Translations under genes and position numbers: made by a program
The notes under the pieces: generated by a model
Databases searched by the model: none
Seen by the model: the letters and a program-made list of their open reading frames with translations, nothing else
What the model was told of the DNA's origin: nothing
From: Candidatus Altiarchaeota archaeon
Lineage (GTDB): Archaea > Altiarchaeota > Altiarchaeia > IMC4 > QMZM01
Direction of reading: 5' to 3'
DNA length: 36,187 bases
Assembly (NCBI GenBank): GCA_034716875.1
Contig: JAYEKX010000097.1
Coordinates: 1-36,187 of the forward strand
Shown: positions 1 to 36,187 of the stretch, in pieces
How the letters are laid out: the number at the start of each line of letters is the position of its first letter
Position numbering within the stretch: position 1 is the stretch's first letter

Positions 1-269
1 TGTATGTAATAAAAATAAACGACTGCATCAGTGAGATAAAATCCTCCAGAAGGGATAAGCTGGTGATAATCGGAGGGAAAAAAGTTCCCTCAGAGATATA
101 CGCCTTATCCAACTATAATCTTGCAGTCGGGAATCAACCGCATTCAGAGGTCGCCGCACTGGCGGTCTTTCTCGACAGGTTGTTTGAAGGAAAAGAGTTG
201 AAAAAGGAATTCAGGGGCAAGAAGAAGATAATCCCACAGAAACATGGAAAAAAAGTTATCGAGGAGTAG
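1..269 (+). CDS. trm56: tRNA (cytidine56-2'-O)-methyltransferase aTrm56, C-terminal part (5' end lies outside the window)
   Basis: The frame is open from nt 3 to the stop at 267-269, so the GTG at 63 is probably internal. The motif [49 protein letters not shown] matches the C-terminus of SPOUT-class aTrm56 as I recall it from Pyrococcus. Confidence 0.8.
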
Positions 270-270
270 G

Positions 271-918
271 TTACCATCCCTCCTCTCCAATCAATGGGAC
301 GAAAATGCAGCCTCCGAGATTCCTGGTGGAAGATTTCCCCCTCTTTTTTTCCACCAGTTTAAGCTCCTGAAGCATTCTCCTACCGACAGGGATAAGTAAT
401 TTCCCAGGATCCTTTAACTGCTTCAGCAGGGATTCGGGAATCCCTGGGGATCCGGCAGTTACAATTATCCGGTCATAAGGGGCCTCACTAATATATCCCT
501 TAGTTCCATCGGCAATAATTATCTCTATATTCTCATAGCCAAGCCTCTTCAGACTCTCTTCTGCTCTTTTCGCTAATCCCGGCATCCTCTCTACCGTTAT
601 AATCCTTCCCTTAACTGCAATCTCTGCAAGAATTGCCGCCTGATAACCACTGCCCGCCCCAATCTCCAGGATTTTATGATCCACACCCACATCAAGATGC
701 TCAGTCATTAAGGCAACCATATGCGGGGCGGAGATAGTCTGACCCTCACCGATAGATAATGGACGGTCCTCATATGCATATATCTTCTGATGGCCGCTCA
801 TAAATTTCTCCCGGGGAACCTTCAACATGGCTTCTATAACCCTCTCACTGGATAGATAACCCCCGGACTTCAAATCCTCAATAAGCCTTCTTCCTCCACT
901 TTCTTCATTCATATTCAT
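271..918 (-). CDS. pcm: protein-L-isoaspartate O-methyltransferase
   Basis: 215 aa. Carries GQTISAPHMVA and the SAM-binding LEIGAGSGYQAA motif typical of PCMT. Confidence 0.9.
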   Translation of the reverse strand: MNMNEESGGRRLIEDLKSGGYLSSERVIEAMLKVPREKFMSGHQKIYAYEDRPLSIGEGQTISAPHMVALMTEHLDVGVDHKILEIGAGSGYQAAILAEIAVKGRIITVERMPGLAKRAEESLKRLGYENIEIIIADGTKGYISEAPYDRIIVTAGSPGIPESLLKQLKDPGKLLIPVGRRMLQELKLVEKKRGKSSTRNLGGCIFVPLIGEEGW

Positions 919-956
919 CTGAATTTAAATTATATCTACTACTTTTAGATAGGAAC

Positions 957-1691
957 ATGAATAAATTATCTGAACTAACCCCTGGAAAGGATATATCCAC
1001 ATTAGTCAGGGTATTGGAGGATCCAGAAAAGATAAGCCTTAGGGACAAGAAAATTCCTGAAAGGAATTTTGTGCTGCAGGATAAAGTATATACTTTATCC
1101 CACAGTAAAGAAATGGTTAAAGCTAAGGTGGGTGATGGAACAGATATAGTTAACCTGGTGGCGTGGGGTAGGGAGACTGGGAGATGGAATCTTAATAAAG
1201 GAGATGTCGTGAAAATAACCAAGGGTGTATGCCTCAAGACTCATGGAGATACCAGACATCCGCCAACAATCACAATCGCCTCCAACACGGTTATGGAGAA
1301 ACAGGGGATGAATTTCCCATCCATCCGGGAATGTATGGGGCGGAGGTTTCTGGATCAAGTTTCTGATTACAGTTATTCAGTCGTCAACGGCTTTATTGTC
1401 CAGGTCTATGATACGGTGTCTTATTTCTGCAATAAATGCAAGAAATTTACGGATGAGATGTGTGACTGCGGCAGCTTTCCCGAACCCATCTATAGAATCC
1501 GGGGTGTTTTCTCTGACGGCACCAGGTCAATGAACTTCACCACCCTCTCAGAGGATGTTGCAGAGTCTTTATCCAAAATAACGAAATCGGATGCTAAGAG
1601 GATGGATGTCAAGGAATTGATGAATAAACCCCACACCCTACTGCTTTATTCCCGGGGTAAGAAACTCTATATTGAGGAGGTCATAGACTAA
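957..1691 (+). CDS. RPA-like ssDNA-binding protein (OB fold plus Zn-ribbon)
   Basis: 244 aa. The N-terminal OB-fold pattern (LTPGKDISTLVRVL...VGDGTDIVNLVAWG...LNKGDVVKITKG) is followed by CNKCKKFTDEMCDCG, as in euryarchaeal replication factor A. Confidence 0.6.
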   Translation: MNKLSELTPGKDISTLVRVLEDPEKISLRDKKIPERNFVLQDKVYTLSHSKEMVKAKVGDGTDIVNLVAWGRETGRWNLNKGDVVKITKGVCLKTHGDTRHPPTITIASNTVMEKQGMNFPSIRECMGRRFLDQVSDYSYSVVNGFIVQVYDTVSYFCNKCKKFTDEMCDCGSFPEPIYRIRGVFSDGTRSMNFTTLSEDVAESLSKITKSDAKRMDVKELMNKPHTLLLYSRGKKLYIEEVID

Positions 1692-1696
1692 ATAAA

Positions 1697-2353
1697 ATGG
1701 ATGTTTTATTTCTGAAAGTCAGTGATTTAAGGGATTCAGAGTATATTAGGGAGGGAACCCGAAATCTATTGAAGAGTCGGTTTGGGTTATGTGACACAAT
1801 CGCTCTCTGTGGGCGGATTGATGACATTAAAAACACCAGGTATGGCCCGAGGTTCTGGATAAATGACGGCGAAGTCATACAGGTAACGGTGGGGACATTC
1901 AACAGGAATGTTAGACGGGATGCCGAGAAAATTCTTGGGAAATTTAAGCCCGGGGGGAAGAAGTTATACCTCCTGGTGTATGGAAACCCCTACGAAACCG
2001 ACCAGCTGTATATCAACGTAAACAAAGATAACGGAGTGATCCTGGTAGATGAAATAGTCTATAAAAAATTCCATGAATTAAGGAAACAAAACAGGGAATA
2101 CTTAACCCGGAAAACAACAGCCTCGCCCGTAACGGCTCCTGCTGAAAGAGGAAGTAGTCCGGAGGAGGTCTCCAGCTCCGTGATCATGGAGTTCATTAGA
2201 GGGAGGGACGTGGGGGAGGGGATAAAGGTTTCAGAGATATTTCAACAGTTTAATAAGATCCCTAAGGAAGCTGTGGAAGAAAAAATGATTGAGTTGATGG
2301 AGATGGGGGATCTTTATGAACCCAAGCCAAGGCTGTTAAAAGTAATTAAGTAG
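1697..2353 (+). CDS. RPA32-like or RPA-associated subunit (OB fold plus C-terminal winged helix)
   Basis: 218 aa. Starts 5 nt after the RPA-like gene. Has an OB-like core and a C-terminal wHTH-like segment (VIMEFIRGRD..GIKVSEIFQQF...MGDLYEPK). Confidence 0.45.
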   Translation: MDVLFLKVSDLRDSEYIREGTRNLLKSRFGLCDTIALCGRIDDIKNTRYGPRFWINDGEVIQVTVGTFNRNVRRDAEKILGKFKPGGKKLYLLVYGNPYETDQLYINVNKDNGVILVDEIVYKKFHELRKQNREYLTRKTTASPVTAPAERGSSPEEVSSSVIMEFIRGRDVGEGIKVSEIFQQFNKIPKEAVEEKMIELMEMGDLYEPKPRLLKVIK

Positions 2354-3136
2354 CCCAAAGATTACTGCCAGTAAACCAAAGATTATGCAGAATAAATCGA
2401 AACGCACTCTTCTGGCGAATCTCATAAGGATGTCAATGGTCAGGTATCCGAATAGGGAGGCGGCTATTATCCCCGCCATCATATTCTGGATTTCCACACC
2501 CCCTGTTTCACCCTTTAGGGTGATGAAAGATATTAACCCCAGGACGGCGGGTATGGACATGAGGAAGGAAAGCCGGAGGGCGTTTTCCTGCTCAACACCC
2601 CTGAACAATAAAGCCGCTACAGTAACCCCTGACCTTGATATGCCGGGTAGAACAGTGAAGCCCTGCGCTAAACCAACAACAGCCATATCCAGGAAGGTTA
2701 TATCCCCCAGCCCCCTGGTTTTCTCCCTATTTCGTGAAAAATAAAGAATCAAACCCGTTAATATCAGAAATAAACCCACCCCGGCAGTTATTAACTCCCC
2801 TTGCTCTCTGTTTTGTTCAAACCACGAGTGCATCATCATATACGCTGGAATACCGGTTAATGCAGAAAACAGGGTTGAAACAATCAGAAACACGGTGAGC
2901 TTATCACTCCTGAACCGGGATAGAGACCTTAAAACACCATAAACCTCCCCACGAAATTTCAGAACCACCGCCAACAAGGTTCCGAGATGCAGGTAAAGCG
3001 CGAACGAAAGTGCCGTATCAGGACTAACACCCATCGATTCTATCATGCTGAGGACGACCTGACCTGAACTGCTTACAGGCAGCCACTCAGTAATCCCCTG
3101 GAGAAACCCTAAAACCAGGGATGAAATTAAGTCCAT
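2336..3136 (-). CDS. uppP: undecaprenyl-diphosphate phosphatase
   Basis: 266 aa polytopic membrane protein. N-terminal GITEWLPVSSSGQ and PGISRSG motifs are characteristic of BacA/UppP. Confidence 0.9.
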   Translation of the reverse strand: MDLISSLVLGFLQGITEWLPVSSSGQVVLSMIESMGVSPDTALSFALYLHLGTLLAVVLKFRGEVYGVLRSLSRFRSDKLTVFLIVSTLFSALTGIPAYMMMHSWFEQNREQGELITAGVGLFLILTGLILYFSRNREKTRGLGDITFLDMAVVGLAQGFTVLPGISRSGVTVAALLFRGVEQENALRLSFLMSIPAVLGLISFITLKGETGGVEIQNMMAGIIAASLFGYLTIDILMRFARRVRFDLFCIIFGLLAVIFGLLNYF

Positions 3137-3272
3137 ATTAATTCCTGAATTCTATTAATATATATAATATCTCATACTAAACAAGAAAAATTTTTTCTTA
3201 AAGAAAAAATTTTTGTGTCATAATTTTTTGACTCTAAGTCAAAAAATTGATGATCTTTACTCATCTCAGCTT

Positions 3273-3346
3273 GGGCCTGTAGCTCAGTTTGGTAGAGCAC
3301 CCGGCTTTTAACCGGGTGGTCGCGGGTTCGAACCCCGTCGGGCCCA
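3273..3346 (+). tRNA. tRNA-Lys (UUU)
   Basis: Cloverleaf read by hand. Acceptor GGGCCTG/CGGGCCC with discriminator A. Anticodon arm CCCGG-CTTTTAA-CCGGG. T-arm GCGGGTTCGAACCCCGT. No encoded CCA. Confidence 0.9.
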
Positions 3347-3365
3347 TATATAAGTGAGAAAAAAA

Positions 3366-3596
3366 ATGATAATGGAGGTTGGCAGAGTCTGCAGGAAGGT
3401 TAAGGGTAAGGATGCTAGAAAGTACTGTGTAGTGGTGGAGAGAGATAAGAATTTGGTGTTGATAGATGGGAAGGGGATTAAAAGACGGAAGGTTAATGCC
3501 CTTAATCTGGAGCCATTACCTAAGGTTCTTAAGATCAAGAAGGGTGCGGCCACTAAAGATGTGATAAAGGAATTGGAGAAAGAGAAATTTATCTGA
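3366..3596 (+). CDS. rpl14e: 50S ribosomal protein L14e
   Basis: M(I)MEVGRVCRKVKGKDARKYCVVV...KRRKVNALNLEPL matches eL14. The start was moved from GTG 3354 (8 nt after the tRNA) to ATG 3366. Confidence 0.85.
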   Translation: MIMEVGRVCRKVKGKDARKYCVVVERDKNLVLIDGKGIKRRKVNALNLEPLPKVLKIKKGAATKDVIKELEKEKFI

Positions 3597-3603
3597 AATT
3601 ATT

Positions 3604-4593
3604 ATGGAATCCAAGATTCTCAGGGAAATCCTGGTGAAGTCCGAAGAAGAGACTGATCCAAGATATGGCTGCGACCCCAAGAGGAGAGGGATTAAAGAGT
3701 ATCTTGGATATGGGGTTGTGAATCTGGATAAACCCTCCGGACCCACTTCGCATCAAGTAAGCTCCTGGGTTAGTAAAATCCTGCATCTGAAGAGGGCAGG
3801 CCACTCCGGGACATTAGACCCTAGAGTAACCGGTGTTTTCCCTGTTACGCTTGAAAACGCAACCAAGATTGTTCAGGCATTATTACTCTCCACAAAAGGG
3901 TATGTATGCCTCATGTCCCTGCATGATGATGTTTCAGATGATAAACTGAACAAAATTGTTAGTTATTTTCAGGGCGAGATATTCCAGACCCCCCCTGTCA
4001 AGTCTTCAGTGAAAAGGGTGTTACGGAAGAGAAATATATATCAACTAGAGCTTCTGGAGAGAGAAAACAGGTGGGTGCTTTTTAATGTCAGGTGCGAGGC
4101 CGGGACATACATCAGGAAACTGTGTCACGACATGGGCCTCATCCTCGGCGTAGGAGCGCATATGCATGGGTTAAGGAGAACTAAGGCAGGGCCTTTTAAT
4201 GAAGACTTCCTTGTTACATTACATGACCTGAAGGATGCCTATGAGTTCTATATCGAGGATGATGACGAGAGTTACCTCAGAAGATGTGTGCAGCCTGTGG
4301 AGGAAGCAGTCCAGCATCTGAAGAAGATATGGGTAAAGGATTCAGCAGTATCTGCAGTCTGCCACGGCGCAAACCTCAACGCCCCCGGCGTAAGTAAACT
4401 GGAGGAGGGAATACAGGGTAATGAGTTAATCACCTTATTCACTCTAAAGAATGAATTAGTGGCTTTGGGAAGAAGCCTTAAAACTTCAGAGGAAATCCAT
4501 GAAATGAAACGTGGAGCGGTGTTTGACTTAAAACGGGTGATTATGAATCAGGATGTGTACCCTAAAAGATGGCGTAAATCAGAGGATATTTAA
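3604..4593 (+). CDS. cbf5: H/ACA RNP pseudouridine synthase Cbf5 (TruB family with PUA domain)
   Basis: 329 aa. Motifs VVNLDKPSGPTSHQV and GHSGTLDPRVTGV contain the catalytic Asp of the TruB family. C-terminal PUA-like region. Confidence 0.9.
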   Translation: MESKILREILVKSEEETDPRYGCDPKRRGIKEYLGYGVVNLDKPSGPTSHQVSSWVSKILHLKRAGHSGTLDPRVTGVFPVTLENATKIVQALLLSTKGYVCLMSLHDDVSDDKLNKIVSYFQGEIFQTPPVKSSVKRVLRKRNIYQLELLERENRWVLFNVRCEAGTYIRKLCHDMGLILGVGAHMHGLRRTKAGPFNEDFLVTLHDLKDAYEFYIEDDDESYLRRCVQPVEEAVQHLKKIWVKDSAVSAVCHGANLNAPGVSKLEEGIQGNELITLFTLKNELVALGRSLKTSEEIHEMKRGAVFDLKRVIMNQDVYPKRWRKSEDI

Positions 4594-4613
4594 CTGAAAT
4601 CTAAAAACTTAAT

Positions 4614-4775
4614 ATGGATAAAAAATTATTGGAGATACTGGCATGCCCTAAATGTAAGGGTGATCTGGAATCAGGGGATAATTCCCTGATCTGCCGTAAA
4701 TGCAAACTCAGATACCGGATCGAGGATGACATCCCCATCATGCTGATTGATGAAGCAGAAAAAATCGAGGAGTGA
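4614..4775 (+). CDS. Trm112-family small zinc-binding protein
   Basis: 53-aa ORF, below the ORF-track cutoff, translated by hand: MDKKLLEILACPKCKGDLESGDNSLICRKCKLRYRIEDDIPIMLIDEAEKIEE. This is the classic Trm112/UPF0434 pattern (LACPxCKG...CxxCxxxYPIxDGIPxML). Confidence 0.8.
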   Translation: MDKKLLEILACPKCKGDLESGDNSLICRKCKLRYRIEDDIPIMLIDEAEKIEE

Positions 4776-4856
4776 ACTCCCTTAGACACATGCCGAGGAG
4801 GATGTGACTCACTTAGTTCGTCGCCCACCTCAACATTCTTCACATTCGTTCATCAT

Positions 4857-4943
4857 GCCGAGGTGGCGGAGTATGGCTAAACGCGCGGGCCTGCTAAGTC
4901 CGTTCCCCCTGAGGGAGCTTGGGTTCAAATCCCAACCTCGGCG
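4857..4943 (+). tRNA. tRNA-Ser (GCU)
   Basis: Acceptor GCCGAGG/CCTCGGC with discriminator G. Anticodon loop CTGCTAA. Long variable arm (TTCCCCCTGAGGGAGC). T-arm TGGGTTCAAATCCCA. Confidence 0.9.
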
Positions 4944-5162
4944 TAACCCCCCCTCCCATCTTTCCTAAAAAAATAAAGAGGATATGAAACAATAAAATGA
5001 CGGAGAAAAAATGGAAGCATCCCTTGGCTGAAAAAAATCCTGATGCGGTGGGAAGAAGACCGTCCTTTGCAGAAGGATACCATAGGACGGATGAGGAGAA
5101 GGAGCGTATGAGATTGATTCTTGAAACAGCACAGAAGGTATCCTTCCATAACACCAAGAAAA

Positions 5163-5259
5163 GGGCCCGTAGATCAGACTGGTAGATCGTCCGCTTGGCA
5201 AGAAAAAAGAAGGAGTTCCAAAATGCGGGAGGCCTCGGGTTCAAATCCCGACGGGTCCA
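5163..5259 (+). tRNA. tRNA-Ala (GGC) with a 23-nt intron at the canonical 37/38 position
   Basis: Acceptor GGGCCCG/CGGGTCC includes the G3:U70 Ala identity pair, with discriminator A. The anticodon stem TCCGC/GCGGG encloses 30 nt (TTGGCA + intron + T). The intron segment TTCCAA can pair with the anticodon region TTGG. The mature length would be 74 nt. Confidence 0.8.
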
Positions 5260-5260
5260 C

Positions 5261-5268
5261 TTTTTTTT
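5261..5268 (+). terminator. oligo-T tract (T8) directly after tRNA-Ala, archaeal-type terminator
   Basis: TTTTTTTT begins 2 nt after the discriminator base. Archaeal RNAP terminates at oligo-T runs. Confidence 0.5.
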
Positions 5269-5302
5269 ATAAACTATATTATTAATCCTAAAATTGTCTA
5301 AA

Positions 5303-6310
5303 ATGACTTTGTTACTGACGGAGGATGATATAAAATCTGTTCTGGATATGAGTAAAGTAGTTGAGGCGGTTGAGGAAGCCTTTAAGGCATATGGTGAGGG
5401 CAGAATTAACATGCCAGCTAAGACTTATCTATATCTGGAGGATGGCGACTTCAGAGCCATGTATGGTGTAATCAAGGGTATCCGCCAGGGAGTGGATATC
5501 TGCGGAATTAAATGGGTGAACGTGCACCCCGGAAATCCGAAGAAGGGTTTGCCCACGGTTATGGCTAAAATACTGTTAAATGATCCAGAAACTGCTTTGG
5601 AGCTGGCGGATATGGATGGAACCTACGTGACTGATTTGAGAACAGGGGCTGCTGGTGCAGTAGCGGCTAAATACCTCTCAAGAAAAGATTCCAGAGTAGC
5701 TGCTTTCATCGGAGCCGGATGCCAGTCAAAAACCCAGCTTTGGGGGTTATTGAATGTCCGAAAGTTGAGGGAAGCTAGGATTTATGATATAGACCAGAGT
5801 AAAGCAAAAAATTTTTCCGAGGAAATGACTAAGAAATTCAGTCTTGAGGTTTACTCCGTGGATAGTGTTAAGGAGGCGGTGGAGGATTGCGATATTCTGA
5901 CCACGGTAACGCCCTCCAGAAAACCGGTTGTTGACCTGCAGAGTATTACGGATGGAATGCACATCAATGCTATTGGAGCCGACGCTAAAGGTAAGGAGGA
6001 GCTTGACCCGAGGATATTGAAGAAATCCAGGATAGTTATTGATGATTGGAGTCAGGCCTCACACAGCGGGGAAATAAATGTCCCGCTGGAGAAAGGCATA
6101 ATATCCAGGAAAGACATCTACGGGAATCTGGGGGAGATTGTCACAGGAAAAAAAGAAGGCCGCGTATGCGATGAGGAGGTAACAATCTTTGATTCCACCG
6201 GATTAATTATTCAGGATCTCGCGGTGGGATACCTGGCCTATACGTTATGTAAGGAAAAAAAACTAGGCGAGGAAAAGTCATTCCTGAGTAGACTAAATTA
6301 TTTAGATTAA
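5303..6310 (+). CDS. ornithine cyclodeaminase / mu-crystallin family protein (archaeal alanine dehydrogenase-like)
   Basis: 335 aa from ATG 5303 (the track starts at TTG 5294). Family motifs GIKWVNVHPGNPKKGLPTV, DGTYVTDLRTGAAGAVAAKYL and the Rossmann IGAGCQSKTQL. Confidence 0.8.
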   Translation: MTLLLTEDDIKSVLDMSKVVEAVEEAFKAYGEGRINMPAKTYLYLEDGDFRAMYGVIKGIRQGVDICGIKWVNVHPGNPKKGLPTVMAKILLNDPETALELADMDGTYVTDLRTGAAGAVAAKYLSRKDSRVAAFIGAGCQSKTQLWGLLNVRKLREARIYDIDQSKAKNFSEEMTKKFSLEVYSVDSVKEAVEDCDILTTVTPSRKPVVDLQSITDGMHINAIGADAKGKEELDPRILKKSRIVIDDWSQASHSGEINVPLEKGIISRKDIYGNLGEIVTGKKEGRVCDEEVTIFDSTGLIIQDLAVGYLAYTLCKEKKLGEEKSFLSRLNYLD

Positions 6311-6353
6311 ATCCGAATAACTAATTCATCGGGATTGTATTGGTAGGTTGAGT

Positions 6354-6475
6354 TCAACTGTCACGCCCAGTTGACATCCGTTGACTCCTTTGGAGTCAGG
6401 GACCTTGCAACTCGAAGAGTTGCAAAGTGCGGGTGCGGGATGCGCTCACTATGTTCGCTTACCCCCACCAAACAA
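6354..6475 (+). ncRNA. candidate structured small RNA upstream of tRNA-Pro (class unknown)
   Basis: Four consecutive hairpins were read by hand:
- TCAACTG/CAGTTGA (6354-6374)
- TGACTCC/GGAGTCA (6382-6398)
- TTGCAACTC/GAGTTGCAA (6405-6425)
- GGTGCGGG/CCCCCACC with one C-C mismatch (6432-6469)
ACA triplets follow the first and last hairpins. No ORF is present. Confidence 0.25.
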
Positions 6476-6487
6476 GATAATCGGCGT

Positions 6488-6613
6488 GGGACCGTAGGGT
6501 AGCTTGGTTTATCCTACCAGCTCGGGGTTTCGTTGAGGTCGAGTCCCCATTAAATAGATTCGAAACAGTGATACGAAAAGCTGGTGACCTGAGTTCAAAT
6601 CTCGGCGGTCCCA
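6488..6613 (+). tRNA. intron-containing tRNA, most likely tRNA-Pro (CGG), intron ~50 nt
   Basis: Acceptor GGGACCG/CGGTCCC with discriminator A. D-arm GGGT..ATCC. Anticodon stem ACCAG/CTGGT with CTCGGG before the insert. T-arm CTGAGTTCAAATCTCGG. The 126-nt total implies a ~50-nt intron near 37/38. My fold leaves an unusually short variable loop, so the isotype is less certain than the tRNA call itself. Confidence 0.7.
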
Positions 6614-6675
6614 AATCCCCCCCCTCCATATCAACATATCTGGAAATTTATTGGTGAAAACAAATTAATTAACAC

Positions 6676-6749
6676 GCCTCCGTGGCTCAGCCTGGTAGAG
6701 CGGCAGACTTGTAATCTGCATGTCGAGGGTTCAAATCCCTTCGGGGGCT
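6676..6749 (+). tRNA. tRNA-Thr (UGU)
   Basis: Acceptor GCCTCCG/CGGGGGC with discriminator T. Anticodon arm GCAGA-CTTGTAA-TCTGC. T-arm GAGGGTTCAAATCCCTT. Confidence 0.9.
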
Positions 6750-6835
6750 ACTAAAAGGGTCAAATCCCTCTGGGTTTGACCACGTCTAATGCGGTTGTAT
6801 TTCTCTCTAGGAGAGAACGAGGTGAATTAGAAAAA

Positions 6836-7732
6836 ATGCACATCCCAAAAGCCCGTGAGTTGAATGTTTTCTTATCTGGCGTTTCACATGAATTTAAGGG
6901 TGAAAAGGAAAATTTAAAACACACATTAGATGAATATCTTGGGCTATCTGTATATTGTTCTGAGGCAGATAATGAGCCAGATTTTGCAGAAGCATGGCCT
7001 AAGCTTAAGAAGGAAATTGAATCTTCACATATATTTGCTTTGTTTATAGGCGTTGAATTTGGCAGTCCATCAGACAAAGAAGATATTTCAGTGACTCAAA
7101 AAGAGTATGAATTAGCAAGAGATTTAAAAAAGCCAATAATTGTTTTTACGACGGGAAATATATATAGACAAATTGAGGATGAACGTCAAAGAAGGTTTTG
7201 TAATCAGGTCACGAATTCCGATAAAGACGGTCTGTGGGTTCCATCACTTAAGGGGGGAGATATACAAGATGTGAAAAAATTATCGGAGTACATGATGGAA
7301 TACGTTTTTTTAACTGCAGCAGATGCACTTCCCGTTCTAAACAATGAAGATGAAGCTGGTAATTTTTATGTTAAAATTAGCATAATCAGTAGGAGTAGGG
7401 CATTGACACACGATCCAGATAATAATGAAGTTGATATTTTAATGACAATAATGATTCAGAATAGAGACAAATATGGACATTATGTCGATGCTATTTGGTT
7501 GGAGAAATTTGGGCGAAAACACAAATTAACCACATATGATACAAGCCATTATACTGGGGGCATGAATATTAATAATTCTCCAATTAAAATCGAGAAAATG
7601 GATAAAGTTATATACCGAACAACTATTAAGGTGCGCACTCCAAAAGATTTTGATATTGATGAATTCAGAGAAGAGCTTGAGAAGGATTTTAGAAGTTGCT
7701 TACCAATAAAATGTAGATGCTTGTCTGTATAA
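6836..7732 (+). CDS. DUF4062 / TIR-like (nucleoside 2-deoxyribosyltransferase-like) domain protein with an unknown beta-rich C-terminal domain
   Basis: The start was reset from TTG 6776 to ATG 6836, which follows GAGGTGA at 6819-6825. The N-terminus VFLSGVSHEFKGEKENL...SHIFALFIGVEFGS...ISVTQKEYELARDLKKPIIVF follows the DUF4062 pattern as I recall it. I recognise no motif in the C-terminal ~170 aa. Confidence 0.6.
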   Translation: MHIPKARELNVFLSGVSHEFKGEKENLKHTLDEYLGLSVYCSEADNEPDFAEAWPKLKKEIESSHIFALFIGVEFGSPSDKEDISVTQKEYELARDLKKPIIVFTTGNIYRQIEDERQRRFCNQVTNSDKDGLWVPSLKGGDIQDVKKLSEYMMEYVFLTAADALPVLNNEDEAGNFYVKISIISRSRALTHDPDNNEVDILMTIMIQNRDKYGHYVDAIWLEKFGRKHKLTTYDTSHYTGGMNINNSPIKIEKMDKVIYRTTIKVRTPKDFDIDEFREELEKDFRSCLPIKCRCLSV

Positions 7733-7913
7733 CCTGCAGCCTACACTAAGTATCTCTGGTTATCTGTTACTGCCCTGCATGTGGCAAGAAGGTTTTCATC
7801 AAGGAGGTACCTAATGGTGAATGCTCTATTAAGTTCATGCACTGCGGATACGAGATAGCGATAGATGAGCAATCAGGGGGGGGGGAAACTAAACCCACAA
7901 ACTCCAAAAGAAG

Positions 7914-8948
7914 ATGGTCAACGAAGAAAAACAAAAAAGAAAAAATAATGATGAGCTTGTGATTGATAATTTTCTTCATGCCAAAGTTAGTGTGCATACC
8001 CTTTCTGGAAGTTGGATGAAGAACTTTTTAGCCTTTTCAATCTTTTTTGTTATATTGTTTTATCTGGTAACTGAGGGTAAGCCGGTGGACATAAATGCGC
8101 TTTCTACGTTAAAGTCTGCAGCTTTAGGTTTGTTATCTGTCGCTTCTACAGTGCTCTTTCTTGCTTTTCTTTTTTGCGTTTATACAAAATATATCTTTTT
8201 GGGCCTTATTTTGCGATTAACTTCTCAAGATGTTGTTTCCACGCTTCTTATCGAACTCGTTGAAGAAAGATTAAGGTACAACTATCTGCGTGGTGTGCAA
8301 TACAAAAAAGTAAACAATTTATTGGATGACATACATTCTGAGTTAGAACGTATAACAAATAAACTGGATAGATATGATAAAAACTCAATAGATCAAATTA
8401 AGGAGGATATTTATGGCATCAAATGCCTTTTTTCTCGTGATGGAGCTATCTCAAATTTGATTTTTCTTTGCTCTATTGATAGTTTTCTTGAAATTAAAGA
8501 TGATTTGATTGACATATCCAAAAAAATTAAAAAAGAGGATTATGCTGCTCTTAGATTTACCCCAAAAAAGCTTAAAGAAAAAATAGATGACTTAGACGAA
8601 TATCGGAAAAAAGTTCCGCAAGAAACTAAAATACATCCAGTTAAACATTGGTTATCTACAATTTGGACCAAATTAGCCTTCTATTTAGGAGATAAAGAGC
8701 TGGTGATACGAATTGCAAGCCTAATAAAGGCTTATGAGCAACTTGCTTTAACGCTCATTTCATTGGTTTCACTTTTATTTCTTTCAGCATTAGTTCTCCT
8801 TGGTCATGGTGAGTGGGACACACTTGACTTTTGGATAGGATTCCTATATAAAGGACTCATACCCACAACTTTAGTAATTCTGACTTACAAAATATTTATG
8901 TTCATACTAACAAATCTTACGAGTTTTTCTGATGACTATGATTATTAG
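7914..8948 (+). CDS. multi-pass membrane protein with a central charged helical region (function unknown; candidate effector)
   Basis: 344 aa. Hydrophobic segments are FLAFSIFFVILFYLV, AALGLLSVASTVLFLAFLFCVYTKYIFLGLIL, LALTLISLVSLLFLSALVLLG and LIPTTLVILTYKIFMFILT. A ~170-aa K/E/D-rich helical stretch lies between them. The start is uncertain (ATG 7914 or the later ATG giving MKNFLAF). Confidence 0.55.
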   Translation: MVNEEKQKRKNNDELVIDNFLHAKVSVHTLSGSWMKNFLAFSIFFVILFYLVTEGKPVDINALSTLKSAALGLLSVASTVLFLAFLFCVYTKYIFLGLILRLTSQDVVSTLLIELVEERLRYNYLRGVQYKKVNNLLDDIHSELERITNKLDRYDKNSIDQIKEDIYGIKCLFSRDGAISNLIFLCSIDSFLEIKDDLIDISKKIKKEDYAALRFTPKKLKEKIDDLDEYRKKVPQETKIHPVKHWLSTIWTKLAFYLGDKELVIRIASLIKAYEQLALTLISLVSLLFLSALVLLGHGEWDTLDFWIGFLYKGLIPTTLVILTYKIFMFILTNLTSFSDDYDY

Positions 8949-8998
8949 AAAGGATTATTTATCTAACTATCTAATCCAAACCTTTTCTTCTGGTCCCG

Positions 8999-9061
8999 CC
9001 TTCAATTATTTATACGTATTTTAAGTATATATCGATTTCGTTTTATTTATCCTTCCCTTTC
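8999..9061. repeat. 63-bp direct repeat, copy 1
   Basis: CCTTCAATTATTTATACGTATTTTAAGTATATATCGATTTCGTTTTATTTATCCTTCCCTTTC. Identical to 10553-10615 except A9005 versus G10559. Confidence 0.95.
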
Positions 9062-9062
9062 G

Positions 9063-9158
9063 GAGGCGTTTGAGAAGTTAAAGGGCTTGAAAACAGAAGA
9101 CAAACACCTTCATAAATGGATCAACAAGGCTTTAGACGACCTGAGGAACGAAGATTGA
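9063..9158 (+). pseudogene. start-less gene fragment truncated at the repeat boundary
   Basis: The frame reads EAFEKLKGLKTEDKHLHKWINKALDDLRNED*. It continues upstream through the repeat with no ATG, GTG or TTG back to the stop at 8964-8966. This looks like a relic cut at the 9061/9062 junction. Confidence 0.3.
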
Positions 9159-9419
9159 ACAAATCGTTCCGAAGCGAAGCCTTCAAATCAGAATATAAGC
9201 TCATCTGTCCGTGAAGGTTACGAAAACAAGTGAGGAATGAACGCAGTTTGAGTAAGCTTGACGGATCTTCTTATACGCATTGATTATAGTTTCGTTGCAG
9301 ATCTACAGTCGATTTTAAGTGTTTTCTGCACAGCCGACTTCAATCCTTTGCCATAGTCTTTGTAATCCCATACCTTTTTGATACTAAATCAGAAACCTTA
9401 GCTGAAGCGCCAGAATAGG

Positions 9420-10049
9420 TCAAATCCTTGCAGAAGCATCTCCTTCAAAATCTAATGCACCGTCGTTTGCTACAATTGCCGATAAGGAAGGAGATGCTAA
9501 TGGTTCTTTTGAATAAATTAATTCCCTAATCGATCTTGCTGCATGTTCATGGGACTTTTTAACAGCCTCATCCACACTTTTACCTTTGAGTAGCTCTCTC
9601 ATTATCACATTTGAACCCTCAAGTATTGGTTTAGCGACTGGATCTAGCAGAGGATTGCACTCCCATTTATGCTGTCTTGCTATCCAAAATTTCTTTTTAT
9701 ATCCTATAAAACTACGACATCCCTTTTCTACTGCTTCCGGCCCCAACTCAACTAAGCATTCACAAGCTCTGGTATATGCAATTGTACCCTTGAAAACATC
9801 TGCAGAATCCAGATTAATGAATTCTTTTTTTTGATTGTTAATTAAACTGTTTTTACTGCCATGCCCATTAAAGAAAATTAAACTTGGTTGTCTCTTCTTT
9901 ACCCTCCCCCTAAGATTTCTCTCAGTTATATCGCCACCCTCAATTTTATTAACGATAAAATCTCTTACTTCTGCCTCCTCTATGATGGCATTAGACCACT
10001 TAAAAAGATAGCTTGTTTGGATATCGTGATTCGTTCTTATGATAATCAT
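9420..10049 (-). CDS. minimal caspase-like (clan CD-type His-Gly / Cys dyad) protein, putative cysteine peptidase
   Basis: 209 aa. Hydrophobic strand plus SLIFFNGHGS (H63) and TIAYTRACEC (C96), each following a beta-strand-like stretch. The N-terminal MIIIRTNHD strand plus helix layout resembles the caspase/gingipain/CHAT fold. This rests on pattern recognition only. Confidence 0.45.
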   Translation of the reverse strand: MIIIRTNHDIQTSYLFKWSNAIIEEAEVRDFIVNKIEGGDITERNLRGRVKKRQPSLIFFNGHGSKNSLINNQKKEFINLDSADVFKGTIAYTRACECLVELGPEAVEKGCRSFIGYKKKFWIARQHKWECNPLLDPVAKPILEGSNVIMRELLKGKSVDEAVKKSHEHAARSIRELIYSKEPLASPSLSAIVANDGALDFEGDASARI

Positions 10050-10058
10050 CGTAATAAC

Positions 10059-10337
10059 TCAGAAGTCAATGGATTCATCAAGTATCGTTGACATTTTTCT
10101 GATGAAGTTAATCTGCATATCTATTGTCTCTTTACCCACCTCTGATTCGTCTTCTACCTCCCGGATCAATTCATCCCTAGTGAAATCTCCAAAACTGCCA
10201 ATCGAAAAACTGACATCTGGAGGCATGGCATAGAGTCTCTCCTTCACCAGTTTTTTGAGATATTCAATATCAGCAAAAGGGGATTCACCCCTCTTGTCTG
10301 AGTGAAAAGATGAAATCTTTTTCTTGTCTTCAGTCAT
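10059..10337 (-). CDS. small acidic hypothetical protein (middle gene of the 3-gene cassette)
   Basis: 92 aa. Its ATG directly abuts the TAA of the upstream 66-aa ORF (TAAATG). A 9-nt gap separates it from the downstream caspase-like ORF. No motif recognised. Confidence 0.5.
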   Translation of the reverse strand: MTEDKKKISSFHSDKRGESPFADIEYLKKLVKERLYAMPPDVSFSIGSFGDFTRDELIREVEDESEVGKETIDMQINFIRKMSTILDESIDF

Positions 10338-10538
10338 TTATAACACCCCGATTTCTTTCAGACGCTCCAATAGTACAGCTGCTTTTTCAGTATTATGCAT
10401 AATTTCGGCTTTTGCAGTAGACCAATTAAACGTATCCTCACCTATGACGACAATTATCTCCTTTCTTAGGGGCTGTGGAACATTAGCAAATGTCCGTAAG
10501 AATTTTGCCTTTAACTCCTGATATTCATTATCATCCAT
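10338..10538 (-). CDS. small hypothetical protein (first gene of the 3-gene cassette)
   Basis: 66 aa. The ATG at 10538 lies 14 nt from repeat copy 2. On the minus strand, a TATAAATA element in that repeat sits about 27-30 nt upstream of the ATG, which suggests a leaderless or near-leaderless mRNA. Confidence 0.5.
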   Translation of the reverse strand: MDDNEYQELKAKFLRTFANVPQPLRKEIIVVIGEDTFNWSTAKAEIMHNTEKAAVLLERLKEIGVL

Positions 10539-10552
10539 CGTCTAAATCCCCC

Positions 10553-10615
10553 CCTTCAGTTATTTATACGTATTTTAAGTATATATCGATTTCGTTTTAT
10601 TTATCCTTCCCTTTC
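10553..10615. repeat. 63-bp direct repeat, copy 2 (probably carries the promoter of the minus-strand cassette)
   Basis: 62/63 identical to 8999-9061. A/T-rich with several TATA-like elements on both strands. Confidence 0.95.
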
Positions 10616-10838
10616 CTCCAGCAGATTGCATATTTCCTTAATTAATCAGAAAACAAAGCAGAAAAAGCCGGATCATACCAATTTAACGTGTTTAAACCCA
10701 AATTCTAATAATATAACACTGTTAGGGATTTAGACCTTTAGGCTTATCCCCCTCCGGGGGGCTTATGTATCTTTCTTTCCACATCCACCCTGTCTGATAA
10801 TGAGGGGATTATTTACATGTTAATACGAATATATCTAT

Positions 10839-12059
10839 ATGGATGCAGTAATCTTGGCGGCGGGTGAAGGCACTCGACTTAGGCCACTGACTTCCACCCG
10901 GCCGAAGCCTATGCTGCCGGTCGCTGGAAAAACCATACTGGAGTGGGATCTTCAAGCATTATCCAGGAACGGAGTCAGTAAAGCCCTAATTGTTGTCGGC
11001 TACAAGAAAGAAGCCATAATCAACTACTTCGGTAAAAGATTTAGCGGAGTCAAACTAGAATATGTGAACCAGAAGGAGCAGCTTGGAACCGCCCACGCCG
11101 TCTCAACAGCCGAAGGTAAAGTAAAAAATGAGTTTCTGGTTATGAACGGTGACCTGCCCGTGTCCGAGAAACTGATTACTAACTTCATTAGAGACCATAA
11201 CAAAAACAAGTCCCAAAATAGCATGTGTTTGGTTGAGGTTAAAGACCCCTCCGAGTTCGGGATTGTGCAATTAAAAGGGTCTTTAGTGAAAAAAATAACG
11301 GAAAAACCAAGGAAATCAAAAAGCAGGCTAGCTAATGCAGGAATCTACATCTTCAATGAAGAAATCTTTAATGCAATAAAAAAAGTGAAGAAATCCAGTC
11401 GCTTTGAGTATGAATTAACCGACGCCATTAAAACCATGATCCCCCACAAAAAGATTCATGGCTTTAAAGCAAAAGATAGATGGATCGACATCGGTAGACC
11501 ATGGGACCTGTTAGAGGCGAATGAAGCAGTCCTTAAGGAAATGAAGCTGAAGAAAGATAAGGGAGTACAAATAGAGCAGTTTACGGTAATCAAAGGAGAG
11601 GTTCATATCGGAAACGGGACCCTGATAAAATCAGGTTCATACATAGAAGGACCCTGTTATATCGGAGAAAACTGCACCGTAGGACCTAACTGCTACATAA
11701 GACCCCACTCCTCGATAAAGGATAACGTGCATATCGGAAATGCTGTGGAGATAAAAAATTCCATTATCATGTCCGGAACAAATGTAGGACACCTATCCTA
11801 CGTAGGGGATAGTATCATTGGAGAGGACTGCAACTTCGGTGCAGGAACCAAGGTAGCGAATTTGAGAGTGGATGACGACGAGATTAAGGTAGAGATAAAA
11901 AATAAACTAACCAAATCCGGGAGACGGAAATTCGGCTGTTTAATGGGGGATAATGTGAAAACAGGGATTAATGTCTCCATAATGCCTGGCCGCTCCATCT
12001 ACCCTAAAGCCTATGTTGAAGCCGGCAGTATTGTTAGGAACACCATCTACAGTGAATAA
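10839..12059 (+). CDS. bifunctional sugar-1-phosphate nucleotidylyltransferase / acetyltransferase (archaeal GlmU-like)
   Basis: 406 aa. N-terminal AILAAGEGTRLRPLTSTRPKPMLPVAGK nucleotidyltransferase motif. C-terminal left-handed beta-helix hexapeptide repeats (IGENCTVGPNCYI..IGNAVEIKNSII..VGHLSYVGDSIIGEDCNFGAG). Confidence 0.85.
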   Translation: MDAVILAAGEGTRLRPLTSTRPKPMLPVAGKTILEWDLQALSRNGVSKALIVVGYKKEAIINYFGKRFSGVKLEYVNQKEQLGTAHAVSTAEGKVKNEFLVMNGDLPVSEKLITNFIRDHNKNKSQNSMCLVEVKDPSEFGIVQLKGSLVKKITEKPRKSKSRLANAGIYIFNEEIFNAIKKVKKSSRFEYELTDAIKTMIPHKKIHGFKAKDRWIDIGRPWDLLEANEAVLKEMKLKKDKGVQIEQFTVIKGEVHIGNGTLIKSGSYIEGPCYIGENCTVGPNCYIRPHSSIKDNVHIGNAVEIKNSIIMSGTNVGHLSYVGDSIIGEDCNFGAGTKVANLRVDDDEIKVEIKNKLTKSGRRKFGCLMGDNVKTGINVSIMPGRSIYPKAYVEAGSIVRNTIYSE

Positions 12060-12064
12060 AAAAA

Positions 12065-12529
12065 ATGTGGGATAAACTATTGGTTGCATTGGTTTTGATT
12101 ATATATCTAAGCAATTTCGCAGCCGCAGAGGATAAACTAAAGCCGGTTATAGATGAAGTCTGCAGTGTTATACTCGCAGTCTCCGGGGGATTAGGCGATA
12201 TATTCTTCTCCCTCCTCCCCTCATTCAAGGAGTCTCTAGCCGAGACGATGGAGTTCATTGACCGAACTTTTCCCTTCATGGAGGATTTTCATTGGGTGTT
12301 CTACCTAGCAATATTTCTTGCGGTGATGGCGGTGCTTTCAAAATTATGGAAAATCTCGAGGCATTATATATGGAATTCAATCACTGGAATAATCCTGCTC
12401 CTGATATTGATCCATGTATTGTATGTGGAGATTAAGATAACTCTATTGACGTTGATTATAGTGGCCCTCTTCGGGGTTCCAGGTGTTTTATTTACTTTGA
12501 TAATGCATTACCTCAAGATTGTTATTTGA
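12065..12529 (+). CDS. hypothetical membrane protein
   Basis: 154 aa. Has a signal/TM-like N-terminus and 3-4 further hydrophobic segments. Starts 5 nt after the GlmU-like gene. Confidence 0.5.
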   Translation: MWDKLLVALVLIIYLSNFAAAEDKLKPVIDEVCSVILAVSGGLGDIFFSLLPSFKESLAETMEFIDRTFPFMEDFHWVFYLAIFLAVMAVLSKLWKISRHYIWNSITGIILLLILIHVLYVEIKITLLTLIIVALFGVPGVLFTLIMHYLKIVI

Positions 12530-12587
12530 TTAATGTGTCCCTGCTTTATTATCTTCTTTAAGTCTGGGATAACCCAGGTTTGTGAAA

Positions 12588-13820
12588 ATGTTTGTTGGTG
12601 TTGATGATACGGACTCTTTGGAGGGTGGGTGTACTACGTATTTGGCAGCATTGCTGTGCGAGAAGTTAGGCACTACAAAACTTCCTAAACTGATCAGGCT
12701 AAACCCAAACATCCCCTATAAAACCCGGGGCAATGGTGCAGTAGCCCTAGAGGTTTCTGATGAAAACCCTGATGAGATGAAAGAGACTGTTCTGAAATAT
12801 GTGAGGAAACACTCTCATCTAAAAAATAAGGAGACTAACCCTGGCGTGGCCTTTCTTGAGAGAGGAAACTATGATCGACTTCCGGTTCTTAACGAATTCT
12901 ATAAAAACGCAGTATCCAAACTGGTTCAGATAAAGGATGCGGAAGAGGCGGCAGGAAAAGCAGGTGCAGTAATCCATAAATTCAGGAACGGGAGGGGAAT
13001 CATAGGTGCTTTAGCAGCTATCGGAGCAGACCTAAGCAGGGATAAAACATACGAGCTCATCGCCTATAGGGAAGGAAGGAATTACGGGAAGAGAAAGAAG
13101 GTTGATAAGGAATCCGTATTTAAAATGAACCGGGAGACCTACCCGGAAACCTTTGACAGTATTGATCCTGAGAAGGGGCAGGTTCTCATAACACCCCACG
13201 GTTATGACCCTGTTTTTTGCGGAATCCGTGGGGAAAGCCCGGGGGTAGTAACGAAGGCATTCAAACTCATAAAGCCGTTGGAGGAAATAGAGCGAACCCA
13301 GGTTTTTGAAACTAATCAGGGGACAGACGCTCACCTGATTAACAAGAAAATATCTGAGTTGAGACCGTATGACTGCGCCATACTACTTGGGGAGGTGTTA
13401 AAGAAACCGGAGTCTATAGAGGGTGGTCACATAATCTTTAAACTGAGAGATGACTCGGGAGAGATAGACTGCGCAGCGTATCAGCCGACGGGAGGATTCA
13501 GGGATACAGTAAGACAACTTATCCCGGGGGATATGGTGAGGGCTTACGGCGGAATCGGGAAATACCCTGACACAATCAATCTGGAGAAGATAATGGTTAT
13601 GGAACTTAAAACGTGCTTTAAAATAAATGCTCCACTCTGTTGTGGGCGAAGGATGACTTCAGCCGGAAAGGATAAAGGCTTTAAGTGCAGGAAATGCAAA
13701 AAGAGGTTGGGGGAGGATGCAGTCATCCGCATGGAAACATCCAGGGATTTGAAACAGGGATTCTATGAGGTCCCGCCGAGAGCGAGAAGACATCTGAGTA
13801 AGCCGTTAATCAGGATTTAA
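12588..13820 (+). CDS. tiaS: tRNA(Ile2) 2-agmatinylcytidine synthetase
   Basis: MFVGVDDTDSLEGGCTTYLAALL...LIRLNPNIPYKTRGNGAVAL is the TiaS (DUF1743) N-terminus. It is followed by an OB-fold region and a C-terminal Zn-ribbon (CCGRRM..CRKCKK). The start was set to ATG 12588. Confidence 0.85.
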   Translation: MFVGVDDTDSLEGGCTTYLAALLCEKLGTTKLPKLIRLNPNIPYKTRGNGAVALEVSDENPDEMKETVLKYVRKHSHLKNKETNPGVAFLERGNYDRLPVLNEFYKNAVSKLVQIKDAEEAAGKAGAVIHKFRNGRGIIGALAAIGADLSRDKTYELIAYREGRNYGKRKKVDKESVFKMNRETYPETFDSIDPEKGQVLITPHGYDPVFCGIRGESPGVVTKAFKLIKPLEEIERTQVFETNQGTDAHLINKKISELRPYDCAILLGEVLKKPESIEGGHIIFKLRDDSGEIDCAAYQPTGGFRDTVRQLIPGDMVRAYGGIGKYPDTINLEKIMVMELKTCFKINAPLCCGRRMTSAGKDKGFKCRKCKKRLGEDAVIRMETSRDLKQGFYEVPPRARRHLSKPLIRI

Positions 13821-13870
13821 AGGAGTTGCTTGAATCAGCTATGGCGTTGATCACCTTCGAGAAATACTAG

Positions 13871-14026
13871 TTAGAATATGTTATCTCTCCTCCAGTGCCT
13901 GTTTGATTTAGGGCTGTCTCTCACCTTCCTGTTGGTTTTAGCGAAAACCCAGAAGGGAGCCCTTTTTCTCTTCCTATTCTCCCTGCTAAGAATCACCTTC
14001 TTCTCAACTGTTTTATTACGAGCCAT
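13871..14026 (-). CDS. rpl39e: 50S ribosomal protein L39e
   Basis: The internal Met of the 76-aa track ORF gives MARNKTVEKKVILSRENRKRKRAPFWVFAKTNRKVRDSPKSNRHWRRDNIF (51 aa). This is the eL39 pattern (MARNKP...P.WV..KTNR.V......RHWRR). Confidence 0.85.
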   Translation of the reverse strand: MARNKTVEKKVILSRENRKRKRAPFWVFAKTNRKVRDSPKSNRHWRRDNIF

Positions 14027-14070
14027 TGTCTTTATGTAATTAGAGTTCATAGATAAATACCGGAAGAAAA

Positions 14071-15006
14071 ATGTTTTGTCCCAAGTGCGGAAGAGAAACA
14101 AGAGAGAAGGGGTTATGCAGGGACTGTTTTTTAAAAGCCCATCCCATTGGAATTAAGAAGGTGACTCTTCCGTTATGTAAATGCGGGAGGTATCTCTATC
14201 GAGGTAGATGGATTCCTGACCTAAATGATTCCTTAGAGAAGATAGTGAGGGATAATCTTGTTCTTCCTCTGGGGGTTGAGGTGAGGGCTTTAGATATAAA
14301 ACCAGTGTTTAAGGGAAATAAAATCCTGTTGGAGATTCATGTGACCGGGGAGTATGGGGGGGGTGGATTCAGGGAGGAGATTCAGGCTGAAGTCAGGATC
14401 CAGTCAACGGTTTGTCCCGCATGCAGTAGAATATCCGGCGGTTATTATGAGGCGGTTCTACAGGTCAGGACAGCGTTTGACCCCCTAAAGATGCTTGACT
14501 CAGAGTTCATATCTAAAGTAGAGAGTGTTCGGGGAGGCTTTGATGTGTATGTTACTTCATCCAATTACGCCAGGAAGGTTTCCAGCGAGTTGAGCAAGAA
14601 GGGTTTTTTAGTGAAGGAATCCAAGAAACTGGTTGGGATGAGGAAAGGCGAAATCCTGTATCGCGGCTTTACCTCGATTAAGTCCCCTAAATTTCGGGTT
14701 GGTGATTTCCTGGGATACAGAAACAAGATTTTGCAGGTGTTAAAGCTGGGGAAGTCTGTCCACTGCAGGAATATCAGAGAAAGGAAGACCTTGATGATGC
14801 CTCTGCCTAAGCTGCAGCGGGCTGAATTAATAGCCCCCAGAGAGGATGTCCGGAAGGCATTGGTTTCCTCAGTAGCCCCGAACTGGATTCAAGTCATGGA
14901 CTTAGAGAGCTTTAAAACCTTTGAGCTGCCTGGGACGTTTAAGGGGTTAAAGGAGAAGGATGAGGTGGAGTATCTCAAGGTCGGGAGGGATGTTTACCTG
15001 CTGTAG
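14071..15006 (+). CDS. NMD3-family protein (archaeal ribosome-associated Zn-ribbon protein)
   Basis: 311 aa. N-terminal MFCPKCGRE..GLCRDCF...LPLCKCGRYLYRGRW double CxxC arrangement typical of archaeal NMD3 homologues. Confidence 0.6.
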   Translation: MFCPKCGRETREKGLCRDCFLKAHPIGIKKVTLPLCKCGRYLYRGRWIPDLNDSLEKIVRDNLVLPLGVEVRALDIKPVFKGNKILLEIHVTGEYGGGGFREEIQAEVRIQSTVCPACSRISGGYYEAVLQVRTAFDPLKMLDSEFISKVESVRGGFDVYVTSSNYARKVSSELSKKGFLVKESKKLVGMRKGEILYRGFTSIKSPKFRVGDFLGYRNKILQVLKLGKSVHCRNIRERKTLMMPLPKLQRAELIAPREDVRKALVSSVAPNWIQVMDLESFKTFELPGTFKGLKEKDEVEYLKVGRDVYLL

Positions 15007-15009
15007 TGC

Positions 15010-16344
15010 CTAACCTAATTCCTTCAAAACCTTTTCCACCTGCTCTACGGCAGATCCGATGTATGTCCTGGGGTTTAAGGCGGAATCAATCTCTTTCTCA
15101 CTGAGATACTCCCTGATCATGGAATCCTTAACTAAAACCTCCCTGAGCGGGATTTTCTTGTCGAGGGATTCCATGGCACACCGCCTCAGTAGCTCATGGG
15201 CGTCCTGCCTACCCATCCCTTCCTCAACCAACTGGATCATGACAGCCTCGGACATAATCCTTCCCTGGGATAGGCCTAGATTCCCTTCAATGTTACCGTA
15301 GTCAAAAACCAGATTCTTCATCAAACTGATACTCAGATTCAGGATATAATCCATCAATATGCAAGACTCCGGGATAATGATTCTCTCGCAGCTGGAGTTG
15401 GTTAAATCCCTCTCATGCCACAGGGGGATGTTCTCTAAGGAAGCGAACGCATTACCCTTAATCACCCTGATGAGTCCGCAGATTCTTTCGGCATAGATGG
15501 GGTTTCTCTTATGCGGCATCGTTGAGGAGCCAACCTGATTCCTTCCGAAGCCTTCAGAAACCTCACCTATCTCAGTCCTCTGCAGGTTCCTGACTTCAGT
15601 CGCGAATTTATTCAGGGATTCAGAGATTAATGCCTGATTCAGGAGGAACTCTGCATGCCTGTCCCTCTGTATAACCTGGTTGGAGACCTTCACCATACCA
15701 AGTCCGAGATCCTTCATAACCAGTTCCTGAATCCTTAAGCCGTTTCTCCCGAACGCCGCCTGGGTTCCAACCGCCCCAGTCATCTGGCCTACAAGAATCC
15801 TTCCCCTGTAGCCATTAAGTCTATCAATATGTCTCTGTATTTCACAAGCGAAGATGGCGAACTTCAACCCGTAGGTGGTGGGGATGGAGTGCTGAGCATG
15901 CGTCCTGCCAATGCATACAGTATCTATGTGACTCTTTGCCTGCTTCAATAATACTTTCTTCAGCCTCTCTAAATCATCGGAGAGTAACTCAAGAAATTCC
16001 TTAAGCTGTAGGGCAAGTGCCGTATCAGTAATATCATTGCTTGTAGCCCCCAGATGCACGTATTTCCCTGAGTCGCCGCACTGCTCAGATAAAGCCTTCA
16101 CCACCGCCATGACGTCGTGATTAATCACCGCCTCAATCTCTTTAACCCTGGAAATCTTGACATATTTTGTGTCTGCCTTCGCAGAGATTTCATCACCAGC
16201 CTTCTTTGGGATATTACCCACTGAAGCATGTGCTCTGGCAAGTGCTGCCTCCACATAAAGAATCTTTTGAAGCCTGTTTTCCTCCTCAAAAATGCTTCTC
16301 ACTTCAAGTCTACCGTATCTATCTTCTATTGGATGGATTGACAT
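15010..16344 (-). CDS. purB: adenylosuccinate lyase
   Basis: 444 aa. Fumarate-lyase signature GSSTMPHKRNP, plus TSNDITDTA and an N-terminal PIEDRYG pattern. Confidence 0.9.
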   Translation of the reverse strand: MSIHPIEDRYGRLEVRSIFEEENRLQKILYVEAALARAHASVGNIPKKAGDEISAKADTKYVKISRVKEIEAVINHDVMAVVKALSEQCGDSGKYVHLGATSNDITDTALALQLKEFLELLSDDLERLKKVLLKQAKSHIDTVCIGRTHAQHSIPTTYGLKFAIFACEIQRHIDRLNGYRGRILVGQMTGAVGTQAAFGRNGLRIQELVMKDLGLGMVKVSNQVIQRDRHAEFLLNQALISESLNKFATEVRNLQRTEIGEVSEGFGRNQVGSSTMPHKRNPIYAERICGLIRVIKGNAFASLENIPLWHERDLTNSSCERIIIPESCILMDYILNLSISLMKNLVFDYGNIEGNLGLSQGRIMSEAVMIQLVEEGMGRQDAHELLRRCAMESLDKKIPLREVLVKDSMIREYLSEKEIDSALNPRTYIGSAVEQVEKVLKELG

Positions 16345-16397
16345 TTTATGACCCTTTTTTTTTAGTTAGCTGGAATAGTAATATTAAATGGGAAACC

Positions 16398-16423
16398 TAA
16401 AAAATAAGGGTTATCGCCCTTAT
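16398..16423 (-). terminator. hairpin plus T6 tract downstream of the RIO kinase gene
   Basis: The minus strand reads ATAAGGGCGATAACCCTTAT (7-bp stem) followed by TTTTTT. It lies ~115 nt after the stop at 16537. Confidence 0.35.
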
Positions 16424-16536
16424 CAACCTCATATAAAAGTATGCGAAAAAGTGTTTTGCAGTTTTTGTAGAGTCGGACCTAGGGTTGCCCCCAGGGACCG
16501 CTCGCTCAAACCGTACGTACGGATCTCCCGTATACC

Positions 16537-17262
16537 TTATCCTGCAGTAACAAAATCCAGAACTTTTCCCTCATTTTTCTCAATCCCTAACTTTCTGAAG
16601 TAAGTCAGAATATTCCTGACGTCTCTATGTAAAAGCTCCTCCGCCAATGGATGATCCAGAAGAACACCCATAGAGAAATCAATCAGATAAGGTTGCCCCC
16701 AGTTAAGTACGTTATATTCACTTAAATCGCAGTGAACCAAATCCAGTTTATATATCTCTCTGATATAACCCAAAATTTTTTTCAGACACTCCTCCAAGTC
16801 ATCTGGAGGATGATCCTTCATCCTCGGAGCAGAAACCCCCTCTTCCCCTATAAAACTCATAACCAAAATATTTTTTTCAACCGCGATGGGTTCGGGACAC
16901 TTTATTTTCCCGTAAACCCTCGCCAGGTTCTGAAACTCTTTATGCGCCCAAATGTAGATTAACTGCCTCCTGTTCCTCCACCTAGGAAAACGATGATCAC
17001 CCCGTATGTACTTCTCCATGGTCTTAAAGTCGGAGGCCTCTATAGAATAGATCTTCACTGCAACCTCCTTATCCCCCCAGAGACCGTGATAAACACGGGA
17101 TTCCTTCCCTGTGGAAACAATACCCTTCAGCTCATCCAGACACCCCCTCCTAAACAGCTTATAGAGGGCCATCAACGTGGATTTATCAAAAACGCCTTCA
17201 GAGATCTTCCTGAGCTCATATTCACTCTGTTTTTTCTCCATCAATAATGAATTAGGAACCAA
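16537..17262 (-). CDS. rio1: RIO-type serine/threonine protein kinase (Rio1-like, no N-terminal wHTH)
   Basis: 241 aa. STGKESRVYHG glycine-loop equivalent, VAVKIY, and catalytic LVHCDLSEYNVL with IDFSMG. Confidence 0.8.
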   Translation of the reverse strand: MVPNSLLMEKKQSEYELRKISEGVFDKSTLMALYKLFRRGCLDELKGIVSTGKESRVYHGLWGDKEVAVKIYSIEASDFKTMEKYIRGDHRFPRWRNRRQLIYIWAHKEFQNLARVYGKIKCPEPIAVEKNILVMSFIGEEGVSAPRMKDHPPDDLEECLKKILGYIREIYKLDLVHCDLSEYNVLNWGQPYLIDFSMGVLLDHPLAEELLHRDVRNILTYFRKLGIEKNEGKVLDFVTAG

Positions 17263-17282
17263 GGGAATTTAACCCCCCACAT

Positions 17283-17618
17283 CTAGATCTCCTCCAAACC
17301 CTTTAAGAACCCCTTCCTCTCCAGCCAATCAGCCTGCTGGTTAGTGTACCTCCAGAGGATGTCTCCCCTCTCATTAGTCTGAACCTCCCACGGCTCAGTT
17401 AAAACTATATTACCCTCCTTAATCCATATCCTTCGACGAATCTTTCCCGGAATCCTGCAAAGTCTCGTGTGTCCATCAGTACACCTCACACTCATCCTCC
17501 TATCCCCCAGTAATTGCTCCACTTCACCGAGAACCTGTCCACTTCTGGGAAGCCTCACCCTAATGATCTGTTCCCCTCCTGGTTTTTGCTTACTTCGTTT
17601 TTTACCCCTGTAAACCAT
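17283..17618 (-). CDS. eif1a: translation initiation factor aIF-1A
   Basis: 111 aa. S1-like OB core GQVLGEVEQLLGDRRMSVRCTDGHTRLCRIPGKIRRRIWIKEGNIVL matches eIF1A/aIF1A. Confidence 0.9.
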   Translation of the reverse strand: MVYRGKKRSKQKPGGEQIIRVRLPRSGQVLGEVEQLLGDRRMSVRCTDGHTRLCRIPGKIRRRIWIKEGNIVLTEPWEVQTNERGDILWRYTNQQADWLERKGFLKGLEEI

Positions 17619-17666
17619 TTTGATTATTCAGTCACCTAATCTATTATTATATTGAAGGTAAAAAAG

Positions 17667-18038
17667 ATGGAGTTTCCTTGGGGTGCTTTACGGTTTAGGA
17701 ATGTAGATGGAATCCCTGGTTTGATTCTGGCAATAGCCCAGGATGCAGAGACGGGGGAAGTGTTAATGATCGCTTTTACCAACCAGGAGGGGATTAAGAA
17801 GTCTTTAGAGACCGGGAACGTGCATTACTACTCCACCAGCAGAAAAAAACAGTGGCTTAAGGGAGAGACCTCCGGACATTTCCAGAGGATTAAGGATATA
17901 TATGTGGACTGTGATGGAGATGCCATCCTATTCAAGGTGGAACAATTAGGTGCAGCATGCCATAAAGGTTATAGATCCTGTTTTTATAGGAAACTCAACG
18001 GTAACAAACTCGACATTACCTCCAAAAAAATCTTTTGA
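17667..18038 (+). CDS. hisI: phosphoribosyl-AMP cyclohydrolase
   Basis: Motifs YYSTSRKKQWLKGETSGHFQ and DCDGDAILFKVEQLGAACHKGYRSCF. The start was set to ATG 17667 (the track starts at TTG 17652). Confidence 0.85.
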   Translation: MEFPWGALRFRNVDGIPGLILAIAQDAETGEVLMIAFTNQEGIKKSLETGNVHYYSTSRKKQWLKGETSGHFQRIKDIYVDCDGDAILFKVEQLGAACHKGYRSCFYRKLNGNKLDITSKKIF

Positions 18039-18050
18039 GAGGAAAAGAAA

Positions 18051-19571
18051 CTAGGATTTGGGTTTTTCTTTAACACCACTAAACTCCTTCTGTATCTTCT
18101 TATGAAGCCCAAACTTTGTTATCACTGCACCGGGATTCCTATGATACTCCTGGAATATGTCAACTACCTCTTTATTCTCCCGTATACCCTCTTTCAGCAT
18201 ATGTTCCAGAACCTTTTTACGGATATAGAGTTCTGAATTCAACTGCTTCTTTGAAATGCCTGTTCTCTTTGCTATCTTTTCTTTCAATAATATAGGGTAA
18301 TTAGTTCTATTGATATTATCTGTTTTCTCATCCCAGACATATATGTCGCCTAACTGGACAACATCCTTCTCCATGCCAGCCAGCTCAGATACCTGGGTTA
18401 TTCTCCTTATAATGCCTCTTTCCTTGGAATAAAAACGATTTATTACAATAATTAAATCCAGTAATCTGAACATTCTGATTGGGAGGTTCATGGGTTCACC
18501 CATCAGCCTCAGTGTGCTGTCTCTGGCATCATTAGCATGGACGGTCCCCATAGACCCATTTAATCCGATATTCATTGCTACAAATAAGGTCTTTGCTTCA
18601 ACCCCTCTGACTTCACCTACTACAATTCGATCAGGCCTCATCCTTAATGAATTCTCCAGTAGTGCTGGCATATCCAACCTGGTAGCCTCTCTCTCCAAGA
18701 CCGAGGGATGTGCCTCTAAGGCAACCCAATTCTCCATGAATTCAAGATTTAATTCCAGCGTATCCTCGACCGTAACTATCCTCTCACTCCTTGGAATAAA
18801 CATTGCCATGGCATTAAGTAAAGTGGTTTTACCACTTCCAGAACCTCCGGAGAATAATATATCGCTTGGGTGTACCCCGAATCCCTCCACACATACCCAG
18901 AGGAATGCCGCCAACTCAGCGTTTATAGTCTTTAATTTCATCAAATCAATGATGCTATACGGAACCCTTCTGAACTTCCTAATAGTGACGGAGGGGCCAT
19001 GTGGTGCCGCTGGTGAAATCACGACGTTAGCCCTACTCCCATCAGGTAGATGTGCATCCAGTAATGGCGTATCCCTGCCAATTTTTCTTCCAGAATATCT
19101 AGAGACCCATTCTATCAATTCAGTTAAGGACTCCACAGCATTATACTCAATATTTGTAGCGCACATACCATATTTTCTATGAAATACGAATACCGGAATT
19201 TCTGTACCATTAATCATAACCTCCTCCAGTCTATCATCCCTCATCAGTTCACCTATCCTGCCGTATCCTATGAAGATATCATCCATGATCTTGGTGATGA
19301 GTCTTTCCAAATTATTTGATGCAATACCCTCACTATCCAATTGCACCTCCAGATACTGCCTCAAAAATTCCTCCTTTTCAAGGGATGTTCTGAAATCCTC
19401 TATCTTATCCATAATGTCCTTGTAATTAGGTAACACCCTCTTAGGATCCTTTAGCAATTCAATCTCTTCATCACTGAACTCCGCAGGCATTACGATATAC
19501 AGGGGGGTGGGGCTGTCTTTCGTTTCAACAATCTTGACATTTCCGTAAGCATCTATTACTTTAGGTTCCAT
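18051..19571 (-). CDS. type II/IV secretion-family ATPase (FlaI/PilB/VirB11-like)
   Basis: 506 aa. Walker A GGSGSGKTTLLNA, followed by the IVTVEDTLEL and RPDRIVVGEVRG boxes typical of this hexameric ATPase family. Confidence 0.8.
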   Translation of the reverse strand: MEPKVIDAYGNVKIVETKDSPTPLYIVMPAEFSDEEIELLKDPKRVLPNYKDIMDKIEDFRTSLEKEEFLRQYLEVQLDSEGIASNNLERLITKIMDDIFIGYGRIGELMRDDRLEEVMINGTEIPVFVFHRKYGMCATNIEYNAVESLTELIEWVSRYSGRKIGRDTPLLDAHLPDGSRANVVISPAAPHGPSVTIRKFRRVPYSIIDLMKLKTINAELAAFLWVCVEGFGVHPSDILFSGGSGSGKTTLLNAMAMFIPRSERIVTVEDTLELNLEFMENWVALEAHPSVLEREATRLDMPALLENSLRMRPDRIVVGEVRGVEAKTLFVAMNIGLNGSMGTVHANDARDSTLRLMGEPMNLPIRMFRLLDLIIVINRFYSKERGIIRRITQVSELAGMEKDVVQLGDIYVWDEKTDNINRTNYPILLKEKIAKRTGISKKQLNSELYIRKKVLEHMLKEGIRENKEVVDIFQEYHRNPGAVITKFGLHKKIQKEFSGVKEKPKS

Positions 19572-19629
19572 TTTGTAGCATAAGAAATTAGATTAAACAT
19601 GTATATAAACTTAAATTATTTTCTCCCCA

Positions 19630-20544
19630 TTATTTTCCTGATAAAAGGATTACTCTACTATCCTCCTTGAAATCTTTTATAGTGTATCCCAAGGAATTGG
19701 ATAAATCCTCTGAAAATTTCCGAACTTCTGCGAAGGATGGCATATTCTCTAGTGAAAGCCTCTTTCTGGAACCGCCAATAAACATATAAGCCTTTACCTC
19801 CACAAAATCAGGTTCCGCTCTTTTAATCAGTCTTGCATATCCCTCCTCAGAGGACATATTAAGCCCCTTCACTGCCGTGATCCTTATGACCTTTCTCGTC
19901 TCTAGGGAGGGGAGGATATCAATGGATTCATTTATTTTTTCCCAATTTTTTGGGGAGAGGGGATTACAAACCCTCTGGTAAATCTCTTTATCTGGGGCAT
20001 CCAGGGATAGGTAGAGTTGTGTGGGGAGCTCTTCAAGGTTTCTCAGTCTCTCGGGGAGGGTGCCGTTTGTCACAAGAAAGGTTGTGAATTTTCTTTTGTT
20101 GAATTCACTGATTAATTCACCTATCCGGGGGTATATGGTGGGCTCTCCGGATAGGGATATTGCTGCTTGATTAGGATTTTGGGCTTCACTGAATTTGGTT
20201 TTATTTATCCTTTCCGGGATTCCTCCATACCCTGACAGGAGTTTCCTCTGAGCCTCTATCGCTTTATCGATGATATCCTGTGGCTCATCAACTTCATCCA
20301 GCTCTGTTCCTATGGTTTGTTCTATATTCCTCCAGCAGAATATGCATTTCTGGGTGCACCAGGCAACTGCTGGAGTCATCTGCAGGCATCTGTGGCTTTT
20401 TATGCCGTAGAACTTTTGTTTATAGCAGAATCCCTTATCGAGGATGCTTTTCTTGGTCCAGTGACAGAGTTTCACCGCACTATGATTTCCCACGATCTTG
20501 TAGTGCTGTTTCTCCAGGATTTTTTTTAGTTCAGTGTTTATCAT
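19630..20544 (-). CDS. taw1: tRNA 4-demethylwyosine synthase (radical SAM, Taw1/TYW1)
   Basis: 304 aa. HSAVKLCHWTKKS...CYKQKFYGIKSHRCLQMTP...WCTQKCIFCWR cluster motifs characteristic of Taw1. Confidence 0.85.
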   Translation of the reverse strand: MINTELKKILEKQHYKIVGNHSAVKLCHWTKKSILDKGFCYKQKFYGIKSHRCLQMTPAVAWCTQKCIFCWRNIEQTIGTELDEVDEPQDIIDKAIEAQRKLLSGYGGIPERINKTKFSEAQNPNQAAISLSGEPTIYPRIGELISEFNKRKFTTFLVTNGTLPERLRNLEELPTQLYLSLDAPDKEIYQRVCNPLSPKNWEKINESIDILPSLETRKVIRITAVKGLNMSSEEGYARLIKRAEPDFVEVKAYMFIGGSRKRLSLENMPSFAEVRKFSEDLSNSLGYTIKDFKEDSRVILLSGK

Positions 20545-20726
20545 CTTTCTACCTTTTTTTTGGTTGGATTGCGTGGAATTCTCTTGGAATAAGTGGTTTG
20601 TTTTTTAAGGATATGTTTTCAATATTTATTACTTATAGCTTATGATTAGAATCAAGTTGGGGCATTACTTCGTAATACCCCTTATTCTTATATGGGTTTG
20701 AGTTTACAATACATAAAGGTGATAAA

Positions 20727-20972
20727 ATGGTTACATATATCATTGCAAGGCAGTTAGGTGGTAAACCCGTCATTACAGTGAGTGGCGAGGAGTTGGGTAG
20801 GATAGATGATATAATAATAGATGAGCAGACCGGGAAATTTATTTCTATTGTGGTGGAACCTATTTCCTCCAATATGCCGAGGGTCTCGTACCCCAAGAAC
20901 AAGGACGGTAACTTGATTATTCCTTATGACTCCGTCAACGCCATCAGCAAGGTGGTTGTGGTGAAGGATTAA
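20727..20972 (+). CDS. PRC-barrel domain protein
   Basis: 81 aa. LGGKPVITVSGEELGRIDDIIIDEQTGKFISIVV is the PRC-barrel core pattern. Confidence 0.65.
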   Translation: MVTYIIARQLGGKPVITVSGEELGRIDDIIIDEQTGKFISIVVEPISSNMPRVSYPKNKDGNLIIPYDSVNAISKVVVVKD

Positions 20973-20989
20973 CTGTTTTTTCCCCGAGA

Positions 20990-21484
20990 ATGGAGAGGAA
21001 GCATAAGATCATCCTAGGAGTTGTTGTTGTAGTGCTTATACTTATTCTTGCAATCCCTGCTATGCTAATTTTTGGCGTGGTTATGTGGCAGCTTGGTGTT
21101 TTTAATACTGAATCAAACTTTTTGATAGCAACCGGCTGGTCAAAACTTATGCCGCTATCCCCTAGTATGGTTTATAAGGCTAATGGAAACTTTGAGGCTA
21201 CGTTTATGAATGCTGTTGGCACCTCCCTAAACATAACTTCCGTATCCTTGGATGAGAAGCTTGGTGGCGTTAAATGTCTTAATGTTAAGGTAGACGGCAG
21301 TGATTTAGGCTCCACCTATGTGTTAGTGAAAGCAGGAGATATGTTTGAGGTAACTGCTGTCTGCGAAACTAAATCTGTGGGTGACCCCTTCGACCTTTCA
21401 ATAGTAATAGAATATGATCAAGTGATGGGTGGGATTAGTACCAGCCACACGGAGAAAGGTCACATAAGAGGTCCTGTGGAGTAA
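20990..21484 (+). CDS. membrane-anchored hypothetical protein (possibly pilin-like or surface protein)
   Basis: 164 aa. An N-terminal basic stretch plus a long hydrophobic helix is followed by a beta-rich extracellular-looking domain. No clear class III signal peptide motif. Confidence 0.4.
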   Translation: MERKHKIILGVVVVVLILILAIPAMLIFGVVMWQLGVFNTESNFLIATGWSKLMPLSPSMVYKANGNFEATFMNAVGTSLNITSVSLDEKLGGVKCLNVKVDGSDLGSTYVLVKAGDMFEVTAVCETKSVGDPFDLSIVIEYDQVMGGISTSHTEKGHIRGPVE

Positions 21485-21486
21485 CC

Positions 21487-22797
21487 CTATCTTAATAATC
21501 CCCCGATTCTTAAAGCAATATCCACCACTTCCCCGGCGTTCTTCCCCAGGATCCGTATCATAGCTTCCTTACCTACCGCACCCCTGTCATAGATTATATC
21601 CGGAATCCCACCTGATTTCTTTATCGCCTCCGACACACCCCACTCCATAGTCGTCGTATCCCCCGGCTGCTTCCCCCGCTCGAAACCGCCGATACTTAGA
21701 TTAAGTTTTTCACACACACTAAGGATTTCCTCGCTGAAACATATATTCAATGCCGCCCTATTTTCAGGGTCAGACTTCATAGCCGTTAAAACAACCCTTG
21801 CCATATGAGATGAACTGCCGAAATCAATATCCCCAACCGGCACTACCTTGTTTCTATCCCTAACCAACCTGCCACTAACCCCCGCAACCTCCCCAATAAC
21901 CTTAGCACCCGGCAGAGCCATCACAATATTCACCCCCACCTCAGGCATCAGCCGATAGGAGCACCTACTGGCCATGAATCTCTCAACAGCCCTCTCTATC
22001 TCCCCCACCACAGCATTCCTCTCCTTATCCACAAAAACCCTGCCCAACCTCAAACCCCCGGTATCTAAAACACTCAACCCCGAGCCGACAGAGAAGGCCC
22101 TGCCAATAACCCGATCCATAAAATCCTTGGCATTACCCACCGCCTCAACAACATCCAAATCCCTCGCCAGATAAGCGGTTACGGCAGCTGAAAAAGCACA
22201 ACCGGTTCCATGAAACACCCCCCCCAATTTCCCCCTACCTTCAAAATAATGAATTCCTCCCTCATAGTGAAGGACGTCTATCCCATTCAGATGCCCTCCA
22301 GTGACGATACAGTTTCCAATCTTTTTCGCGGATTTTTCCATATCCTCTTCCGTACGTATTTTAATCCCGGAAAGGACTTCAGCCTCATGGATATTGGGGG
22401 TAGTCAGCTTTGCTATAGAGATCAAGTTTCTCAACACGTCAACAGAATCATCCCCCAGTAGTCTATCACCTGATGAAGAAACCATCACCGGATCCACGAC
22501 CAAATCTGCATCACATCCCCTCAGTTTTTCATATATTAAACCAATAATTTCAGGATCCGCCAGCATCCCAGTCTTCACTGCATCCGGAGGGATATCCCGC
22601 ATTACCGAGTCTATTTGAGCAGAAATTAAGTCTAAGGGAAGAACCCTAGTCCCCTGAATACCTACGGTATTCTGTGCAGTAACTACCGTGATTACAGATG
22701 ATCCATACACCTTAAGTGATGAAAAGACCCTCAGATCTTGCTGGATTCCAGCACCGCCCCCGGAGTCTGAACCAGCAATAGTCAAGGCCTTTTTCAT
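21487..22797 (-). CDS. thiDN: bifunctional hydroxymethylpyrimidine/phosphomethylpyrimidine kinase ThiD fused to thiamine-phosphate synthase ThiN (ThiDN)
   Basis: 436 aa. The N-terminal [19 protein letters not shown] is the ThiD motif. The C-terminal ~170 aa ([13 protein letters not shown]...[11 protein letters not shown]) resembles the archaeal ThiN domain. Confidence 0.85.
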
Positions 22798-22822
22798 TAT
22801 TTCCGGTTACCTGCACCCCCCC

Positions 22823-23596
22823 CTAATCCTCAGTCTCCAGGATCTCCATACCAACACCCTCCGTGAAGGTTATGGGATGTATATTCTCACTGTGGGTGGT
22901 GCCCCTCATCTTCTGTATGATCAGGTTTCTCCCAGTATCCGGGCCCGAGGTTATATAGCTCAGCTTTATCACACCGTCAGAGACATAATCTTCGATATCG
23001 CTATTTCTGTTTTCCAGTATGTCAGAAACAAGTATGGAGGTAAGTTCCCTTGACTGTAACCTATAGTTCATGTAAAGGATGACGTCCCTCACATGCTCTT
23101 TGTTTCTTATTAGATTATCTAATGCCGGAAGGCTGTCTATAACCACTCTCTCCGCCCTTATCTCCTTTGCAGCATCTATAATTATGTCCACCACCTCCTT
23201 TGTTCCGAGGAGGTCCTTGGATGTCAAGGAAATGCTCTTACCGCTTTTTGATTTTGATGAAGGACCTATTATATTAAACTTGGAAAGGCTGGCATCAATT
23301 ATCACCAATTTTCCAGAATCCTCTAATTCATCTAGATTAAATCCAAATGAACGCATATCCCTCTTGACATATTTAATATTCTGCTCCAACAGTACCAAGA
23401 TACCTGGTTCATTATATTTCACAATACCGTTATATAAAAACTGGTTACAAAATATTGTTTTTCCAGTCCCACATTCACCCTTAAGCAAGATGGTTCTGCC
23501 CTTGGGGAATCCGCCACCTAAGAGGTTATCCAAGCCGGGTATTCCGGTCGGGCATCTAGCTATACCCACATCAGTTTCTTTTGGCATTTTTATCAC
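22823..23596 (-). CDS. KaiC-like / RecA-superfamily ATPase (single domain)
   Basis: 257 aa. [37 protein letters not shown] (Walker A) and VVIDSL (Walker B-like). Confidence 0.75.
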
Positions 23597-23666
23597 TATA
23601 ACCTAATTAATTAACTAATTATAAATTAGAGTTTTGATTTAAGAATAGGTTTTCTTAATTAATTAC

Positions 23667-23993
23667 ATGAACATGAAAAAAGATATACTTGGTAGGGTGA
23701 TTCCCGTTAAGATATTGGTATTAGACGTTCTTAAACCCCATAGGCCGGATATTCTGGAATTCGGGAGAATCATTTGCGCTGAAAAAAGCGTAGAGGATGC
23801 CAATATATCCGTTTATGCTGTGGATGAAAAGACCGAGTCGCTGAAGGTTGTTCTGGAGGGAAATAATATTGATTTCAGCAGGGTTAAGGAGTTGATAGAA
23901 GAGCATGGAGCGGTTGTCCATTCCATGGACAAGGTGGTTCTCGGTAAGAAGAGCATAATAGAGGTCCCAACATCTCCAGAGCCTGTTAGATAG
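23667..23993 (+). CDS. DUF211 family protein
   Basis: 108 aa. VKILVLDVLKPHRPDILEF...VDEKTESLKVVLEGNNIDF..VKELIEEHGAVVHSMDKVV matches the DUF211 pattern as I recall it. Confidence 0.7.
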   Translation: MNMKKDILGRVIPVKILVLDVLKPHRPDILEFGRIICAEKSVEDANISVYAVDEKTESLKVVLEGNNIDFSRVKELIEEHGAVVHSMDKVVLGKKSIIEVPTSPEPVR

Positions 23994-24008
23994 CATTTAA
24001 TGTAAGAG

Positions 24009-24590
24009 ATGAAATTATTAGGGTATCTCAGGGTTCTTAAGAATGAGGAAATCGCCAGAAGATATTTTGTTATGAATTCCTTCGACGGTGCGTTAACAAT
24101 TTTAGGGATTGTCATTGCCATGTATATAACCGGAAAAAGTGAATCCTCCCTGATTATTATCTCTTCCTTAGGTGCTGCTGTAGCACTTGCGGTTTCGGGT
24201 GTCTGGAGTGCCTATGCTGCCGAAAGGGCTGAGCGCCTGAAATCATTAAGGGAACTGGAAAGACATCTTTTAAGAAATTTGGATGAAACAAAGATCAAAA
24301 GAAGGATGGCTATACTAATCCTGCTTGTGGCATTGGTGAATGGATTATCCCCCTTGCTGGTTTCTCTGATAGCGATATCCCCCTTCATATTCTCTCATCT
24401 GGGGGTGATTCCTATTGAAGCCGCATTTTATTATTTCTTAACCCTGGTAGCAGTAATATTGTTCCTGTTAGGTGCTTTCGTAGCCAGAATCGGGAAGGAT
24501 GATATCGTGAAGGGCGGACTGAAGATGATTTTAGCTGGTGTTGTGGTGGGGGTTATCATCTATACCTTGGAACTTATGAAACTGGTATAA
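24009..24590 (+). CDS. VIT1/CCC1-like small membrane protein (tentative)
   Basis: 193 aa. NSFDGALTILGIVIA and YAAERAE motifs with 4-5 TM segments. It is adjacent to the DUF211 gene, a pairing I recall as common in archaea. Confidence 0.45.
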   Translation: MKLLGYLRVLKNEEIARRYFVMNSFDGALTILGIVIAMYITGKSESSLIIISSLGAAVALAVSGVWSAYAAERAERLKSLRELERHLLRNLDETKIKRRMAILILLVALVNGLSPLLVSLIAISPFIFSHLGVIPIEAAFYYFLTLVAVILFLLGAFVARIGKDDIVKGGLKMILAGVVVGVIIYTLELMKLV

Positions 24591-24623
24591 CAACTCTTTA
24601 TATATCAACTCTAATATGTTATC

Positions 24624-25058
24624 ATGGCTGGATTTGAGGTCTGGTTGGTTGTAGCAGTGATATTCTTCCTTGGTGAGATGTTTACTGCAGGGTTTTTTCT
24701 GCTGTGGTTTGGCGTAGGTGCCCTGCTTACCACCATATGTGCTTTTCTCGGTATTACAGATGAAGTCACGCAATTTATTATCTTTCTAGTTACATCCACA
24801 GTATTAGTCCTCCTCACAAGACCACTCGCCAAGAGGATAACAAAGAAGGCGCCAAGAGAGGCGGCCTTTGATGCGTTAATAGGAAAGACGGCAAGGGTCA
24901 TAGAAACCATCAACCCGGACACTAATAAAGGCAGAATTAAGGTTAGGGGGGATGAATGGAAGGCGGAAGCTGATGAAGTCATCCCTGAGGGAGAGAAGGT
25001 TGAGATAATGAGTATTGAAGGAACCCATGCGGTTGTGAAAAAAATAGGAGGTGTTTAA
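24624..25058 (+). CDS. NfeD-family membrane protein (short form with C-terminal OB domain)
   Basis: 144 aa. Two to three N-terminal TM helices, then LIGKTARVIETINPDTNKGRIKVRGDEWKAEADEVIPEGEKVEI. It lies directly upstream of an SPFH gene, the classic NfeD-stomatin operon. Confidence 0.8.
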   Translation: MAGFEVWLVVAVIFFLGEMFTAGFFLLWFGVGALLTTICAFLGITDEVTQFIIFLVTSTVLVLLTRPLAKRITKKAPREAAFDALIGKTARVIETINPDTNKGRIKVRGDEWKAEADEVIPEGEKVEIMSIEGTHAVVKKIGGV

Positions 25059-25063
25059 AAAAA

Positions 25064-26053
25064 ATGGCAGATATATATCCAATATTGTTTGCATTGATTC
25101 TGGTTTTCGTCTTTGCAACGAAGGCTATAAAGATTATACGACCCTATGAGAAAGGATTGATAGAGCGATTCGGTAGATACCAAAGGATTGTTGATTCAGG
25201 CCTGCAGTTCATCATCCCCTTTATCGAGACGATGATTAAGGTGGACGTCAGAGAGCAGGTTATAGATGTCCCGCCTCAGGAGGTCATTACTAAGGATAAT
25301 GCCGCTGTTACCGTTGATGCAGTAATCTATTTCGAGATTACAGACCCCTTCAAGGTGGTGTATAACGTCAAGAGATTTGAGGTGGCAGCCTTAAAGCTGG
25401 CGCAGACTAACTTAAGGAATGTTATTGGTGACATGGAGCTGGATGAGACTCTGACATCCAGGGAAACAATCAATGGAACCCTGAAGAGGATACTTGATGA
25501 GGCAACAGACAAGTGGGGTGTCAAGGTAACCCGGGTTGAACTGCAAAAAATTGAGCCCCCCAGGGATATTACGGACGCGATGAGTAAGCAGATGAAGGCG
25601 GAGAGGACAAAGAGGGCTGCAATCCTGGAGGCTGAGGGGCTTAAGCAGTCCGATATACTGCAGGCGGAGGGCTCGAAACGGGCAGCAATCCTTGAGGCGG
25701 AAGGCAAGTCTCAGGCTATACAGAAGGTTGCTGACGCTACAAGATATAAGGAGATTGCTGTGGCGGAAGGTGAGGCGAAGGCCATAATAAACATATATTC
25801 AGCCATACACAAGGGGATGCCGACAGAGGATTTAATAGCGATTAAATACCTGGAGACCCTGCAGAAGATTGCTGACGGTAAAGCAACCAAGATATTCCTG
25901 CCTATAGAGACCTCAGGCATTCTGGGGAGTATCGGGGGTGTGGCGGAGATATTTAAGGAGAACCCTGAGGTAAGGAAGAAGAAGCTTGAGGAGATAGCTA
26001 AAGCCTTTGAAAGCGAAGGGACTGAAGAGAAGGACCTGTTGGAGGGGCTCTAA
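25064..26053 (+). CDS. SPFH/band-7 (stomatin/prohibitin-like) protein
   Basis: 329 aa. N-terminal TM, then IIRPYEKGLIERFGRY...VDVREQVIDVPPQEVITKDNAAVTVDAVIYF and an Ala/Glu-rich coiled-coil (AILEAEG repeats). Confidence 0.9.
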   Translation: MADIYPILFALILVFVFATKAIKIIRPYEKGLIERFGRYQRIVDSGLQFIIPFIETMIKVDVREQVIDVPPQEVITKDNAAVTVDAVIYFEITDPFKVVYNVKRFEVAALKLAQTNLRNVIGDMELDETLTSRETINGTLKRILDEATDKWGVKVTRVELQKIEPPRDITDAMSKQMKAERTKRAAILEAEGLKQSDILQAEGSKRAAILEAEGKSQAIQKVADATRYKEIAVAEGEAKAIINIYSAIHKGMPTEDLIAIKYLETLQKIADGKATKIFLPIETSGILGSIGGVAEIFKENPEVRKKKLEEIAKAFESEGTEEKDLLEGL

Positions 26054-26088
26054 CCCGGCCATGTGAGGGGGAGGGAGGTTAAGTGAAC

Positions 26089-26688
26089 TCAGGCATACCT
26101 CACCCTCTTCTCTATATTCTTCATCCTACCCAAGATATCCTTTAATTGTTTTGTTTTATAGGAATCCAGGATAATCCCCCAAACCAGATCGAATTTACTG
26201 GTGTGTGCCGCCATCAAGGATTTCTTCAGAACCACCAGGTCCATGGCTTTATCCTCCACCCGGGTTGATGTTGTTCCCAAGCCGAAGTCAATGAAAAATA
26301 CTTCATCACCCCGTAACAGCATATTGGAGGTGGTGAGGTCGTTATGAACTATGTTTGAGCTATGTAGTCTTGAGATTGTTTCCCCGATTTTTCTCGCAGT
26401 CCAACCTATTTTTTCTTCTGATGCGGTTTCAAACACATCCTTAACTAATTCACCGTCAATATATTCCATAAAGATTTTATTATCCTTCAAGTCTGTTTTA
26501 AAGATGCGGGGCACTTTGACGCCAACCCTCTTGGCGTTTTCCAGCAACTTCGCCTCTCTCTTGGTTCTTAATCTCCTCAACCGCTCATCCAACTCCTTAA
26601 TCCTGTAGTTTTTCTTAATTCTATGCTTCACAAGCCCCTCATCCACCCGGTAGAGATTCGCTTCGGCTCCTTTAGCAATTAACTTCAT
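26089..26688 (-). CDS. bud32: KEOPS complex kinase/ATPase Bud32
   Basis: 199 aa atypical small kinase. KGAEANLYRV, KNYRIKELDERLRRLRTKREAKLL, IVHNDLTTSNMLL, FIDFGLG. Confidence 0.85.
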   Translation of the reverse strand: MKLIAKGAEANLYRVDEGLVKHRIKKNYRIKELDERLRRLRTKREAKLLENAKRVGVKVPRIFKTDLKDNKIFMEYIDGELVKDVFETASEEKIGWTARKIGETISRLHSSNIVHNDLTTSNMLLRGDEVFFIDFGLGTTSTRVEDKAMDLVVLKKSLMAAHTSKFDLVWGIILDSYKTKQLKDILGRMKNIEKRVRYA

Positions 26689-26765
26689 TTTTATTGACTT
26701 GATTATATATTTAATACTCTAGGTTTATCTATTCACCTACTTCTAAATCTTGTTTCGAGTGGAAA

Positions 26766-27011
26766 ATGGATCTCAAAAAAGTCATGGAAAAGATGGATGA
26801 GTCTTCACAGGATTATTTTATGCCCAGGAGGGTTAAAATCATCCTAAAGAATGTGGGTGAGGAGCTTAATAGAGAGGATCAGGATCTGGCGGTTAGGGTC
26901 ACCAGCGCTGTTTACAGGATTGAGGAGGTGGCTAATGACATAAACATCCCTATGCATGCCAAAACCGCCTTATGGAATATAATCAGTGATTTGGAGGCGT
27001 TGAAGGAGTGA
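26766..27011 (+). CDS. UPF0147-family small helical protein
   Basis: 81 aa. PRRVKIILKNVGEEL and DINIPMHAKTALWNIISDLE resemble the two-repeat pattern of archaeal UPF0147 proteins. Confidence 0.5.
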   Translation: MDLKKVMEKMDESSQDYFMPRRVKIILKNVGEELNREDQDLAVRVTSAVYRIEEVANDINIPMHAKTALWNIISDLEALKE

Positions 27012-27014
27012 TAA

Positions 27015-27977
27015 ATGATTGATATCAATCTAATCAAGAGAAATACTGTAGAGATTGTTACCGGGGATGAATTAAGTAGGTTACTGGGTGAAAAGAAATC
27101 CCCTGTCACCTACTGCGGGTATGAGGTTTCAGGTCCCGTGCATATAGGTACGTTGGTTGCTGTTTATAAGCAGATTGATTTCATGAACGCCGGCTTAGGG
27201 GTTAAGGTTCTTTTCGCGGATGTTCACACTGAATTAAACCGGAAAGGCGATAAGGAGTGGGTGGATTCTATGGTGGCTTACTGGATGGATTGCCTCAGAG
27301 CCTTGGGTTTGAATAAACCTGGTGTTGAATTCATCCGGGGCTCGGAATTTGAGTTTGAAAGAGATTACATAAAGGATGTTTTTACGCTGGGGTTGAAGTC
27401 TACTTTAAACAGGGCGTTGAGGAGTATGCAGGAGATTGCGAGGGATGTTGAGCATGCTCGGGTGTCTCAGGTATTTTATCCCCTGATGCAGATTGCTGAC
27501 ATTAAGGCGTTGGGTGTTGATATAGCTCATGGGGGTATGGAGCAGAGGAAGATTCATATGCTGGCTCGGGAGCTGCTGCCGGAGATAGATTATCAAAAGC
27601 CGGTGTGCATTCACACACCCCTGCTTTGTTCACTGCAGGGTCCTGAGTCTAAGATGTCCTCAAGCAAGCCTGAGACTATGATCCGGGTGGATGATGAGCC
27701 GGATAAAATCACGGAGAAAATCAGGAAGGCGTATTGCCCCCTTGAAAAGGAGGGGAACCCGGTCCTGCAGATTTGTGAGTACCTGATCTTCCCTAAACTG
27801 GGGGGGATTGAAGTAAGGAGGAAGGAGAAATTCGGGGGTAATCTCGTTTTAAACTCCTACCCTGAACTGGAAAAGGAGTATCTGGAGGGGAGACTGCATC
27901 CTATGGATTTAAAGACTGCGGTAACTGAGAATCTGATAGCGATTCTGGAGCCTGTGAGGGAGAAGGTTGGAGAGTAG
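27015..27977 (+). CDS. tyrS: tyrosyl-tRNA synthetase (archaeal type)
   Basis: 320 aa. HIGT (HIGH) and KMSSS (KMSKS) motifs. Long stretches resemble the M. jannaschii TyrRS I recall (GGMEQRKIHMLARELLP, KFGGNLVLNSYPELE, LHPMDLK). Confidence 0.9.
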   Translation: MIDINLIKRNTVEIVTGDELSRLLGEKKSPVTYCGYEVSGPVHIGTLVAVYKQIDFMNAGLGVKVLFADVHTELNRKGDKEWVDSMVAYWMDCLRALGLNKPGVEFIRGSEFEFERDYIKDVFTLGLKSTLNRALRSMQEIARDVEHARVSQVFYPLMQIADIKALGVDIAHGGMEQRKIHMLARELLPEIDYQKPVCIHTPLLCSLQGPESKMSSSKPETMIRVDDEPDKITEKIRKAYCPLEKEGNPVLQICEYLIFPKLGGIEVRRKEKFGGNLVLNSYPELEKEYLEGRLHPMDLKTAVTENLIAILEPVREKVGE

Positions 27978-27998
27978 TGGTGTTATCCTTTGATTTCT

Positions 27999-28187
27999 TC
28001 AATACAGTGGCATACTCCACAACAAAATCAATATTATCAAAACAATAACAAACGCCCACACGTAGATTGGTAGCATCGCCTGAAATGTTTTCTTCTCTTT
28101 CTTTGAGATATTTAAGTATAGCATGTATAATGCTACAATAATAAATGCTCCGAATAACAGTTGAATTAATAGTGGCGGGATAACCAT
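27999..28187 (-). CDS. small two-TM hypothetical protein
   Basis: 62 aa with two hydrophobic helices around KKEKK. Co-directional with and downstream of the HD gene. Coding status unproven. Confidence 0.3.
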   Translation of the reverse strand: MVIPPLLIQLLFGAFIIVALYMLYLNISKKEKKTFQAMLPIYVWAFVIVLIILILLWSMPLY

Positions 28188-28228
28188 CTCATTAACCTAT
28201 TACACATTCAGATATTTATAGCTTTCGT

Positions 28229-29422
28229 TTAGGTAAACTTCCTCAACCTGGTTTGAGTGAACTCAATATATGTTTCTGCATTAAAGTCCTCTATTTTATC
28301 CAGATGTTTTGGGGTGGTGTATATGCAGAACATCAGCTTCTCCTGCTCCGATTTCTCCAAGGCCTTAGCCAGGCTGGAGACCTCATCAATCCTCTTCAAT
28401 CCCCCCTCGGTTTCCACAAGAATCTTGAACTCCGACATCTTCGTCTCAGGAATGTCAATCAAGAGAAAACCCTTTTTGATACCTAAATCCTTGCATATCC
28501 TACTCTCTATCTTCCTCTTATTTTCCTGAATATCCTCCCTGAAGTTTTCCTCAATTAAAATCAATCTCTCCTGAAAAAAAGTTTTAAAAAGCCGTCTCTC
28601 ATCAATCCTCTTCATCACCTCCCTGGGATAGCCTTTGGAGTTTCTCAAGGTATGAACGAGATCAATGTCATCCATTTCTATAAACTCCTCATACCCCAAC
28701 CCCTTCTTAAGCAGGGACTCTAAAGCATTTCTGAACATAACCTCAACAATCCTTTTAGTGTGATGCCTATAGACCGTCTGATACATCAGGTTCCTACCGA
28801 TCAGGAGGGATTCTGCCGCCTCCAGACTACCCTTCTTAACCACCAAATCCCGGCCCATAAGTTTTATTCCATAAATAACCCTCTCTAAATCTATCGTGCC
28901 ATAAGCTACGCCGGCATAATATGAATCCCTGATCAGGTAATCCATCCTGTCGATATCTATTTCTGAGGAGAGTATTTTACCTAAATCCCCCTCCCCTTTT
29001 ATGAGACCGGAGATTTCCTCCGGATCCAGATCATGTTTATCAAGGATATCTGTTATCTCTGTTTCCCGGATGATTCTGGAGGAGTTTTCTTCATGGGAAT
29101 ATCCCCTCTCAGCCAGGATGTCATCTGATGTATGGGAGAAAGCGCAGTGTCCGACGTCATGTAATAAGGCAGCTGTTCTTAACTTCCGTTTATCGTGTTC
29201 ATCCAGCTCTAGATGATCAGCCATTAAACCGGCTAGATGCATTACACCAAGGGAATGCTCGAATCTGGTGGAATTCATGGCGGGATAGACTAGGTAACAG
29301 AGGCCGTTCTGTTTTATATGGCGCAGCCTCTGCATGTAGGATGTATCCACAAGTTTTAACTCTAGTTCATCCAGATATATTGTTCCATGAATGGGGTCTC
29401 GAATATTTTTTACGGATTTCAT
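28229..29422 (-). CDS. HD-domain phosphohydrolase (COG1078-type, dNTPase-like)
   Basis: 397 aa. RFEHSLGVMHLA and LLHDVGHCAFSH (HD motif), plus DRMDYLIRDSYYAGV. Confidence 0.8.
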   Translation of the reverse strand: MKSVKNIRDPIHGTIYLDELELKLVDTSYMQRLRHIKQNGLCYLVYPAMNSTRFEHSLGVMHLAGLMADHLELDEHDKRKLRTAALLHDVGHCAFSHTSDDILAERGYSHEENSSRIIRETEITDILDKHDLDPEEISGLIKGEGDLGKILSSEIDIDRMDYLIRDSYYAGVAYGTIDLERVIYGIKLMGRDLVVKKGSLEAAESLLIGRNLMYQTVYRHHTKRIVEVMFRNALESLLKKGLGYEEFIEMDDIDLVHTLRNSKGYPREVMKRIDERRLFKTFFQERLILIEENFREDIQENKRKIESRICKDLGIKKGFLLIDIPETKMSEFKILVETEGGLKRIDEVSSLAKALEKSEQEKLMFCIYTTPKHLDKIEDFNAETYIEFTQTRLRKFT

Positions 29423-29431
29423 TTCTCTGGA

Positions 29432-29710
29432 TTACTTCTTCAGTCTCCACCGCCATACCAGAAGCCCTATTACCGTAACAGCAAGGATTGTCTCAATGGT
29501 GGTGGTGAAATTTATGGGAATAAAGAAGTTTTTATCGTTGAAGTACTGTATGAAGGGAACCGTCATACCAAGGAGGATACTCACCCCCAGTCTCTCCACC
29601 AAATCAAGGTCTTTTTTTCTGGGAAACAAGGCCAGACTCAGAGATATCCCCGGTATTAGCATATACAGGATTATACCGACTGTTCCTATCACTATCGTAG
29701 GTAGCTCCAT
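29432..29710 (-). CDS. small hypothetical membrane protein
   Basis: 92 aa with three hydrophobic segments. Lies 9 nt upstream of the HD gene on the same strand. Confidence 0.4.
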   Translation of the reverse strand: MELPTIVIGTVGIILYMLIPGISLSLALFPRKKDLDLVERLGVSILLGMTVPFIQYFNDKNFFIPINFTTTIETILAVTVIGLLVWRWRLKK

Positions 29711-29745
29711 GTATAGAAATTAGATTCAGTTTTTATATAACGGTT

Positions 29746-30819
29746 TTATAACATATCATTTATATAACACGGCGTCTGGAGCAGGAATTTCGCCATGAAC
29801 CTGGGTTTTTTAAGGAAGGCGTAAAGCAGTTTAGAGGCTTCATCCATGTCGCCTTCCCTCTCAATCACCTCCCTGTTTTCGTTCAACAGAGTGAAAAAGT
29901 TATCCAGATTTTTATCAGAAAGTTTATCCAGAAATCTTCTTATCAACAGATGCAGGTGTAGCTCCTTCCCTATCTCCGATCTCCATTGTTTTTCATAATC
30001 TCTTTCACAAACAAATTTTGCTGCAGTGCAGCCCATAACAACACCTCCGCCGGTGGTGGCCTTGACCTGGGAAGCGGCATCCCCCACCACCGCTATTTTT
30101 TCGTATTGAGTTCTTATCTTGGGGTCATATATGGGGATGATGCCGAAATTCTTATTCAGGATTTTTTCATTTAAAACCCTTCCGTCAGCCCTAAGTTTCT
30201 TGATGAAACCATCCAGGTAAGGGACAGGATTCCCTCGAGTGCAGAGACCAACCCGGGCGTAGCCCTCAACCGGAATAATCCAGGAGAAGAAGCCTGGGAC
30301 ATTGAAGTATAGCTCCACAAAGTCGTTGTCGCAATCAATCCTCATCTCATACTGCGCCCCGGTGAGGAATTCATGAGGCATCTCCAGATTAAGTACTTTA
30401 TGTAGTTTGTAGTTTGTTCCTGTTGCAATAACCAGTTTCTCTGATTTTTTAATTACTTCATCAATATTTTTTCCATCAACGTTTTCATTGATAAATTTTG
30501 CACCGGAATCCACTGCCTTATCCCTGAGGTAATCATCAAACCCCGGTCTGTCAACAACAAAAGCCTTATCTCTTCCTCCATCAACCTCAAGTTTAATCCC
30601 TGACGGGGAGAATATTCTCGCGCCTCTAACACTGTTTTGTAGGAACGGGGATGAAGGAGAAACCTTTATTTCCAGCTTATCCAGGCCTGATTTACTGACG
30701 AGGCCTGCGCATTGAATCCTCCTATCCATCCGGGATTCAAAAAGGACGGTATCATATCTTTTCGAGCAGTATTCAGCAGCGACACTTCCTATTGGGCCCG
30801 CCCCAATAACGGAAATCAT
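29746..30819 (-). CDS. FAD-dependent oxidoreductase, geranylgeranyl reductase family
   Basis: 357 aa. N-terminal VIGAGPIGSVAA dinucleotide-binding motif, CAGLVS, and VVGDAASQVKATTGGG motifs. Confidence 0.7.
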   Translation of the reverse strand: MISVIGAGPIGSVAAEYCSKRYDTVLFESRMDRRIQCAGLVSKSGLDKLEIKVSPSSPFLQNSVRGARIFSPSGIKLEVDGGRDKAFVVDRPGFDDYLRDKAVDSGAKFINENVDGKNIDEVIKKSEKLVIATGTNYKLHKVLNLEMPHEFLTGAQYEMRIDCDNDFVELYFNVPGFFSWIIPVEGYARVGLCTRGNPVPYLDGFIKKLRADGRVLNEKILNKNFGIIPIYDPKIRTQYEKIAVVGDAASQVKATTGGGVVMGCTAAKFVCERDYEKQWRSEIGKELHLHLLIRRFLDKLSDKNLDNFFTLLNENREVIEREGDMDEASKLLYAFLKKPRFMAKFLLQTPCYINDML

Positions 30820-30831
30820 TCTATTACCACT

Positions 30832-31929
30832 CTATTCCATCCTTAAATCAATCATATCCTCTGATTCAGGCCCGGTTGAGATTAATTTAACCTTCACCCC
30901 AATCTCTTCCTCGATCTTATCTACGTATTTCCTCACTCTTTCAGGCAATTCATCATATCCGGTCATGGATCTGGACTCCGGGAATAACTTATCCAGGCAG
31001 GTGATGCAGACTTCAGTCGCTCCATTCACCATCGCCGAGTATTTAGCCAGGGCGTAGTCAAAACCACCGATTCTTCTCGATCTCCCGGTGACCGTGCCTT
31101 TCTCACCCAAGTATCCTGCCAGAATATCATTAACTCCTCCGGTAAACCCCTTCATCTCAGCTTCATTCAAAATCTCCTGCCATAAGGGGTAGTCTTTTAC
31201 AGAGTCTTCATCTATGAAGTTTTTCATAGGGCCCTCCCCTACCCTCGTGGTATATGCTTTATAGACGATGAGGACATTCCCCACCCTGGTGGGGCCGATG
31301 CCTACGTCAGTAGCTGCCATACTCGCAGACGTGTCCTTGGATGTTACAAAAGGATATGTTCCATAAAACAGGGACAAACCAAAACCCTGACTAGCTTCAA
31401 CCAGGATTTTTTTCCCTTGATTTATTGCGTTATTAATCTCCAGGGGAACATCCATAAGATATTCCCTTAATTCCGGAATGTCCTGAGCTAATTTTATTGT
31501 TCTATGTGCCCTCTCGGCGTTTGCGGGTCCACAGCCGCTGCCGGTGGTCCCAACCTTTTCCTTGAGATACTTGTCGGAGGAGTCCTGCTCTTTATGTTTA
31601 TCCTCAATAATAGCGCACCTCTTATCCAGGTAAATCCTCCCCTTGGTTTCGGTAATCCTCACTTCATCCAGAAAATGTTTCGTATCAACTAAAACGCCCG
31701 CCCCTATGCAGAGTCTTGAGTCTTCATTCATAAACCCGCAGGGAATCATCCTCAAGCCGTATTCTCTCCCGTCTTTATAGACTGTATGGCCGGCGTTTGG
31801 ACCTACCCCCGCCCTGGCAATAATATCCGGCTTATCCTTTAATGCAAGGTAAGAGACTACCTTACCCTTTCCTTCATCTCCGAAGTGGCCTCCAACCACT
31901 ATAGTTGTATTACTCTCTTCCATAATCAT
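30832..31929 (-). CDS. purA: adenylosuccinate synthetase (short archaeal form)
   Basis: 365 aa. GGHFGDEGKGKVV P-loop, GPNAGHTV, GTTGSGCGPA motifs. The start may be the third Met (MEESN). Confidence 0.9.
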   Translation of the reverse strand: MIMEESNTTIVVGGHFGDEGKGKVVSYLALKDKPDIIARAGVGPNAGHTVYKDGREYGLRMIPCGFMNEDSRLCIGAGVLVDTKHFLDEVRITETKGRIYLDKRCAIIEDKHKEQDSSDKYLKEKVGTTGSGCGPANAERAHRTIKLAQDIPELREYLMDVPLEINNAINQGKKILVEASQGFGLSLFYGTYPFVTSKDTSASMAATDVGIGPTRVGNVLIVYKAYTTRVGEGPMKNFIDEDSVKDYPLWQEILNEAEMKGFTGGVNDILAGYLGEKGTVTGRSRRIGGFDYALAKYSAMVNGATEVCITCLDKLFPESRSMTGYDELPERVRKYVDKIEEEIGVKVKLISTGPESEDMIDLRME

Positions 31930-32251
31930 CCTCCACCCTCACAACATCATCCAGTTCAGGGGTGCTTATCTCTATGAGCCTCAGATCTTTCATGGCGACC
32001 AGCCTGTGCCGGTCCCCTGGATTCAGTGTTATTGACTCTCCCTTTTTCAATACACTCTCTCCTCCTGGATGGATTACCTTTAACTCACCTTCATATACAT
32101 AAATGCTTTCTTTCTTCCTCCTGTGGTATTGGAGGCTTGTCTTCAACCCCTTCTTTATCTCAAGGATTTTTCCGGCATACTCCTTCTCCACTGCCAACCA
32201 TATCTCCCTACCCCAGGGTTTTTCAATGATTTTCACCTGATTAAACTTCAT
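31910..32251 (-). CDS. cupin-domain protein (type II phosphomannose isomerase-like)
   Basis: 113 aa. KPWGREIW...GKILEIKKGLKTSLQYHRRKKESIYVYEG..GDRHRL is the cupin metal-site pattern. It overlaps the purA start by up to 20 nt. Confidence 0.7.
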   Translation of the reverse strand: MKFNQVKIIEKPWGREIWLAVEKEYAGKILEIKKGLKTSLQYHRRKKESIYVYEGELKVIHPGGESVLKKGESITLNPGDRHRLVAMKDLRLIEISTPELDDVVRVEDDYGRE

Positions 32252-32303
32252 TTCACATCCTAATTTATTAGTCTATACCAATAAATAAAACATTTCAGAA
32301 AAA

Positions 32304-33584
32304 ATGGATATCTCGATAATCGGAACAGGTTACGTGGGTCTGGTGACTGGTGCAGGGTTTGCGGAGAAAGGGAATAATGTTGTTTGCGTGGATGTAGTCA
32401 AGGGGAAGGTGGATGTTATTAACTCCGGGAGGTCACCTATCTATGAGAAGGGTTTGGATGAGATCCTGAAGAGGAATATAGGGAGTAATCTGGTTGCAAC
32501 CACCGACCTGAGGCATGCTGTTTTGAGCACGGATATAACATTCATCTGCGTGGGCACCCCATCCAGGGAGGATGGTTCTCTTGACCTGGGTTTTGTGAAG
32601 AAGGCTTCAGGGGATGTGGGTGGAATTCTTTCCGGGAAGGATTATCACGTGGTGGTGGTTAAAAGCACGGTGCTTCCGGGGACCACTGAGAGGACTGTAA
32701 TCCCTGTTATTGAAGAAAAATCAGGGAAAAAATTTGTTTCGGATTTTGGTGTGGGGGTTAATCCGGAATTTCTGAGGGAGGGCATTGCCGTGGAGGATTT
32801 CATGAATCCCGACAGAGTCGTTATCGGTTCATCAGATAAGAGGTCTGAGAAAATTATCGGGGAAGTGTACTCCAACTTCGGGTGTCCTGTATTGAAGACG
32901 AATATTAAGACGGCGGAGATGATTAAGTACTCCTCAAACTCCTTTCTTGCGGCGAAGGTTTCCTTTATTAATGAGATAGGCAACATCTGTAAGAAGTTGG
33001 GTATTAATGTCTATGATGTTGCTGAAGGCATTTCCCTGGATCACAGGGTTTCGCCTCATTTCCTGAGTGCTGGGTTGGGTTGGGGTGGCAGCTGCTTCCC
33101 TAAGGATTTGAAGGCATTGATTTATGAAGCGAAGGAATTAGGTTATGAGCCTTCCTTATTGAATGCTGTTTTAGGGGTGAATATGGAGCAGCCTCGAAGG
33201 CTTCTGGATATCGCAAGGAAGAAGGTTGGTTCATTTAGCGGCAAGAAAATAGCGGTTCTGGGGCTGGCTTTCAAGGGAGGCACTGATGATACTAGGGACA
33301 GCATGACTTTCCCTGTTATTGAGGGTCTCCTGGGTGAGGGGGCTCGCGTGGTTGCTTATGACCCTGAGGCGGAAGATAACGCAAGGGTTTTTTTCGGGGA
33401 CAGGATTACGTATGCCGATTCCGCAGAGGATTCATTGAAGGATTCCGATCTGGCGTTAATTGTTACTGACTGGAAGGAGTTTGAATATCTTGACTACGGT
33501 GGGATGAGAAGTAAGGTGGTGGTTGATTCCAGAAATATCGTGAAGAACCGACAAGACATAGATTATGAGGGATTATGCTGGTAG
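32304..33584 (+). CDS. UDP-glucose/GDP-mannose dehydrogenase family protein (UDP-glucose 6-dehydrogenase-like)
   Basis: 426 aa. N-terminal IIGTGYVGLVTGAGFA Rossmann motif, catalytic GWGGSCFPKD, and GLAFKGGTDDTRDS. Confidence 0.9.
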   Translation: MDISIIGTGYVGLVTGAGFAEKGNNVVCVDVVKGKVDVINSGRSPIYEKGLDEILKRNIGSNLVATTDLRHAVLSTDITFICVGTPSREDGSLDLGFVKKASGDVGGILSGKDYHVVVVKSTVLPGTTERTVIPVIEEKSGKKFVSDFGVGVNPEFLREGIAVEDFMNPDRVVIGSSDKRSEKIIGEVYSNFGCPVLKTNIKTAEMIKYSSNSFLAAKVSFINEIGNICKKLGINVYDVAEGISLDHRVSPHFLSAGLGWGGSCFPKDLKALIYEAKELGYEPSLLNAVLGVNMEQPRRLLDIARKKVGSFSGKKIAVLGLAFKGGTDDTRDSMTFPVIEGLLGEGARVVAYDPEAEDNARVFFGDRITYADSAEDSLKDSDLALIVTDWKEFEYLDYGGMRSKVVVDSRNIVKNRQDIDYEGLCW

Positions 33585-33605
33585 TTAAAAAAAATTTGTT
33601 ATTAC

Positions 33606-34283
33606 TCAGAAAACACCTTCAGGCTCTGCAATTTTCGTTTTTAGTATGTCTATTCCCTTGTTACTGATCTTAAATTCCAATTCCAATCCTTCCTGAAGGA
33701 ATTTGTGTTTCTTCAGTGTCGCTATCCTATGATCCTGAGTCTTATCCAGTTCAATGATGATTTTCGACCAGTATCTCACAACATCCCCGCCTACCGGAAC
33801 AATCTTTCCGGTGTCTAGGTCGGTGTATACCTGGTTTGTTATCAAAACAGGGATGTTATGTCTCCTCGCTATCTTTGATAATTGAGCCAGCTGCCTTCCA
33901 AGCCCCCTGACATCCCTGTCTTCCTCCAGCCTGTAGAAGACGGAGATGGAGTCCACTATAACCAGTGAGGCATTAGACTGCGGTATGATTTCATTTAACT
34001 TCTTTATCGCTACTTTCTGCTCGTCAAATTCCGTAGGCTCAATCAGCATTAAATTCTTCAGCACATTCTCCAGCTTCTCCCCGGATATCTGCTTTAATCT
34101 CTCAACAGAAAACCCTCCTTCAGAGTCTATATAAATTACTTTACCTTTTTCGACGGCATTCACGATCGCCATTAAAGCGATATTGGTTTTCCCGGAGCCC
34201 GGCGATCCATAAATGTGGGTGATACACCTGGACTGCAGACCCCCACCCAGGAGGGCATCGAAGTCTTTATGAATCCTTATCAT
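33606..34283 (-). CDS. radB: DNA repair and recombination protein RadB
   Basis: 225 aa RecA-fold only. LLGGGLQSRCITHIYGSPGSGKTNIAL (Walker A) and LVIVDSI (Walker B). Size and lack of an N-terminal HhH domain fit RadB rather than RadA. Confidence 0.8.
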   Translation of the reverse strand: MIRIHKDFDALLGGGLQSRCITHIYGSPGSGKTNIALMAIVNAVEKGKVIYIDSEGGFSVERLKQISGEKLENVLKNLMLIEPTEFDEQKVAIKKLNEIIPQSNASLVIVDSISVFYRLEEDRDVRGLGRQLAQLSKIARRHNIPVLITNQVYTDLDTGKIVPVGGDVVRYWSKIIIELDKTQDHRIATLKKHKFLQEGLELEFKISNKGIDILKTKIAEPEGVF

Positions 34284-34294
34284 TCTTATATATC

Positions 34295-35158
34295 TTATTG
34301 TATTGTGGGCTTAAGTAATTCACTCAGCACTGCTTTTTCCATAACCTTTATTGGGGCGTCTATTCCTATCCAGATCTTCAGTGACTCCGCTCCCTGGTGA
34401 ACAAGCATGCCCACTCCGTTAACTGTCTTGCATCCGTTTTCTTTCGCCTCCCTCAATAGTTTAGTCTCCACCGGATTATAGACTATGTCCATCACCGCCA
34501 CATCAGGGGGAATGATTTCTGCAGGAATCACGCTCTCCCCTGTTTTAGGCTGCATCCCCACTGGGGTGGTGTTTATCAAAATATCTGTTTGCATTAATCT
34601 ATTTTTTATCTCCTCAACAGAAAAATCTATAACCCCTGCATCCACATCCAGCTTCTCCTTTATGTCCCTGCATAACTCCTCAGCCATATACCGCTCCTGC
34701 TCCCTGTTAGATATTGAGACGCTGGCTCCCTCTGAAACTAATTGAAAGGAAATCGCTCTGGCGGCGCCTCCCGCGCCCAGAACCAGGATTTTCTTATCCC
34801 TGACGGATACGCCCGCCTCCTGCAGTGCTCTCACACAGCCTACGCCGTCAGTATTAAAGCCCCTGGCTCCTTCATCACTGAATTTCACGGTGTTTACAGC
34901 GCCAATCAACTGAGCCCCCTCATCAACCTCATCCAGAAACCCCATAACCTCTACCTTATGTGGGATAGTTACATTCAAACCTAGGAAACGTTCTCTACAG
35001 CCGTATATAAAATCCATTAAATCTCTCCTCTCCACATCAAAAGCCCTATAGCTGTAATCCAACCCGAGTTCTCTGAACACAGCATTATGCATCACCGCCG
35101 AAAGCGAATGCTTGATGGGATGCCCTATCACACCAAGAGCCTTCCTACCTGAATCCAT
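34295..35158 (-). CDS. aroE: shikimate dehydrogenase
   Basis: 287 aa. GVIGHPIKHSLSAVMHNAVF, NVTIPHK, NTDGVG, and GAGGAARA motifs. Confidence 0.9.
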   Translation of the reverse strand: MDSGRKALGVIGHPIKHSLSAVMHNAVFRELGLDYSYRAFDVERRDLMDFIYGCRERFLGLNVTIPHKVEVMGFLDEVDEGAQLIGAVNTVKFSDEGARGFNTDGVGCVRALQEAGVSVRDKKILVLGAGGAARAISFQLVSEGASVSISNREQERYMAEELCRDIKEKLDVDAGVIDFSVEEIKNRLMQTDILINTTPVGMQPKTGESVIPAEIIPPDVAVMDIVYNPVETKLLREAKENGCKTVNGVGMLVHQGAESLKIWIGIDAPIKVMEKAVLSELLKPTIQ

Positions 35159-35225
35159 ATTACTTAATTATTTGTTTTAATGGATATATCACAAACTCTG
35201 GCGCCATGTGAGCAAGCAACTGAAT

Positions 35226-35828
35226 TTATTTCTTTCGTTTAATCACAAAGAAAATTACACCCCCCAGAATTACACCCAACACTATGAGAGGAATTAATAA
35301 TCCAACACCGCCTGGGGAGGCAGCTGATAAGGAACCTTCTTTGCAAAAACCATATTTTATACATTCTTCATGACTGAAACCGTCGTCCATGTTACAGTAT
35401 TTACATGCGTTATCGTAATCACCCAACTTCTTGTAGACTCTTGCAGGGGATGTGTCCCTGAACCCCGCTTTCATATAGGTATCAATGGCGAGGTGATAGT
35501 ATTCCCTCGCCTTTTCCTCATTCTCCATCTCTCTATACATATCCCCAGCACTGCTATAAGCTGCCCCTGCTCCACCATATGAGCCTACTTCTTTATCCAG
35601 TTCTACTGCCTTCAGGAAGCATTCTGCTGCCTTGTCATATCCTTTCCTGTTTTTGTAACAACTACCTGCTGATACGTAGTCGTTGGCTGCAAGGTTTTCT
35701 CTTTCCTGTTTTATATTGCCAAGTGCTGCCTGTATTTCTCCATAGCATTCTTCTTCAGACGGCATCTCTCTCGCGGTACAAAATCCTATTAAGGTTATTA
35801 AAGCCAGAATACACATTAGTTTCCTCAT
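35226..35828 (-). CDS. secreted/anchored TPR-like repeat protein
   Basis: 200 aa. Signal-peptide-like N-terminus with Cys (LIGFCTA). Helical repeats of the A..Y..AG..Y....Y..A...F.KA type. C-terminal TM anchor plus a basic tail (VIFFVIKRKK). Confidence 0.5.
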   Translation of the reverse strand: MRKLMCILALITLIGFCTAREMPSEEECYGEIQAALGNIKQERENLAANDYVSAGSCYKNRKGYDKAAECFLKAVELDKEVGSYGGAGAAYSSAGDMYREMENEEKAREYYHLAIDTYMKAGFRDTSPARVYKKLGDYDNACKYCNMDDGFSHEECIKYGFCKEGSLSAASPGGVGLLIPLIVLGVILGGVIFFVIKRKK

Positions 35829-35872
35829 TTTTATTTCCTGTTCGCTCTCGTGTTTTCATCCACAATTATATA

Positions 35873-36187
35873 TTAACATGAGAAAGTATATTCGCATTCA
35901 CTTCCTCCCTCATACTTAACGCCTTTACATTGATTGCTTGCAATACCCTTCTGCACGGAGGGGAGCCAACCGACTTTCGGGAGGTATAGATACAGGAATA
36001 TCCTGCCCAGGCTTGCAGACTTCGCCGTAACCTCATGGTCTTCATATATCACAAACTCCGGCGCCACATGAGTGAACAACTTAGTTGAGGTGTTAAAGCC
36101 ATATAAGTCATCCTCCTCCGCGAAGAGGTTCCTGAGCATAACCCTGTTTCGGTCATCAACCAGTTTCTCGCTTACATAATACTTCCC
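35873..36187 (-). CDS. hypothetical protein, C-terminal part (5' end outside the window)
   Basis: The minus-strand frame is open to the window edge (GKYYVSEKLVDDRNRVMLRNLF...). No family recognised. Its 3' region contains one copy of a 38-nt repeat (see findings). Confidence 0.4.
   Translation of the reverse strand, partial: GKYYVSEKLVDDRNRVMLRNLFAEEDDLYGFNTSTKLFTHVAPEFVIYEDHEVTAKSASLGRIFLYLYLPKVGWLPSVQKGIASNQCKGVKYEGGSECEYTFSC

Follow-up and report, generated by a model that had tools for sequence, protein, structure and literature searches.

A DUF4062 protein with a conserved auxiliary domain in an Altiarchaeota genomic island is a candidate single-protein antiviral gene

We analyzed a 36,187-nucleotide stretch of DNA (the window) from an archaeal (Altiarchaeota) metagenome-assembled genome, in which two ORFs, ORF A and ORF B, lie next to each other on the forward strand. 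ORF A is a genuine DUF4062 protein. By analogy with characterized DUF4062 proteins, it is probably a new NADase defense protein, itself probably archaeal, in which a DUF4062 domain is joined to an auxiliary (AUX) domain. We favor, with moderate confidence, a reading in which ORF A is a self-contained single-protein antiviral candidate and ORF B is an orphan neighbor with four transmembrane (TM) helices and no conserved pairing with ORF A. The features are as follows.

6676..6749, forward strand: tRNA-Thr (TGT), from ARAGORN and Rfam (tRNA, 67.5 bits)
6836..7732, forward strand: ORF A, 298 aa, which joins a TIR-like DUF4062 (NIR) domain to a conserved auxiliary domain at the C-terminus
6866..7315, forward strand: DUF4062/TIR-like alpha-beta domain of ORF A, from Pfam, the KpSwz chain and Foldseek
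7103..7105, forward strand: GAG codon for Glu90, predicted to be the catalytic Glu, within the invariant motif T-x-K-E-Y, from the alignment to KpSwz
7328..7729, forward strand: AUX domain of ORF A, residues ~165-298 (~130 aa), from the structure model and family alignment
7733..7913, forward strand: spacer between ORF A and ORF B, 181 nt, from the sequence and frame translations
7914..8948, forward strand: ORF B, 344 aa, an all-helical membrane protein with four TM helices
~8016-8078, ~8115-8213, ~8742-8807 and ~8841-8918, forward strand: TM segments of ORF B, with a cytoplasmic charged region between the two pairs

A sequence-only reading of this DNA had placed both ORFs in an AT-rich island linked to the tRNA gene, which was confirmed by the base composition. 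The island starts directly 3' of tRNA-Thr, where GC content drops to 0.33-0.39, compared with ~0.44-0.46 in the flanks, and the flanks consist of housekeeping genes. At 6757-6774, part of the 3' end of tRNA-Thr is repeated, and a search for a right-hand att copy of this 3' end found none. The island contained no integrase, and a PADLOC search detected no known defense genes in it; this last result and the housekeeping flanks weigh against a defense role. A start-less gene fragment (9062-9160) and a duplicated 67-nt segment were observed as signs of decay in the island.

Both ORFs were confirmed at the coordinates given in the sequence-only reading. To identify ORF A, profile and structure searches were carried out. 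The start of the gene had been reset to ATG 6836 in the sequence-only reading, and this start was borne out by the homologues, all five of which begin at the aligned Met with the pattern M-x-x-P...L-x-VF-[LI]-SGV, as well as by the public annotation, which also gives 298 aa. ORF A matched Pfam PF13271 over residues 11-94 with 38.8 bits (gathering score, 24.7; E=1.1e-9), and the profile of its family matched the solved DUF4062 chain of KpSwz over residues 7-107 (E=0.0011). The AlphaFold2 model of ORF A had a mean pLDDT of 59.7, with ~70-80 in the N-terminal domain, and in this model the DUF4062 domain extends beyond the Pfam match to about residue 160. Foldseek comparison of the model with the PDB returned the TIR domains of SARM1 (6o0u_A, TMt 0.60), RPS4 (4c6r_A, TMt 0.57) and SPARTA TIR-APAZ (8i87_C) with a probability of ~1.0. 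The model also resembled viral nucleoside deoxyribosyltransferases, and flavodoxin was matched too, so that the fold class is a generic one (TIR- or NDT-like, flavodoxin-type alpha-beta). The assignment of ORF A to the DUF4062/TIR-like proteins thus held at the level of both profile, above the Pfam cut-off, and predicted fold.

We examined the motifs of ORF A by alignment with characterized DUF4062 proteins. Glu90 aligned with position 84 of PDB chain 10wc_A, which corresponds to KpSwz residue 97, mutated in E97A; two residues named in the Swarozyc paper, R18 and D71, fix the numbering offset of 13. Glu90 is therefore the predicted catalytic residue, its equivalents being E97 in KpSwz, E87 in Eva01 and E108 in PsAvs2. 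Gln88 had been considered in place of the catalytic Glu and was rejected when the PDB chain turned out to be the E97A mutant. E90-Y91, which corresponds to the E87-Y88 "E-Y" region of Eva01, is invariant in 6/6 family members, and the neighboring position is Q or M. F12 and W54 are also invariant in the family and align with the conserved F and with the W of the Q/W/E motif, a motif that reads A/T-W-P in ORF A, with Q and E not kept.

The C-terminal part of ORF A, which the sequence-only reading had described as a beta-rich domain it could not place, remained unplaced in our searches, as no Pfam, PDB or PADLOC entry matched it. This AUX domain begins with PVLNNEDEAGNFYV, the most conserved stretch of the ORF A family, and is predicted by AlphaFold2, at low confidence, to form a beta-sandwich followed by a C-terminal helix. 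It was found by tblastn only in the five relatives of ORF A described below. The domain is ~35-43% identical across the six proteins, indicating purifying selection on the two-domain protein.

The ORF A family consists of six members, namely ORF A and five full-length relatives, with 39-56% identity and conservation over the full length; three of the true members were added by profile search. All five relatives are metagenomic, and none was found in the scan of GTDB species genomes or in IMG/VR. PF13271 was detected in P0002 (39.2 bits) and P0003 (39.1 bits), and in P0005-P0007 by precomputed annotation. Canonical TIR families stayed below threshold, with TIR_2 appearing for P0003 only (E=0.011). 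A scan of JGI metagenomes found only N-domain relatives of ~430 aa, which were picked by the pattern ISITQKEY, so that their motif is not independent evidence. Among plasmids, the only match was a Sinorhizobium DUF4062 protein with 31% identity over the N-terminal domain.

The neighborhoods of the relatives were examined for downstream genes. P0002 and P0006, the closest relatives of ORF A, both lie on short contigs. In P0003 and P0007, which are 56% identical, the ORF A homologue is followed by a conserved, soluble zinc-ribbon protein of ~278 aa and forms a three-gene cassette with it (A + 277/279 aa + 120/152 aa), of which the second gene is 70% identical. Nucleotide similarity between the two loci begins exactly at the start codon of the ORF A homologue, and the flanks of the loci differ. 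The P0007 locus also contains PIN, HNH, MazE, AAA/MoxR and TPR genes. Given this cassette, members of the ORF A family may not always act alone. P0005 is an intact protein, downstream of which lies only a convergent, unrelated UPF0259-like gene. Searches with the ~278-aa protein yielded nothing significant in Pfam, PADLOC, PHROGs, the PDB or the GTDB genomes, and tblastn detected neither this protein nor the other genes of locus L001 in the window. By eye, an Rx4H pattern in the ~278-aa protein can be read as "HEPN-like".

The sequence-only reading had known of no described system with this composition, a claim that did not survive comparison with recent literature. DUF4062 (NIR) is the NADase effector of the single-protein abortive-infection systems Swarozyc, Evangelion and Vulcan (bioRxiv 10.64898/2026.05.01.722283, 10.64898/2026.06.25.731849 and 10.64898/2026.09.04.749371, three 2026 preprints), all of which are DUF4062 proteins with an auxiliary domain, and a pair of TIR and SLATT proteins constitutes type VII Thoeris. 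Swarozyc, Evangelion, Vulcan and Avs2-NIR all depend on their AUX domain as well as on the DUF4062 NADase effector, and conversion of NAD+ to ADPR and nicotinamide is established for KpSwz, PsAvs2, Vulcan, Vesta and TEP1.

ORF A resembles Swarozyc (KpSwz; PDB 10wc, 11cq and 11cv) in being a single polypeptide of ~300 aa with a C-terminal auxiliary domain and in its N-terminal TIR-like DUF4062 domain, which matches the KpSwz chain (E=0.0011) and has the Glu at the aligned position. It differs in that the profile match ends at residue 107, leaving no match for residues 108-298, and in that KpSwz has a helical stalk and a portal-binding AUX domain whereas the AUX domain of ORF A is predicted to be beta-rich and is not of the Swz type. 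The portal trigger and the "bouquet" oligomers are not to be assumed for ORF A, which comes from an archaeal MAG. With Evangelion (Eva01; Ibarra-Chavez et al., bioRxiv 10.64898/2026.06.25.731849), ORF A shares the concept of a single gene that combines a conserved DUF4062 core with a diversified, co-evolving AUX domain. Judged by the published motifs, it also has counterparts of the strand-1 F (F12), of [ST]-x-T-x-x-E-Y (T87..E90-Y91) and of the Trp in the Q/W/E motif (W54). It differs from Evangelion in lacking the Q and E of that motif, and the Eva lineages were defined among ~6,000 bacterial proteins that are largely plasmid-borne. The AUX domain of Vulcan (bioRxiv 10.64898/2026.09.04.749371) is made of HEAT repeats, unlike the beta-rich one predicted here. 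Vesta (VstA + VstB; Le Mouellic et al., bioRxiv 10.64898/2026.09.04.749371) is similar in that VstA, a small NIR protein encoded in a two-gene operon, has an uncharacterized C-terminal domain that may bind a ligand, but its partner is an alkaline phosphatase, and no phosphatase family matched ORF B or the other ORFs of the island.

By analogy with these systems, the N-terminal TIR-like domain of ORF A would act as an NAD+ glycohydrolase that uses Glu90 for catalysis and is presumably held in check until the beta-rich domain at the C-terminus responds to a viral cue. Once activated, ORF A would oligomerize and deplete NAD+, leading to abortive infection, as in Swarozyc, Evangelion and Vulcan; we infer the NADase activity, the sensing of virus by the AUX domain and the abortive infection from those systems. 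No membrane effector would be needed, since DUF4062 is itself the effector in every characterized case. ORF B would then be a genuine orphan gene that lies downstream of ORF A in the same island by happenstance.

ORF B showed the architecture that had been proposed for it, with hydrophobic segments at residues ~33-56, 65-102, 275-300 and 314-338, that is, two TM helices on either side of a charged helical region of ~170 aa. Searches of 5.8 billion clusters (word index) and of 1.84 billion representative proteins (full HMMER) detected no homologue, and nothing beyond ORF B itself was found in plasmids (tblastn), IMG/VR, PDB sequences, PHROGs or NCBIfam. As purifying selection cannot be measured on a protein without homologues, and as ORF B has no clear ribosome-binding site and its AlphaFold2 single-sequence model is of low confidence (pLDDT 49.7, too poor for fold comparison), ORF B might be non-functional, a reading frame that arose by chance or is decaying, and/or ORF A might be a relic that is inactive and plays no part in defense. 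We consider this very improbable. At 344 aa, ORF B is far longer than expected by chance in this DNA of 33% GC, since the longest ORF among 300 shuffled versions of the island reached 155 aa. In every third of the gene, the annotated frame outscores the other five frames in codon usage, and the frame-specific codon bias is equal to the bias seen for ORF A. The TM topology is also coherent, and ORF A is intact, retaining every invariant residue and conserved motif of its family. ORF B is therefore a real gene by ORF length and codon bias, and a coding signal was found for both genes.

We examined whether the two ORFs belong together in a single module, as the sequence-only reading had proposed. 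Their adjacency is not conserved: no gene like ORF B occurs near the relatives of ORF A (0/24 related loci fetched), the informative relatives carry other downstream genes, and ORF B has no homologues through which co-occurrence could be demonstrated. Two TM proteins encoded close to other members of the family (L017, 170 aa; L021, 182 aa) are unrelated to ORF B, and ORF B was rejected as the counterpart of the ~278-aa partner (E=1.4). The module proposal therefore failed, while its suggestion of a SLATT-like logic for ORF B was left with a faint signal. The best matches of ORF B in two libraries are 2TM-effector families, SLATT_6 (Pfam PF18169; E=0.0053) and the PADLOC 2TM effector (PDLC00709; E=0.003-0.006). 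These matches lie just past the first two TM helices of ORF B and are collinear with them, in the same layout of two TM helices and a helical cytoplasmic region as in the SLATT and CBASS 2TM effectors. Both are well below threshold (15.5-16.8 bits for SLATT_6, against a GA of 27.1), and the charged, coiled-coil-like region in which they fall also draws spurious matches (FliJ and AAA_23 among them). ORF B further differs from these effectors in its extra C-terminal TM pair and in having no nucleotide cyclase or SLOG partner.

This signal bears on a Thoeris-like pair, in which ORF A would sense infection and make an NAD-derived signal, and the SLATT-like ORF B would bind the signal through its cytoplasmic helical domain, oligomerize and breach the membrane, the ~278-aa zinc-ribbon protein being the alternative effector in the relatives. 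Type VII Thoeris (TIR ThsB + SLATT ThsH; bioRxiv 10.64898/2025.12.03.692087) is built on this logic, with the gene for a TIR-type enzyme adjoining that for a membrane-spanning SLATT effector, and a swappable gene downstream of a conserved TIR-like gene is the Thoeris pattern. The two ORFs are co-directional, their GC3 values are alike (0.27 and 0.28), no terminator-like element or obvious TATA box was seen in the spacer, and co-transcription is possible from the sequence. P0007 weakly matched ThsB (E=0.0049), and DUF4062 operons may involve mechanisms besides NADase activity (Osinski et al., bioRxiv 10.64898/2026.05.01.722283). However, ORF A is a DUF4062 protein and not a canonical ThsB TIR, all characterized DUF4062 domains yield ADPR and nicotinamide and are themselves effectors, and no cADPR signaling is known for DUF4062. 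The TM helices of ORF B number four instead of two, its pairing with ORF A does not recur in the relatives, and one relative, P0005, has no co-directional partner downstream. We therefore regard a Thoeris-like pair as unlikely. Its extension to the whole of this small, probably archaeal lineage is a slightly more speculative proposal; there, the DUF4062 protein would be a sensor and signal generator and not a terminal NADase, with ORF B as the swappable effector here and the helical Rx4H and zinc-ribbon protein at P0003 and P0007.

The spacer contains a run of ten G (7876-7885) and a start-less, zinc-ribbon-like reading frame, CYCPACG...HCGYEIAIDE, whose codon score exceeds those of the other five frames. 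A frameshift in the G run that would fuse this frame to ORF B was rejected, because an in-frame TAA intervenes 30 nt upstream of the ATG of ORF B. The decayed appearance of this coding remnant suggests rearrangement rather than a tight operon, which argues against the Thoeris-like pair. It could also mean that proteins of the ORF A family usually act together with the ~278-aa protein and the third, small protein, and that the partner was lost here, with the spacer frame as what is left of it; in that case ORF A would be partly disabled or deregulated, and ORF B an unrelated later arrival. The cassette of two diverged relatives with different flanks is consistent with such a loss, as are the resemblance of the spacer frame to the C-terminal zinc ribbon of the partner (CPKCG...CENCDYVL) and the further decay in the island (the fragment and duplicated segment noted above and the lack of an integrase). 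Yet the resemblance is weak and not significant (shuffle p ~0.03, chosen post hoc), and tblastn was negative. In addition, P0005 is intact with no partner, ORF A has kept all its conserved motifs, and, as Vesta shows, a small NIR protein can have a conserved operon partner that is dispensable for defense (bioRxiv 10.64898/2026.09.04.749371). We thus consider it rather improbable that ORF A is the orphaned component of a larger system, and a self-contained ORF A remains our preferred reading.

DUF4062/NIR NADases were recognized as immune effectors only in 2026, and the tested examples are all bacterial or human, none being archaeal. The present case is an incremental addition and not a new kind of system. 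If confirmed, ORF A would extend the DUF4062 family to archaeal virus defense and would bring to it a new beta-rich, sensor-type auxiliary domain, in a six-member lineage seen only in metagenomes. The variable downstream genes, the orphan four-TM ORF B here and the zinc-ribbon protein in the relatives, provide a concrete test of whether DUF4062 proteins work with partner effectors. Should the signaling reading prove true, it would give DUF4062 its first signaling role and add an archaeal system whose membrane effector is new.

The two genes lie in an AT-rich island with the following features.

6676-6749, tRNA-Thr; the island begins downstream
6836-7732, + strand, ORF A, DUF4062 protein of 298 aa
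7914-8948, + strand, ORF B, multi-TM neighbour of 344 aa
9420-10049, - strand, 209-aa ORF in the same operon as the 92- and 66-aa small genes

The start of ORF A at ATG 6836 and its DUF4062 layout, both proposed in the sequence-only reading, were confirmed: the aligned Met begins all five homologues, the deposited protein is 298 aa long, and Pfam DUF4062 matched residues 11-94 with 38.8 bits (gathering score, 24.7). A profile of the ORF A family matched the solved TIR/DUF4062 chain of the Swarozyc protein KpSwz (PDB 10wc, 11cq, 11cv) over residues 7-107 with E=0.0011. An AlphaFold2 model of modest quality (mean pLDDT 59.7; N-domain about 70-80, C-domain 35-65) showed structural matches of the N-domain to the TIR domains of SARM1, RPS4 and SPARTA TIR-APAZ, and further matches to viral nucleoside deoxyribosyltransferases, CMP hydrolase and a TIR/WD40 protein. 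The C-terminal ~130 aa were predicted in this low-pLDDT part of the model to form a beta-sandwich with a terminal helix, and had no match to families, the PDB or the defence library. When the full chain was compared, GH3 glucosidases and translation GTPases also matched, which reflects only a shared alpha-beta-then-beta domain layout.

DUF4062, renamed NIR, is a TIR-like NADase that yields ADPR and nicotinamide (10.64898/2026.05.01.722283, 10.64898/2026.06.25.731849, 10.64898/2026.09.04.749371). HMMER aligned S-V-T-Q-K-E-Y of ORF A with S-F-T-E-K-A-F of the KpSwz chain. At first sight Gln88 stood opposite the catalytic Glu of KpSwz, a reading dropped since the solved chain is the E97A mutant. 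Osinski et al. (10.64898/2026.05.01.722283), who solved that mutant structure, named R18 and D71; these are chain positions 5 and 58. With the resulting offset of 13, Ala84 of the chain corresponds to residue 97, and it is aligned to Glu90 of ORF A. This assignment agrees with the Evangelion catalytic region 'acidic-SYT ... E87-Y88' (10.64898/2026.06.25.731849). T87, K89, E90 and Y91 are invariant in the six-member ORF A family, in which position 88 is Q or M, and F12 and W54, the latter the counterpart of W in the DUF4062 Q/W/E motif, are likewise invariant. From the alignment of Glu90 and these invariant residues, the DUF4062 domain of ORF A looks catalytically competent.

The five full-length relatives of ORF A (P0002, P0003, P0005, P0006 and P0007) are all metagenomic and share 39-56% pairwise identity. 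Conservation spans both domains, and the strongest block across the six sequences, PVLNNEDEAGNFYV, lies at the domain junction. No family member was found in GTDB species genomes or IMG/VR, and the hits of a JGI scan were all DUF4062 proteins about 430 aa long, with the N-domain alone in common with ORF A. These proteins (L005-L016), picked by the ISITQKEY pattern, form a separate family that has this motif in common with ORF A and a different, unannotated C-terminal region of ~300 aa; one member adjoins a KAP-family NTPase of 1106 aa.

Genomic context covers four members of the ORF A family, window included; the contigs of P0002 and P0006 stop 111-143 nt past the stop codon and are uninformative on downstream genes. 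Two relatives are followed by a two-gene cassette, at these fetched loci.

L001, 1203-2630, two-gene cassette
L017, 2002-3328, two-gene cassette

In P0003 and P0007, a soluble helical protein (279 or 277 aa, 70% identical between loci) with a C-terminal zinc ribbon, CPKCG...CENC, lies 66-72 nt past the ORF A homologue, and the product of the next gene is 152 or 120 aa long (39% identical). Neither protein matched a family, the PDB or the defence library. Nucleotide similarity between the two loci (74.5%) runs from the exact A start codon to the partner stop, and the upstream flanks are unlike, indicating a conserved cassette. By eye, the IRSKVEH motif of the 277-279-aa partner fits a HEPN-like Rx4H. 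Other genes on the P0007 contig include PIN, HNH, MazE, AAA/MoxR and TPR genes. In P0005, the only downstream gene is a convergent, UPF0259-like membrane gene. An ORF B-like gene was absent from all 24 fetched loci. The sequence-only reading stood in its observations and only in part in its interpretation: as far as testable, A-B adjacency is not conserved in other genomes, an outcome which that reading had itself named as refuting, and the proposed two-gene module is not borne out, since relatives of ORF A have other neighbours or none.

Intrinsic criteria show ORF B to be a real gene. In 300 shuffles of the island no ORF exceeded 155 aa, whereas ORF B has 344 aa; in every third of the gene the annotated frame has a higher codon score than the other five, and ORF B shares the GC1/2/3 pattern of ORF A. 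Hydropathy showed four TM segments flanking a charged, helical stretch (~170 aa). ORF B is an ORFan: searches of 5.8 billion clusters and 1.84 billion representatives, the latter read fully by HMMER, returned the self-hit alone, and plasmids, IMG/VR and the PDB gave no match. The best profile match was SLATT_6, at 15.5-16.8 bits (E=0.013-0.005) versus a cut-off of 27.1, and the PADLOC '2TM effector' model matched with E=0.003-0.006. Both fall on the helical region right after TM2, collinear with the SLATT layout; the same charged region attracts coiled-coil noise, e.g. FliJ and AAA_23. These sub-threshold matches in a noise-prone region are a lead, not membership.

ORF A and ORF B could form a Thoeris-like A-to-B pair, as they share a strand with 181 nt between them, the spacer has no terminator-like element and no clear TATA box, their GC3 is equal, and ORF B gives the faint 2TM-effector signal. 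However, conservation of no kind links them, the neighbours of ORF A relatives differ or are missing, and DUF4062 is itself the killing effector in every characterised system. Moreover, the spacer (7733-7913) contains a start-less, coding-like frame, VSLVICYCPACGKKVFIKEVPNGECSIKFMHCGYEIAIDEQSGGG (including CYCPACGKK...HCGYEIAIDE), with the highest codon score of six frames, which suggests a past rearrangement. We consider such a pair unlikely. The spacer frame is only weakly similar to the C-terminal zinc ribbon of the ~278-aa partner found in relatives (shuffle p about 0.03). That ORF A lost the zinc-ribbon partner that its relatives retain is, in our view, likewise unlikely. A G10 homopolymer (7876-7885) lies 28 nt ahead of the ORF B start.

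By public annotation, the window belongs to a MAG contig of Candidatus Altiarchaeota. Low GC extends from tRNA-Thr to about 10,700 (0.33-0.39, versus about 0.45 before), and the flanks are housekeeping genes (Cbf5/TruB-PUA, ornithine cyclodeaminase, an NTP-transferase/hexapeptide protein and TiaS). Five ORFs occupy the island, ORF A and ORF B on the + strand and the 209-, 92- and 66-aa genes on the - strand; none matched PADLOC defence models, save the weak match of ORF B, and no integrase was found in the island. The island is AT-rich and tRNA-adjacent, and at most a putative defence island. The tRNA-Thr 3' end (6728-6745) has an imperfect, 83% copy directly past the tRNA (6757-6774), which may be an integration-site remnant; the island's right end holds no second copy. 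A further tRNA, missed by ARAGORN, was detected by Rfam at 5163-5259 (52.5 bits, 97 nt) and probably contains an intron, and a second, weak tRNA-like signal (6488-6614) came up in Rfam as a sub-threshold tmRNA match only.

A 67-nt direct repeat (8995-9061 and 10549-10615, 97% identical) encloses the three minus-strand genes (9420-10538). On the minus strand the repeat contains a TATAAATA box, which precedes the ATG of the 66-aa gene by about 30 nt; copy 2 thus resembles a promoter of the minus-strand operon; copy 1, if a promoter like copy 2, would fire antisense into the ORF B 3' end. Directly behind copy 1, a start-less fragment (9062-9160, + strand) reading AFEKLKGLKTEDKHLHKWINKALDDLRNED to a stop probably represents a small gene that has been truncated, a sign that the island may be decaying. 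The 209-aa ORF contains FFNGHGS and YTRACEC motifs, spaced, by eye only, like the His-Gly/Cys dyad of caspase-fold peptidases; it had no match in Pfam, PADLOC, NCBIfam or the PDB.

Characterised DUF4062/NIR systems include Avs2-NIR (2026 preprints); Swarozyc, a single protein that requires its auxiliary C-terminal (AUX) domain and is activated by the phage portal (10.64898/2026.05.01.722283); and Evangelion, a single gene with a conserved core and diversified AUX, in which E87A or AUX truncation abolishes defence (10.64898/2026.06.25.731849). Vulcan joins NIR to HEAT repeats, and Vesta combines a small NIR protein, whose C-terminal domain is uncharacterised, with an alkaline phosphatase that is dispensable (10.64898/2026.09.04.749371). 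These preprints report no characterised archaeal member or membrane partner. Type VII Thoeris already couples TIR and SLATT-effector genes through a cADPR signal (10.64898/2025.12.03.692087), so an A-to-B pair, too, would be a variant of known logic. We consider it most likely, with somewhat better than even confidence, that ORF A is a candidate DUF4062 + AUX NADase for defence that works on its own, and that ORF B is an orphan membrane protein with no link to it. In architecture and motifs ORF A fits the Swarozyc, Evangelion, Vulcan, Vesta and Avs2-NIR kind, but it differs from them in its AUX domain and its archaeal host.

Follow-up and report, generated by a model that had tools for sequence, protein, structure and literature searches.

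A set of three tightly packed genes on the minus strand of a 36,187-nt stretch of DNA from a Candidatus Altiarchaeota archaeon (hereafter the window) looks like a self-contained cassette that is apparently undescribed, in which two small acidic proteins, A3 and A2, are encoded upstream of A1, a predicted minimal, cytoplasmic, single-chain clan CD cysteine protease. The arrangement recurs elsewhere, as the order A3, A2 (~70–95 aa) and A1 (~210 aa), all on one strand, was found in 45 of the 45 related GTDB loci with enough upstream DNA. We call it undescribed because both literature and database searches were negative: no description of the family or of the triad was found in the full-text literature, Pfam, NCBIfam, PADLOC and PHROGs gave no usable match to any of the three proteins, and no PADLOC 2.0 family matched A1, A2 or A3 at E ≤ 1.

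Gene layout and the two small partners

The initial annotation had described three closely spaced minus-strand ORFs of 66, 92 and 209 aa, and re-reading the coordinates returned exactly these limits (Table 1). The A2 ATG is directly joined to the A3 stop codon (TAAATG), and 9 nt (gttattacg) separate A2 from A1. Across the 45 loci the intergenic gaps range from −38 to +20 nt and mostly fall between −8 and +5. The three genes are presumably co-transcribed and, going by spacing alone, they may also be translationally coupled. Both small ORFs are conserved as proteins: A2 has at least 105 relatives, and A3, for which eight word-indexed relatives were retrieved, is detected by its HMM in every related locus. 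Pairwise distances among A1, A2 and A3 sequences correlate (r 0.59–0.80), and A2 and A3 are always co-inherited with A1. None of the 353 clustered flanking ORFs represents a fourth conserved gene, and no neighbour recurs.

Table 1. Features of the cassette and its surroundings in the window
Feature	Position	Strand	Description
Gene 1 (A3)	10538-10338	minus	66 aa, acidic, pI 5.3; without known family
Gene 2 (A2)	10337-10059	minus	92 aa, acidic, pI 4.7
Gene 3 (A1)	10049-9420	minus	209 aa, basic, pI 8.8, caspase/haemoglobinase (clan CD) fold
G62-H63-G64 codons	9858..9866	minus	right after β3 (57-61); putative catalytic His and oxyanion-hole Gly; invariant; H63 codon 9863-9861, inside SLIFFNGHGS
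A95-C96 codons	9762..9767	minus	right after β4 (90-94); putative catalytic Cys; C96 codon 9764-9762, inside TIAYTRACEC
Direct-repeat copy 2	10549..10615	minus	67 nt; AT-rich promoter-like / 5'UTR region
Direct-repeat copy 1	8995..9061	minus	65/67 identical to copy 2, sharply bounded
Non-coding stretch	9062..9419		358 nt inside the repeat-bracketed unit
Low-GC block	6750..10800		31-39% GC vs 43-48% in flanks

As had also been proposed, both small proteins of the window are acidic; for the two small families as a whole, the median pI is 6.2 and 5.4. A1 itself has a basic pI. Four A3 residues (F13, R25, W39 and E45) are invariant across the 47 species in which the cassette was found. In A2, the conserved core covers residues ~23–85, the N-terminal ~22 aa being present only in close relatives; G47 and G68 are invariant, and 42 of 47 sequences have Arg or Lys at position 54. 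The AlphaFold2 (AF2) model of the A2 core consists of a helix (20–37), a β-hairpin (43–46/50–53) and two further helices (54–63 and 66–89), and a helix–hairpin–helix–helix arrangement that matches no recognised fold is predicted for both small proteins. Foldseek returned no significant neighbour of the A2 model, and neither the small proteins by sequence nor A2 by fold gave a significant match to helix-turn-helix (HTH), ribbon-helix-helix (RHH) or winged-helix domains. Prefoldin β was not accepted as a homologue of A2 (E 0.15, TM 0.35), nor were Trans_reg_C and ribosomal S18, which matched A2 at E 0.1–0.14 only.

The initial annotation had pointed to a pattern shared by A2 and A3 as a possible trace of distant paralogy. 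The hhalign comparison of the two families gave a probability of 0.2% with narrow alignments, and 37% (E 3.6e-4, 51 colinear columns) with the 47-sequence alignments. The wide alignments lend weak support, short of proof, to A2 and A3 being paralogues. An orphan A2 paralogue adjoins the triad in one locus (L001).

Fold, active site and family of protease A1

The AF2 model of A1 (pLDDT 96.3, pTM 0.92) comprises, in order along the chain, β1 (residues 2–5), α1 (10–28), β2 (34–37), α2 (43–53), β3 (57–61) leading to the GHG motif, a hairpin (68–79), α3 (80–86), β4 (90–94) leading to the AC motif, α4 (102–108), β5 (113–117), additional helices and β6 (199–203). Clan CD enzymes are built around a six-stranded sheet of order 2-1-3-4-5-6 with an antiparallel β6 and about five flanking helices; β3 bears the catalytic His, with a Gly next to it, at its C-terminal end, and β4 likewise the catalytic Cys, a small sheet lies between β3 and α3, and the minimal core consists of β1–β4 and α1–α3 (PMC4357240). 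Judged by the order of its elements along the chain and by its Foldseek matches, the A1 model has the clan CD fold. Eight matches to the PDB were obtained at E ≤ 1e-3, all of them SAVED-CHAT or gingipain R chains, with SAVED-CHAT 8tl0 as the best (E 3e-7) and gingipain R 1cvr (E 9e-6) reaching the top TM-score among solved structures (0.65, query-normalised). Separase, the Craspase TPR-CHAT and a C11 protease occupy ranks 9–12, and a search of viral proteins retrieved entries titled "caspase domain protein" and "clostripain". The caspase-like fold suggested in the initial annotation is thus upheld by both the model and its structural neighbours.

The same holds for the His-Gly/Cys dyad that had been placed after hydrophobic strands, since H63 lies just past the end of β3 and C96 just past that of β4 in the model. 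H63, G64 and C96 are invariant in an alignment of 34 relatives and in the 40 intact proteins encoded by genome loci of DPANN archaea and CPR bacteria. In a broader set of 148 diverse representatives that includes fragments, C96 is the sole fully invariant column and H63 is conserved in at least 90% of the sequences. H63-Gly64 and C96 would thus form a putative, catalytically complete dyad, its equivalence to solved active sites being drawn from topology. D136, in the loop after β5, is also invariant, and position 9, at the end of β1, is Asp in 39 of 40 proteins. The positions of the conserved acidic residues D9 and D136 suggest a putative basic P1 specificity, with cleavage after Arg or Lys.

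At the sequence level, A1 stands apart. No Pfam family matched it at E ≤ 1, the gathering thresholds of C25, CHAT, C14, C11 and C13 were not reached, and sequence-profile searches of the PDB with protease queries found no clan CD chain. The same type of search with queries from the cassette families produced chance matches only (farnesyl-PP synthase, aspartate aminotransferase, HIV fusion-inhibitor peptides and S100A6). Among the 148 diverse relatives, 13 showed weak matches to Peptidase_C25 (E ≤ 1, best E 7e-7) and three showed faint matches to CHAT (E ≤ 1). The A1 proteins are better regarded as a family of their own inside clan CD, with gingipain (C25) and CHAT as the nearest predicted kin. 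A1 has neither a signal peptide nor a prodomain, and sensor and repeat domains are likewise absent. The view of A1 as a stand-alone minimal clan CD protease of caspase, gingipain or CHAT type is therefore supported by its fold, its dyad and the C25 and CHAT matches of its relatives.

Comparison with characterized clan CD enzymes helps to situate A1. The likeness to gingipain R includes, besides the TM-score and the C25 matches, a His–Cys spacing of 33 residues, which we take to be that of RgpB (His211/Cys244), and acidic residues compatible with Arg/Lys specificity at P1. Gingipain, however, is a secreted protein of ~430 residues with a ten-stranded sheet, a prodomain, an Ig-like domain and a secretion signal, whereas A1 has ~209 aa, is predicted to be cytoplasmic, comes with two trans-encoded partners and lacks a Pfam match. 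CHAT proteases (SAVED-CHAT of CBASS and type III CRISPR systems; TPR-CHAT Craspase with Csx30) act as caspase-like effectors by cleaving small proteins encoded alongside them, and they provide the top structural match (8tl0) and lower ones (7y84, 8d9h). In contrast to them, A1 lacks sensor and scaffold domains such as SAVED or TPR, is not close to CRISPR or CBASS genes and has no PADLOC match, its relatives giving only the few faint CHAT matches mentioned above. The C80 domain of MARTX and TcdA/B toxins resembles A1 as a minimal clan CD unit of ~200–210 residues, and both C80 and the C14B orthocaspases and metacaspases are, like A1, single-chain enzymes that need no intersubunit cleavage. C80 differs in being an InsP6-activated domain inside giant toxins, and C14B in having p20 and p10 regions and often extra domains; neither appeared among the significant Foldseek or Pfam matches for A1. 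In C14B, acidic S1 residues confer basic P1 specificity (PMC4357240).

Distribution, mobility and gene decay

At least 100 relatives of A1 were collected at 35–80% identity, nearly all of 205–217 aa, and a profile search returned 1933 clusters (50% identity level) at E ≤ 1e-3, more than 800 of them (same level) at E ≤ 1e-10. The cassette occurs in at least 47 GTDB species among 185,579 species representatives, a lower bound limited by the search pattern. All carriers are labelled DPANN or CPR/Patescibacteria, bar four metagenome-assembled genomes (MAGs) labelled Methanosarcinales (two), Chloroflexi and Gammaproteobacteria. In the tree, archaeal sequences are mixed in among the bacterial ones of the CPR clade, and the cassette appears to move between bacteria and archaea. 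One copy was seen per genome, and the three proteins retain 50–80% identity across DPANN orders, more than is usual in a conflict system. No match to the protease was obtained by tblastn in 50,697 phage and 72,556 plasmid records, and no relative was found in the IMG/VR viral contigs scanned.

In the window, the triad lies in a low-GC block that starts right after a tRNA-Thr gene (6676–6749) and also contains a DUF4062 protein and a 344-aa membrane protein; this block is probably a horizontally acquired islet. Two copies of a direct repeat bracket the cassette. Copy 2 carries a Shine-Dalgarno-like GAAGGGGGGG that ends 10 nt before the A3 ATG. Copy 1 is located 358 nt downstream of the A1 stop codon, where it directly adjoins the convergent 344-aa gene at that gene's 3' end and is followed by no ORF. 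The intervening non-coding stretch has no ORF of at least 30 aa on the cassette strand, and the cassette with this tail contains no RNA gene according to Rfam and no tRNA according to ARAGORN. A scan for sigma-70 promoters and terminators, a bacterial model applied here to an archaeal host, stayed at background.

Direct repeats bracket the cassette in 5 of 37 loci, against 0.7% of random intervals of equal length (p 5e-6), and their sequences differ from one locus to another. An identity as integron attC sites, which are imperfect palindromes with R''/R' cores that fold as hairpins, was rejected: folded as ssDNA, the window repeat (z +0.5 and −0.1) and five of the six repeats taken from other loci do no better than shuffled sequences (L045 being the exception, z −3.3), and no GTTRRRY core was seen in the L031 repeat. 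Relatives sharing 69–80% identity have unrelated flanks. Judged from such sequence comparisons, the triad is most likely a horizontally mobile cassette, and its direct-repeat bracketing hints at an uncharacterised mechanism of cassette mobilisation in CPR and DPANN genomes.

Toxin–antitoxin cassettes adjoin the triad in several loci. Its nearest neighbours include Fic/DOC (four loci) and ResIII (three loci), and adjoining cassettes that are themselves bracketed by repeats encode AbiEi/AbiEii, a DUF2283 pair and a DUF3368 protein, the last two of which we take to be of toxin–antitoxin type. Pooled Pfam matches of the neighbours comprise scattered toxin–antitoxin, restriction-modification and repair genes only.

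The A1 gene is disrupted in 8 of the 47 genomes, by six frameshifts, one in-frame deletion of residues 64–109 that removes Cys96 and one C-terminal truncation, and the A2 and A3 genes are intact in every readable locus. That the six to eight lesions all fall in the 630 nt of A1 and none in the ~430 nt of A2 and A3 is of modest significance (p about 0.02–0.04). Part of this pseudogenisation could be due to MAG assembly error. The decay of A1 next to intact partners may be an indirect sign of toxicity, as may the orphan A2 paralogue of L001.

Proposed role of the cassette

We tentatively read the triad as a three-component toxin–antitoxin or abortive-infection-like module, made of a protease effector and two inhibitory or substrate partners, a reading that we regard as quite possible though short of probable. 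According to this scheme, translational coupling would deliver A2 and A3 in fixed proportion with A1; the two would keep the basic protease latent by binding to it, as trans-encoded stand-ins for the cis inhibitory pro-regions of other clan CD enzymes, and one or both might be cleaved by it. Loss or displacement of the partners, be it through stress, infection or loss of the cassette, would free A1, which would then cleave cellular targets and lead to cell arrest or death. A more specific version, which we consider doubtful, would make the triad a previously undescribed "split zymogen" class of conflict or addiction system: a caspase-like executioner kept latent by two paralogous mini-proteins of novel fold, encoded in a direct-repeat-bracketed cassette of ~1.2–1.5 kb and exchanged between bacteria and archaea among co-habiting ultra-small CPR and DPANN episymbionts.

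The opposite charges of the partners and the protease count toward complex formation. As in toxin–antitoxin modules, the small partner genes lie directly upstream of the effector gene in all 45 loci, and the patchy, cross-domain range, interleaved tree and variable context are those of a toxin–antitoxin-type accessory element. Three-component toxin–antitoxin operons such as omega-epsilon-zeta and paaR-paaA-parE consist of two small genes and a larger effector gene with tight spacing. The triad resembles them in gene order, mobility, toxin–antitoxin neighbours and preferential decay of the effector gene; it differs in that its effector is a predicted clan CD protease, not a kinase or a gyrase poison, and in having no recognisable DNA-binding regulator. 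Against the toxin–antitoxin reading, A1, A2 and A3 contain no recognisable sensor, NTPase or DNA-binding domain, and neither small protein is basic, which leaves no sign of a classical DNA-binding antitoxin or autoregulator. High sequence conservation, the single copy per genome, the lack of PADLOC, Pfam and NCBIfam matches and that of a significant structural neighbour of A2 also speak against it.

Other roles can be envisaged for the same layout of a protease with two small co-encoded partners. It would also suit a regulatory switch, rather unlikely in our estimation, in which A1 would cleave one or both small regulators upon stress such as DNA damage and change expression without killing, as modelled on ImmA/ImmR, IrrE/DdrO, CapP/CapH, CalpL-CalpT-CalpS or Craspase-Csx30; in a variant, the small proteins would be a regulator/anti-regulator pair. 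CalpL-CalpT-CalpS (Lon-SAVED protease, anti-sigma and sigma factor) is alike in pairing a protease with two small partners, one of them its substrate, but CalpL is a Ser/Lys protease of the Lon class that needs cA4 sensing, not a clan CD Cys protease, a sigma factor such as CalpS is not applicable in archaea, and its partners have no sequence or fold similarity to A2 or A3. DNA-repair or SOS genes are found at most two genes from the triad in CPR loci: uvrB and uvrA, assigned from ORF length, flank it in two Woesebacteria (L035 and L047), in two Saccharibacteria (L029 and L042) an HTH_3 protein and an AlkD-like alkylation repair enzyme are encoded on the strand of the triad and immediately upstream of it, and LexA is near it in two loci. 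YdjM adjoins it in L001. The repair-gene neighbours are found in twos, each time in related species; this leaves about three independent events, a number near to what chance would give in small genomes. Faint Pfam matches to HTH_Cmi2_C (two members, E 0.012), Trans_reg_C (two, E 0.1) and HTH_5 (one), together with basic residues in predicted loops (A3 R25 and A2 position 54), speak for such a switch, yet the small proteins are acidic and without significant HTH, RHH or winged-helix match, and no conserved target operon adjoins the triad. Moreover, since the module functions in archaea as well as in bacteria, sigma factors and other transcription machinery specific to one domain cannot be what it relies on.

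We find it distinctly unlikely that A1 serves maturation or assembly, processing A2 and A3 as its sole substrates into a heteromeric product, for example a structural or chaperone-like one built of prefoldin-like helix-hairpin-helix units, with a physiological role linked to episymbiosis. Strict co-inheritance in a fixed order, strong purifying selection on all three proteins (50–80% identity across DPANN orders), a range limited to two groups of ultra-small symbionts and the prefoldin β subunits that head the non-significant fold matches of A2 would agree with such a role. It is at odds with the sporadic distribution (at least 47 among 185,579 species representatives), with the varying flanks and mobile-cassette features, and with the repeated disruption of A1 beside intact small genes, which would leave the precursors unprocessed; in addition, no conserved processing motif such as GG was found, and the C-terminal tails of A2 are its least conserved part. 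Clan CD also includes transamidases (GPI8, PorU), so A1 might be a non-peptidase of transamidase or ligase type acting on the small proteins, or an inert caspase-fold scaffold. Both options are very improbable: the invariance of the His, the next Gly and the Cys across two domains of life argues for catalysis, and the secretion signals or C-terminal sorting motifs of transamidase substrates are absent from the sequences.

If the toxin–antitoxin reading is true, the triad would rank as the smallest known stand-alone protease system of caspase type, devoid of a sensor and controlled only by two partners of ~70 residues, and would illustrate how few parts can keep a caspase-like executioner in check. 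Such a module would also add a protease class to toxin–antitoxin and abortive-infection biology and define a new clan CD family. Given its CPR and DPANN range and its apparent cross-domain transfer, the cassette would be one of the few compact, experimentally tractable gene sets of uncultivated ultra-small symbionts. The three genes together span ~1.1 kb, a size that makes the set directly testable in E. coli or in a model archaeon.

A three-gene unit of DPANN and CPR genomes

The window is a 36,187-bp contig from a Candidatus Altiarchaeota MAG. The genes A3, A2 and A1, encoded in that order and hereafter the triad, lie exactly where the initial annotation had placed them (table below), and NCBI labels their products as hypothetical proteins (U9Q22_04665, U9Q22_04660 and U9Q22_04655). 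SD-like G-runs precede the starts of A3 and A2 and none is obvious ahead of A1, which fits a presumed translational coupling. Two of the encoded proteins are acidic (computed pI of 5.3 for A3 and 4.7 for A2) and A1 is basic (8.8).

Each of the three ORFs is a genuine, conserved gene. Word-indexed relatives of A1 number at least 100 (35–80% identity, nearly all of 205–217 aa), and an exhaustive profile search over 1.84 billion cluster representatives matched 1933 clusters at E ≤ 1e-3. Of these, 815 reach E ≤ 1e-10 and 226 reach E ≤ 1e-30, and the top 150 are stand-alone proteins of ~205–221 aa or fragments, devoid of extra domains. At least 105 relatives were found for A2, most of them 70–80 aa long, which makes the N-terminal ~22 residues of the window protein an extension confined to close relatives. 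A3 has only 8 word-indexed relatives, yet an HMM built from them detected a homologue at every related locus.

One genome per GTDB species was scanned by pattern and tblastn, and 47 loci were retrieved. They belong to archaea (Woese-, Nano-, Iain-, Micr-, Aenigmat-, Mars- and Altiarchaeota) and to CPR bacteria (Shapiro-, Levyi-, Woese-, Roizman- and Taylorbacteria, Saccharibacteria and unclassified Patescibacteria), except for four MAGs (L009, L014, L020 and L045) labeled Methanosarcinales (two), Chloroflexi and Gammaproteobacteria. The triad sequences of these four nest inside DPANN or CPR clades, and their odd labels thus probably reflect mis-binning or host-symbiont co-binning. The L020 triad is of a type nearly identical to that of an Iainarchaeum locus.

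Gene order was read by searching HMMs for A1, A2 and A3 against six-frame ORFs. The order A3, A2, A1 on one strand was found in 45/45 loci having upstream DNA, the remaining two of the 47 being cut off by contig ends and left out of the count, and four additional metagenomic loci (L001, L051–L053) are arranged identically. Intergenic distances range from -38 to +20 nt, mostly -8 to +5 nt; the triad is hence an obligate, tightly packed three-gene unit. The A1 tree contains DPANN, Iain/Micrarchaeota and CPR clades, and in the last of these several archaeal sequences are interleaved. The pairwise distances of the three proteins correlate (r 0.59–0.80). Together these results imply that the genes are inherited jointly and have passed between the domains. 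The triad is restricted to DPANN and CPR, with exchange between the two domains.

Coordinates of features in the window and in related loci
Feature	Locus	Position	Strand	Remark
A3 gene	window	10538-10338	minus	66 aa
A2 gene	window	10337-10059	minus	92 aa; ATG abutting upstream TAA
A1 gene	window	10049-9420	minus	209 aa; 9-nt gap after A2
H63 codon	window	9863-9861	minus	inside SLIFFNGHGS
C96 codon	window	9764-9762	minus	inside TIAYTRACEC
Upstream repeat copy	window	10549-10615		promoter-like/5'UTR, SD region; ends 10 nt before first ATG
Downstream repeat copy	window	8995-9061		358 nt past last stop; no ORF after
Low-GC block	window	6750-10800		~4 kb; 31-39% vs 43-48% GC
tRNA-Thr	window	6676-6749
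Degenerate tRNA-Thr 3'-end copy	window	6757-6774		15/18 identical; 29 nt downstream of tRNA copy
DUF4062-domain protein	window	6776-7732		318 aa
Multi-pass membrane protein	window	7914-8948		344 aa
Fourth tRNA (Rfam)	window	5163-5259	plus	97 nt, 52.5 bits
Mechanically listed ORF	window	4894-5412	minus	overlaps fourth tRNA
Mechanically listed ORF	window	5294-6310	plus	overlaps fourth tRNA
Orphan A2-like gene	L001	4658-4906	minus	82 aa
Direct repeat	L053	3574-3619, 4892-4937
Promoter-like element	L031	1-50, 1213-1262, 2041-2085, 2911-2964, 3685-3739		~50 nt, five copies

A minimal clan-CD protease and two small partners

No family of Pfam, NCBIfam, PADLOC or PHROG matched A1, and PDB sequence-profile searches retrieved no clan-CD chain. 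The AlphaFold2 model, based on a 34-sequence alignment, is very confident (pLDDT 96.3, pTM 0.92) and comprises, in order, β1 (residues 2-5), α1 (10-28), β2 (34-37), α2 (43-53), β3 (57-61), a small hairpin (68-70/76-79), α3 (80-86), β4 (90-94), α4 (102-108), β5 (113-117), three helices and β6 (199-203). Clan CD is defined by a six-stranded sheet, five helices and a small sheet between β3 and α3, with the catalytic His and Cys at the C-terminal ends of β3 and β4 (PMC4357240). The model fits this definition: G62-H63-G64 follows β3, and A95-C96 follows β4. Foldseek against the PDB returned SAVED-CHAT (8tl0, E 3e-7) and gingipain R (1cvr, E 9e-6, TM 0.65), along with RgpB (4ief), separase (9hma), Craspase TPR-CHAT (7y84/8d9h) and C11 proteases (6mzo/6nag), flavodoxin-like folds ranking far lower; matches among viral protein models include "caspase domain protein" and "clostripain".

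The DPANN and CPR relatives of A1 share invariant F60, G62, H63, G64, C96, G103, G116, Y117 and D136; P55 and F59 are likewise invariant among 40 genome-locus proteins, and position 9 is Asp in 39/40. Across 148 diverse family representatives C96 is the sole invariant column, and C111 is invariant in the DPANN set and not conserved in CPR. The clan-CD dyad topology proposed from the sequence is borne out by the model, its structural neighbors and the invariant H63 and C96, and A1 is, by sequence and predicted fold, a catalytically complete member of the clan. Weak Pfam matches among the 148 representatives were to Peptidase_C25 (13, best E 7e-7), YabG U57 (4) and CHAT (3), and the family is separate within clan CD, nearest to C25 and CHAT. 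The protein extends from β1 to just past β6, without pro-region, linker or sensor. In the model, D9 at the end of β1 and D136 in the loop that follows β5 occupy S1-residue positions of Arg/Lys-specific clan-CD enzymes, a placement suggesting cleavage with basic P1 specificity.

The confident core of the A2 model (pLDDT 85–97) consists of a helix (20-37), a β-hairpin (43-46/50-53) and two helices (54-63 and 66-89), for which Foldseek gave nothing significant (top match prefoldin β, E 0.15, TM 0.35). Pfam searches with 47 members of each small family and PDB sequence-profile searches yielded scattered chance matches only. Invariant residues are F13, R25, W39 and E45 in A3 and G47 and G68 in A2, which also has Arg or Lys at position 54 in 42/47 members. 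Neither family is basic (median pI of 6.2 for A3 and 5.4 for A2), so DNA binding is not suggested. The initial annotation had noted a shared pattern and possible distant paralogy. Comparison of narrow alignments with hhalign gave a probability of 0.2%; with 47-sequence alignments it reached 37% (E 3.6e-4, 51 colinear columns, nearly full length of both) and reproduced the noted register IG...F...E...(T/S)E.(A/G). Paralogy of A2 and A3 is weakly supported.

Loss of the protease gene and possible functions

A1 is disrupted in 8/47 species loci, by six single frameshifts, each at a different site (L012, L025, L047, L048, L049 and L050), an in-frame deletion (L019) that takes out residues 64-109, Cys96 among them, and a C-terminal truncation (L016). 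Assembly errors may account for some of these lesions. A2 and A3 are intact wherever readable, including loci with a disrupted A1; it is the protease gene that is preferentially lost. The lesion rate of ~1 per 5 kb, together with the skew of lesions to A1 once gene length is considered (p ~0.02–0.04), is in keeping with selection acting on an effector that does harm unless restrained.

Our tentative preference is for a three-component toxin-antitoxin or abortive-infection-like module, in which the two acidic partners would bind and restrain basic A1, and freed A1 would harm the cell. Latency of clan-CD enzymes through self-inhibition has been summarized (PMC4357240), and the partners would replace the cis pro-regions that hold other members latent; they could also, or instead, be A1 substrates. 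A regulatory protease switch, towards which only repair/SOS neighbors in some CPR loci and faint HTH matches point, seems unlikely to us, and a dedicated maturation system for the two small proteins slightly more so. A non-peptidase role of A1 is very improbable.

The triad could simply be one more TA-like module. The protease fold is of a known kind. In the literature searched, no curated family, defense-system model or paper describes the A1 family, the partners or the triad; new are this family, its minimal stand-alone format, two partners of unrecognized fold, the taxonomic restriction and the cassette behavior.

Cassette-like mobility and genomic surroundings

A 67-nt direct repeat with sharp boundaries, whose two copies agree at 65/67 positions, brackets the window triad and 358 nt of non-coding DNA. 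Locus-specific direct repeats of 34–177 nt surround the triad in nine other loci from unrelated genomes (L019, L022, L027, L029, L031, L034, L040, L046 and L053). Under strict criteria, 5/37 triads are bracketed vs 0.7% of random equal-length intervals in the loci of these 37 (p 5e-6), which suggests that DPANN and CPR genomes have an uncharacterized mechanism for inserting or recombining cassettes. In relatives 69–80% identical to the window A1 the flanks are unrelated (ScpB with a β-propeller protein; Rce1-like; DUF2193 and Fe-ADH), and no conserved fourth gene was found, the largest family among 353 flanking ORFs spanning 3–4 loci. The triad displays cassette-like mobility. No A1 was found on phage, plasmid or IMG/VR contigs. 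The repeats were considered as attC sites and rejected, since they vary by locus and most fold no better than shuffled sequence; the window repeat folds into no hairpin.

In L031, a promoter-like element (TTGTCGTCGGAAATATATGTTTTTGTTACGAC...) separates successive small cassettes, namely the triad, a pair of 120 and 118 aa, another pair that includes DUF2283, and small HTH-like genes; this array resembles an integron in layout, but its element lacks attC features. The L053 repeat is a duplicated fragment of an apparent pseudogene, presumably degenerate MazG-like by its motif RDWxxFHNPKDLTMS, and the cassette seems either to have entered this gene by insertion or to have recombined through it. 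Further cassettes that lie next to triads and are flanked by repeats carry AbiEi/AbiEii (L001), the DUF2283 pair (L031), a DUF3368 protein (L017), the latter two of which we take to be TA-type, and DUF3800 (L008). Among nearest-neighbor Pfam counts, Fic/DOC comes first (4 loci) and ResIII next (3). TA-type genes are found among the neighbors of triads. Just downstream of the L001 triad lies an orphan A2-like gene (E 2.5e-13 to the A2 profile), of an L032/L044-like clade unlike the A2 of its own triad, adjoining a YdjM-family gene and a 1437-aa β-propeller protein.

The triad lies between uvrB and uvrA, assigned by ORF length, in two Woesebacteria (L035, L047), right after HTH_3 and AlkD-like DNA-alkylation repair genes on the same strand in two Saccharibacteria (L029, L042), and beside LexA in two further loci. 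Such repair neighbors are a weak hint of a DNA-damage link.

The window neighbors are housekeeping genes (Cbf5, ornithine cyclodeaminase, GlmU-like transferase, TiaS, NMD3 and adenylosuccinate lyase). The triad itself sits in a low-GC block that begins right after tRNA-Thr and probably represents an integration hotspot or remnant. The DUF4062 and membrane proteins of the same block may together make up a conflict system of their own; for the membrane protein, PADLOC gives no more than a faint match to '2TM effector' (E 0.006). A degenerate copy of the tRNA-Thr 3' end follows the tRNA. Rfam detects a fourth tRNA not called by ARAGORN, which may be intron-containing.
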